Assembly: GCF_963921235.1 (NCBI RefSeq)
Contig: NC_086097.1
Coordinates: 78,370,001-78,434,000 of the forward strand
DNA: 64,000 bases
Source: Mobula hypostoma
Lineage: Eukaryota
Reading direction: 5' to 3'
This document shows, in pieces, positions 1 through 64,000 of this stretch. A program made the position numbers and the translations under genes. The notes below the pieces were generated by a model, which was given only the letters and a program-made list of their open reading frames with translations, did not search any database and had not been told where the DNA came from. Each line of letters opens with the position of its first letter. The first letter of the stretch is position 1.

Positions 1-1034
1 TGGTGAACAAACATTCATTGCACATACTGCTAATGTATTCCAGAGATTAACATCCCACTGCAAAATGAATTTCTCACTGGCATCAAAATAATTCCTTTCA
101 TTTGTTGAATATATTCCCCACTCTTAAGTTTTCCATTGCCTGTCAAATTTGGTAACCTATCTATTTGAATAGCTTCTTATCCTCCATTATGCTAAAGCTC
201 AATCATATTCTCATAAAGAGTATACTTTCCCACAGCTTTCAAAAGAAATTCTAACTTTCCAAGTCAACCATGATTTCTAGAGGTCCTTAAGACAGCCATT
301 AATCAAGTGACACACCCTGAATTTTAGGCCTAATTCAATATTCTCCACCAGTATTGTGGATTATCATCAGACACAATAATCCAGATGGATCCAAGAAAGT
401 CACATTTTCATGATGAGAAATATGCTTTACTGCTTCTTATCATTCATCCCAGTTGTACAGCCTAAATTATTAGGGTTGTTTGTACTGGTATTCATGGATA
501 GTCTGGATTGTGATTTTTTTATGATCATTAGCTGTTATACAATGTGTGCCTCTACCTTTCAACTTCTCTTGGTGAAAAATTCAAAGAGATCAGATTATTG
601 TAGGTAATCACACCTGTAATAAGGTTAGAAGAGGCCATTTGACCCAATTGTGCTCATTCGGTTTATTTTGAAAAAGCAGTCATGCATGGTCCACAAGTGC
701 ATTTTTGTCCATAAGTCTTATCCTCATCTTAAAATGCCTGAATAACTCTCTTTTCCAGCGGTGTTCCAAATCCTGAACATGCTAACCAAAGGGGGAAAAA
801 AATCTCCTTACTTCCCCTGTGATTATTAAATGCAACATTTCTAGTTGATTCATCACTCACCAGATCATCCAAGCTTATTTCATATATAAAAACCCTCTTT
901 GTTTATAAAACCTCAACACTTTCTTTGTTTCAAGGACAACAAGCCTTCTCATTTTCTTTAAATAATGATGTCCAAAGTTAAAAGTTGTAACTTCATTCGG
1001 TAACTAACCAATAGATTTTAACATTTTACTGTTA

Positions 1035-3790
1035 GACCATAAGACCACAAGACCATAAGATATTGGAGCAAAAGCAGGCCATTCAGCCCATTGTGTCTGC
1101 TCCACCATTCAACCATGGGATGATCCAATTCTTCCAGTCATTCCCCACTCCCCCTACCCTTTGATGCCCTGGCTAATCAAGAACCTATCTATCTCTGCCT
1201 TAAATGCACCCAATGACTTTAATCGCTTGTGGCAACAAATTACACAGATTTACTACCCTCTGACTAAAGTAATTTCTCTGCAGCTCAGTTCTAAATGGAC
1301 GCCCTTCAATCCTGAAGTCATGTCCTCTTGTCTTTGACTCCTCTACCATGGGAAATAACTTTACCATATCTAATCTGTTCAGGCCTTTTAACATTTGGAA
1401 TGTTTCTATGAGATCCCCCCTCATTCTCCTGAACTCCAGGGAATACAACCCAAGAGCTGCCAGATGTTCCTCATACGGTAACCCTTTCATTCCTGGAATC
1501 ATTCTTGTGAATCTTCTCTGAACCCTCTCCAATATCAGTATATCCTTTCTAAAGTAAGGAGCCCAAAACTGCACACAATACTCCAAGTGTGGTCTCACAA
1601 GTACCTTATAGAGCCTCACATCACATCCCTGCATTTATATTCTATACCTCTAGAAATGAATGCCAATATTGCATTCACCTTCTTCGCCACGGACTCAACT
1701 TGGAGGTTAACCTTTAGGGTATCCTGCACAAGGACTCCCAAGTTCCTTTGCATCTCTGCATTTTGAATTCTCTCCCCATCTAAATAATAATCTGCCCATT
1801 TATTTCTTCCACCAAAGTGTATGACCATACACTTTCCAACATTGTATTTCATTTGCCACTTCTTTCCCATTCCCCTAAACTATCCAAGTCTTTCTGCAGG
1901 CTCTCTGTTTCCTCAACACTACCCACTCCTCCATCTATTTTTGTATTATTGGCAAAGTTAGCCACAAATCCATTAATCCCATAGTCCAAATCATTGACAT
2001 ACATCGTAAAAAGCAGCAGTCCCAACACCGACCCCTGTGGAACTCCACTGGTAACCGGCAGCATGCCGGAATAAGATCCCTTTATTCCCACTCTCTGTTT
2101 TCTGCCGATCAGCCAATGCTCCACCCATGCCAGTAACTTCCCTGTAATTCCATGGGCTCTTATCTTGCTAAGCAGCCTCATGTGCGACATCTTCTCAAAG
2201 GCCTTCTGAAAATCCAAGTACACCACGTCTACTGCATCTCCTTTGTCTACACTGCTTGTAATTTCCTCAAAAAAATTGCAGTAAGTTAGTCAGGCAGGAT
2301 TTTCCTTTCAGGAAACCATGCTGGCTTTGGCCTATCTTGTCATGTGTCTCCAGGTATTCCGTAATCTCATCCCTAACAATCGATTCCAACAACTTCCCAA
2401 CCACTGATGTCAGGCTAACAGGTCTATATTTTCCTTTCTGCTGCGTCCCACCCTTCTTAAATAGCGGAGTAACATTTGTAATTTTCCAGTTATCCAGTAC
2501 AATGCCAGAATCTATCGATTCTTGAAAGATCATTGTTAATACCTCTCCAGCTACTTCCTTCAGAACCCAAGGGAGCATTCCATCGGGTCCAGGAGATTTA
2601 TCTACCCTCAGACCATTAAACTTCCTGAGCATCTTCTCGTCATAATTTTTACTGCACATACTTCACTTCCTTGACACTCTTGAATGTCGAATATATTGCA
2701 GATGTCATCCACTGTAAAGACTGATGCAAAATACGCATTCAGTTCTTCTGCCCATCTCTGCGTCTCTCACTACAATATCTCCAGTATCATTTTCTATTGG
2801 TCCTATATCTACCCTCAACTCTCTTTTACCCTTCATATACTTAAAAAAGCTTTCAGTATCTTCTTTGATATTATTCACCAGCTTCCTTTCATAATTCATC
2901 TCTTCCTTCCAAATTACCTTCTTAGTTTCCTTCTGAAAGTTTTTAAAAGCTTCCCGATCCTCTATCTTCCCACTAGCTTTGGCTTCCTTGTATGCCCTCT
3001 CTATTGCTTTTACTTTGGCTCTGACTTCACTTGTCAGCCACAGTAGTGTCCTTCTTCCATTTGAAAATTTCTTCTTATTTGGAATATATCTATCTTGCAC
3101 TTCTCCCATTTTTCGCAGAAACTCCAGCCATTGCTGCTCTTCTGTCCTTCCTGCTAGTGTCCCTTTCCAGTCAACCTTGGCTAGTTCCCCTCTCATGCCA
3201 TTGTAATTTCTTTTATTTCACTGAATTACCGACGCATTGGAATTTAGTTTCTCCTTCTTAAATTTCCAAGTGAACTCGAACATATTGTGATCACTGTTCC
3301 CTAAGGGTTTCTTAACCTTAGGCTCTCTTATCACCTCCGAATCATTGCACAACACCCAATCCAGCACAGCCAATCTCCTAGAGGGCTCAACAACAAGCTG
3401 TTCTAAAAAGCCATCCCTTAGACATTTTACAAATTCTCTCTCTTGAGGTCCAGTACTGGCCTGGTTTTCCCAATCCACTTTCATGTTAAAATCCCCAACA
3501 ATTATCATGCCATTGCCCTTCTGACATGCCTTTTCTATCTCCTGCTGTAATTTGTAATCCACATCCCAGCTGCTGTTTGGAGACTTGTATACAACTGCCT
3601 TTTACCCTTGCCATTTCTTAACTCAACCCATAGAGATTCTACACCTTCGGATCCTATGTCATCCCTTTCTAATGATTTAATATTATTTCTTATACGTAGG
3701 GCCACACCACCCCCTCTGCCTACTAACCTATCTTTCCGATACACCGTATATGCTTGGACATTCAACTCCCAGTGGCAGCCGTCCTTTACT
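1035..3790 (-). mobile_element. CR1 LINE, 5'-truncated, frameshifted ORF2 (endonuclease + RT + C-terminus)
   Basis: A chain of minus-strand ORFs: YRKDR..GRGGGVAL, IIVGDFN, LGNSDHN, KSPGPDG, YRPVSLTSVVGK, QHGFLKGKSCLTNL, YLDFQKAF, GVPQGSVLG, LVRPHLEYCVQFW, KTRGH. The short-repeat 3' tail (accataag)n is at 1036-1060. Confidence 0.92.
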
Positions 3791-3867
3791 CTTATTTCTT
3801 TGTTTTTATGTTCTCTGTCTCTGTTTGTAAATCTAACCAACCCATACAGGTTTTAATGCCTACCAGT

Positions 3868-4010
3868 GTGGCGTGTGGCCAAGTGGTTAAGACTTCGGTT
3901 TAGTGATCTGAAGGTCGCTAGTTCGAGTCTCAGCTAAGGCAGCATGTTGTGTCCTTGAGCAAGGCACTTAATCACACATTACTCTGTGATGACACCGGTG
4001 CCAAGCTGTG
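3868..4010 (+). mobile_element. tRNA-derived SINE head plus conserved central domain
   Basis: A-box-like TGGCCAAGTGG (~3876), B-box-like GTTCGAGTC (~3921), then GTGTCCTTGAGCAAGGCACTTAA, typical of SINE core domains. Confidence 0.7.
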
Positions 4011-4239
4011 ATGTACGGTGATAGCTAACCTGCACCTTTCCAAGCCAACAATGGGTGGAAAATACAAACTGACCTTACCAGCAATACCCACTTCCTTGAA
4101 AAACATCTCCTCAGGTGGTATAGCTTGAACAACTGAGCTTCAGAGAACTTCCACCATAGAAAGCAGAGAGGGGTCTCAGTTTAATAATTCAAATAATGGT
4201 ATCTCTGTTCACAGTGACAAATGGTTTTGATATTATTAA

Positions 4240-6060
4240 ATTGGTTTACTGTCGTTCATTGTTCTGAGTTACAATGAAAAACCTATCTTAGTCCCATACA
4301 GATAAATTCATTACAACAGACCATTGAGGTATACAAAGTAAAACAATAAAAGAACACAGAATAAAGTATTATGGATAAAGAGAAATTTCCATGCAGGTAG
4401 TCGGTAAAGTTCAAGGTCACAATGAGGTCTAAAGATTCCATCTTGTTGTACTAGGGAACCATTCAATAATCTAATGACAGTGGGATAGAAACCATCCTTA
4501 AGCCTGGTGGTTTGTGTTTTCAGGCTTTTGCGCCTTCTGCATAACAGGAGAAGGAGAAGAGAGAGTGTTCAGAGTAGGTGGGATCTTTGATTATGCTGGC
4601 TTCTTTACCAAGGCAGCGAGAAGTAGAGACAGATTACATAAAAGGGAGGCTGTATTCTGTGATATGTATGCTGTATTCACAAATCTGCAGTTTCTTGCAG
4701 TCAAGTTTGCATATGATGCCACCATAGTTGCCATAGCCAGCTGTGATGCATTCGATAGGATCCTTTCTGTAGTGTATTGATAAAATTTGGTAAGGGTAGA
4801 AAGAGTACTTGCAAAGTTCTTTAGTCTTTTGAAAAAATGGAGGCACTGGTAAGTTTGGCCATGGCATCAATGTGATTGGACCAGGACAGGCTATTAATGA
4901 TGTTCACTCCTAGGAAACTGAAACTCTCACCCTCCTGACCTTAGCACCACTGATGTACACACACCTCCCCTTTCCTGAAGTCAATGAGCAATGTTTTTGT
5001 GTTGCTGACATTGAGAGAAAGGTTGTTATCGTGGCACCGTATCACTAAGCTCACTATCTCCTTCCTGTACTCCAACTCACTTTGTTCTTTCAGATAAAGT
5101 CCACTATGGTGGCATCATCTGCAAACTTGTGGATAGAGTTAGAGTAAAGTCTGGCCAAACAGTTTGAATAAGGGTCTGAGGTTGCAGCCTTGTGGCATAC
5201 CAGTGTTGTGAATAATTGTGATGGAGGTGTTGCTACCCATCTTTACTGACTGCAGTTGTTGGTCAGAAAGTCAAAGACCCAATTGCAAAGGGAGGTGTTC
5301 AGTCCCACCATTTGGAGTTTGCTGGTGAGTTCTCTCAGATGTATTGACGTCAAAGCAGTTGAAGTGAACTCCATGACAGGTAATATTGGTAACATTTTAC
5401 TGTTAGGTCTTCCAGGTTGGATTATCAGGAACTCGCCAGACCGTCATATCCAAGCACCATGAGGAGTTGTTTACAAAACAGACCTCTCCACCCATAAGTT
5501 TGCCAGAAAATGCCATGTGGTTCAATCCACGAACTGAGAAACCACCACACTGTACAGTGTAGACAGGCAATGCAGATATAAACAACGTTTCCATGAAACA
5601 TAGCACAGAGCAGTCTCTCAGTTCCCTTTGGTAGGTCATTCTCACTCTTAGATTAATAACCTTGCTCTTGGTGGCCTGAACTTTAGCTAGTAGTATGCTA
5701 GGGAGAGAGGACTTGAACCCATATTGTTTTAGCCTTACCTACAACCCAACCCTTCTACCACACTTCTGAGGTATGTGGCTGCATCCAATCAGTTCTTAAG
5801 AGGAGCGGCCTGGCCTGAAGGGTAAGTGATTGCTTAAGCATAGACCTGGAAGACCTGAAATGGATTCATCTGGACTAGAAGATACGTGATTTCTTCTGGG
5901 CAGATCTGGAATAGATTCAGCTGGCCTTTAAAGTAAGTTGTTGTACCCATGCCATTTTAAAAGTCCTGAGGAGAAGTTAATCTAGGATAGCCTTGGTGTT
6001 GGGACTTAGCCCTGGATGCTTTGTAAGATGTTTTTGATCCAGAGGGGTGTGGGTGTCAAG
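4240..6060 (-). mobile_element. Degenerate Rex1/Babar-type LINE fragments
   Basis: Minus-strand remnants QRELRDCSVLCF.ET, GG.VCF.VN, an FADD-type motif near 5115, and similarity to the better-preserved Rex1 copies in the window. Confidence 0.65.
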
Positions 6061-8374
6061 ATATGCAAAAGCTCTGGAGTTATGGGACTGAACACTGCTC
6101 TGTCTGAAGATGCTGGAATTAAAGAGTAATGGGTGCAGAGACTGTGGGGCTTTCACTCCAGAAACTTCTCATAAATTAAACTAATTTTTCCAAGAGCAAA
6201 AATGTGATTTGTATGGCTCTCACTGTTTACTTCTGCCTCCTATTTTAACCTATTACTCTAAAATGACAGAAGTAATTTAAATAGCTTTTAAAGTTTTGTC
6301 TTATTCCATGGTGAGTTTTATGGGCTGCAATTTTCACCACCATTCCATAACAGTTAATTATAAGCTGTTCTGTTCTAAGAATATATTGTTGAATAACATT
6401 CTGCTTTGTAACCCACTGCTGGATATATAAATATCATTAATCCTTAAACTGTAAGCACAGAACACTGCTACTTGTAAATGTGTATGGCTGTTAACATGAG
6501 GAAAGAAAGACATTTCATTTAAACTGTAAGATATTATTGTCAAGCAAGACAGGGAGGCACCTATAGAATGAATGGTTTCAAGCAAATAACAAAATGTTGC
6601 TGTATTTACTCATATGCTTACATGTATTAGTTAGAATTTTAGAATATATGACAGGTTGCTTTCTGCCAGCTAACCTCTGGGAGAAATGGTAAATAAATAA
6701 ATGTTCATGTTAGCTTAACTTATTAACCTATAAACTTTTCTCATTAATTTGTAATATTTTCAAAACAATCTAAAACTAATTTGCCATATTACAAAATTAA
6801 ATCAATACTACTTTTATTTCCAAATGTTGTTGTTGGCTCAGATGGTCTGGTCAGAGAGAATGAATGGTACTCACTATTGATTCTACCGGTATTTAAAATT
6901 GTCAAAAGGTATTTGGGTTATTTATGCACTCTGGTTTGTGGTAATTAGAGAACAAAATCAGAATCCTTTAATCCCCTAAACCAAGTAGATTTGCATTTAT
7001 GACCTACAGGCACCAATCTGGTTCCAATACATTGCCTACATCTGGAGAGATATTTGCAGCATGAATTTGCTAGCCAAATCTGATTGTGCAACAACATATA
7101 CTTGTGCAGCCTTCGAAGTCAGTAGACTGCAACATCAATGAAAATGCAAAAGACTTGAGAAAGTTCTGTTGGTCTCCTGATGCTTTTTAAAGAAGGAAAT
7201 GTGTTTATCCTACCTTGATCTGGACAGTATACAACTCCAGTCACATGTCAATGCTTAACTTCTATCTGAAATTGCCACTCAGAGGCAAGCGGGGGAAGCA
7301 ATTAGTGCTAGCCTTCTCACCAACAATCACAACACACAATTAAAAATAAATGTCCACAATCCCGACTCAGACCAGAGAATATCTGAATTTGTTGACCACA
7401 GTCATTAGCCAGGAAGCTCACAACATAAGAAAAGCACCATTGTTGGGTCTTGTACTACGAGCTATAAATGGTAAGAAAAGGTGGAAATGGCTTTGGGAAC
7501 TTGAACTAAAGGCACCTCGAAAGTCTTGCAATTTTCTCTCCTCAAATATTGACAGGAGGAAGGCCAAAGCAAGAGCTTTATCCTGTGCTTCTTCAGGCAA
7601 TGCTGCAATGAGGGTCTTTTATAACAAAGAGATAAAAAGATGATGCTAGCGATCTTGGAACACTTCTTGGGTAATGGTTAGATGGAGTAATATTAAAGAC
7701 GGAAATTAACATCCCCTTGCATCCTCATCATAAGGAATGTCAACAAAATTCCAGTTCAGTACATGATGTAATATACCCCATTCCTTTCCTTACAGGTTAG
7801 GTGACACAAAATGTTGATAGTTATGCGATTTCTACCAAGGTTAAAATATGTTTTGGTTTTATTAATCCAGGTCTAGCCTAATCTTTATTCTTCCCAGAAA
7901 AATGTACTATCTCACACTTATCCAGTTTAAATGTAATTTGCAATAAAAACACCAACTGAAAATTCATTAATGCTCTCTTTTATTTTGTTACAATCTTATG
8001 ATATTGTACTTCCTGCCCTTAGATCTCAATGCATTTTTATACAATTGTAGCCTTAACACCAGTACTGGTGGAAAACTACTTTCCACCTTTGCTAGTCTAA
8101 GTAACTACATTTGACCCAACATATTTATTTTCTGTTATGTCGCCAACTACCAAACTAGCCTTGGCAACTCACTGTTACTTTTTCAAGAGTTTCAATAAGC
8201 ATGGTTGTGTTTATGTAAATCTTTGCTGAGACCCTTTTTATATTTTATGTTTTCATATGGTTTTGTTATTTGAGCTAGTTTTGGGTACTATTTTCTAGTG
8301 GGTGCTACTTGTAGATTTGCCAGTTTCCTCCCTCCTCAAGCTTCCTTCTAAATGCGAATGAAATCAATCTAGAC

Positions 8375-8454
8375 CAGGGGGTCCCAATCTTTGTCATGCC
8401 AAAGACCAATATCATTAAGCAAGGGGTCTGTGGACCCCAGTTTGGGAACCCCTG
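8375..8454. mobile_element. 80-bp hAT (Charlie-like) MITE
   Basis: TIRs CAGGGGGTCCCAA / TTGGGAACCCCTG. Perfect 8-bp TSD ATCTAGAC at 8367-8374 and 8455-8462. Confidence 0.85.
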
Positions 8455-8631
8455 ATCTAGACCTTCACCACCTAGGACACGCCCTCTTCTCAATACTACC
8501 ATCAGGGAGGAGGTACAGTAAACTCAAGAGCCACACTCAACATTTAAACGTAACTTCTCTTCCTCTGCCATCAGATCTCTGAAAAGTCCATGAACACTAC
8601 CTCATTATTCCCCTTTTTTACACTATTTACC

Positions 8632-9522
8632 TGTAACCAGGTAACCATTGGGTCTTATTCAGTATCATTAAAAGTGTACTTTGACATTCATCCAGGTAAT
8701 GCTAGAATAGTTGTCTGTGCCTTTAAGAGAGACTGTGATGTCATTACGCACGCACAAGATAGTGGGGAGACCATTTTGTTTCTGCTGAAGATGCTGGTGG
8801 GGTGTTGGAATCTGGTCTCTCCCAGAGTGTGCTGGGCGTGGTGAGGAAAGGTGACCATTAATTGACGATATCCATGTGAATTCATTTATTCTTGCTGGCG
8901 AATTGCGAATGTCGGTAACTTGACATGTTTTACATGTGGATGCTTTACATTTTCTCAAGTGAATGACTCAACGCTGGATCGCGTGGCTTGGGCAAAGTTC
9001 CTCATCATCCAAGTAGGTCAGTCTTCCTGTAATTTAACTACCAGGCAATACCTTGTAAAAGTTGTGCCAAAGTGTACCTTTTGTCTAACTTTATTGTATT
9101 GGGACTGATAGTGCATGTAACCGTGTAACGTGAATGTTTAGTCTCTGTTCAGAAGTTCAGCACGTGTGTATGTCTTAGATGAGATGTATTCGCTTACATT
9201 TTTCGCTGTTATGTATAAGATGCAGGGTGGGTGGGATTCTAATGTTGTTTGTATTGTGTTCCTTCAGGATTGCCACTACCGTATTTGTACTGTATTAGTA
9301 CCATATTAGTTCTGGTGTTTTTTATACTGCATACACAATTCTGTCCATACACAAGGGTGTGAATCGGAAGTTAAACTGAGATTGTAACAACAAGAACTGG
9401 TTGTAAATTCGTTCGTTTTGTTTCGCGACCCTCTACTGGCACTTAAACATCGAAAACCGATAAAGGAATTAAAACCCGAAAAAGTCTTTGTTATCCTGAG
9501 TGTGTACTTTCCCCAGCCGACA
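8632..9522 (+). mobile_element. Probable solo LTR inserted in a Rex1 3' end
   Basis: TG...CA termini, near-TSD TACC/TAAC and ATTAAA near 9468. It interrupts a Rex1 3'UTR (8463-8631) that resumes at ~9523-9620 and ends in (ctgatt)n. Confidence 0.6.
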
Positions 9523-12289
9523 TAACTATTTTTTGTAATTGATAGATTTTTTTTATGCCTTTGCACTGTACTATGGCCACAAAACATGAGAGTTAATAGA
9601 CCTGATTCTGATTCTGATTTTGGATCAGGAATTTGACCCTCTCTAATTTGATTTTTTAAAATTATCTCCATAGTACCATTTTAAATCTGTATCTTTGGTG
9701 ATCTCAATAGTAAATACCCAGGCAAAGAAATAATTCCATATTTTTGCCATTTTGCTGTCACTAACTGTGAGGTTTCCTAGAGCATCCATTGCTGGCCATA
9801 TCCTATTCTGACTTGCTTTTTGTTAATTGTAAGTCTGCACAATACCTCAATATTTTCTTTTTACATACCTTGATCATTTGTAGCCCTGCTTTGCTTTACA
9901 GGTTGTTTTTGTTTGCATGTGTCCTGATATCTATATCTTTCCTTTGCATTTTTGGGCATTAACTCTGCATCAGAGTCTGGATCTGTAACCATGCACATCA
10001 TTCAATACAGTATTAACATACAGAAAGAGAACCAGAAATGAGTTCTTGAGAACAATTAAATATAACATCTTTTGTTTTTACATGACTATTTAATACATAA
10101 AGTATTTTTAAAATAATCTTTTTGGCTCTCAAAAGTTCATTAATCCCAATAAACAGTGCTAAATTATGCTAGATAAATGTGGGGCAGTATGATCGTTAGT
10201 TACATTACTTTGGAATCCAAACATATTGTTGAAAATGTAGCAGGATTCATACGCAAAGAATCTTGTCATTTTTTGCAGTTATTAATCTTAATTTATTTAT
10301 ACCTGTAAATTTGTAATACCTATAAGCAAACCAAACATCAGATCACAAAACCAAAAGTAGACTGAAGCCTCATATCAGAAGAAGCTATGTACTTAAATTA
10401 CTGTTTTCAAGAAAAAAATACACAAGTTTATTTTTCACTAAAAGCAATTAGTGTCTTTCTTAAATGTTCCGATGCTTATTCTGGTTAAAGCATACATTTC
10501 AGCTAAATATGTCTTGTTATAAAGCAGCAACTTCAATTGTAACTACAGTGTGGAACATTTGGGGTATCAAATAGCTTCAAGAAACAAAGAAGCAACTGGG
10601 ATGTTAATAAAGAAATACCAGACCTTGGAAACTATGCTTCTCTTGCGCTTGTATAATTACTTAGGCACAAGGAAGGCTCTGCCCTTCCATGAAATCTCAG
10701 AGAGTGAAAAGACAGAAAGTGTTAGGCTATAGAATTAGCACCTGCAGTCCTTCCTCACTCTCTCACACAAACACATTTTGTTATGCAAGTGAATTTACAC
10801 ATACCAAGAATCATCATCAAAATGTTCAACGCACTATGTCTCCAACTACTTCATGATCAGTGGCCCATGAGACACCACAAACAGGCAGGGGGTTATTCTG
10901 TCCCTTCCTCTTCTGCTCAGCATGGGAATGGTCAAGCTTTAATTCCTTTGCAGTCTGTTGCCAGGCACTGCCTTTGGCAGCAGGAACAGATGTACAATTA
11001 GCTTTGTTATGTTTCTCCTTCATGAGCTGTCCTATATAAAAATAAGAAAATCTCTATCTGGCTCAAATCTGCTTTGAAACGATTCACTACATTCACATGT
11101 TTAATATCCTGAGAACTCTCCTAATAATTAACATATTTATAAATTAACAGTTTCTTTTGAAATAATAGATGCATATTATTTGACAAACATCAGCATGGAA
11201 ACAGGTAGTAAATTATTTGACATCAGACTATATTGACTGATTTTTATATACCTTTTTCTAAACCATAACTTGGTTGTCAACCAGCTTGGTTATTTCTAAT
11301 GAAACATACTAAGGAGTTTGGAGAACTTCAGAGCTTCAATAACATGTATATAAAATATATGAAAATAATTTGTTTTGTCAAATACTTCATCAAACTAGCA
11401 TAATTTAACAAAGCAGTATAACAAAAGTGAGATCTTTTGGTTAATATAAACAGTAATCTTTGTGTGATCATTAATATTGTAATTAGAAAAACATACCAGA
11501 TTCCTGAGTATTGAAATAGCAGCATAAATACTATAATTCTGCTGAACTATAGTCATTGGTTTTTGCCTGATTCTGGGCATGATCCTTTGAGAAGGATATC
11601 AAGACTTTGGATAGGGTGCTAAGGTAACTTACTAAAAAGGCAGCAGGAATGAGGGACTTCCATCATGTGGAGCAATAGGGGAAATTGAGATTATTATCCT
11701 TGGCAAAAGGAAGACTTATTTAGTTACAAGCTTTTAAAATTGTGTGTATTTTTGCTATGACAATTATTCAAACTTAAATCAGTCTTTTCCATGTTGCACA
11801 CCAAGTGTTTAATTTCTAGATATTTTTTCTTAGGATAACTCTTAAAGCTTTGTTGATAAACCCAAAGGGATTCTGGTGTAACAAATAAAAAAAACACTCT
11901 AGTCCTGAAATCAGCCTACCAGAATGTATACAGACCCAATCATTCATTAAAGTACACCCATTATTATAATACACTTTGCATAATGCACCATACTCTCTGA
12001 ACAATGTAAATGCAATGCATGATTAAAGTGAAAAAGATGTTGCAATTAAAAGGAAATAAATCAACACATGGAATTTAAGTAATGGCTCCAATTGTACAAG
12101 TCTCCTTGTGAAGTACCAAAGGCAATGTTTGTCCAAATTAACAGCAAGGAAAAAGACAAAGTCATGACATGCTTTGTAAATCTCTCTATCTTTATGGACT
12201 CAGCCAAATGGTTTGAGATTTGGCTAGTTTAATGTAAGGAATATCATGAGCAAGGCGGATAAACTTAGAGCCTGGATCAGTACATGGAA

Positions 12290-13960
12290 CTATGATGTGG
12301 CCACTACAGAAATTTGGATGACTCAGGGGTAAGAAGGACTGTGAGGGAGGCAAAAGAGGTGGGGGAGTGGCACTGCTAATCAGAGATAGTATCATGGCTG
12401 CAAAAAAGGAGGGATTGTCTACTGAGTCATTATGGGTGGAAGTCAGAAACGGGAAGGGGGCAATACTCTACTGGGTGTTTTTTATAGACCCCCTATAGTA
12501 ACAGAAACATCGAGGAGCAGATAGAGAGGCAGATTCTGGAATGGTGCAATAATAATAAGGTTGTTGTGATGAGTGATTATAACTTTCCTAATATTGACAG
12601 ACATCTCCTTAGAGCAAGGGGTTTAGATGGGGTGGAGCTTGTTAGGTATGTTCAGGAAGGTTTCCAGATGTAATATGTAGATAAGCCAACTAGAGAAGAG
12701 GCTGTACTTGATCTGGTATTGGGAAATGAATCTGGTCAGGTGTCAGATCTCTCAGTGAGAGAGCAATTTGGAGGTAGTGGATGAAGGTAGAGCAGTGGAT
12801 GTAGTGTATATGGATTTCAGTAAGGCACTTGATAAGGTTCCCTATGCGAGGTTCATTCAGAAAGTGATAAGCCATGGAATCCAAGAAGACCTTGCTTTGT
12901 GGATCCAGAATTCACTTGACCACAGAAAGCAAAGGGTGGCTGTGGATGGTTTGTATTCTGCATGGAGGACAGTGCCCAGTGGTGTTCTGCAGGGATCTGT
13001 TCTGGGACCCCTCCTTTTTTTGAGTTTCATAAATGACCTGGATGAGGAAGTAGAAGGGTGGATTAGTAAGGTTGCTGATAACACAAAAGTTATGGGTGTT
13101 GTGGATAGTCTGAAGGTTGTCAGGGGTTACAGCGGGACATCGATAGGATGCAGAACTGGTCTGAGAAGTGGTAGATGGAGTTCAACCCAGATAAGTGAGA
13201 AGTGATTTAGTTCGGTAGGTCAAATCTGAAGACATAATATAATATTAATATTAAGACTGTTGACAGTGAAGGATCAGCGAGATCTTGGGGTGCATGTCCA
13301 TATGACCCTCAAAGCTGCTACGTAGGTTGACAGTGTTGTTAAGAAGGTATATGATGTGTTGGCTTTCATCAACTGTGGGATTGAGTTCAAGAGCATGTGG
13401 TAATGTTACAGCTATATAAGACCTTAGCTAGACCCCACTTGGAAAACTGTTTTCAGTTCTGGTTACCTCATTACAGGAAGGATGTTGATGCTATAGTGAC
13501 AGTGCAGAGGAGGTTTACAAGGATGTTACCTGGATTGGAGAACATGCCTTATGTTGAATGAACTTGGTCTTTTCTCCTCGGAGCGATGGAGGATGAGAGA
13601 TGTATAAGATGGTGAGATGCATTGATCATGTGGATAGCTAGAGGCTTTTTTCCCAGGGCTGAAATGGCTAACACGAGGGGGCATAGTTTTAAGGTGCTTG
13701 GAAGTAGGTACAAGGGGGATGTCAGAGGTAAGTTTTTAACACAGAGAGTGATGGGTGCATGGAATGCACTGCCAGTGAAGGGATACAAAAGGGTCTTTTA
13801 AGAGACTCTTAGGTAAGTACATGGAGCTTAGAAAAATAGAGGGCAATGTGGTAGGGAAATTCTAGGCAGCTTCTAGAGCAGGTTACATGGTCAGCACAAC
13901 ATTGTGGGCCGAATGGCCTGTAATGTGCTGTAGATTTTCTAAGTTCTAAGTTTTATGTTT
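12290..13960 (+). mobile_element. CR1 LINE with an internal deletion (endonuclease joined to mid-RT at ~12770)
   Basis: GGGVALL endonuclease motif; RT ORF 12768-13205 (VDVVYMDFSKA, SGVLQGSVLGPLLF); 3' tail ttctaagttctaag. Confidence 0.88.
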
Positions 13961-14728
13961 ATACTTCTGTCTTCATGCACCTTGCACCCTGACTTTTTCA
14001 CCAGACCTTTCCTCTTTCCAACTATCATCTTTGAAGTCAGAGTTATCTTATTATCCTTTTAAATTCATCTTCATTAACTTCAATTCTGACATGACTGTTT
14101 TCAGTCTGTCCTATCACACTGACTCCTCTCTATTGGGTTTACAATAATAAACTGGGTCTATAATAATAAATAAGCCTTCCTCTTCTGTACTGGGTTTACA
14201 TGAATAAATTAATGTTTGGTGAATATTTAACTAATGTTTGCTATTGCATGCTTCAGAGATTTCCAGAGCTTTGGAAATTCGTCACGTTGCAATTCAGTCC
14301 TCTCTCAAAGCTCCTAGAGAATCCATGTTTGAGTTAGTCCATTCAGCCCTTTATAAGAGCAAGAGCCTTGCATTCATTGGTTGTACTATTGAATTTAAAC
14401 AATGCCAGCACCTCTATCCATACCAATTTTGCCAGACCCAATTAATATAAATTAATATTATAACAGTGTAACTCCTCGTATTGAGCTGTTGCTTTTCAAT
14501 TGATTTGTGGACTCTTACAATGACATGGCAGTGACCTTTGAGCTTGTTCTCTTCCACTCTTCCTTTGGTCTGCATTCCTGCCTTCAAATTTTGTCAAAGA
14601 TTCCATTCTTCTGAAATTGCCGAGCCACTACCGAAATGATGTTTTTAAATTGTACTACAATCTTCCACTGGCCCCAGATTTGGAAGGTCTTTTACTCCGA
14701 GAGACCTCACCCAACTTGATATTCTGAT

Positions 14729-16497
14729 CAACACACATCAAAGTTGCTGGTGAACGCAGCAGGCCAAGCAGCATCTCTAGGAAGAGGTACAGTCGATGTT
14801 TCAGGCCGAGACCCTTTGTCAGGACTAACTGAAAGAAGAGCTAGTAAGAGATTTGAAAGTGGGAGGGGGAGAGGGAGATCCAAAATGATAGGAGAAGACA
14901 GGAGGGGGAGGGATGGAGCCAAGAGCTGGACAGGTGATTGGCAAAAGGGATATGAGAGGATCATGGTACAGGAGGCCCGGGGAGAAAGGGGGTGTGAACC
15001 CCAGAGGATGGGTAAGGGGTATAGTGAGAGGGACAGAGGGAGAAAAAGAAAGTGTGTATATAAATAAATAGATAACAGATGGGGTACGAGGGGGAGGTGG
15101 GGCATTAGCGGAAGTTTGAGAAGTCAATGTTCATGCCATCAGGTTGGAGGCTACCCAGATGGAATATAAGGTGTTGTTCCTCCAACCTGAGTGTGGCTTC
15201 ATCTTTACAGTAGAGGAGGCCGTGGATAGACATATCAGAATGGGAATGGACGTGGAATTAAAATGTGTGGCCACTGGGAGATCCTGCTTTCTCTGGCGGA
15301 CAGAGCGTAGCTGTTCAGCGAAACGATCTCCCAGTCTGCGTCGGGTCTCACCAATATATAGAAGGCCTCATCGGGAGCACTGGACGCAGTATATCATCCC
15401 AGCTGACTCACAGGTGAAGTGTCGCCTCACCTGGAAGGACTGTCTGGGGCCCTGAATGGTGGTAAGGGAGGAAGTGTAAGGGCATGTGTAGCACTTGTTC
15501 CGCTTACAAGGATAAGTGCCAGGAGGGAGATCGGTGGGGAGGGAAGGGGGGGACGAATGGACAAGGGAGTCATGTAGGGAGCGATCCCTACGGAAAGATG
15601 TGCTTAATGGTGGGATCCCGTTGGAGGTGGCAGAGGTTACGGAGAATTATATGTTGGACCTGGAGGCTGGTGGGCTGGTAGGTGAGGACAAGGGGAACCC
15701 TATTCCTAGTGGGGTGGCGGGAGGATGGAGTGAGAGCAGATGTGCGTGAAATGGGGGAGATGTGTTTGAGAGCAGAGTTGATGGTGGGGGAAGGGAAACC
15801 CCTTTCTTTAAAAAAGGAGGGCATCTCCCTCGTCCTGGAATGAAAAGCCACATCCTGAGAGCAGATGCGGCGGAGACAGAGGAATTGTGAGAAGGGGATA
15901 GCATTTTTGCAAGAGACAGGGTGAGAAGAGGAATAGTCCAGATAGCTGTGAGAGTCAGTAGGCTTATAGTAGACATCAGTAGATAAGCTGTCTCCAGAGA
16001 CAGAGACAGAAAGATCTTGAAAGGGGAGGGAGGTGTCGGAAATGGACCAGGTAAACTTGAGGGCAGGGTGAAAGTTGGAGGCAAGGATAATGAAGTTAAC
16101 GAGCTCAGCATGCATGCAGGAAGCAGCGCCAATGCAGTTGTCGATGTAGCGAAGGAAAAGTGGGGTATAGATACCAGAATAGGTTTGGAAGATAGATTGT
16201 TCCACAAAGCCAACAAAAAGGCAGGCATAGCTGTGACCCATACGGGTGCCCATGGCTACACCTTTAGTTTGGAGGAAGTGGGAGGAACCAAAGGAGAAAT
16301 TATTAAGAGTAAGGACTAATTCCGCTAGATGGAGCAGAGTGGTGGTAGAGGGGAACTGGTTAGGTCTGGAATCCAAAAAGATGCAGAGAGCTTTGAAACC
16401 TTCTTGATGGGAGATGGAAGTATATAGGGACTGGACATCCATAATGAAAATAAAGCGGTGGGGGCCAGGAAACTTAAAATCATCGAAAAGTTTCAGA
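14729..16497 (-). mobile_element. Penelope-like retroelement (RT + GIY-YIG), 5'-truncated, with pLTR
   Basis: ORF 15588-16442 has MDVQSLYT, QTKGVAMGT, FLRYIDNC, VYYKPTD and AIPFSQF. A GIY-YIG-type segment (FTCESAG.IYC..C, LYIGET.RRLGDRFAE) lies on the minus strand at ~15250-15450. The pLTR matches 63655-64000. Confidence 0.9.
14791..14826 (-). ncRNA. Minimal type I hammerhead ribozyme motif (core-mutated)
   Basis: Minus strand AGTC-CTGACAA-AGGGTCTCGGCCT-GAAA-CATC-GACT. CUGANGA reads CUGACAA here. Confidence 0.65.
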
Positions 16498-16499
16498 GT

Positions 16500-17130
16500 C
16501 TTTTTATTTGGTTTGCAGGTTCATTTCTGGGCTGCATGCTGGCATCTGCAGGAAGTTCTATAATCTACACCTTCAGCATTGTCATGAATGTAATAGTAGT
16601 TTCACTTATTGACAGACCTTGAAATAGCCCAACTAAAGCCTTAGTGTTGTGAATCCATAACTCTCAAAGAATGCCTTCAGAATGCTCAGCACATTACTGA
16701 AGGAATGCCTTTTGATTATAACATCCACTCATATTATAAATCCACATCCGGAACCATCATGTTCCTACCTACTGCTGTGCTGTCTCATCTCAGCATAGCC
16801 CTGTAACTTTAAAGCAAAGCAAAAGATTATGCTATCATTACCACCTCTGAAAGCTTGTTCTCTTCTTGCACCTGGGGATTATGACCTGAGTGAAACTACC
16901 ACTCATTTCTAGACACCACATGCACACTGGTAGCCATTCTATACGTTCCATTGAACGTTACAGCCACAGTGTTAAAAATGTTGTCTGAATTCTCTTATCT
17001 GCTAGTCCATAAAAGTATCACAATATCGCAAGGCCCAAACTAAAATTTCTAGAAACTGCATCCTTTTACAAGTGTCATTACCCTGACCAAATATTCAACA
17101 CTACTTCTCTGGCCCCTAGTTTGCAGTTCT
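16500..17130 (-). mobile_element. Highly decayed RTE-type LINE fragment
   Basis: Weak minus-strand similarity to an RTE RT region; no intact ORF. Confidence 0.4.
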
Positions 17131-17747
17131 TTAATTTCTCTGACAGCATTAAATTAAAGTGTCTCTTCAAGACTTCCAGCCTGTTTGTAATTTGTTCTTC
17201 TAGTAGATTTTCTAACCTCTCATTTATCTCCACCACAATTAATAGAATTGTCCTCATCTTTTCAAGATGTGTTGTATTTCCATATTCTGTGTCCTCTCCG
17301 AGGATTTTGACAATCTAATTTGCCTGTAGAAACCTTTCCAGTCATTCCAGAAACAGGGTGAATGGCTAATTCTACTCGTACCTCTCCAGCTCTCTTTCAC
17401 ATTTAGCAGGCCTGGTGCATGACATCATCATTGTTTAGGCAGCAACTTCACAAAACAGAGGTAGGGTTCTAAACAGAACATTTTTTTTTCAGAATAAATC
17501 TCAATTAAGCAGCAATAAGCATACTAAAATAATTTACCCACGTGGTGTGCACAATTCTTAAAGAAACACAAGATAGAAAGGAATGCTTGTGCACTCATTT
17601 GGGGCCCAGTCAAGAGTCGTATGCTTGGGGGAAATAGGGATCAATAGACAACACAAAGAAAGTATGTATTTAAAGTTGATCTGCCAATGTAGATGTCCTG
17701 TGCATTGAAATCTCATTTAAATACCTAGTTATTAAAACCCGGGAGCG

Positions 17748-18432
17748 GGAAGAAGATGGTGGCGCGACGGCAGCGCGCGCAGCCACTTCGGTGATGAATA
17801 TCTGTTATTTGTCAAGTAGGGGACCGTGCACAATCCTGATTTGATGGAGACAGATGTGAGAGCACAGCGGAACATCTGGAAAACTTCTGAAATGACAGCT
17901 TTGCTACCGCTGCTACTGTGTGGTAACTGGAATCTCTGGAGCTGAAGGCCCCGCGATCCTCGGCTTTGCGTGTTTCAGCGGCTGGGGAGAGATCGAAGGA
18001 GCTCGGCAGAAGATGGCGCTCGGGAGGCTGTATTGGAGAGGCTGCTCGGAAGCTCGGAGTTTTCGGACGGATGGACTCAGGGTCGGCTGGGGTCGGCTCC
18101 TTCCAAGGTATCGGCAAGTTGACGGTGCCTGGAGGTTTATGGCAGGGAGTTTCTCCCTTTTGCCACCTGCTATCAGGGACTCGGGAGTTGATTGACTTGG
18201 GACTTTGAGAACTTTTTTTTACTGTGCCTATGGGTCTGTTCTTTATCAAGTTATGGTATTGCTTTGCACTGCTGTAACTATATGTTATAATTATGCGGTT
18301 TTGTCAGTGTTAGTCTTTGGTCTATCTTGTTTTCTGTGATATCACTCCGGAGAAACATTGTATCATTTCTTAATGCATGTATGCATTTCTAAATAACAGT
18401 AAAAGAGGACTGAGTGTCCTCATAATCTAATT
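17748..18432 (+). mobile_element. Non-autonomous Rex1-tailed element with a CpG-rich head
   Basis: GC/CpG-rich 5' part. The 3' tail (tgcatttctaaataacagtaaaagaggactgagtgtcctcataatctaat) also occurs reverse-complemented at ~61255-61330. Confidence 0.55.
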
Positions 18433-18514
18433 GATCAAGGTTGCCCTCAGAACAACTGGATGAATCTTCCTAGGAAATGATTTCATTTGGTGCATGTCTT
18501 TTAGGAAAACTGGT

Positions 18515-20870
18515 CATAGAGTTATTAAACATGAACAGAGGCCCTTCAGCCCAATGAATCCAGGCTGACCACTGTGACCACCCAGTTAATTCCAATTTCC
18601 TATATTCACCCCATATCCTTCTAAGCCTTACCTCTCTATCTACCAATCCAGAACCTGCCTCAACCTCTTCCTCTGGCAGCTTATTCCGTATACTCATCGC
18701 ACCGTATGAAAAAAAATTGATCCTTAGGTCCCCTTTAAATCTTACCCTATCACTAAGTTTATTCCCACTAGTTTTGGACTCCATCCATATCTCTCATAAT
18801 TGTAAGCATTCCTATAAGGTTCCCCCTCAATCTTATATGTCAAAAGAATAAAGACCCAACCTGGCGATCATTTCCCTTTAACTCAGGCCCTCTAGCCATG
18901 TCAATGTCCTCACAAATCTTTTTCTGCATTCTATCTAGTTTAACCACATTTTTCCTGTAACAGGGTGATCAAAACTAGATGCAGTATCCAAGTGTATGTA
19001 GCCTCAGCAACAACTAATACCTCTGCAATATAATGTCACAACTCCTATACTCAGTGCCCCAACTGATAAAGGACAAGATAGTAACACTTTTTTTCCACCA
19101 CCCTTCTACCTGTGACACCATTTTCAATGGACTTTGCACTTGTACCTCTAAGTTCCTCTGTTCAATTACACTCCCTAGTGCCCTACCATTCATTCACTGG
19201 TTTGACTTTTCAAACTTATTGAAGTCCATTTGCCACTCTTCAGCCTATTCCCCTAACTGATCAAGATCCCCTTGTAATCTACAATACCCTTCAACAACAG
19301 CTCCTGATTTAGTGTTATCCACAAACTTACTGAACAAGCTTTGTGCATTCGCATCCAATTTATTACAGAAATAATGAATAACGACAGTCCCAGCACTGAA
19401 CCATGTGGCACACCACTTGTCACCAGCCTCCATTCCAAGAAACAACCTTCAACCACAACCCTCTGCCTCCTACCTCTGAGCCAATTGTGAATCCACCTTA
19501 CTAGCTCACCCTGGACTCCATAAAACCTAATCTTCCTGACCAGCATACAAAGTGGGACCTTGTCAAAGGCCTTGTTAAAATCCAAACAAACATCCATTGC
19601 CATACCTTCATCTGCCTTTTTCGTCACTTCTTCAAAAAACTCTAAAAGGTTCATGAAGCACAAATTTCCATCCACAAAGCTTTGTCCTAATCAGACTCTG
19701 TCTATTCAAATGCAGGTAAATCCTACCCTTTAGAAATCTTTCCAGTAACTTCTCCACTACCGACATCAAGCCGACCAGCTTGTGGTTGCCTGGTTTGTCC
19801 TTGCCATAATTGTTAAACAATGAAGCAGCATTAACTAACTTCAGGTCTTCAGTAACCTCAGCAGTGGCTAAGAATGAAACAAGTACCTCCACAAGAGCCT
19901 CAGCAATGTCCTCTCTAGCCTCCCACAAAATCCTGGGATGGTCAGGCCCTGGGGATTTATATATCTGGTAAAACGAACATTTTCCAAACCATCGGTATTT
20001 GTTTTCCTTACCTCTTCAACAACCATGATTTTCTTCTCAGTAAATGCCAAGAAGAAATATTTGTTAAAAATTCCACTCATCTACCATAGCTCAAAATATA
20101 CACAGCCCTGCTGATCTCTAAGAGGAGCTACTCTCTCCCTAGGCACCCTCTGATATTTAATATAGGTATAGAATCTCTTGGGATTTTCCTTAATCTTACC
20201 TGCCAGATCCATCTCATACCTCTCTTTGCTCTCCTGATATCCCTCTTAATCTTTTTATAGACATCAAGCGATAGGCTCAATCCTGGCCTCCTAAGCCTAA
20301 ACCCAATGTATACTTCCTTCTATTTCGTAACCAGAGCTTCAAGATATCTCTTGGCATGCATAGAATACAGGAGGAACTCAGCAAGTTGATATTTTGGGCT
20401 GAAACTCATCATCAGGATTAGAAAGGAATGGGTGGGGTAGGGGGGTGGTGGCAGAAGCCAGACTTGGCACATTTACCCTCACCCTGACAAGAACATGCTG
20501 CTCCTGGAAATTTGCATTCACATTCTTAAAAGTCTCCCAGTTGCCATTTGATTCTTTCCTTTCAAACAGGCTCACTGAATTGACAACTGCTAGATTCTGT
20601 CTAATTCCCCCATAATTAGTCTTGCTCTAGCTTAGGACCCTAACTGTGGACCTGGACTATCCTTTTCCATCAGTATTTTAAAACAGATAGAATTATCGTC
20701 TTTGAAGCCAAAGTGCTCCCCTGTCTACCACTTCAGTTACTTACCTTGCCTCCCTCCCTAAGAGATGGCCCAGTATTGCACTCTCCCAAGTAGGGCCCTC
20801 TATCTATTGACAGAGAAAACTTTTCTGGACACATTTCACAAACTCCACCCCATCCAGGCCCTTAGCACTC
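18515..20870 (-). mobile_element. Degenerate CR1 LINE, with a small Penelope fragment at ~20365-20455
   Basis: ORFs NLLEFFEEVT, CLDFNKAFDKVP, VTSGVPHGSVLG, DKPGNHKLVGLMSVVEKLLE. Confidence 0.85.
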
Positions 20871-21394
20871 TGGGTTGTCATCGAATTAAAGTGATTTCTG
20901 ACCAGAAGCGTCTGGTCAAATATCCAGAGTAGCTTCATTTGATCCATAAATCACCAAATTACTTTGGAATGAAACAACATTACTCCAAACCAGGGTGTAA
21001 AGCACAGTAACACACAATAACTTAAGAAGGTAAGGATAAAACCTATGGGTGAATCACACATAAATAATGAACTGAAGTGCATTAATATTAAATATTCTAA
21101 GGTTCAAAACAGATTAATCAGTGACACTTCGAATACGATGCAGCAAAATGTTCAGAACCCTAATAGCCTGGGGAAAGAAACTGTTTCTCATGCATTGTAG
21201 TCTCCTCTCTGATGGTAGAAAGTCAAAGAGGATGCTGGATGGATGGGTGGGATCCTTAACAATACTAAGGCCCCTGCGTACACAGAGCTCCTGATAAATT
21301 CCCCAATGAATGGTAGGGAGACCTCTATAACCCTCTCACCTGTTCACCCTTATGAATTTGAAAATAGTTTGAAAGCACCTCAATATTTGGAAAT

Positions 21395-23393
21395 GCACAG
21401 AGGACTGTGTATCTCGCAAGACGATTCAGGTATTCCCTAACCGGAAACCTTGGATGAATTATGAGGTCAAGTCCCTTTTAAAGGCTAGAGCTGCAGCTTT
21501 TAGGTCCGGGCATACCAGTCGCTACACGGAATCCAGGCATGAACTCCGGAAAGTCATTAAGGGTGCCAAGAGGCAATATTCAGCTAAGTTGGAAGCCCAG
21601 GCTAACCAGAGGGATGCCAGTAGACTATGGCAGGGTCTAAATGAGATCACCGGGCGCAAAGAGAAGGCTGGGAATATCAATAACTGTGGCGCTTCTCTTC
21701 CTGACGAACTTAATGTATTCTATGCAAGATTCTAACAGAAGAGGAGCGTCCCGCTCCCTCCGGATGAACCGGACCTGGTGGCATCAAGGAGGAAGTTAGA
21801 AGGGCCTTCCTGAAGATAAATCCAAGGAAGGCGACGGGCCCAGATGGCGTCCCGGGATGGGTTCTCCGGGCCTGTGCAAGCGAGCTAGCTGGAGTGTTTG
21901 CTGACATCTTCAGCTGCTCCTTGCTTCAGCCTAAGATCCCCTCGTGTTTTAAGAAGGCACCGATAATCCCAGTGCCGGAGAAGAGCAAGGTGGCATGCCC
22001 GAATGACTATCGACCTGTGGCTCTGACATCAATTGCTATGAAGTGCTTTGAGAGATTGGTTATGGCACACATCAACCACAGCCTACCGGTCAACCTCAAC
22101 ACTTTGCAATTCACCTACCGGAGCAACAGGTCAACGGCAGATGCCATCTCTCTAGGGCTACCTTCCTCCTTAGAACACCTGGAGAATAAAGATGCATACG
22201 TAAGGCTGCTTTTCATTGACTACAGCTCTGTCTTTAGTACCATCATTCTGAATAAGCTGATTCCTAAGCTCCGGAACCTGGGCCTTCGCACTCAGATCTG
22301 CAGCTGGATCTTCAACTTCCTCACAGACAGGACCCAGGCTGTAAAAATAGGGGACAAGCACTCCTCTACAATCACTCCGAGCACCGGTGCCCCACAAGGC
22401 TGTGTACTCAGCCCCCTCCTGTACTCACTGTACACCCATGTTTGTGTAGCCAAGTTTCCATCATACTCAATATATAAGTTTGCTGATGACACAACAATTG
22501 TAGGCCGTATCTCGGGTAACGATGAGTTTGAGTACAGAGAGGAAATTAAGAACCTGGTGGCACGGTGCAAAGACAATAACCTATCCCTCAACGTCAGCAA
22601 GACGAAGGAATTGGTTGTTGACTTCAGAAGGAGTAGCGGACCACATGACCCAATTTACATAGGTGGTGCGCAAGTCAAAAGCTTTAAGTTCCTTGGGGTC
22701 AATATTACAAATGACCTGACTTGGTCCAACCAAGCAGAGTTCACTGCCAAGAAGGCCCACCAGCGCCTTTACTTCCTGAGAAAGCTAAAGAAATTTGGCC
22801 TGGCCCTTAAAACCCTCACTATTTTTTATAGATGCACCATAGAAAGCATTCTTCTAGAGTGCATCATAACCTGGTATGGAAGTTGTCCTGTCCAAGACTG
22901 AAAGAAGCTGCAGAAGACCATGAACACGGCGCAGCACATCACACAAACCAATCTTCCGTCCTTGGACTCACTTTACACCGCACGCTGTCAGAGCAGTGCT
23001 GCCAGGATAATCAAGGACACGATCCACCCAGCCAACACACCTCCGGGAGAAGGCTCAGGAGCTTGAAGACTCGTACGGCCAGATTTCAGAACAGCTTCTT
23101 TCCAACTGTGATAAGACAGCTGAACGGATCCTGACCCAGATCTGGGCTGGACCCTCCAAATATCCGGACCTGTCTCTCGGCTTTTTTTGCACTACCTTAC
23201 TTTTCATTTTTCTATTTTCTATTTATGATTTATAATTTAAATTTTTAATTTTTACTATTTTAATATTTTTAATATTTAATATTTGTAATCTAGGGAGTGG
23301 GAAGCGCAGAATCAAATATCGCTGTGATGATTGTACATTCTAGTGTCAATTGTTTGGCGACAATAAAGTATAAAGTAATAAAGTATAAAGTAT
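21395..23393 (+). mobile_element. Rex1/Babar LINE, 5'-truncated, RT largely intact
   Basis: ORF 21894-22901: NDYRPVALTS, LFIDYSS.F, TGAPQGCVLSPLLYSLYT, KFADDTT, FLGV. Tail (aataaagtataaagt)n. A minus-strand Rex1 3' fragment lies just upstream at ~20960-21340. Confidence 0.92.
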
Positions 23394-23609
23394 TTATTCT
23401 AAAAATCCCCAGGGTTTGATGGCATTTTGGCTGTGATATGTTTCAGTAATTGTTAGTGACTTCCTTGAGGTGAAATTTAAAACTGGTACAAAATAGGTCA
23501 CAAGAAAGCCAAACCTGCAGAACAAATACACAATTAGTCAACGTAAATATTCTCAGTCAGTAATACATAATATAGTAGAAATAAACTTGACAAAAAAAGT
23601 GAGGATTAA

Positions 23610-24320
23610 GCACAGCAGCCATTGTGGGCATGGCCATAGTGTAAGTGGGTATGATTTAAAGTGTGGAACTGAGGCTTTGCCTCAATAGGCTTCAGAAAGA
23701 AGAGGTGGAAACTAAGGTGAGTTTCTGGTGTTTCTCATTCTTCCTTTATTATTGCACAGGTAGAGCAGCGAGAATGGAACCCAGGGCAGCGGTGCGCTCT
23801 TCTTTCATGTTGTGGGAGGTCAGGGTGACCTCTAGTGTCCCTGATAAGTGTACCTGCAAGTGTACCGGTTACAGTTCCTGGTAGACCACATTAGGGATCT
23901 GCAGCTGAAGATGGATGAGCAGATCAGTCAGGTGAATGAGGAGTTGATAGATAGGAACTACACAGAAGCAGTCACACCTAAGTTGCAGGAGGCAGATAAC
24001 AGGGGATTCAACAGTTAGGGAAACAGACAGGTGATTCTGTTTATGTATAAGAGACTCCTGGACAATATGATGTCTCCTTGGTGCCAGGATCAGGGAGATC
24101 TCAGATCTAGTCGACAGTATTCTAAAGGGGGAGTGAGAGTAGCCAGAAGATGCAGTATGTATTGGGATGAGGTCCTGAAAAGCAAATATGGGGAAATAGG
24201 AAAGAAGCTGAAAGGCATGACTTAAAGGCAGAGTACAAAGTTATTGATAGGATTCTCAGCAGTGTGGAGGGTCAGAGGATCTTGGATCCAAGCCCATAAA
24301 TACCTCAAAGTTACCACGCA
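23610..24320 (+). mobile_element. CR1 5'UTR/ORF1 and ORF2 fragments
   Basis: MEPRAAVRSSFMLWEVRVTSSVPDKCTCKC resembles the CR1 ORF1 N-terminal zinc-finger region. An ORF2 remnant follows at ~24230-24320. Confidence 0.65.
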
Positions 24321-24849
24321 GGGGTTTGTGCATTTTAAAATGACGTTCCTCAGAATGCTAGCCTTGGCTGGAGACGTTTTGCAAGGCAGCAATGGCCTCT
24401 TTTACATTTGACACAATCGATGCTGGTCTCCTTATTTTATTCCACAACTGCTGTTGGTACAAAGCACATTTGACTGGATGAGGCACAACAGCTGCCAGGA
24501 TCAGATAAAAAAAGAAAATCATGATTGAAAACAGATTGTTTTGTGCAATTTTTTAAATACAGGAAACACTTTTAAGTGTTTCTTCTTTGCAATCTGCCTA
24601 ATATGTAATTAGTTCTAACTGTTCCTCACAGGGTGCATCATTGAATGATTTTCAGACCATTGCTCCTAGGCCATAGGCAATTTTGGCAGGAACCGGATTG
24701 GAACTCCCAAAGGTCATATACTGTACATGTATGCTATTATTACAGCTATGCACAAGCAGCACAAGTTGGAGCATTTACAATACTGGCATCCACCCAATAA
24801 TGTGCAGAAATGACCAGCTCAGCAGAAATATATCTAATTTGGCTCAGCA

Positions 24850-25515
24850 CCACCCAGCCATTCTATTCCCTATCATCAACAAAGAGATTAAAAGTATAAT
24901 TTTCTATGCTATTGTGCAGCACTTAGTTGCAAGTAAATTACTTACCAGTTCTCAGTTTGGGTTTTGCCAAGATGACTCGGCTCCAGATGTTGTCACAGAC
25001 TTGTTCCAAGCATGCACCAAAGAGTCAGATTACTGAGTTGAGGTGAGAGTGGCCGATCTTGACCAAACATGGAGATCTTGATCTCCTACAGCAGAGGTTG
25101 AGTGTTTTTTTAAAACCAGAAACTTGAAATGTTCAACCTCTTCCTTAAAGTGCAAGCAGCATTTCACATTAAAACAACGCCACTCCTCTCCTCTGAACAA
25201 AACGTACTGCAATTAATTGTTATTCGAAGCTACTTCAGCAATTAGACCAAACTTGCAAACCCAGTTATCAAGGACAAGTACAGCAAGTTCTTGGGAATTC
25301 CACTACATGCACATTCCCCTCCAAGATGCAGTACTTCCTGACTTGCAAATGCATCACTGTCCTACATTCTAATGAGGCCAAAATCTCAAAAGTCCTCCTT
25401 AAATGCACCATGCTGTATTTTCATATGAAGGACTGCAGTGGCTCATAAAACCAGATCACCACCAGCAATTAAGGATGAGCAAAATGTACCAGCCTTGCCA
25501 GCAATCCCCAGAAAC
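24850..25515 (+). mobile_element. Ancient CR1/L2-group LINE remnant
   Basis: LLTSSQFGFCQDDSAPD RT-like motif, and a decayed 3' tail ending ccagccttgccagcaatcccca. Confidence 0.5.
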
Positions 25516-28100
25516 TAAAATTATTTTTTAAAAGTCAGCATTTGGTCTAAAATGCATCAGAACAATAGCATTCTCTCTTTAGCTTTCACACCACAGCCTT
25601 ACCTCCCTCTGGCCAATAAAAGAAAAAATAAAGATATTCGCTTTAACAACTAATCCTGAACCACAGAACGAAGAGCACAACATCAACCAAGTCTTACTTC
25701 CTAAAATACTACTGCTGGCTGCTCACTTGAAGTAGTTCCATTGTCCGTGGTTAATGGAAATTCTTGAGGTTCACTTAAATGCCATTTGAGGACCAAGATT
25801 ATGGGGTTAAGAGGGAATGGAAAATTGGGAGATAAGTAAGATGTTGACCGCATCTGTGCACAACTAGAAATCTAGTAATAGCAAAATAACATTGATCTCC
25901 TATAGCAGAGGTTGGAATGTTTTTTTACCAGAAACTGAAATGTTCAACCTCTTCTTTAAAATGGAAGCAGCACTTACATTAAAACAAACCTTCTCTCATA
26001 CTCTACACATTATTAGAGAAAATGATAACTGGATTAACAGATGAGTGACAGCTGGCAAAAAAAGGGTGAAATGAGAAATATATGGGCACATGCATGTTCT
26101 TATTTAGTACTATTCTTGCTAATAGCTGTTGTGAAGGGAATGGGTGGCCAGAGCACGTGTTGCTGAGGTGACATTTATAATAGAACATGGGCCTACTTAA
26201 TAAAAGATCATTGAAAGCAGTTATTCTTGAGATGGTCCTTTCAGGGGCAAAAGTGATGATGGCATTCGGAGGAAAGAAAGAAATGGGAAGTATGTGCAGT
26301 GTGCTATAGTGCCTGCCTATTGAGGGCATTAGATGTCTTCCACTATTGCTCTGCAGCCCAAGACAGTGAGGGAAATACCACTCAGTGTAATTACAATTTC
26401 CCTCCAGCTGGCACGATAATGCTTTAATATTCCCAAGAAGTGTTTTGAATTCTGAACGAGTAAAAGTTCCGTGAATGTTTCTTTGGGCTTGGCGTCATAC
26501 CTTTTGCACACTGAGCTCAAATTGTGTACTTGTTTATAATTCTGTGTATGGGCAATAACAAAATATTGCTAAAACTTCAAGAGCAAAGCACAGATCCTCT
26601 TCTACCTACATTCATCCTCCTGTACCACAACAGTGAAGATAGAATAGTCTTTTTAAAGATTGTCCAGAGATATCTTTGCAGCTCAAGAACTTAGTTCAGA
26701 TGCACACTAATTGTTGCAAACAAGAATGAAGAAACTCCAGGGGCAATCACCAGATCCGATATATTTCAAGGTAACCTGTCAGATGCTAGGGTGTTGAAAT
26801 GAAATGATCGGGAAATGACCATTTGATCATCTATTATATTAATTGTGCTCATATTCTATTACAAGGAAAACACTACGCACTATAATTCAAAATCACCAGA
26901 CTGGTACAGTGAAACTAATAGAAAAGAATAAAGTTTTCCTACTCATTAACTATATCTTTGATCTGAATATCATTACAGACCAAGACTAATTGAGCTTATG
27001 AATGTTTAAAACAACTTTCAGGTCAAAGTAAGATCAGCAATAGAGTTCGTATTACTACTCTCACTATGGTATTTCCAGTTTTTTCCTCAATACCCTTTTT
27101 CGACTTTTAAGTGCCTCAACAAACTTTTTACTGTGACCTTCAGGGTCAGCATGCTTCACAATCAAACTTTTCATGAACATATCCCAATGGACTTATTATG
27201 AATTCATTTAGCATAATTTTACTTCTGAGTACTAATAAAATAAGAATATATAGCAAGCTTTTGGTTAAGTCATAACAGAAAGCTCAGATATTGCTGCTTA
27301 TGCTATTAGGAATAGCACACATAGGTCGGTGGCTAAAGACTTATCCATCTTCTTTAATTTCATGCTCATTTTAACAACTGATTTTAAAAAGTTACTTGTT
27401 ATTGTCATTCAGGAATTAGAGAATAAAATATAGTTCAGAAGGGCACTCCATTTATAATTGATTAAAAGAAAAACATCTACTTTGACTTGATGCTTACAAA
27501 TGCATTGTGAAATTCCATCAATCATATTAAACTATGCTGGGGTGGATTGAACTGCTTCTCAGAACATAATTATATACAGAACGTTTGATCCAGCCAGGAC
27601 AATCCTTCTGTGCACATTATGTGTATTGAGTTTAGTTTGAATCCAATGGAATGAAATAGACCAAAATGCTGTCTCATGAGCACGATCACTCTGACACAAC
27701 TTTATCTCAGTGCAGCATCTGCGACTTGGTTATGACATAAAGACATCAAACCGTATTGGCCCTAATTCAATGAATAAATTATAGAATGGAAATTAAGATC
27801 TCTGAAGTCGAAATATGAATTTTCTATCATAATGTTAATCACTGAAGGGATACAGAAACCGAAAAATTTGGCATGAATGCATTAACAACTCAATTATGTA
27901 TGTACTACACAAATTATTATGGTAGTATGCTTGTATTAGCTAGCATCATAGTTTAGTTATTATACTCCAGAGCTGGTAAGTCTAACAAAATAATGAAGTT
28001 AGACAGATTAAATAAATTCACTATAATTGTAGATAATTAAGTTTATCTACAATTGTAATGAATCTTTGCAGAGCTACAGCATTTCTGGGGACAGCTTTGC

Positions 28101-28385
28101 GGGGGGGGGTGGTGCGTGTGGTAGCACAGTGGTCAGCATAACACTTTACAGCACCAGTGATCGAGATCCAATGTCCACCACTACATTCTCCCTGTGACCT
28201 CCAGGTGCTCCGGTTCTCCCCCCAAATTCTGAAGACGTATGAGTTTGTAAGGGCTAGTAATTTGCAGACATGCTATGTTGAGGTATAGCAACACTTGGGG
28301 GCCACCCTCAGCAATCCTCGGTCATTGAGGCAAACTACAGATTTTACTATATGTTTCAATGTATGTGTGACAAATAAAACTATCT
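28101..28385 (+). mobile_element. V-SINE-like element
   Basis: tRNA-like head (tggtagcacagtggtcagca), V-domain-like ttctccctgtgacc..ccaggtgctccggtt, and a Rex-type tail tgtgacaaataaa. Confidence 0.65.
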
Positions 28386-31300
28386 TTAAAAAATAATCTT
28401 TTATATCTTTATTTGGAATGTTAGATTCCACAATATATAAATCAAATTAGATTGATAAAATTAAAACAGTGATTCCCTTTAATAGACACTGTTTGCTTCT
28501 ATATCTTAGTAAAATATCATAATCTCTGAAATACAGCATTTAGCTGTAGTTTTAAGATCCAGAGGATAACAGTGTCAGTATCTAATTTGACTTCGCATAT
28601 CTCCATTCTTAATCATTTGCCTACATAATACTGGAGGAGCATTGCATGCCACAGTACCACTGGCAAGTGCTTTAAGAAATGTCTAATTCTCCCAACCAAT
28701 AGCAACTTAATGATTCTCTTAAAACATCCAGTAGCTGATGTACAGAATACTTTGAAATTGCTAAAGAAAGCAGTAATAAAGGATGACTCCAGAAATGGAA
28801 TCACTGGAGTGAGGAAAACGTTAGAAGCAACTTCAAGATTTGGACTTAATAGCTGGAGGAGGAAGAGTGCAATGTAACTCAGGTCATATTAGATAGGCTA
28901 GGAATCATTATTTAGTAATTGGAATAATAAACTCTATTGGAGGAATGCTCGTAGATGTGGTTTTACAGCTGCCTCACTCATACATATTTTTATGAAAAAG
29001 CAGCTCTATTGTTCTGGCCAATTTTCAGCTCACATATTGAAATTCCAATCTTCAGCTGCCATTAAACTCCTACCCATTCCTCCCACAGTTCTATACTAAC
29101 ATCTCCGTGACTGAAATATTTTGGTGGATCTAATACATCTGTTACCAAACACAGACCAGGCCTCAATGTTCTAATTAAGACTGTTATATTTGTTGCATTA
29201 TAGAGCCACAAAATCTTATTGCTAATTTATGATTATAAAACACATTTTGAAAGAAAGAAGTTACAAAATTCAAGCATAAGCGAATAGCTTGCCCTAATGA
29301 AGTATTGTTAATATAGTAAAGTTTTCAAAGATACTTTAAAGGGGAAAGCAACTGCATGCTAAACTTCAGTGAGACTTATAGGAGATGGTTCCAAAAAAAT
29401 TGGTTAGAGCAAGGTAGGAAAAGAAGGTATGGGTTGGTTTGGAAAGAAAGCTCATAGAGCAAAGACTAGGTATCCAAAAGATTTAACAATAATCATGAAA
29501 CAGTGTCAGAGGACATACAGAAATGGTCAGAGATAAGAGTCTGAAATAGGTTGACGATATTGTTCATGATAAAGCAATGAAGATAAGGAGATAGAACATG
29601 CTGAGTTTGGGCTTATTAGTATTTTAAGAAGTTTCGACGGCAGTAAGAAAGGCACTGAAGAAAGTGAGATAGAGTTTATTAAAGAAAATGGGTAGATAAA
29701 AATGATACAAAATTTATCGGAATTAGTTTTATCTTTCCTTTGAATGCTTAGGTCAAACAAAGTAAAAAATAATGTACAACCAGACATATAACATGATATA
29801 ACATAAATAAGTATAAGATCAATAGGGCTTTCCCCTGTTTTTGATGTTATATATGGTACTTACATATTTAACAAAACAAACTATAGATTTTCCATGATCT
29901 AGCCTGTAATATATTTGCAGGCTCTTTATTATGCAAAGGGATATTTTAGATATATTTGTACTGGATTCTAAAATACGCCAAATCCAACCAAGAAATTCAA
30001 TCTGATCCTGACTCGTCACAATATAAAGACTCATGGATACCAAACAGATGAATTGACATTTACTTAGTGCTATTCAAATACCATTCATCCTTTCTATCAG
30101 AGCTCAATTCAGAACAAAGAGTAAACATTGGTAAGGGCTATTATTATTTGAACTAAAAGGACAGAAAACAACTAATTATATAGTAATATTAGCACACTGA
30201 AGAATGATTTAGTGATGTCATATATTCATATTTGCTCCCTATGTGTATATTTCTATAGAATAATGCAATATATTAGATACCTTATGGGTTTCACAACATG
30301 TGTTTAAGAATTAACGGTCTATAAGGTGAAAACAATGGTAAAATCACCCAAATTCTATCCATCTGCATCATGGGAGAAGGTTGAGCATATACGTTTTTGA
30401 TTAGCTATGGAGTTCTTGGGTGAAAGCCCTGTCATGACCAAAAGTGTAAATTAACTTGATTGGTTTTGTCATAACATGAAAACATCGCTGAATGAAAATA
30501 TTCACTGCTACCAGCTACAATCATCTGGGGCTGGTTAGAGAATTTATAAATATTCCAATAATTTGGAAACAGAGAACCTTTTTCTAAATACCTAATGAGC
30601 AAAGTGCAGGGTTGCTTCCAGTTACAAATGTTTACATTGAACCTAAGTCCTGTTTTTTGACAGAAAGTAGCATAGATTCTTTTTACCTTTTAAAAATACT
30701 GATTCTGCATACCTCATGTTTTTATTTTAGTGGGTACTAAAATACTATATAAAAAAGAGCCCAAATTCAACTCTCCATGGAAGTATTAAAGCATTTGAAA
30801 CGATGCTGCTAATTGGCAATAATTCATCTGGATAATGCTCCTAAAAGGTACATCTGACAATTTCACAGATCTTGCAGAAAATCTTCCTTTATCTCTTCAT
30901 ACCACAAGTAATAGCACTAGAGTTTCAATGTCTCATAAGTTAGTTCAATGAAAGCGTTAACACAGCACTCAAACTGAGTCACCACTGATGGTTTGATTAT
31001 CTACCTTGACCAATATAAAGCCAAAAAATCTAAAATAATTGCAAGTTCATGCAAATTAAATTGAAATTTATTTTTAGTTGATTCTACTAACCTCAAGAAA
31101 CACTGTTTTTTTTTCCTTAATGCTTCTATATCAAGTTGCTTTAAATTTAGAAACCAGATTTAAAGTTCTGGGTCATACTAAACATCAAAAGGGTGAAGAC
31201 TATAAAGGTAAAGAAAGACAAAATAAATCCTGTTAGAACATGTACATCCTAATGTTGCTTTGAGAATTGACTTTTTTTTTATTTTAGTGTCCAATTATTT

Positions 31301-33623
31301 GTGAAAACAAATGTGTTTAATACATTACACAGACTAAATATCTTTATTAGACTCAGAGAAAATAGTATTCTGTCTGTGATGTGCTGGTAGTACTGTACAT
31401 TGAATCCTGTGCCCATTTTTAACCAGTAAGACATAATTGAAATGTTCCAACCTAGTGTTTTGCAGGAAATTGACTTAAAAGCTGATTTTTCATTATCAAG
31501 AGACTTAACTGAAAAATGAGAAAAACTGAAAGGAAACAAGAGACAGTTCAACTTCATAGAGGGATTGAAATCTTCTAACAAAATGTTAAAAAAAACCTAA
31601 GGCAAAAGATTGAAAAAATGTATTACTCTTAAGACAAGGAAGCTTATGTTCATACCAGTGAACAGTAAATTTAAGACACATGTCAGGAAGTATTTCTTCA
31701 CGTAAAGAGGAATGAATTCTTTGAAAAGATATATATGACGAGCAATAGAAGAGAAACCATAGTCATTCCAGTCTTTAAATTGCTTGATACAGGACCATCA
31801 GCTATTCTTTTTGAGTAGATCAACCAGATAATTTTGTTGTGCTGTTATGCAAAGTTATAGTCTGTGAGGAATGTTCATGATACTCAAATGTTCAACACTG
31901 TATATTCTTACTACAAGAAATAAGTTTCACAAAATGATAATTCTGTACATAAACGAGAATTTTTCAAATATGATAAATATGTATGTACTCATTAATATTG
32001 CTGTTACAGATGCACACTCATAATCTGCATACAAATGAGTAAGTATTTCATTGAAAATTGTAACAAATGTGCTCACTATATCATTCTCTATAATAGCTTG
32101 AATAATGCAATTGAGACTCCTTAATTCAAAAGAAAACTGATCAAACCTTCTAACACAGATGCTCTTGCACCAATCTGAATTCCAGATCTTAATAGAATTT
32201 ACTGAAAAAGCAGATTTTTGAGCCAAGTGCATTATTGTTGTTAAAAAGACCCATGAATCACACTAATCGGGTGTGAAGGTATTTGCGAGGGCTCAAAAGA
32301 CTCCCATCCAAATTTAACAAAAACAAAATTGCTTAAACTCTTGAACAACAACTCACTGTGTAATGCTGAAATAAACCTATTTGAAAAAGCAGATAGCGTA
32401 CAACTTACCAGGTAGATATGGATAAGGAAAACCATTAAATCAAATAAATAGCAGGGTATCTCGTTGTTTCTTAAACAATTTTAATTAAGCATAATTTTAC
32501 ATCAGCATTTACCATTATGGTTGCTAAGAGTACTCGGTCTCAAATTAACTTTATCATAAAAGTTGAATTAAAGATATCATGTTAAATACTAAATTCTGAC
32601 ATGAGGAGACCATAGCTAGGTTTGAATATCAGGAAATACAAGTCACGATTGAATGTTCTATAATTGGATTCAATTAAAAAAATAATTCTTAAGATTACAG
32701 CTTTTTTTGGAAGTCCTTTTCTGTAGCAGTTGGTAAAAGACTCAACATGATATTGAGTACAAAAACCACAACTTTCATTGTGTGACTATTTGCTTGAATC
32801 TTCATGATTTTATGGTACTAATCTGTGAAGAATCGTGGTTTTCCTTCAGTACTGTTGTGCAATACACTTGCACTTCACAAGACATAAATACTTCACCAAC
32901 TGCAAGAATCAGGTTTAAATAAAGCTTTGGGGGATTTGTAGGCTTGATGCAAAGCATGTGTGTCTAATCCAGATTTCACATTCTTGCTGTCAGTTATTGC
33001 CTCTGAAAATGTATAGTCCAGCGAACAAAGTGTCTATTTTGGGAAAGTTGTGCAATTGTGCTACTGAATGCCTCTCCCTCCTGGAGACCAATTCTTTGAA
33101 TGATAAATTTGTGGTTGGTAGCATTGAAAGGTTTTAAAACTAAGTCACAAGAATTCCCAAGATAAAAATGTTTGTTGGAGGGGGAAAGTAAGCCTGTTAA
33201 TCTTATTATTGACAATAGTTTGATATAAAGAGCAATTGTAGTGTTTATGTATATGTGTTTCTAAAAATGTATAATTTGGAGAGATGCATAGCAGAGCAGG
33301 GAAACAATGCACTAAAGCACATTAAAAATACATTTTATTAGGCTGCAATTGAATATAAAGCCCTAAAAGTTGTCTTATTGATAAATTTGATGATTTATCT
33401 GACATTCGGGATTTCAGATTGAAAAATATCTTGTTTTCCTATCCCACTAGATGTAAGATTAGAGTAATTTATGACAGAATTGAATTTCCTCACCCATTCA
33501 CAGCTTTATTAACAAAAATATTTTATGGTATGTGTGAGTTACACTACTGTATATTACATGAAATAAGTATTCTGCAACTCTTAAACAATGGAACATACAT
33601 GAAATGCATATGTTGTGCCAACT

Positions 33624-33749
33624 GACTTTTTTTCAGAAAATAAACTGTTTATTAGCCTACTATCTTTTTGTTAACTATGGAACACTCTGTTCCATTTTTA
33701 ACAAAGAGATAGGTGGCTGATAAACAGTTTATTTTCTGGGAAAAAAGTC
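33624..33749. repeat. Near-perfect inverted repeat (~61-bp arms, 3-nt loop)
   Basis: gactttttttcagaaaataaactgtttattagcc...atggaaca ctc tgttccat...ggctgataaacagtttattttctgggaaaaaagtc. Confidence 0.9.
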
Positions 33750-34914
33750 TGATCAAGCCAACGTGTTCAAGGAAACTCACATAAGCTAGACATTATTTAT
33801 TAGGAGTGAACACATTGCACAAAGCTTAAGGTAGTCTTGCTACATTTTTTTGTCTAAAATTCAGTCAATGACTTGAGGTATGAAACAATGAGCTCAGCAA
33901 CAAGATTAGACTTAGAGACTCCATTGTGATTGCCAACTGACTGCATTCTCACCCAGCAAAGGAGAAGACAGAAATATTAAAAATGTGACAGAAAATGCTT
34001 TTTCATTTGAATGACTTTCCTCTTGTCAAGATCTATTTTTGCTGGATCATGTTTCTTATGCTGATGTGTCCTAATATAACAGTAATCCATATGATCTAGT
34101 TGGCTGAACTTACAAGAAAAAACATAATAAAGCTTTGAAAGTTTAACCATGGAAAAATCGCAGCTCTGCAAACAAAACAGATTTTATAACATTTCAAGCA
34201 TATTCATTATTCATGATAGGAGAAGACAGAAGACACAAGACTTAAATTTTTATTTTACTGCAATATTTACAGTGTGTTTTTCCTGACAATATTTGAATAT
34301 AGTTTTCATTGTTAAGATTTCAGACATAACATCATTTGTAAAGATAATTTGTTGCACAATTTTGTCTCATATATGTACACAACCATAAAGGAGGCCATTC
34401 TCTACATTGATGTACGGCCAACTCTCAGGGCAAGCCCATCCTGCCTCTATTTATTGCACTGTAACTTATTTTCTTTTACATGCCCATTAATTCCCCCCAC
34501 CCCCATTTCTAAATATTCCACATAATTTGTATTTTATAGTAGTCAACTGATTTATCAACCAGCATGTATTTAGACATGCGAGGAAACTAGAGCACTTGGG
34601 AAAATCTCAAGTACTCCACAGAGACTTACCATGGGCCAGGGTCACTGGAGCAGCTGGGGGACAGGAGCACTGTTGTGTTCAATGCCACCCAACTAAGGGG
34701 AAAAAGTGTCATAGTTTGAAATTCAGTATGACGTAAGCTCCAGCAATATATTTTTCTTCTGATAACATCTGTAAAGGAGTCATTGTTGCTCAGACTGAAT
34801 AACGATAATAATGAAAATGACAGATTCTTGAGTATCTTATTACAAAAGAGGGCCAAGGTTGTTGTTAATATATTGAGCTCTTCATATCCAAAAGAAGACA
34901 CTACAAATAAAATA

Positions 34915-37280
34915 TGGGAATTATAGACCAGTGACTTTTAACTCAGTGGGGAGCAAATCATTGGAAAGAATTCTTAGAGACAGAATTTATGAGTATTTGG
35001 AGAAGCATAGTTTGATTATAGACAGTCAACATGGCTTTGTAAGGGGCAGGTCATGCCTGGCTGAAATCTTTGAGGAAGTGACAAAACAAATTGATGAAGT
35101 TAGAGTAATTGATGTGGTGTACAGGGATTTTAGTAGGTGTTTGACATGGTTCTCCATAGCAGGGCCCATTTAGAAAGTCAGGAGGCATGGGTTCAGAATC
35201 AGAATCAGAATCAGAATCAGGTTTATTATCACCAGTTTGTGTCATGAAATTTATTAACTTAGCAGCAGCAGTTCAATCCAATATATAATATAGAAGAAAA
35301 AAACAAAATAAAATAATAATAATAATAATAATAAGTAAATCAATAACAGTATACGTATATTGAATAGATTAAAAATCATGCAAGAACAGAAATAATATAT
35401 ATTTAAAAAGTGAGGTAGTGTCCAAGGGCTCAATGTCCATTTAGGAATCGGATAGCAAAGTGGAAGGAGCTGTTCTTAAATCACTGAGTGTGTGCCTTCA
35501 GGCTTCTGTACCTCCGACCTGTTGGTAACAGTGAGAAAAAGGCATGCCCTGGGTGTTGGAGGTCCTTAATAATAAACGCTGCCTTTCTAAGACACCATTC
35601 CTTTGTAGGCTAGTACCCAAGATGGAGCCAACTAAACTTAAAACCCTCTGCAACTTCTTTCGGTCCTGTGCAGTAGCCCCCACCCCATACCAGACAGTGA
35701 TGCAGCCTGTCAGAATGCTCTCCACGGTATATCTATAGAAGTTTTTTAGTTTATTTGTTGACATACCAAATCTCTTCCAGTCCACAATCAGCTCTTTCCT
35801 CTTACTAACATTGTGTGCCAGGTTGTTGCTGTGACACCACTCCACTAGTTGGGATATCTTTCTCTTGTATGCCCTCTCGTCACCACCTGAGATTCTACCA
35901 ACAATGGTTGTATCATCAGCAAATTTATAGATGGTATTTGACCTATGCCTAGCCACACAGTTATGGGTATATAGAGAGCAGAGCAGAGGGCTAAGCACAC
36001 ATCCCTGAAGTGGACCAATGTTGATCATCAGTGAGGAGGAGATGTTATCACGAATCCACTCAGATTGTGGTCCTCCGGTTAGGAAGTCAAGGATTGAATT
36101 GCAGGGGGAGGTACAGAGGCCTAGGTTCTGTAACTTCTCAATCAGGATTGTGGGAATGATGGTATTAAATGCTGAGCTATAGTCGATGAACAGCATTCTG
36201 ACATAGGTGTTTGTGTTGTCCAGGTGGTCTAAAGCTGTGTGAAGGGCAATTGAGATTGCATCTGCCATTGCTCTACTGTGGCGATAGGCAAATTGCAATG
36301 GGTCCAGGTCCTTGCTGAGGCAGGAGTTCAGTCTAGTCATGACCAACCACTCAAAGCATTCATCACTGTAGATGCGAGTGCTACCGGGTGATAGTCATTA
36401 AGGCAGCTCATATTATTCATGGAATAATGAATAGAAGGTCTATGGGAACCTAGCTGTTTGGATTCAGAACTGGCTCGTCCACAGAAAGCAGAGGGTGGAG
36501 CGTATTCTGCCCGGAGATCGGTGACCAGTGATTTTTATAAATGATTTAGATGTGGAAGTGGAAGGGTGGGCTAGTAAGTTTGCAGGTAACATGAAGGTTG
36601 TGGATAGTGTAGAAGGTTGGTATAGGTTACAATGGGACATTTATAGGATGCAGAGCAGGGCTGAGGAGTGTCAGATGGAAAGGGTGAAGTGATTCACTTT
36701 AGAAAGCCACACTTGAAGGCAGAGTACAGAGTTGATGGCAGGATTCTGAGCAGAGAAATTTTGAGTCCGCAGCCATCGGTCCCTCAAAGTTGCAGCACAA
36801 GTTAACAGGGTAGTTAAGAAGGCATAAGGTGTGTTGGCCTTCATTAGTCAAGGGATTGAGTTCAAGAGCTGCAAAATAATGTTTTAGTTCTATAAAATTC
36901 TGGTTAGACCACACTTTGAGTATTGTGTCCAGTTCTGGTCACCTCATGTGACCATATGAGAGCATGTCTTATGAGGATAGATTGAGCAAGCTAGGGCATT
37001 TCTCTCTGGAGTGAAGAAGGATAAAATGTGACTTGATAGAGATGTATGAGAGGCATAGACAGTGTGGACAGCCAGAGACATTTTCCCAAGGCAGAAATGA
37101 CTAATACGAGTGGTCATATTTATAAGATGATTGGAGGAAAGTATAGGGGTGATGTCAGAGGTAGTATTTTTTTACATAGATGGGTGCATAGAACATGCTG
37201 CTGGGAGTGGTGGTAGAGGCAAATACATTGGGGACACTTAAGAGTCTCTTAGATAGACACAGGGATAAAGGAAATACAGC
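34915..37280 (+). mobile_element. CR1 LINE interrupted by an antisense Rex1 (35193-36417)
   Basis: SQHGFVRGRSCL..FEEVT at 34931-35173. The RT and C-terminus resume at ~36430. Confidence 0.85.
35193..36417 (-). mobile_element. Rex1/Babar LINE 3' part
   Basis: ORF 35498-36346 ([24 protein letters not shown]) and a (gaatca)n tail at 35193-35220. Confidence 0.9.
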
Positions 37281-37289
37281 TAAAAAGCA

Positions 37290-40228
37290 CAACTGCTTCC
37301 AAAGTCAGTACAGTCAACAAAGATGCCTTAAAACTATTTCTGCTTGAAACTGACACAAACAATGCTGACTGGGGACAGAGTTGTCACAGGATTCGATGCA
37401 GGAAACATGGCAGCAGGTCAGCGATACAAGTGTGTTTAAGGAAACGGGGTTTTAAACTCCCAATACTGACTAGCTTGCTGGTAAACATGCAGTCTCTGGT
37501 GAATAAAATCGATGGTCTCAGAGCTAGGGTGCTGAATCAGAGGGACAGTAGGACAGCATGTGTCCTTTGTTTCACAGAATCCTAGTTAACCCCTTCTGTA
37601 CCAGATGCAGTGATTCAGATTGACAGGTTTACTATACACTGTCAGGATAGATCTATAGGGTCTCTCAAAAGCAGAGGTGGAGGAGTATGCCTCATGATCA
37701 ACTCTTCTAGGTGCACAAATATACTAGTGCTGTCCCAATTCTGCTCATCAGACCTGGAATATCTAGCAGTTAAGTGTTGTCCTTTTTACTTACCGCGGGA
37801 GATTTCTGGGATCATTTTGGTAGCAGTATACATTCCACCTCAGGCCAATGTCAATCAGGCTTTAGATGATCTGAGCAACGGGATCAACATGCATGAAACA
37901 GCGCACCCTAATGCCTTCACCATCATTTTCAAGGATTTTAACCAGACCAGTCTGAAAAAACTAAGCAATTACCACCAACAGATCACTTGCAATACTAGAG
38001 TAAACAACACACTGGACCATTGCTACACCACCATCAAGAATGCCTACCGTGCTATTCCACGCCCTCACTTCGGGAAGTCTGATCACCTGGCTGTACTTCT
38101 ATTTCCTGAGTATAGGCAGAGACTGAAGACTGCAGCACCAGTGGTGAGGACCAAGAAGCTTTGGACAAGGGAAGTGCAGGAGTGCCTACAGTACTGCTTT
38201 GAACTGGTGGACTGGACTGTATTCAGGAATTCATCTTCGAACCTGGATGAGTATGCTGCAGTTGTTGCTGACTTCATTAAAACCTGTGTGGATGAGTGTG
38301 TGCCTGCAAAGATTTACTGTACATTCCCAAACCAAAAGCCGTGGACGAACCAGGAGGTACGTCATCTGCTGAAGGCTAGATCTGTGGCATTCAAGTCTGC
38401 GACCCACCCCAGTAAACCAGGTATGATTTGCGGAGAGATGTTTCAAGGGCTAAGAGGCGACTTCGAATGTATGACAACTCTGGCAGGGTTTGCAATACAT
38501 TACTTCCTACAAAACAAAACCCAATAGCATGAATGGCAGCGATGCTTCACTACCAGATGAACTCAACGCCTTCTATGCACACTTTGAAAGGGAGAATATA
38601 ACTACAGCTGTGAAGATCCCTGCTGCACCTGATGACCCTGTGATCTCTGTCTCAGAGGCTGATGTTAGGCTGTCTTTAAAGAGACTGAACCCTCGCAAGG
38701 TAGAAGGTCCCGATGGAGTACCTGGTAAGGTTTTGAAAACCTGTGCCAACCAAATGGCGAGAGTATTCAAGGACATTTTCAACCTCTCACTGCTTCAGGC
38801 AGAAGTTCCTACTTGTTTCAAAACGGCAACAATTATACCAGTGCCTAAGAAGAATAATGTGAGCTGCCTTAATGACTATTACCTGGTAGCACTCACATCA
38901 ACAATGATGAAATGCTTTGAGTGGTTGGTCATGACTAGACTGAACTCCTGCCTCAGCAAGGACCTGGACCCATTGCAATTTGCCTATCGCCACAACAGGT
39001 CAACAGTAGATGGAATCTCAATGGCCCTTCACACAGCTTTTAACCACTAGGACAACACAAACACCTATGTCAGAATGCTGTTCATCGACTATAGCTCAGC
39101 ATTTAATACCATCATTCCCACAATTCTGATTGAGAAGTTACAGAACCTGGGCCTTTGTACCTCCCTCTGCAATTGGATCTTCGACTTCCTAACTGGAAGA
39201 CCACAATTTGTGGGGATTGGTGATAATATCTCCTCCTCACTGACTATCAACACTGGTGCACCTCTGGGATGTATGCTTAGCCCACTGCTCCACTCTGTCT
39301 ATACCCATGACTGTGTGGCTAGGCGTAGCTCAAATACCATGTATAAATTTGTTGATGATACAACCATTGTTAGTAGAATCTCAGATGGAGAGGAGAGGGC
39401 GTACAGGAGTGAGATATGCCAACTAGTGGAGTGGTGCCGTAGCAACAACCTGGCATTCCAATGTCAGTAAGACGAAAGAGCTGATTGTGCACTTCAGGAA
39501 GGGTAAGATAAACACATACCAATCCTTATAGAGGGATCAGAAGTGGAGAGAGTAGGTAGTTTCAAGTTCTTGGGTGTCAAGATCTCTGAGGACCTCACCT
39601 GGTCCCAACATATCAATACAGTTATAAAGAAGGAAAGACAAACACTATATTTCATTAGCAGTTTGAAGAGATTTGGTACGTCAACAAATACACTCAAAAA
39701 CTTCTATAGATGTACCGTGGAGAGCATTCTGACAGGCTGCATCACTGTCGGGTTTGGGGGAACGACTGCACAGGACCAAAAGAAGCTGGAGAGGGTTGCA
39801 AATTTAGTCAGTTCCATCTTGGGTACTAGCCTACAAAGTATCCAGGACATCTTCAAGGAGCGGTGTCTCAGAAATGCAGTGTTCATTATTAAGGACCTCC
39901 AGCACCCAGGGCATGCCCTTTTCTCACTGTTACCATCAAGTAGGAGGTACAGAAGCCTGAAGGCACACACTCAGAGATTCAGAAACAGCTTCTTGTCCTC
40001 TGCCATCTGATTCCTAAATGGACGTTGAACCCTTGAACGCTACCTCACTTTTTTAAATATACAGTGCATTATTTCTGTTTTTGCATGATTTTCAATCTAT
40101 TCAATATACGTATACTGTAATTGACTTACTTATTTTTTTCCTTCTATATTATGTATTGCATTGAACTGCTGCTGCTAAGTTAACAAATTTCACGACACAT
40201 GCCAGTGATAATAAACCTGATTCTGATT
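37290..40228 (+). mobile_element. Near full-length decayed Rex1/Babar LINE (endonuclease + RT)
   Basis: ORFs 37610-38527 (GGGVC, VYIPPQA, DFNQ, TLDHCY, FGKSDH), 38490-39050, 39075-39470 and 39543-40010. Tail ctgattctgatt. Confidence 0.93.
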
Positions 40229-40519
40229 ATTTGGATATAGGCCCTATGAGTATGGAAACCCTGAAGTAAAAGACATCAAAATGATGGACAGTAAAGTATT
40301 TAAAACTACAGTACATACTTGAACAACATAATTATCAAAATTTGCCATCAGAGTCAAACAAGACTTCACAAATAATAAGATCACACTTGTGCACACAAAT
40401 TACTTCTGAAGTCACCCCGTGTCAGTCCATTTCACCAGACCTATCATCTGAGATACAAGATAGCTATTTTAATCATGGTTAAATACATCTCTCAAAAACA
40501 CGGAGTGTCGCACGGAAGT

Positions 40520-40720
40520 TGTACTGTATGGCCTACATTATAATAAGGGACTACTTTATGTTGTAGTAACATGCTGTTGCATGCGGTATTAGGCGTGTAG
40601 GGATCTGTATGTGTGTGAGTAAAAGTTTGGACTCTACCAGTAAAGAACCATGAAACTTAGCTGCCGTCTCTTGCGTTTTTATTAATAACATAGTTGTGTA
40701 AACAGGCCACATACACAACA
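40520..40720 (+). repeat. 5' LTR
   Basis: Starts TGTACTG and ends ACAACA. About 18 mismatches in 201 bp versus the 3' LTR by manual count, many at CpG. Confidence 0.95.
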
Positions 40721-40723
40721 AAT

Positions 40724-40734
40724 TGGTGACGAGG
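40724..40734 (+). promoter_or_regulatory. Primer-binding site
   Basis: TGGTGACGAGG begins 3 nt after the 5' LTR; typical Gypsy PBS. Confidence 0.8.
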
Positions 40735-40788
40735 TTAATGAACCTACATCTTATCGGAACGCCGGGTTTTAGTTGATAACGACACTTG

Positions 40789-40950
40789 GAGGAAGAGCGC
40801 AAGGAACAAGCCAAGGAGTGGAAGAAGGAGGCAGAGCAGGGCCGCGAGTCCGAAAGGAAGCAGGAGCACAGCCGGAGTCGGGAACATCGGGAGGCCAAGA
40901 AACACAGTCGGAGCCGCAGCATGTCCAGCCGAGACCACAGCCAGCGCTGA
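40789..40950 (+). pseudogene. ACIN1: Captured C-terminal coding fragment of an RS/RE-rich protein, most like Acinus
   Basis: Reads EEERKEQAKEWKKEAEQGRESERKQEHSRSREHREAKKHSRSRSMSSRDHSQR*. Undoing CpG transitions gives ...KREHSRSRERREAKKHSRSRSTSSRDRGRR*, resembling the Acinus C-terminus as I recall it. The region is low complexity, so the identity is tentative. Confidence 0.65.
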
Positions 40951-41102
40951 CCCCCAGGGGCTGAGGGTCTGCCTGCCCCAGAAGGGAGATAAAAAGGAGC
41001 GACACACACATCTAGACAGAGTGCGCTCGTGGGGCTAGCAAAAAGGACACATGAGTCAAAAAGAAAAAAAGGGGGAAAAGGGGCTAACTTAACATAACAA
41101 AG

Positions 41103-42270
41103 GTGGCAATGATTGGAACCATTACAGCATTTGATAGTGGCATTGAAGACTAGGCAACTTACATTGAGAGAGTGGAGTTATATAGTGAGGCTAATGATGT
41201 TAATGATGAAAAGAAAGCCAGTGTCTTACTCAGTATTATGAGAGCAAAAACATATGGGCTGCTACAGAGCTTGTTAACCCCTGAAAAGCCAGCTGACAAA
41301 ACATTCAAGCAAATAGTAGACACTCTCCAACAGCATTAAACCCCAAACCACTGGTCATTGCTGAAAGATTTAAATTTCACAAACAGAATTAGAGCAAAAA
41401 TGAAAGCATTTCTGAACATTGTGACTTGCGCAAATTATCGGAACGTTGTCAATTTGGACCTTGTCTATCGGACACATTGAGGGACAGGTTAGTGTGCGGA
41501 ATGTGAAACCACACAGAAGAAGCTCCTGAGTGAAAAAGACCTTAATTACAGAAGGTGCCGAACATCGCAATATCAACGGAAACAGAAGCACAAGGTGCTT
41601 CAGAGGTACAAAAAAATCTCTCGAGTATGCTACGAATAAAATGTCACCAAACAGAAATGAAGGAAATAAATGTTACAATTATGGGAACATGTCACATGAC
41701 CCTGAGGACTGTTGGTTTAAAGACAAAGAATGCAGAAACTGTGGCAAACAGGGCCACATTGGCAGAGTATGCAAAGCTAGTAAACAACAGAAAACAGACA
41801 AAATACAGAGAAACAAGAAACCCCAGAAAGGAAAACACAACAATGTACACAAAATGGAAGAAATCAGTTCTGATGAAAACAACTCAGACGAAAGTGAATT
41901 GTCTTGTCTGCGGCTTCACAGCGTGAAAGAGACAGATGATTGAAGAGTAATAAGGATCACTCCACAAGTGGCAGGCGTGAGACTGAAAATGGAGTTGGAC
42001 ACAGGCTCAGCTTTAACAGTGATCTCTGTACATGACTACTAACGACTGTTTTCTCACATACCTCTGAAACGAACTAAACTACTGCTAAAGACTTTCACAG
42101 GACAGAAAGTGCGTCCCAAAGCCAAAATTAAAGTGACAGTGACCTACGGAGACAAAACACAGCAGCTGAACCTCTATGTACTGAAAAATGGAGGACCACT
42201 GTTGCTAGGACGGGAATGGCTCAGGAAAATCCAGTTGGATTGGCACACCATCAAGGCACAAGATGTGTCA
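41103..42270 (+). pseudogene. Gypsy gag + aspartic protease, with stops and frameshifts
   Basis: MIGTITAFDSGIED*ATYIERVE..KKASVLLS..PKPLVIAERFKF; knuckles CYNYG..H....C (degenerate) and CRNCGKQGHIGRVC; MELDTGS (Asp codon 41998-42000); LLGREWLRKIQLDW. Confidence 0.92.
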
Positions 42271-42836
42271 GGGGTGTATGGGGTGTCAGGGAGTGGTAGC
42301 ACCTCTGGTGGGGGAACATGTCACGTCCTTTTCAAGGCAGTTAGTCCACCTTTGGTCCCCACCTGGCACTCAGCTCTCACCTGTGGCTCCTCGTAGCTGT
42401 TTGCATGTGACAGTGGCCACACCCCGGGCAACGACTTCGACAAGCCGGCTAAATGGCTAAACCAGGTGAGGGAAGCCGATGGGTCTCAAACCCTCGGTGA
42501 GATAGGGAGATGTCTATCCCAGCATGTGAAGACAGACTCCGGCGGATTGAGTGGACAAAACCAATGGAAGGTCCAACGGTCAAGAAGACAGACTCTGCAA
42601 GCGTCATGGAACGGGTAGAGCACAACAAGACACAGAAGACGTCCTGGTTATCCACTGTGCCTAGTCCCATCTCCAGCTATCTCGACTCTGTCTTGCCATT
42701 GGATCCAGATGGGAATTGGGAAGAGAGAGTGAAGCTGACGCTGCGCAACTCTCCCTCACTTAAATCCAAATCATGCGCTAGTCTGGGCACCATCAATGGT
42801 GTCAAGGTCTTCATCGATGACAACGATGGACGAATA
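42271..42836 (+). mobile_element. Secondary 566-bp non-LTR insertion (probably a non-autonomous RTE-type element)
   Basis: Flanked by an 11-bp TSD, AAGATGTGTCA (42260-42270) and AAGATGCGTCA (42837-42847), with a short-repeat-like 3' end. The family assignment is inference. Confidence 0.7.
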
Positions 42837-42874
42837 AAGATGCGTCAACAAAGGAGGGCAGCTCGGTGGGGAGG

Positions 42875-43808
42875 ATGTCCGCAGCTCTCCTCACCCATTG
42901 TCGACTATTACAACGACAAGGAGGAGCTAAACAGCATTGACGATGAGGACGAATGCAGTATCCGTGGCCACGACTCGGATAAAGATACAGAGGAAGCAAG
43001 AGAGACAGATATTGCCAATAAGCAGGATGATGAAGACTACCTGGAAGTAAAAGGGCAGATGTACCAGGAGAAGTTGACGTCTCTCAAAGGACAGCTACAG
43101 CAGTTACAGGAAGACACTTTGCAGGAGTATCAGAAAAGGATGAAGAAACTAGATCGAAAATACATGGAAACAATACGAAATGCAGAGCTTTTTCTGCAAC
43201 TGGAGACAGAACAAGTGGAAAGGAATTATATTAAAGAGAAGAAAGCTGCAGTGAAGAGATTTGAAGATAAAAAGATTGAGTTAGAAGAAAAGAAAAAGAT
43301 GATTGAGAATGAGAGGCTAACAATGGAACTCACAGGAGAGTCTATGGAGATAGAGCCAATAATGTCTAGGAAACTAAGGAGGAGACCTAATGACCCTGTT
43401 CCAATTACAGACAAAAGATGAAAACCTGCACCTGCGCAGTTAAATTACTTGTTAACAGATGAACAGATAATGGAAGATCTGCAAACTCTCAATCGGCTTA
43501 AATCTCCAAAAAGACCAGCACCTCCGTCTTCTACTGAGCATCTTCTCAGCACTCCTGCTGAATCACCAGCACAAAGATATGAAGGACAAATAGAAGATGG
43601 AAAGTTATATTACAATAAGAGATGGTATCATAAAGGTCAGGCTATCTATTTGGAATCTAAGGAGAATACGAAGATTGGCTATGTAATTAGCTCAGTTGGA
43701 ACAAATGAGATATGGGTAAGGAAGACAAGTGATAGCACAAAGATGCGTATATATCTAGGACAGCTGCAAAGAGGAGTCTTCATTATACAGAGACGATCTG
43801 CTGCCTAG
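42875..43808 (+). pseudogene. SUDS3: Intronless copy of Sin3 histone deacetylase corepressor complex component SDS3
   Basis: [137 protein letters not shown]. Lesions: frameshift at ~42893, apparent 8-codon deletion at ~43283, and a TGA at 43419. Confidence 0.95.
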
Positions 43809-44153
43809 AACTCTTAGCAAGTTGGAGGTGCACATCTTAACTCCCTATTCTCAGAAGTCAACTTTTCATGACTTTTATATGGAAATTTGTATTAAAACAA
43901 ACAAGTTTATTGACAGTCGTTATCCAGAGAAGCAGAGAAGAACCACCCCTCCCACTAGAGACTTGAGTTATAAATGGGTCTTAGACCCAAAGTAAAAAAA
44001 AAGGCTTGTTATAATTTGATATTATTAAGTTACTTTGTTATGATTTGATATTATTAAGTTACTAAGTAAACAAATGGTAGGCGTTTGTATGTTGGGGTAG
44101 ACAAATTTGTTTAGCATAGTGACCCAGTAAAAAAAAACAGTTGATACACTATT

Positions 44154-44171
44154 AAAATAAAAGGGGAGGAG
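44154..44171 (+). promoter_or_regulatory. Polypurine tract
   Basis: AAAATAAAAGGGGAGGAG directly abuts the TG of the 3' LTR. Confidence 0.88.
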
Positions 44172-44372
44172 TGTACTGTATGGCCTACATTATAATAGGG
44201 GTCTACTTTACGTTGTAGTAACACGTCATTGCATGCGCTATTAGGTGCGTAGGGATCTGTATGTGTGTGAGTAAAAGTTCAGACTCTACCAGTAAAGAAC
44301 CATGAAACTTAGCTCCTGTTTCCCGCGTTTTTATTAATAACATAGTTGTGTAAACAGGCCACATACACAAGA
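44172..44372 (+). repeat. 3' LTR
   Basis: Collinear copy of 40520-40720. The terminal CA has changed to GA, and the TSD GAAGT follows. Confidence 0.95.
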
Positions 44373-44639
44373 GAAGTGAAACAATAAAAACTATATTATC
44401 ACTAGGCGTGTCACTGAAAAACATACTGTTAGGTTGGAGATGTGAGCAGCAGCAAAACTTGGATCTATAGAAGGACAAGATATAGGGCAGTGAACCCCTT
44501 CCTATTATCCAAGGAAAAAAACAAAGTTGAGTCAGAGAAGAAAATTGAGAAGAATGGTGAAAAGGTGATTGTTCAGCTCGATTTACTCACTTTGTAAGGT
44601 TCACTTTGATTCCACTAATGTATTCACTCATAATCTCAT

Positions 44640-47392
44640 GAACCCCTACAGTCCCTAATGATACTGTGATTTCATTCTCTGAGGCTGATGAGAGACTTTC
44701 CTGCAGGAATATGAATCCATGGAAAGCATCTCGCCCAGATAGCTCAACTGGCCCAGTTCTAAAGACCTGTGCTAATTTACTGGTTGCAGAGTTTATGGAC
44801 ATCTTCAGCTTCTTGTTTTGGAGTCTGAGGTACCCAAGAGGAACGTGGTAACCTGCCTCAGTGACTATTTAGTCCAGTAGCACTCACATCCACTGTGATG
44901 AAGTTCTTTGAGAGGTTGGTCGTGAAGCATAACAATTCTTGTCTGAGGAGTGACTGGGATCTATTCCAGTTTGCCTACTGTCACAACAGGTCAACTGCAG
45001 ATGCCATTTCATTGGCCCTTGACTCAGCTCTGGAGCATCTGGACAATGAAGGTGCCTATATCAGGATGCTCTTCATTGGCTACAGCTCAGCATTCGATAC
45101 TATCATCCCCTTGAATCTAATCACTAAGCTCCAAGACCTAGGCCTTAATACCTTCCTATGCAACTGGATCCTTTATTTTCTCACTTGCATACCCCAGTTA
45201 GTATGGATTGGCAACAACATCTAATCTACGATCGCCTTCAGCAAACTGTGAGATTAACCCCCTACTCTACTCATTTTATACCTATGATTGTGTGGCTAAG
45301 TGCAGCTCCAACATCATATTTAAGTTTCGAATATCAAAGCATATTTATTATCAAAGTACATATATGTCATCATATACAATCCTGAGAATCATTTGCTTAC
45401 AGACATACTCAATAAATCCAATAACCATAATAGAATCAATGAAAGTCCACACCAACAGAGCAGACAACCAGTGTGCAGAAGACAACAAACTGTTCAAATA
45501 CAAAAAGAAAGAAGAAAAAAAGAACTACATGCTGGACCCAGGACAGATCCTCTGAAATGAAAAAAAACTGAGGAATTTAAAGTTGCTGACGTTCTCCGCC
45601 TCTGATTCCCCGATGGGGACTGGTTCACGGACCTCCAGTTTCCTACTTCTGAAGTCAATAATCAACTGCTTGGTCTTGCTGACATTGAGTAAGAGACTGT
45701 TGTTGTTTCAATCGCCCTCTTCTATGCTGATTCATCACCTCCTCTAATTCGGCCTACAACAGTGGTGTCGTCAGCAAACAGATATGACATTGGAGCTGTG
45801 CTTAGCCACACAATCATAAGTTTAGACTGAGTAGAGCAGGGGGCTAAGCACACAGCCTTGTGGTGTACCTGCAGTGATGGACATTGTGGAGGAGGTGTTG
45901 TCAATCGAAACTGACTAGGGTCTGCAAGTGAGGAAATCAAGGATCCAATTGCACAAGCAAGTATTGAGGCACAGGTCTTGGAGCTTATTGATTAGTTTTG
46001 AGGGGATGATAGTACTAAATGCCGAGCTGTAGTCAATAAAGAGCACTCTGATGTATGTATAAAGAGCCCATGAAAATGGCATTTGCGTGAATCTATTGTG
46101 CTGGTAGGCAAATTGGAGTGGATCCAAGTCACTTCTCAAGCAGGAGTGATACATTTCTTCACCAACACTTCATCACTATGGAGGTAAGTGCTACTGGATA
46201 TGTGGCAGGTTATCACATTCTTCTTAGGTACTGGTATAACTGAAGTCTGCTTGAAACAGGTGGGTACTTCAGACTGCCAAAGCGGAAGATTAAAGATCTC
46301 AATGAACACTCCAGCCAGTTTCAGCACAGGTCTTTAGCACTCGGTCAGGTTCCCCACCTGGGCTGGATGCTTTCCAAGGGTTCACCCTCCAGAAGGGATC
46401 TTCCCACATCGGACTCATAGGTTGAAATTACAGGGTCCTAGGGGCTGGGAGAGTTGGTGATAACATCTCTGTTGCTAGTCGAATCAAAGGTTGTAATGAA
46501 TCGGCACATACATAGGATTGAGATTGAAAATGTGGTCCAATGGTGCCACGACAACCTCTCACTCAACATCAGCAAAACCAAAGAAACCCTCGGTCAATGA
46601 ACCGGTTTTCATTAAAGGATTGTAGATGGAGAGAGTGGGTAATTATAAATTCCTTACTGTTATCATATTAGAGGATCTGTCCTAGGACCAACACATAAAT
46701 GCCATCATAAAGAAGGTCAACTGTGCCTCTGCTTAGAGGTTTGTGTTGGTTCAGCACGCCATCAAAAACTTCAACAAATTTCTACAGATGCAGAGTGGAG
46801 AGTATCTTAACTGGTTGCATCATGGCCTGCTATGGAAACACCAAATCCCAGGAATGGAAAAGTCTACACAAAGTGGTGGATATTGCCCAGTCCATCACAG
46901 GCAAAGCCCTCCCCACCATTCTGCACCGTTACATGGAACATTGCCATATGAAAGGAGCATCCATCATGAAAGACACTCATCATCCAGGTCATGCTCTCTT
47001 CCCACAAATACCATTGGGCAGGAGGTACAGGAGCCTTAAGTTCACACCAGTAATTATCCTACAACCACCAAGGAACAGTAATTATCCTACAACCACCAAG
47101 TAACTCAACTGACATGTAACTTTACACACCTCAACTCTAAACTGATTCCACATCTTACAGACTCACTTTCAAGGACTCGACAATTCATATCCTTAATATT
47201 ATTTATATTTTTACTTGCATAATTTATCTTCTGCATATTGGTTGTTTGTAAGGCTTTGTTTAATATACCATTTGTAGTTTTTTCATAACTTCTTTTTATT
47301 TTCTTGTAAATAGCTGCAAGAAAATGAATCTTAAGGTAGTATATGATGATATATCTGTACTTTGATAATAAATTTACTTAGACTTTGACTAA
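44640..47392 (+). mobile_element. Rex1 LINE (plus strand) split by an antisense Rex1 (~45330-46480)
   Basis: Plus-strand RT fragments at 44666-45330 and 46480-47103; minus-strand RT fragments at 45722-46327; tail ctttgact. Confidence 0.85.
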
Positions 47393-47631
47393 TCTAATAC
47401 AAACTCTACTTTTTTACCCTGCATACACCTCCTCCATGTTATTGACACCAAACAGTTCTGCAAACACAAACAACCAAGTCTCTCTCCCAACACCCAACTA
47501 ATATCTATAGCAATTTATATTTTCCCATTCATCATCACACAAATGTAAGGTCACTTGCTTTCTGCAAGCTAAATGGGCAAGACATGTAAATAGTGCAAAA
47601 CAATAATATTTATGTGGGTTTTATATATACA

Positions 47632-48275
47632 TGAAACCACTCTGGTTTCCTCAGCTGTGTAAGTCTAGAGAAGACGACCTCTGGCCACGCCAAACTCCTG
47701 AGATTGAGGCACACTTCAGTCCATCCCAAACCTCAGTTTGTGTGGATGCTGTGTCATTTGCTACCCTGCTACAAATTAATGCCACAAAATAACCGACAGT
47801 ACACTGCATACGATGAAAGGAATTATATTTATGAATCTTAACTGAAGGGTTAGTAAAGAATAACAAAAAGAAAAGGGCCCATTCCAATTGAACAGTCAAA
47901 TGTGCACGAATTGGAGCTCATCTTGAACTTCTCTGTCACTCACGCACTGGGCCCTCAGCCAACGTGAAAGACCACATCACCTTTTGAATGTTGCTCGCAA
48001 TCTATCTTGAACAAATGGGTCTCCCACCAGATCGTATGCTATGACCGGTTCTCCCCAACGTCTTATCTCTTCATCTCTCTTGAACAAAGGCCCCAAGCCC
48101 AACCTTATTGTCCTTCCCCAAGAAAACCTCCCACTAATTGGATGGCACACATTCCAAATCATCCCTTATCTTCAACCATAACCCAAACAGGCTGAAAGCA
48201 GAACAGCAGCTCTTACAGAGCTGCTAAATGAAATGCCTACAGCATGACAATAAAGATGTGAACCAGGGCATTACA
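47632..48275. mobile_element. Probable solo LTR
   Basis: TG...CA termini (TGAAACC...GCATTACA) and a 4-bp TSD TACA at 47628-47631 and 48276-48279. Confidence 0.65.
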
Positions 48276-51200
48276 TACAACTGAAACTGAACATTTGAAG
48301 AATGTGTAGCTCGGCCATGTATATCAAATGAAATACCAAAGTCTCCATTGCTCCTCTTCCTAGAATTTCTATGTTAGGTAACTCATGTGGCTTCAGCAAA
48401 GTTAGAGGTAGTTACAGCCAAGTAGTAGCTAAAATGTTTCAAATATCCTTTGTGTTTCACAGCCAGATGACAGCCCTGCCAAGTTTGGATAAATTGGAAG
48501 AACAGGTATGACCTGCAAGTACCTTAAGTGAAGTATCCACTCCCTTATCTACTTTCACCCCATCATTCTATTCATTCTGTAAGCACAGATCTTGTCTGCC
48601 ATTGATCCAGAGAGTACTTAGCAGTATATCAGTTGAATGCTCATCTCCGCCCAACAGCAAGATTCACAGCTCCTAGCATTCTAAGTACGCAAATCATTGC
48701 ATTTCTGCAAGAGAAAACACAATGAAATGATGGTGAGTAGGCTTGAGGTGGATTTGTGAGGGGTTAGGGGTCCCGAGCATACCAGAATACAGATGGTTGA
48801 ATTATGCATACTAATTTTTGGAGCAGGAGTAGGCTACTCGAACATTCAGTGAGATTATTGATAATCTAATTGCAGCCTCAGCTCCACAATCTCGGTAACT
48901 GATGAGCAAAGAGCATGGAGTGCAGGGAAAGCTCATAAAAAGAGAAGGGAAAGAAGGGCTCAACAGGAGAACACATCAGCCCGAGGATTTTAAGGACAAA
49001 CTCTATTGACTGAACCTCAGTGGGGAACAGAATGCACATTGTCTGTTGTCAGTATCAACATCTTCATTGAAAAATGCCAGCAACTGCAGCCTCAATGTAG
49101 CTCCTCTTTAAGAGACTCAATTTGGTATTGTGCAGTGCTGCCTAACTTCAAGAGGTGCTAGCCTCTCACAATTTGAGGCATGCAGCCATCCGGCAATCAC
49201 TGAAAGTGGTAAGTACAACAAAATTCAAATGCTACCTGCATCAGAAGCAACAGATGTAATTTAATCCTGTATTGTGATGCCGGCAAACATTTTTGGGAGC
49301 TATCAAATTTAGCATTTATTTTATCTGAACCTCGGTACGGTACTTTCAACCCAAATGAATATTTCTATTAACCGTAACGGAAAAGTTTAAGAAGAATGGA
49401 ATGTGCCTGCATATCTGATAAAAAAGCATTGCTGGCATATTTATATGAAGTGCCAGCAGGAAACAGTGATGATAAGAAGGGTGTTGGTGAAGAAATGCAA
49501 GCTTTAATCTGCTTTATATCTAACTCCACTTTAGATCTCAATTATTCCATGAAACACAAAAATATTAGAGACTTGGGAAACCTGCCATCAGAGATTGCCC
49601 TAACTCTTTAATTTGATGCAACATTTCTGTTCAAGAAAATTAAAATTGTGTGTTTTCATCTTACTTTTCATTTGGTATGTGTGACAATAACAATCCAATT
49701 CAAATCATAAATGAAAAATTCTGTTAAATAGATTATTGCAATTTTCATATTTTTCCATATGTTCAGAGGAACTAATATTTTGCAAATGTAATGCAACACT
49801 AAATACCTGGTTAAGGAAATGGTTTTCCTTTTTCAATAAATATTTGAAACACAATTTGCAGTGAATCCAAGCTGTCTACACAGAAAAATAATGGCCACAG
49901 ATAGGTTCTAACGCTTGCTTTGTCATAACTAATTCCAAGAATCAATTCATTGCTATTGTCTCAGGAATGGTTTACTGCTCTTCTAAAAAAATAATCTTTC
50001 AATGAGTCTTGCTAATTCATACAACCAAGGGAAAACTGGTACATTTAGTATCACTAAATATGGAAAAACAACAAGCTTCAAAGGAAAGCTTCAACAACTG
50101 AGAAAAAAGTTTTATAATTATATTCACACCTAGCTTTGCAAAGCTGAATGTAATAGACGGGAGAATGCATGCTTAATCAGGTCCCTTTGTTAAAATGTGT
50201 TAATAGATGCAGTTTAAACAATGACGCAGCAAAATTCAGGAATTCAGTGCTTTCACTACCAGCCATTATATCCCATCACAATCAACGAATTAAAGTCACA
50301 AATGTCCAAAGAGAATGAAACAACAAATCTGTCACCTTTTGTCCAAAAGATTCCTTCACTTGGCACCTAGCAACCATGCTATTAAAATTTGAATATATTT
50401 TTAGCTGCACATCAGTGACGTATACTTAATGAAGTAGTACTGAATGGTTTCCAGGTTCTCAGAGGTGAAAGGAATGCAATAAAGAGTCACCCTTGCTTTG
50501 ATCATAGTGAGCAATATGTAACTGCAGGCCACCGAGGGAACAAGATAAAACATCATCTCAGGGAGATTTGAAAATTCATGTTCAAAGACGAAATGTGAAA
50601 ACAGCAGATAAATTTGCACAGGATTAATAGTTTATTATATTCATTTTTTGTGATTTTTTTAAACTGGTGAAGATTTTCAAAAATGCCTGTTACCTATTAA
50701 TTACACACCTCTAAACTTGTAATTCATGCAACGTTAATGCAAATATTACCTTCCACTTGATTTCAAAGTGAATGTAAATATTATGTTTCATCAGTTTTTA
50801 CAAATACTGCAACTAATATTCGGATTGGCAGTGTATCGCCACTTAATTTCTGCAGATATTGTAGCTTAATAGACAATTTATATGTGATATCATTTTTGCG
50901 ATGATATTTAGATGTTTAAACAAGGAAAATATGTTTCCATAATACTATCCTATGCACAATATGAAATTTATAAAAGTGGGATAAAGCTCAAAGTGTCAGT
51001 GGTACAAAGTTCTGTAGAACTCCTTGAAACAGGTAACAAAGCCAATAGCTACTGATTTAAAAAGTACTATTAATTCACAGGGATTACATCTTGCTGAAGT
51101 GTTATGTGATTAAGGCCTATCGAATGAACAAAACAGGCAAAGTCCATGTCAGCTTGTACATTAGCTTCCATTTATCTCTACTCAATGCCTGCAACATGAT

Positions 51201-51407
51201 GATTCCAAACAGATCCACCACATATACAATTCCAATGCAAACTGGGTCCAAGCAAGCCCATGTCACTGCTCCTGCTCTTCTCTCTTTGCAAAATTGCACC
51301 ATCTACAACGCTATTTCGCCTCCTATTCTGCCTCTAACCTTGATCAGAATTGTTCTTTTGCTTGAGATAACTCTTGAAATTCTTTTGCACTTAAGATTTC
51401 CACAGAT

Positions 51408-51920
51408 GTACCGTGAGGAGCATTTTATCTGGCTGCATTACCGTCTGGTATGGAGGGGCCACCGCACGGGATCAAAATAACCTGCAGAAAGTTGTAAATA
51501 CGGTCAGCTCCATCACAGGCACGAGATTCCCCAGCATCCAGCATACCTTAAGGGGTAATACTTCAAAAAGGCAGCATCCATCATTAAGGACCCCCACCAC
51601 CCAAGACATGCCCTCTTCTCATTGCTACCATCTGGGAGGAGGTATAGGAGCCTGAAGGCCCACACTCAGCGATCCAGGAACAGCTTCTTCCCTCCCGCCA
51701 TCTGATTTCAGAATGGACAATGAACCCATGAACACTACCTCACCACCTTCTTTTTCTCTTTTTGCACTACTTATTTAATTTAACTTTTTATATATATCTA
51801 TACGCCTACTTACTGTAATTCACAGTTTTTATTATGTATTGCATTGTACTGCTGCCACATAACAACAAACTTCAAGACATATGACAGTGACATTACACCA
51901 AATTCTGATTCGGATTCTGA
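51408..51920 (+). mobile_element. Rex1 3' fragment
   Basis: SILSGCITVWYGG motif, 3'UTR and a (ttctga)n tail. Confidence 0.85.
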
Positions 51921-51929
51921 GCTATCCAC

Positions 51930-54900
51930 TGCAATGGAACCAATCTATACACCAAATGAAAAACAGACAACCTCCATTTCCTCCACTCCAGTAGCAAGGT
52001 CACTTCAACTTCAGTTTTCAAGCTGCAGTGTGTATTTCATGCTAGTATAGGCATACACATGGAGCCTTGCTTAACATCACTACTGACTCACTCACTGAAG
52101 TTCCCAAGAGAATAGGCCTTACAGTAAACTTTCTTAAAACTAAAGTCTTTGACATATCTTGCTTCACAGCACTGTTGTGTCAATCAAGGCCCAAGACCCT
52201 GTTGGATATGGATCATCTGCCTTCAATAACTGCGTGCAGTTCTGATCTCCTTACTTGAGGAAGGACATACTCGCTTTGGAGATGATGCAGAGGAAGTTCA
52301 CCAGGTTGATTCCAGAGATGAGGGGGTTAGACTATAAGGAGAGATTGAGCCACCTGGGACTGTGCTCGCTGGAATTCAGAAGAATGAGAGGGGATCGTAT
52401 AGAAACATATAAAATTAATGAAAGCGATAGATAAGATAGAGGCAGGAAAGTTGTTTACACCAGTAGGTGAGACTAGAACTAGGGGACATAGCCTCAAGAT
52501 TCAGGGCAATAGATTTAAGATGGAGATGAGGAGGAACTGCTTTTCCCAGAGAGTGGTGAATCTCTGGAATTCTCTGCCCAATGAAGCAGATGAGGCTATC
52601 TCAGTAACTATACTGAAGTGGTGGCGAGGAAGACCAACCCTCCTCCAAACGACCAGGTGCTGTGTCTTACCGTGCCTGAGGTGAGAACCCTGTGCAGGGT
52701 CAACCCACGGAAGACTGCTGGACCAGACAATATTCCTGGCAGAGTGTAGGATGTGCAGACCAGCTAGCTGAGATTCTCACCGACACCTTCAACATCTCCC
52801 TGAGCAGTGCCATCGTTCCTAAGTGCTTCAAGGCCGCTACCATCATCCCCGTGCCGAAGAAGTCTTCAGAGTCCTGCCTCAGTGACTACCATCCAGTCAC
52901 ACTGAGATCCATCATCATGAACTGATTCAAGAGGCTCGTCATGAGGCACATCAAGACCCTGCTGCCCCCCCTCACTGGACCCCCTGCAGTTCGCATACCG
53001 TCCCAACTGTCCAACAGACGATGCCATTGCCATCACCCTCCAGCTGGCCCTAACCCACCTGGACAAAAAAGACACGTATGTTTGAAAGCTGTTCATAGAC
53101 TTCAGTTCAGCATTCAACACAACCATTCCTCAGACACTGATTCAAAAGCTGAGCCTACTGGTCCTGAACACCTCCCTCTGCAACTGGATCCTAGACTTCC
53201 TGGCTGGGAGAACTCATTTAGTCCGGATTGGAAGCAGCATCTCCAACACCATCACACTGAGCACAGGGGCCCTCCAGGACTGTGTGCTCAGTCCACTGCT
53301 GTTCACTCTGCTGACCCACGACTGTGCTGCAACACACAGCTCAAACCACATCGTGAAGTTCACTGATGACACAACCGTGGTGGGTCTCATCAGCAAGAAC
53401 GATGAGTCAGCATACAGTGAGGAGGTGCAGTGGCTATCGGACTGGTGCAGAGCCAACAACCTGTCTCTGAATGTGAACAAAACAAAAGAGATGGTTGTTA
53501 ACTTCAGGAAGACACGGAATGACCACTCTCCACTGAACATCGACGACTCCTCCGTAGAGATCGTTAAGACCACCAAATTTCTTGGTGTTCACCTGGTGGA
53601 GAATCTCACCTGGTCCCTCAACACCAGCTCCATAGCAAAGAAAGCCCAGCTGCGTCTCTACTTTCTGTGAAGGCTGAGAGAAATCCATCTCCCACCCCGC
53701 ATCCTCACCACATTCTACAGAGGTTGTATTGAGAGCATCCTGAGCAGCTGCATCACTGCCTGGTTCGGAAATTGCACCATCTCGGATCGCAAGACCCTGC
53801 AGCGGATAGTGAGGTCAGCTGAGAAGATCATCGGGGTGTCTCTTCCCGCCATTAGAAACATTTACACCACACGCTGCATCCGTAAAACAAACAGCATTAT
53901 GAAGCATCCCACGCACCCCTCATACAAACTCTTCTCCCTCCTGCGATCTGGCAAAAGGCACTGAAGTATTCAGGCTCTCACAACCAGACAATGTAACAGT
54001 TTCTTCCCCCAAACCATCAGACTCCTCAATACCCAGAGCCTGGACTGACACCAACCTACTGCCCTCTACTGTGCCTATTGTCTTGTTTATTATTTATTGT
54101 AATGCCTGTATTGTTTTGTGCACTTATGCAGTCATGGGTAGGTCTGTAGTCTAGTGTAGTTTTGTGTTGTTTTACGTGGTTCAGTGTAGTTTTTGTATTG
54201 TTCATGTAGCACCATGGTACTGAAAAACGTCTCATTTTTACTGTGTACTGTACCAGCAGTTATGGTCAAAATGACAATAAAACGTGACTTGACTTGACTA
54301 GACTATATTTAAGACAAGGTTAGATAGATTTTTGCATAGTAGGGGAATTAAATGTTATGAATAAAAGGCAGGTAGTTGAAGAACAGTCCACGGTCAGCTC
54401 AGTAGTGATCTTATTGAATAGCAGAGCAGGTTCGACAGGCCAGATGGCCTACTCCTGCTTCTATTTCTTATGATTTTTTTAATGTTCTTATTAAGAGGAC
54501 TCAGGAGCCACCTCTCAATGAAGACATGCATTATGGCAAAGATTATCAATGTCTCCAGCATGTTAGATTACCCTTTGGTCACCTGAAGCAAAGAATATGA
54601 AATCAGGACTTCAAACATATTAAAATTCATAATCCATAAGTTACCAGTGATCCCTGCACTCCAATGTTCCCTCTAAGGTGTATGCATGTGTGCGCGCACA
54701 CGTATTTTGCTACTAGTGCACGAAGAAATTTAAACTGTGCACAAAAGGTTGTCACCATCTACTTTGTTGGCAAGTTTGCGATCATTTGTCTGCAGATTTT
54801 AGAACTGGCTTATTAATACTGTTTTTATTTAAGAAATTATTCTGTACGCACGTGTTGTTGTAACCGGGCAAAAAGCTGCACGGCACAAGATTTTTGTGCC

Positions 54901-55440
54901 CACTGGTCATTACAAATTAGAGGAAACATTGCTTCACTCCTGTAAGCACGCAAGCATTAACCACCTAGAGGAGACAGCTCAGGGTACTCAAAAAGTTACT
55001 AACAACATTGTCCCTTCAAAATCTTCCAAATCTATTGGCAGAATAAATGAACCAACATTAACATAATCACACAAGCCAACTGCACCAGATTGATATTCCT
55101 GTTATATTCAGCTGGCTCCAATGGGCAGGCCACGTCATCCTTAGCAATAATACCAGACTCCTAAATAGGGACTCAAGGCATACATTAACATTCTCACTGA
55201 TTCTTGGGAAGCTTTGACAGTAGCCAAACTAAACAGAGAAGGAAAATAGGAAGGCACTAAAACCCTTGAGTCTCTTTCTGGGAAGCTCAGGAAATGAGCA
55301 AAAATAGCAGAGCACACCAGCTCCAGTCATAAATAATCTGTCGTATTTGTAGTAGAGACTGCAGACTCCGCATTAGCCTTTTCAGTGACCTCAGATCCAC
55401 GGACTAGCAATGGAAGCAAGCCATTCTTGATCCTCAGGTT
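51930..55440 (+). mobile_element. Nested stack: old RTE-like LINE (51930-52225, 54480-55440) > CR1 3' end (52240-54475) > Rex1 (52613-54303)
   Basis: RIGLTVNFLKTKV is RTE-like. CR1 motifs ETRTRGHSLKI..FSQRVVNLWNSLP. Rex1 RT ORFs 52692-53670 with a (gactt)n tail and ACTATA repeated on both flanks. Confidence 0.75.
54662..54931. mobile_element. hAT-type MITE
   Basis: TIRs CAATGTTCCCTCTAA / TTAGAGGAAACATTG and an 8-bp TSD CTGCACTC/CTTCACTC. Confidence 0.85.
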
Positions 55441-55829
55441 TTTAATCTCTAAATCAGTCAAGTTATTTTGCTTAAGTGGAGCTTGGGAAAGTTGGTCCAT
55501 CCAGTGTAAAAGTAGCTTAACTTTTATTCAATGCAATGGAAATGTGAAGAGCGTGGCCATCTAGTAAATGAAATTACATTTCCAATACTTTTTCCACAAA
55601 ATGAAAGGCAATCTCTACTAGGATATATTTAACAGAATATGATAGAATATGATTTGGTCCTCTGCCCATATTTCTCCTGCAGTTACATGCTATTGGAGCA
55701 TTAATAAGTTATAACAATAAATTAAGCAAAGTGTTGCATGCTCTAGCCACAAACTTCTTCTTAGCTTATACTCATGACTAAATACCATATCCAGATTGCA
55801 TCAAAATGGACAGATGGAGGATTCCATAT

Positions 55830-57935
55830 AGAACATAGAACAGTATAGCAGAGTACAGGCCCTTCAGCCCATGATTTGTGCCAATCTTTTAACCTCCTCC
55901 AAGGTTAATCTAACCCTTGCCTCCCACATAGGCCTCCACTTTTCCTTCCTCCATGTGCTTATCTAAGAGTCTCTTATAAGTCCCTAATGATTCTGCCTCT
56001 ACCAGTATCCCTGGCTGTGTGTTTTACACACCTACTACACTGTGTAAAAATGCTCAATCCAGCATTTCCCCTATACTTTCTTCCAAACACCTTAACGTTT
56101 CTGGCACTCTTTCAAAGGTTCAAAGGTTCAAAGATTCATTTATTATCCGAGCATCCCACCAAAACTATAAGACTGTAAGAAACTTCTTATCAATGCTTCT
56201 TATCACCTTATCATCTTGTACCTCTGTCAAATCACCTCTCAGCCTCCTTCACTCCAAAGAGAAAAGCCTTAGCTCACTCAACCTATTCTCATAAAACAAG
56301 CTTTCTAATCCAGGGAGTAACCTTAAAATTCTCTTCTGCATCCCCTGCAAAGCATCCACACCATTCCTATAAGGCAACCAGAATATTCCATGTGTGGTCT
56401 AACCAGGCTTTTAAAAAGCTGCATCATTACTTCATGCCTCTTGAACTCAATCCCTCAACTAACAATGAAGACCAGCATCCCATACACCTTCTTAATCACA
56501 CTATCAACTTGCACTGCAATTTATGGGATTTATGATGTGGACCCCCAGATCTCCCTGTTCCTCCATACAGTTGTGAATCTTGCCATTAACTCTATATTCT
56601 GCCTTCAAATTTGAATTTCCAAAATGTATCACTTCACACTTTACCAGATTGAAATCCATCTGCCCTTTCTCAGCCCAGCTCTGCATCCCATCAATCTCCC
56701 ATTGCAGCTTACAACAACCTCTTATACTATCCACAGCACCATATGAAAACTTATTAACCCACCCTACCACTTACCCATCCATCAATTATAAATATCACGA
56801 AGGACAGGGATTCCACAACGGATCCCTGAGGAACACCACTGGCCAGTAACCTCTGGCCAGAATATGCTCCCATCTACTACCAACCTCTGGCTTCTGTGGG
56901 CAAACCATTTCTGAATCCACACGGCCATGTTTCCCAGGATCCCATTCTTGTTGTTTTTCTAAATGACCCTACAGGAACTTTGCCAAATGCCTTACTAAGA
57001 TCCACATACACCACATCCGGTGCTCTACCTTCATCAATTTAGTTTGTCACTTCCTCAAAGTACTTAATCAGACTTATGAGGCACGACCTTCCCCCCTCAG
57101 AAAGCCATGTTAATTATCTGTAAATAGACTCTCCAACTGCTCGTAAATTCTATCTCTAGGAATCTCCTCCAATAGTTTGTCCACTACTATGGGATTAACC
57201 TTAGTACATTTTATTGACTAAAGGAATAATATTTGACTCCCTTCAATCTTCAGGAACTAATCCTCAAGCCAATGAGGACACAAAAGTCATCACCAAAGGC
57301 ACAGAATTCTCTTCCCTCACTTCCTGTAGAAACTTGGGGTATATCTCATCTGGCTCCAGAGACTTAGCTCTCTTTTAATGTCTTTTAAAAGTTCCAGCAT
57401 ATCCTCTTTCTTATCGTCAATATGTTCCAATGTGTGAGCCTGCTCTATGCTGACCTCATTCATAAAGATCCCTCTCACTGCTGAATACTGAAGTAAAGTA
57501 CCAATTAAGGATTTTCCCAACCTACTCCAACTCCAGACATATCTTTCCTCTTATATCTCTGATCAATCCTACTCTGACTCTAGTCATCCTCCGATTCTTC
57601 ACATGCGTATAGAATGACTTGGGGGTCTTCCTTAATCCTATTCGCCAAGGCCTACTCTTGCTTCCATCCAGCTCTCCTGTTTATTCATAAGCCCCTTCCT
57701 AGCTACCTTGTAACTGTTTAGACCTCTGTCTGATTCTTGCTTCCTAAACCTTAAGCAAGCTTCTTTCTTCCTCTTGACCAGATGTTCCAAATATCTTGTG
57801 AACCATGGTCCCTTTCACCCTGTAATCATTTCTCTGCCTCAATGGGACAAACTATTCAGAACCCCATGCAACTGCTCCCTAAACAACCTTCACATTTCCA
57901 TTGTACATTTCCCTGAGTCTATCCATTCCCAATTT
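55830..57935 (-). mobile_element. Degenerate CR1 LINE
   Basis: WAEK.QMDFN..KCEVIHFG on the minus strand; (atagaac)n tail at ~55830. Confidence 0.85.
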
Positions 57936-57943
57936 AGAACATA

Positions 57944-60206
57944 CACTCAATGCCCACTTTATTAGGTACACCTGCACACCTGCTTGTTAATGCACCTATA
58001 TAATCAGCTAATCATGTGGCAGCAACTCAATGCATAGAAGCATGCAGACAAGGTCAAGAGGTTCAGTTGTTGCTCAAAGCAAACATCAGAATGGGGTCAG
58101 AAATGTGATCTAAGTGACTTTGACCATGGAGTGTTTGTTGGTGCCAGATGGGGTGGTTTAAGTATCTCAGAAACTTATTTCCTGGAATTTTCCCACATGA
58201 GTCTCTAGAGCAGGGGTAGGTAACCTACGGCCCGTGGGCCAGATCCGGTCCGTCAGCAAATATTGGGATACTATGCTTATCCGGCCTGCAAGCGATTTTT
58301 CCTTATTCTTAGTGTTTCACGCGACCTCACTCATGGACATGCATGGTGTCTTGTTACACTGGCCCCAGGTTCCGTTCTGTTCCAAACCAAACATTGGTAT
58401 ATACAAATGACGGGAAGGCAGGCTACCTTATTAATATGTATTAGATACTCTCCGTGCACGCGCAGGTTTTCAGATGGGATCGTTCAAATTTCTAAACAGA
58501 AACAGCATCACTGTGTTTTAACAAGAAATCCACACTAAATATCCAGATATTTACATGTGCTATGATACTTGTTGAATAACTCCCGCTTCGAAATAAAATC
58601 GAAGAAAAAAATTCCAAAGGCAATGAATGCAAAACGCAGGAATTTAGACACTGAGTGCTGAAATTTCCAGGACATTTGGACACTAGATTACTTCTTCATC
58701 GAGCAAGCTGGGAAACCAGTTTGTCTCATTTGCCTAGAAAATGTTGCTGTGAAGAAGGTGGCAAATATCAGGCAACATAGTCCCGCCATAGTGGAAATTT
58801 GAACAAGTTTACTGGGCAAGCAAGGAAAGATTAAGTTGAGTGAATGAAGGCTAGTTTCGGAAAACAAACGTTATTTTTTTGCCAAGAAAAGCAATGAAAA
58901 TGAGGGAAATACCCGTGCCAGCTATGAAGTCTCAAAACGTATTGCAGAAAAGAAGAAGCCTTTTACAGATGGAGAGTTTGTCAAAGAATGTTTACTGGCA
59001 GTGGTGGATATTGTTTGTCCTGAAAAGAAATCTTCATTTGCATCTATGAGCATGTCAGCAAGAACGATCACAGGGCGAGTTGAAGAAATGTCAGCAGACG
59101 TTAAAAGTTGTTTAAGGGATGCCTGCAACGAATTGCAATTTTTTTCAATTGAGCTTGATCGTTTTGTTGATTTTCGCCTGCCTGCAAATGAGTTCAAGTT
59201 GTTTGCTACTCCATTTGATGTGGCAGTGGACACTGCATCAGATATTTTTCAAATGGAATTGATTGAGATGCAGTGTGACGACATATTGAGATCGGAGTTT
59301 CATTCTGAAGATGTGTCAGTGTTTGACTTCTATAGAAAATACATTCATCCAAGTGGGAAGTATCCTAACTTAGTGGACCATGCAAAAAAGATGGCATCAT
59401 TGTTTGCCAGCACTTACCTGTGTGAGCAATTATTTTCAAAAATGAAGCACACCCAGAACTATTTGAGAACAAGATTGACTGATGCCCATCTGGATAATGT
59501 CTTGCTCTTGGCATCAACAAGTCTGACACCCAATATTGAGAAGCTTTCAAGCACCAAACAGCATCAAGTTTCACATTGATTTATCAACTGTTTGCATTAA
59601 ATGTTTCTTTTTTATTATACTTAATTTACCACCATTCAATGCATCATGTTCATACGTTTTATTCTTTGTGTCCTTTTAATAGATTCATAAGATGCCTTGA
59701 TTGAATAAATTACAACTAAACTGAGTTCTTTGATTACTAATTGGCATCCTTGGTTAAGCACAAATGATTTTCTAGCATGCGTTATTAATTTAAGGCAAAA
59801 CATAACTAGATGTATTTAAATGGATAATTCCCATATTCTAATTTTTTTATGGCATTTATCTGGCCCACCATCCGCTCATTAATACGCAATCCAGCCCACA
59901 GAGGCAAAAAGGTTGCCAACCCCTGCTCTATACTTTACAGTGAATGTCGCATAAAACAAAAATCATCCAGTGAAGAGCATTCTGTGGGTGAAAATGTCCA
60001 GTTAATGAGAGAGATCAGAAGAGAATTGCCTGACTAGTTCAAACTGATAGGAAGGTGACACTAACTCAAATAACCACGCATTAAACAGTGAATGCAGAAA
60101 AATATCTCTGAATGCACAACATGTCGAACTTTTAAGTGGATGGGCTACAGAAGCAGAAGACCACACCAGGTACCACTCTTATACCTAATAAATTGGCCAC
60201 TGAGTT
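57944..60206. mobile_element. Non-autonomous Tc1/mariner element hosting a hAT insertion
   Basis: TIRs CACTCAATGCCCACTTTATTAGGTA / TACCTAATAAATTGGCCACTGAGT, flanked by TA. Confidence 0.8.
58211..59925 (+). mobile_element. Internally deleted hAT (Charlie/Buster group, GTF2IRD2/SPIN-like transposase)
   Basis: TIRs CAGGGGTAGGTAACCT / AGGTTGCCAACCCCTG; TSD CTCTAGAG/CTCTATAC. Motifs GKPVCLICLENVAV, KKPFTDGEFVKEC, and STYLCEQLFSKMK..RTRLTD (hAT dimerisation domain). Confidence 0.9.
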
Positions 60207-60214
60207 TAGAACAC

Positions 60215-63200
60215 CACAGCACAATATCACCCCCTTGACCCATGATACTGTGGTGACCTTTTAAGCTACTTTAACATGAATCTAAACCTTCTCTTTTACG
60301 TAGCTCTCTATTTTTCTTTCAACCTTGTGCCTATCTAAAGAATTTCTTGATTGCCCCTAAAGTTTCTACCACTTAGAACATAAAACCATAAAACATAGGA
60401 GCAAATAGGCCATTCAGCCCACAGAGTCTGATCTGCCATTCTATCATGGGTGATTAATTTTCCCTCTCAACTCTATTCTCCTGACTTCTCCTATTAACCT
60501 TTGACACCCTTATTAATCAACAACCTTCACTTTAAACACAACCAGTGTCTTGGATTCCACAGCCATCTGTGTCAATGGAGTTCACAGATTCATCACCCTC
60601 TGGCTAAAGAAATTCCTTCTTATCTCTATTCTAATGAGACAACTTTCTATTTTAAGGCTGTGCCGCCTGGTCTTAAGCACTCCTACTATTTGAAACATCC
60701 TCTCCACCTCCCTTTCAATATTCAGTAGGTTTCAATAAGATCCCACCGAATTCTTCTAAACTCCAGTGAGTACAGGCCCAGAGCCATCAAAAGCTGCTCA
60801 TACATTAACAATTTAATTTCCAGGGTCATTCTCGTAAACCTCCTCTGGACCCTCTCTAATGCTTGCACATCCTTTCTTAGATGTGGGATCCTACACTGCT
60901 CACAATACTCCAAATATAATCTGATCAATGTCTCAGCATTGCATTCTTGCTTTTACATTCTTGTCCTCTTGAAATGAATGCTAATAATTGCATTTGGCTT
61001 CTTTACTGATGGCTTAACCCTGCTAGTTAACCTTTAAGGAATCCTGCATTAGGATTCCTAACTCCCTTTGCAACTTCAATTTCTGAATTTTCTCCTTGCT
61101 TAAAAAATAGTCTATGCCTACATTTCTTCTTCAAATGCATGTCTGTCTAAGTCCTTCTGCGCACTCTCTTTCTTCAACATAACCTTCCCCTCAACCTACC
61201 TTTGTATCATCCACAAAGTCATCAATTTCATCATGCAGGTCATTAGATTTTTTTTAGATTAGATTAGATTATGAGGACAGTCAGTCCTCGTTTATTGTCA
61301 TTTAGAAATGCATGCATTAAAAAATGTTACGACACTCCTCCAGAATGATTTAACAAGATGTTTTCGCTCACAGAACAGCCACTCACTGGATGTCTTTTTG
61401 TTTTTGGCACCATTCTTTGTAAACTCCAGAGTCTGTTGTGCATAAAAATCCCAGGAGATCAGCAGTTTCTGAGATACTCAAATCACCCTGGGCGGCACCT
61501 AATTAATTAGCTTGTTTATTTCGGTGCTGGTGCACTCTGGCTAGCACTGCACCACTGACTGCTGAACTCTCTGCCACCACCCAGGTCTCATCACGTATGA
61601 AGCACCAGTAGTGTTATACTGTTTACTTTTTAACCTGTGTAGTAAATGCCATTCCACCCTGAGAACAAATCTGTGGCTAACCATTTAATCCATTTAACCA
61701 TTTATTCTTATTATATCTATCAAGTCTATCAAGTCAATTTTCATCCACCTTTGCTTCAAAAAGAAAAATGTTAGCTCGCTCAACCTAACTTCATAACACA
61801 TGTTCTGTAATCCAGGCAATATCCAAGTAAATCCTGAAAGGGCCTTCTCCATGCTGTAAATCAAAGTCACAGTTCAATGTTCAAAGTAAATTTTATTATC
61901 AGAGTACATGTATGTCATCACATACAACCCTGAGATTCAGTTTTCTGCAGGCATACTCAGTAAATCTATAGAATAGTAACTATGATAGGATAAATGAAAA
62001 ATCAGCCAGAGACAACAAACTGTGCAAATACAAATATAGCAATAAATAATGAGAACGTGAAATATCACGATAAAGAGTTCTTAAAATGAGATCGTTGGTT
62101 GTGGGAACATCTCAATGGATGAGTAAGTGAATGTAATTATCCCCTTTTGTTCAAGAGCCTGATGCTTGAGGGGTAGTAACTGTTCCTAAACCTGGTAGTG
62201 TGAGTCCTGAAGTTCTTGTACCTTCTACCTGAAGGGTGGTGTGGATCTCTGATGATGGATGGTGCTTTCCTATGACTGTGTTTCATGTGGATGTGCTCAT
62301 GGTTGGGAGGACTTCACCAGTGATGTACTAGGCCGCATCCACTACCTTTTGTATGATTTTCTGTTCAAAGGCATTGGTATTTCCATATCAGGCCATGATA
62401 CAACCAGTCAATACATTCTCCCACTACACATCAATAAAAATTTGTCCGAGTTTTTGATGACAGACCAAATCTCCACAGTCTCCTAAGGAAGTTGAAATGC
62501 TCTCGTGCTTTTTTGCAATTACATTTACATGCTGGGTCCAGGGAAGGCCCTCTGAAATAGTAACACCCAAGAATTTAAAGATGCTAGCCCCCTCTGGTGC
62601 TGATTCTCCAATAAGGACTGACTCATGGACTTCTGGTTTTCCTCTCCTGAAGTCTACAATCAGTTGCTTGGTCTTGCTGACAGAGTGGGAGGTTATTGAC
62701 TCCACTCAGCCAAGTTTTCAATCATCCTCTTGTATGCTGATTCATCACCACCTTTGGTAAAAATTTAAATAAATAAATCTCCTTTGCACCTTCTCTGAAG
62801 CGTTTACACCCTTTCTATAATGAGGCAACCAGAACTGAACACAATACTCCCCAAGTGTGGTCTAGCCAGGATTTTATAGAGCTGCAACAATACCACATGC
62901 TGCTTTAACTTAATCCCATGAGTAATGAACCTACTTATACCATACACTACTTAACCACCCTATCAACTTGCCCAGCAACTTTGAAGGATTTGCGGATGTA
63001 TACCCCAAGATCTCTCTGTGCTCCTCCACACTCTTAAGAATCCTGCCATTAACTTTGTATTCTGCCTCAAAATCTGACCCTCCAAAGTGAATCACTTCAC
63101 TCTTCTCCGGGATGAACTGCATCTGCCAGTCCTCAGCCCAGCTCTGTGTTCTGTCAATGTCCTGTTGTAACCTACAACAACCTTCTACACATCCACAACT

Positions 63201-63650
63201 CCATGTCATCTGCAAATTTACTAACCCACTCTCCCACTTCCTTATCCAAGTCATCTATAAAAATCACAAACGGCAGGGATCCCAGAACAGTTCCCTGTGG
63301 AACATCAATGATCACTGACCTCCAGGAAGAATATCTTTTGCCTTCTATAGGTAAACCAATTCTGAATCCAAGCTTCCCTGGATCCCAAGTCTCTTGACTT
63401 TCAGAATGAGCCTACCATTCATTTATACTCCCAAGTTCCTGTCTAATAGCATAATTATTCACCCTCTCCCAATTAAATACTTTCCTATACCGCTTGCTCC
63501 TATCCCTCTCCAGGGCTATGAGTTGTGGTCACTGCTCACGCACTGAGAGATCTGACACCGGATCAGTACCAAATTCAGTAAGACCTCTCCTCCAGTTGGC
63601 TGTCTACATACTGTGTCAGGAATCCTTCTTGGGCACACCTAACATATATG
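60215..63650 (-). mobile_element. Cluster of CR1 fragments with a minus-strand Rex1 (~61870-62755) and a Tc1-MITE fragment (~61340-61500)
   Basis: LERVQRRFTRM, WAEDWQMQF.PEK.EVIHFG (CR1); SKTKQLIVDFRR..FKFLGV (Rex1). Confidence 0.8.
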
Positions 63651-63654
63651 CAAG

Positions 63655-64000
63655 CAACACACATCAAAGTTGCTGGTGAATGCAGCAGGCCAGGCAGCAT
63701 CTCTAGGAAGAGGTACAGTCGACATTTCAGGCCGAGACCCTTCGTCAGGACTAACTGAAGGAAGAGTTAGTAAGGGATTTGAAAGTGGGAGGGGGAGGGG
63801 GAGATCCGAAATGATAGGAGAAGACAGGAGGGGGAGGGATGGAGCCAAGAGCTGGACAGGTGATTGGCAAAGGGGATATGAGAGGATCATGGGACAGGAG
63901 GCCCAGGGAGAAAGACAAGAGGGGGGGAACCCAGAGGATGGGCAAGGGGTATAGTCAGAGGGACAGAGGGAGAAAAAGGAGAGTGAGAGAAAGAATGTGT
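63655..64000 (-). mobile_element. Penelope pLTR/3' end (continues past the window)
   Basis: Near-identical to 14729-15060. Confidence 0.9.
63717..63752 (-). ncRNA. Minimal type I hammerhead ribozyme motif
   Basis: Minus strand AGTC-CTGACGA-AGGGTCTCGGCCT-GAAA-TGTC-GACT, with intact CUGANGA and GAAA boxes, a GUC site and helix I AGTC/GACT. Confidence 0.75.

Follow-up and report, generated by a model that had tools for sequence, protein, structure and literature searches.

A Ty3/Gypsy retrotransposon family of Mobula hypostoma with spliced SUDS3 apparently captured in the Gag-protease frame

Introduction

The acutely transforming retroviruses encode Gag-Onc proteins, in which a host coding sequence stands in frame with Gag; such viruses have lost replication genes and need a helper. 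Among plant elements, maize Bs1 contains fragments of three plant genes. Both Bs1, as an LTR element with pieces of host genes between its LTRs, and FAM8A1, captured by HERV-K with reported microsimilarity at the fusion points and represented by a single untranscribed pseudogene, are cited in the part of Tan et al. (2016, Genome Res 26:1663, PMC5131818) that we draw on here. In the LTR-mediated retrocopies of animals described in that part, a segment of spliced host mRNA replaces the internal ORFs while both LTRs are retained, the joints show a median microsimilarity of 6 bp, the captured mRNA is partial and devoid of a poly(A) tail, and the product can undergo further retroposition as a non-autonomous element (PMC5131818). 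A retrocopy census of 244 vertebrate genomes counts SUDS3, in cartilaginous fishes, as one of the top parental genes, and the portion of it used here links retrocopy numbers to non-LTR elements and selective filtering, with no mention of LTR capture in that portion (bioRxiv 10.64898/2026.06.26.734816).

Here we analyze a window of Mobula hypostoma DNA, i.e., the whole stretch of 64,000 nucleotides from contig NC_086097.1 (positions 78,370,001 to 78,434,000), in which an initial annotation had proposed an ancestral fusion of Gag, protease and SUDS3. We consider it very probable that the locus at 40520-44372 is a decayed copy of a helper-dependent Ty3/Gypsy family, in which the RT/RNase H/integrase region was replaced by spliced SUDS3 in the Gag-protease frame, likely through two template switches of the reverse transcriptase at 7-nt microhomologies, and whose founder would have encoded a 711-residue Gag-PR-SDS3 protein.

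Results

The element and its autonomous relatives

The locus is a complete LTR element of a Ty3/Gypsy family (Table 1). The LTR pair of one element brackets the SUDS3 cargo, accompanied by an integrase-type target duplication, and contigs from runs X20 and X24 connect 40505 to 44372 without the element, thereby presenting the empty site. Its presence in two organisms suggests that the element integrated here near the time of a species split. The gag region matches Pfam DUF7083 and zf-CCHC, each under the curated cut-off, and is 57% identical (over gag-PR) to the Gypsy gag-pol polyprotein P0121; the protease/linker region aligns with P0121 residues 294-404, and a Pfam gag-asp_proteas match was found on a sister copy. 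P0121 is an autonomous single-ORF gag-pol of 1311 residues with the Pfam order Gag, PR, RT, RNaseH and IN. The CCHC-bearing Gag, the DTG protease and, in the autonomous form, the order PR-RT-RNaseH-IN are those of the Ty3/Gypsy elements. In autonomous copies from the same genome, PR continues into RT at the place where the chimera continues into SUDS3. Two further loci (L093, L094) showed no match to P0121 and are heavily decayed.

Table 1. Features of the SUDS3-bearing element and of the repeat inserted in it (window coordinates)
Feature	Position	Strand	Remarks
Left 5-bp target-site duplication, GAAGT	40515..40519	+	Identical 5 bases at 44373-44377
5' LTR, TG...CA, 201 bp	40520..40720	+	91% identity to 44172-44372
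Leader	40721..41108	+	Putative TGG-starting primer-binding-like site ~40724
gag, decayed	41109..41943	+	Two CCHC knuckles, 41671-41712 and 41731-41772
Retropepsin-type protease, through PR-RT linker	41944..42270	+	D-T-G at 41998-42006
Target duplication of later insertion, left copy	42260..42270	+	AAGATGTGTCA; site occurs once in other copies
SINE-like repeat, ~560 bp, private insertion	42271..42836	+	
Target duplication of later insertion, right copy	42837..42847	+	AAGATGCGTCA
5' capture joint	42856..42862	+	7-nt microhomology GGGCAGC, common to PR-RT linker and SUDS3 5'UTR
Captured SUDS3 CDS	42875..43808	+	311 codons in family; Pfam Sds3
SUDS3 3'UTR piece, 108 nt	43809..43918	+	Up to 3' capture joint
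3' capture joint	43912-43918	+	7-nt microhomology GACAGAC; mutated to GACAGTC in window
Element's own 3' end	43919..44171	+	~17 last pol codons, stop relic 43971-43973
A-run and polypurine tract	43990-44002 and 44159-44171	+	Inside element's own 3' end
3' LTR	44172..44372	+	
Right target-site duplication, GAAGT	44373..44377	+	

A leader segment of ~187 bp (~40794-40980) is absent from the autonomous L079, L083 and others. We entertained it as a second captured gene fragment and rejected this: the autonomous L090 also carries the segment, which is thus a subfamily trait. A 56-residue query from it recovered element copies only among the matches scored (best 150 of 939 candidates).

A later insertion within the fused frame

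The initial annotation had held that 42271-42836 plus one copy of a target duplication could be subtracted as a later insertion, and its coordinates proved exact. In a MAFFT alignment of 39 copies, 577 extra columns are unique to the window copy. In a search of the animal's own genome, 38 other copies, all lacking the insert, run directly from query position 1771 to 2339 with ~10 bases of overlap, and the protease end directly meets the SUDS3 leader in 36 of the 38. The flanking 11-bp duplication (AAGATGTGTCA against AAGATGCGTCA) has a single mismatch. The inserted repeat is itself of high copy number, with 5359 candidates genome-wide, the best 40 of which scored full length at 91-93% identity, and its other copies bear their own 7-13 bp target duplications; an Rfam search with it returned only a chance-level match (E 0.47).

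The donor gene and the capture joints

The parental SUDS3 lies on a different contig, where 12 exons spread over ~59 kb encode 319 residues; all 11 of its introns are missing from the element copies. The cargo extends from 12-19 nt upstream of the SUDS3 ATG to 108 nt beyond the stop and retains the three solved SDS3 domains, namely the coiled coil, the Sin3-interaction domain and the C-terminal domain (PDB 4zqa, 2n2h, 7sxi). The founder differs from the host protein by 2-3 residues and by an 8-residue loss within the dimerisation coil. The missing 24 nt are internal to parental exon 6, between TGAGTT repeats; hence, we rejected alternative splicing as the origin of this loss. Of the lesions that the initial annotation had wished to see checked for being private to this copy, the deletion at ~43283 turns out to be this short form, seen in at least 147 of the best 150 loci scored. 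It is not shared by the parental exon, nor by one copy in which 18 nt are privately changed; the latter (C58, at L072) was considered as an intermediate that had kept the 24 nt and was rejected, being a chimera copy with that private change.

At the 5' joint, autonomous elements read AAAGGAGGGCAGC and then, past the breakpoint, AAGGCTACA, against GGCGGGCAGC and then TCGGCGGGGAAGATG in parental exon 1. At the 3' joint, the parental 3'UTR departs after TTGACAGAC, and the autonomous elements join at CAGGACAGAC followed by GTTACC. Both joints are identical in every copy examined. Between the two joint positions, the ~4.7 kb autonomous relatives hold RT, RNase H and integrase, i.e., pol was replaced and not interrupted. 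The SUDS3 segment breaks off within the 3'UTR, 108 nt in, and has neither a poly(A) tail at its end nor a flanking duplication. The A-run at 43990 was tried as a relic of an mRNA tail; however, the element's 3' end, A-run included, also occurs in the autonomous L087 and L089, and it is thus not the poly(A) tail of a SUDS3 mRNA.

From the structure of these joints, we infer template switching along the following lines. A SUDS3 mRNA would have been co-packaged in a virus-like particle, where minus-strand synthesis might have left the 3' region of the element for the SUDS3 3'UTR at GACAGAC and then returned to the element at GGGCAGC, in the PR-RT linker. The 24 nt between the TGAGTT repeats could have been lost through the same kind of event. 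The chimera would then have been copied in trans by the enzymes of autonomous relatives, probably in a single burst soon after capture.

The reading frame of the founder

With the insertion removed, the junction reads WHTIKA(Q/L)D(A/V)STKEGSS.GK-MSAALL. As the initial annotation had it, the SUDS3 ATG is in the gag-protease frame with no stop at the junction: the 33 codons from the W at the protease end to the DYYN of SDS3 are open in 32 of 38 other copies. A stop at the W codon is the sole difference in another four, such that the frame is retained in 36; of the remaining two, the first carries a 5-nt insertion and the second is broken by another insertion. The knuckles and the protease likewise share this frame (window ORFs 41530..41943 and 42043..42396). 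Across 39 aligned copies, which are the best-scoring ones and not a random sample, 1200 shared columns separate the gag ATG from the SUDS3 ATG and SUDS3 itself takes up 933; both are divisible by 3 and together make one Gag-PR-SDS3 frame of 711 codons. No indel or frameshift is common to three or more of the 39 copies, and recurrent stops are confined to CGA or TGG codons, CAA alternatives being seen as well. Hence, the alignment, with recurrent stops attributable to CpG/TGG decay, argues that the fused frame of the founder was real and continuous. Since SUDS3 was joined in the frame of Gag and protease, translation of the founder would have given a single fusion protein; that the polyprotein was made, cleaved or useful, as the initial annotation had envisaged, remains inference.

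None of the 43 copies inspected retains the 711-codon frame intact. Nevertheless, four single copies are still open across gag, protease and SDS3 for 573, 560, 501 and 497 residues, the first being the longest open frame among the best 150 loci scored with a mid-SDS3 query (338 candidates). The SUDS3 of the window copy has two lesions. The frameshift that had been placed at ~42893 is private, with both bases kept in 38 of 38 other copies, but it is a 2-bp deletion after 42889. The stop at 43419 (TGA, 43419-43421) is not private: CGA has become TGA or TAA in 13 of the 39 copies and is retained in 24, which is best read as recurrent CpG decay. The commonest stop, at codon 315, is present in 22 of 37 copies; a subfamily defined by it was rejected as its carriers do not cluster (permutation p 0.58), and one marked by the T that the parent has at SDS3 nt 128 was rejected likewise (p 0.56). 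The poorly aligning L042 and L047 were left out of the clustering and dN/dS tests.

Size, age and decay of the family

With an SDS3 C-terminal query, we found at least 150 chimera loci, all intron-free (best 150 of 523 candidates), and their shared joints point to secondary retroposition; copy numbers are lower bounds, with up to ~520 candidates. Each copy represents an independent integration, with LTRs, flanks and a 5-bp duplication of its own: such duplications were present at all 14 loci checked (eight perfect, six with one mismatch) and differ at every locus. The tree is star-like, with a mean terminal branch of 0.062 and internal branches that sum to 0.088 vs 2.40 for the terminal ones, and the median LTR-LTR distance is 0.103 in 27 copies, i.e., near 10%. 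The family appears to be the product of a single old burst.

Pairwise dN/dS of the SDS3 part among copies is 0.60 in frame vs 0.51 and 0.73 in the two shifted frames, and decay after insertion looks neutral. Parent and family are set apart by 12 fixed synonymous changes and 2-3 fixed replacements; a level of ~0.06 per synonymous site would have built up in the parental lineage by itself since the burst, and therefore selection on the founder is unreadable. The initial annotation had named, as signs against an ancestral fusion, disabling lesions or an out-of-frame joint common to the copies, neither of which is found, and a dN/dS of about 1 from the point of capture. The last partly applies, in that the later decay looks neutral, but the interval between capture and burst appears too short for selection to be measured. 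The PR-SUDS3 joint also occurs in contigs of runs X1 and X10, whose RNA type is only guessed; X10 additionally contains parental intron sequence.

Discussion

The in-frame joint is real, but its bearing on the success of the element is only conjectural. By itself, such a joint has a prior chance of about 1 in 3 (about 0.3), as the initial annotation had noted. In our view, SDS3 most likely travelled as a passenger. One might hold instead that the frame was favored per se: helper-dependent derivatives of Gypsy elements with a single ORF would multiply only where the cargo leaves that ORF open almost as far as the 3' end, which might, for instance, spare the RNA from early-stop decay or keep translation coupled to packaging, with the residues of the cargo being irrelevant. 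The single-ORF gag-pol of the autonomous relatives (P0121) is consistent with this, as is the chimeric frame ending ~365 nt before the 3' LTR, near the pol end of the autonomous copies. Likewise, in a second, unrelated Gypsy family (L092, with LTRs at 1878-2072 and 3807-4001), the protease end and a putative foreign coiled-coil cargo lie in one open frame, 3161..3547. However, as only these two families were checked, two in-frame joints would be expected by chance about 1 time in 9, and we regard selection for the frame as unlikely, albeit the foremost of the alternatives. That SDS3 itself served the element, with Gag-PR-SDS3 or released SDS3 binding Sin3/HDAC and thereby blunting silencing or steering particles to chromatin, strikes us as improbable. 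It would help account for the hundreds of copies in a family unusually large for an LTR-mediated retrocopy, and both the retention of all three solved domains and the closeness of the founder to the host protein (only 2-3 residues and the coil loss away) agree with it; yet dN/dS among copies gives no selection signal, and a founder this close to its parent is what one would expect in any case had the burst come right after capture. A broader conjecture combines these ideas, in that ray single-ORF Gypsy elements would have repeatedly yielded helper-dependent derivatives with in-frame cargo behind the protease, the frame being selected, and the fused SDS3 would have aided this element by engaging or poisoning Sin3/HDAC silencing, leading to hundreds of copies and to SUDS3 as the seeming top retrocopy parent in cartilaginous fishes. 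We rate it as rather doubtful, a little below selection for the frame as such.

As for the origin of the chimera, a processed SUDS3 pseudogene might have been placed by a LINE inside a Gypsy copy and then spread by segmental duplication. LINE fragments are plentiful in the window and an A-run does lie downstream of the SUDS3 segment, but that run belongs to the autonomous elements as well, SUDS3 stops inside its 3'UTR with neither tail nor flanking duplication, pol is replaced rather than interrupted, and every copy has its own LTRs, flanks and target duplication; we find this hardly credible. Template switching within a virus-like particle is the reading we prefer.

On this reading, the locus shows, base by base, how a vertebrate LTR retrotransposon probably acquired a complete host CDS, with the donor, the autonomous partner and the two points of switching all identified in one genome, and with a continuous frame of Gag, PR and host protein that was then multiplied to hundreds of copies. 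It also suggests a possible mechanical reason for the top rank of SUDS3 among cartilaginous-fish retrocopies, as given in the portion of the census used here, namely hitch-hiking on one element rather than many independent retropositions or selective retention. Further, as SDS3 belongs, as a subunit, to the Sin3/HDAC silencing complex and L092 furnishes a second in-frame family, whether frame or cargo mattered becomes a testable question.

Among known systems, the analogy with gag-onc fusions that the initial annotation had drawn stands with respect to architecture and helper dependence: the SUDS3 start codon is in the Gag frame and the replication genes are lost. It fails as to the kind of element, this being a Ty3/Gypsy retrotransposon that lacks env and is fixed in the germ line, and no retrovirus. 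Unlike the Gag-Onc viruses, it also retains its protease, both of its joints lie in spliced mRNA at microhomologies, and an effect of the cargo is only conjectured. As in Bs1 and FAM8A1, going by what the cited part of PMC5131818 says of them, host gene sequence is found between LTRs; neither of these, unlike the SUDS3 element, amounts to a vertebrate family with copies in the hundreds. The type of capture is already known, and the SUDS3 family adds a new instance of it. With the LTR-mediated retrocopies, as they are presented in that part of PMC5131818, it shares the replaced ORFs, the two LTRs, microhomologies (7 and 7 nt) at the joints, a partial mRNA devoid of a poly(A) tail and secondary retroposition; it differs from them in coming from a cartilaginous fish, in numbering at least 150 copies and in carrying a complete CDS in frame behind Gag and protease.

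The reading frame of the founder

The ancestral in-frame fusion of Gag, protease (PR) and the SUDS3 protein (SDS3), which the initial annotation proposed for the chimera, is upheld by the copies elsewhere in the genome. Of these, 36/38 read ...TGG CAC ACC ATC AAG GCA CTA GAT GTG TCA ACA AAG GAG GGC AGC TCG GCG GGG AAG ATG TCC... through the PR–SUDS3 junction. From the W at the protease end to the DYYN of SDS3 the frame is open in 32/38; a stop at the W codon is the sole defect of this stretch in four, one has a 5-nt insertion and one is broken by another insertion. Contigs of four sequencing runs contain an uninterrupted PR–SUDS3 joint. By chance alone, a joint would fall in frame about one time in three, as had been estimated. 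The alignment columns filled in at least half of the 39 aligned copies, counted without building a consensus sequence, number 1200 from the gag ATG to the SUDS3 ATG and 933 onward to the SUDS3 stop, giving one frame of 711 codons.

None of the 39 aligned copies is intact, each having at least one stop or frameshift, and none of their indels is common to three or more copies. Stops recur in several copies only at CGA codons (with TGA found beside CAA and retained CGA) or TGG codons, as CpG decay would leave them. The stop at codon 315 is the most frequent (22/37 copies), and its carriers are unclustered (permutation p 0.58). Four single copies retain open frames of 573, 560, 501 and 497 residues through gag, protease and SDS3, the first being the longest among the 150 scored loci of a mid-SDS3 query.

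Three lesions of the window copy had been put forward as possibly private to it. The frameshift is indeed private, and is more precisely a 2-bp deletion of bases kept in 38/38 other copies. The stop is shared: CGA has changed to TGA or TAA in 13/39 copies and is retained in 24/39. The deletion, too, is not private, with the 24-nt-shorter form present in the scored loci other than the parental exon and one copy; a 40-residue query spanning it recovered the full 24-nt sequence at one of its scored loci, the parental exon. The one exceptional copy is a chimera at locus L072 (G000:C58 ~4449800), where an 18-nt change private to it sits right at the deletion site and is not parental sequence.

Features of the chimera copy and its surroundings (window positions)
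Feature	Position	Details
LINE fragments	37586-40010 and 44587-47100	endonuclease and RT domains
Flanks joined in the empty site	40300-40505 and 44372-44563	~94% identity
Complete LTR element	between 40515 and 44377	
LTRs	40520-40720 and 44172-44372	201 bp each; 91% mutual identity; TG...CA ends
5-bp duplication		GAAGT, either side of the LTR element
25-bp LTR indel	near 40594	and the equivalent LTR place in other copies
Leader segment	40794-40980	55-56 residue ORF rich in E, K, R, S; open in many copies
gag ATG	41109	
Insertion body	42271-42836	AAGATGTGTCA ends at 42270; AAGATGCGTCA begins at 42837
Repeat-SDS3 open frame	42501-43421	306 residues
SUDS3 ATG	42875	
Frameshift	~42893	
Deletion	~43283	
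Stop	43419	
SUDS3 exon 10 end	~43621	
Polypurine tract		immediately upstream of the 3' LTR

The element and its later insertion

Internally, the element begins with a leader, followed by gag (decayed, with two CCHC knuckles) and a D-T-G protease; after a foreign insertion of 566 bp come the SUDS3 coding sequence, free of introns, and ~250 bp of the element's 3' end. It is surrounded by LINE fragments, into one of which it integrated. In two public runs, from related organisms coded K and M, contigs connect the flanks directly with the element absent, which marks an empty site. The LTRs of the family come in two forms (~198 versus ~223 bp) differing by the 25-bp indel; several copies (loci L046, L033, L039, L043 and L022) combine a short 5' LTR with a long 3' LTR, which is unexpected for LTRs identical at integration.

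The insertion boundaries proposed in the initial annotation are exact, and its later arrival is corroborated by a whole-element search of the 3.48 Gb genome, in which all 38 other copies (85-91% identity) pass from query position 1771 to 2339 with ~10 bases of overlap. When the 39 copies are aligned with MAFFT, 577 extra columns are filled by the window copy only. The inserted body matches 5359 candidate places, the 40 scored being all full length at 91-93% identity, and five other copies of the repeat each show a separate target duplication of 7-13 bp and a short CAA-type tail. It is therefore a SINE-like retroposon that landed in the element later; the repeat (~560 bp) lacks a recognised tRNA head, and Rfam offers no credible match for it. 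The open frame running from inside the insertion into SDS3 arises because the private 2-bp deletion moves SDS3 into the repeat's open frame, the last 337 nt of the repeat being free of stops in the frame leading into SDS3; this frame is probably due to chance.

Spread, age and selection

A query with the C-terminal 128 residues of SDS3 yielded 523 candidates, of which the 150 scored are all full-length and intron-free. The 14 loci compared each have a different target duplication (eight perfect, six with one mismatch). The 39 copies form a star-like tree, with a mean terminal branch of 0.062 and an internal sum of 0.088 versus a terminal sum of 2.40; the median LTR-LTR distance is 0.103 among the 27 copies with both LTRs, the 12 with missing LTR sequence being skipped. 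Annotated 311-residue 'SDS3-like' proteins of Mobula birostris carry the family's 8-residue loss, T179 and G255.

The parental SUDS3 gene lies on another contig (C78), on the minus strand, spanning ~59 kb and 12 exons with a 319-residue product, which equals the annotated Mobula birostris SDS3 save that the latter has 8 residues resembling retained intron. The 24 nt absent from the family lie within its exon 6, between TGAGTT direct repeats. Parental intron 7 (loci L063/L062, G000:C78 ~8398854 and 8395736) has AT-AC ends and the /ATATCCTT motif of a U12-type pattern; its joint is correctly and exactly spliced in the retrocopies. In run X10, one contig passes directly from the last bases of SUDS3 exon 10 to the first of exon 2, which may reflect either back-splicing of the parental transcript into a circle or a fault of assembly.

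Relative to the parental coding sequence, the family differs at 10 synonymous sites in at least 92% of copies and at two more when CpG decay among the copies is taken into account. These 12 changes over 192 synonymous sites (~0.06) equal the terminal branch length; hence, the parental lineage alone can explain them, and little time passed between capture and the burst of multiplication. Two replacements (P179T, S255G) are found in 95% of copies and a third, S43R, in 29/39. The replacements and the 8-residue loss are derived in the element, as the parental states are found in SDS3 of Pristis and Mobula as well as in the human chains of 4zqa and 7sxi. Pairwise dN/dS among copies, with loci L042 and L047 left out and shifted frames as control, is 0.60 for SDS3 (shifted 0.51, 0.73), 0.61 for protease (0.49, 0.73) and 0.47 for gag (0.73, 0.66). 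Decay of the captured SUDS3 after insertion looks neutral, and the interval between capture and burst is too short to reveal selection on the founder.

Capture of SUDS3 by a Gypsy element

Over gag-protease the chimera shares 57% identity with P0121, a teleost single-ORF polyprotein of 1311 residues whose protease, RT, RNase H and integrase are in Ty3/Gypsy order. Its RT, used as a query against the chimera's own genome, finds many elements (139 scored of 39930 candidates), which match the leader, gag and protease of the chimera at 84-90% identity in their upstream DNA. These autonomous relatives are ~4.7 kb long, and only some have the leader segment.

Both capture joints can be placed at the base level. 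At the 5' joint, ...AAAGGAGGGCAGC is followed by AAGGCTACATCT... in the autonomous elements and by TCGGCGGGGAAGATG... in the chimera, with parental exon 1 reading ...GGCGGGCAGC then TCGGCGGGGAAGATG.... At the 3' joint, the autonomous elements read ...CAGGACAGAC then GTTACCCAGAG..., the chimera ...TTGACAGAC then GTTACCC..., and the parental 3'UTR ...TTGACAGAC then TGAAGAAC.... The three-way comparison therefore reveals 7 shared bases at each joint. The cargo extends from 12-19 nt upstream of the ATG to 108 nt past the stop, and is followed by the final ~17 codons of pol with their stop, then by an A-run. This A-run might have been read as an mRNA tail, which is ruled out because the autonomous copies carry it too. 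The structure of joints and element suggests that two template switches inside a particle would have made the chimera.

The cargo retains the coiled coil of SDS3, within which the 8-residue loss falls, together with the Sin3-interaction and C-terminal domains; that it contributed to the element's spread is possible but unsupported. Another small LTR element (locus L092, 1878-4001; G000:C1 ~63673477-63675600), from a different Gypsy lineage with 24% identity to P0121 over gag-PR, has between its LTRs a protease end and a putative foreign coiled-coil cargo in one open frame (3161..3547). Both Gypsy families examined have their cargo in frame, which is suggestive, no more.

SUDS3 is one of the top parental genes for retrocopies in cartilaginous fishes according to a 2026 preprint (bioRxiv 10.64898/2026.06.26.734816), the accessible text of which has no LTR-capture explanation for these retrocopies; no title or abstract returned by a literature search for SUDS3 with 'retrotransposon' describes this chimera. 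The present analysis adds a direct test of the founder frame, and joints resolved to the base. The capture mechanism is already published: in the accessible text of Tan et al. 2016 (PMC5131818), LTR-mediated retroposition is described with replaced internal ORFs, microsimilarity (median 6 bp), partial mRNAs and secondary retroposition, and the structure of the chimera is that of these products.
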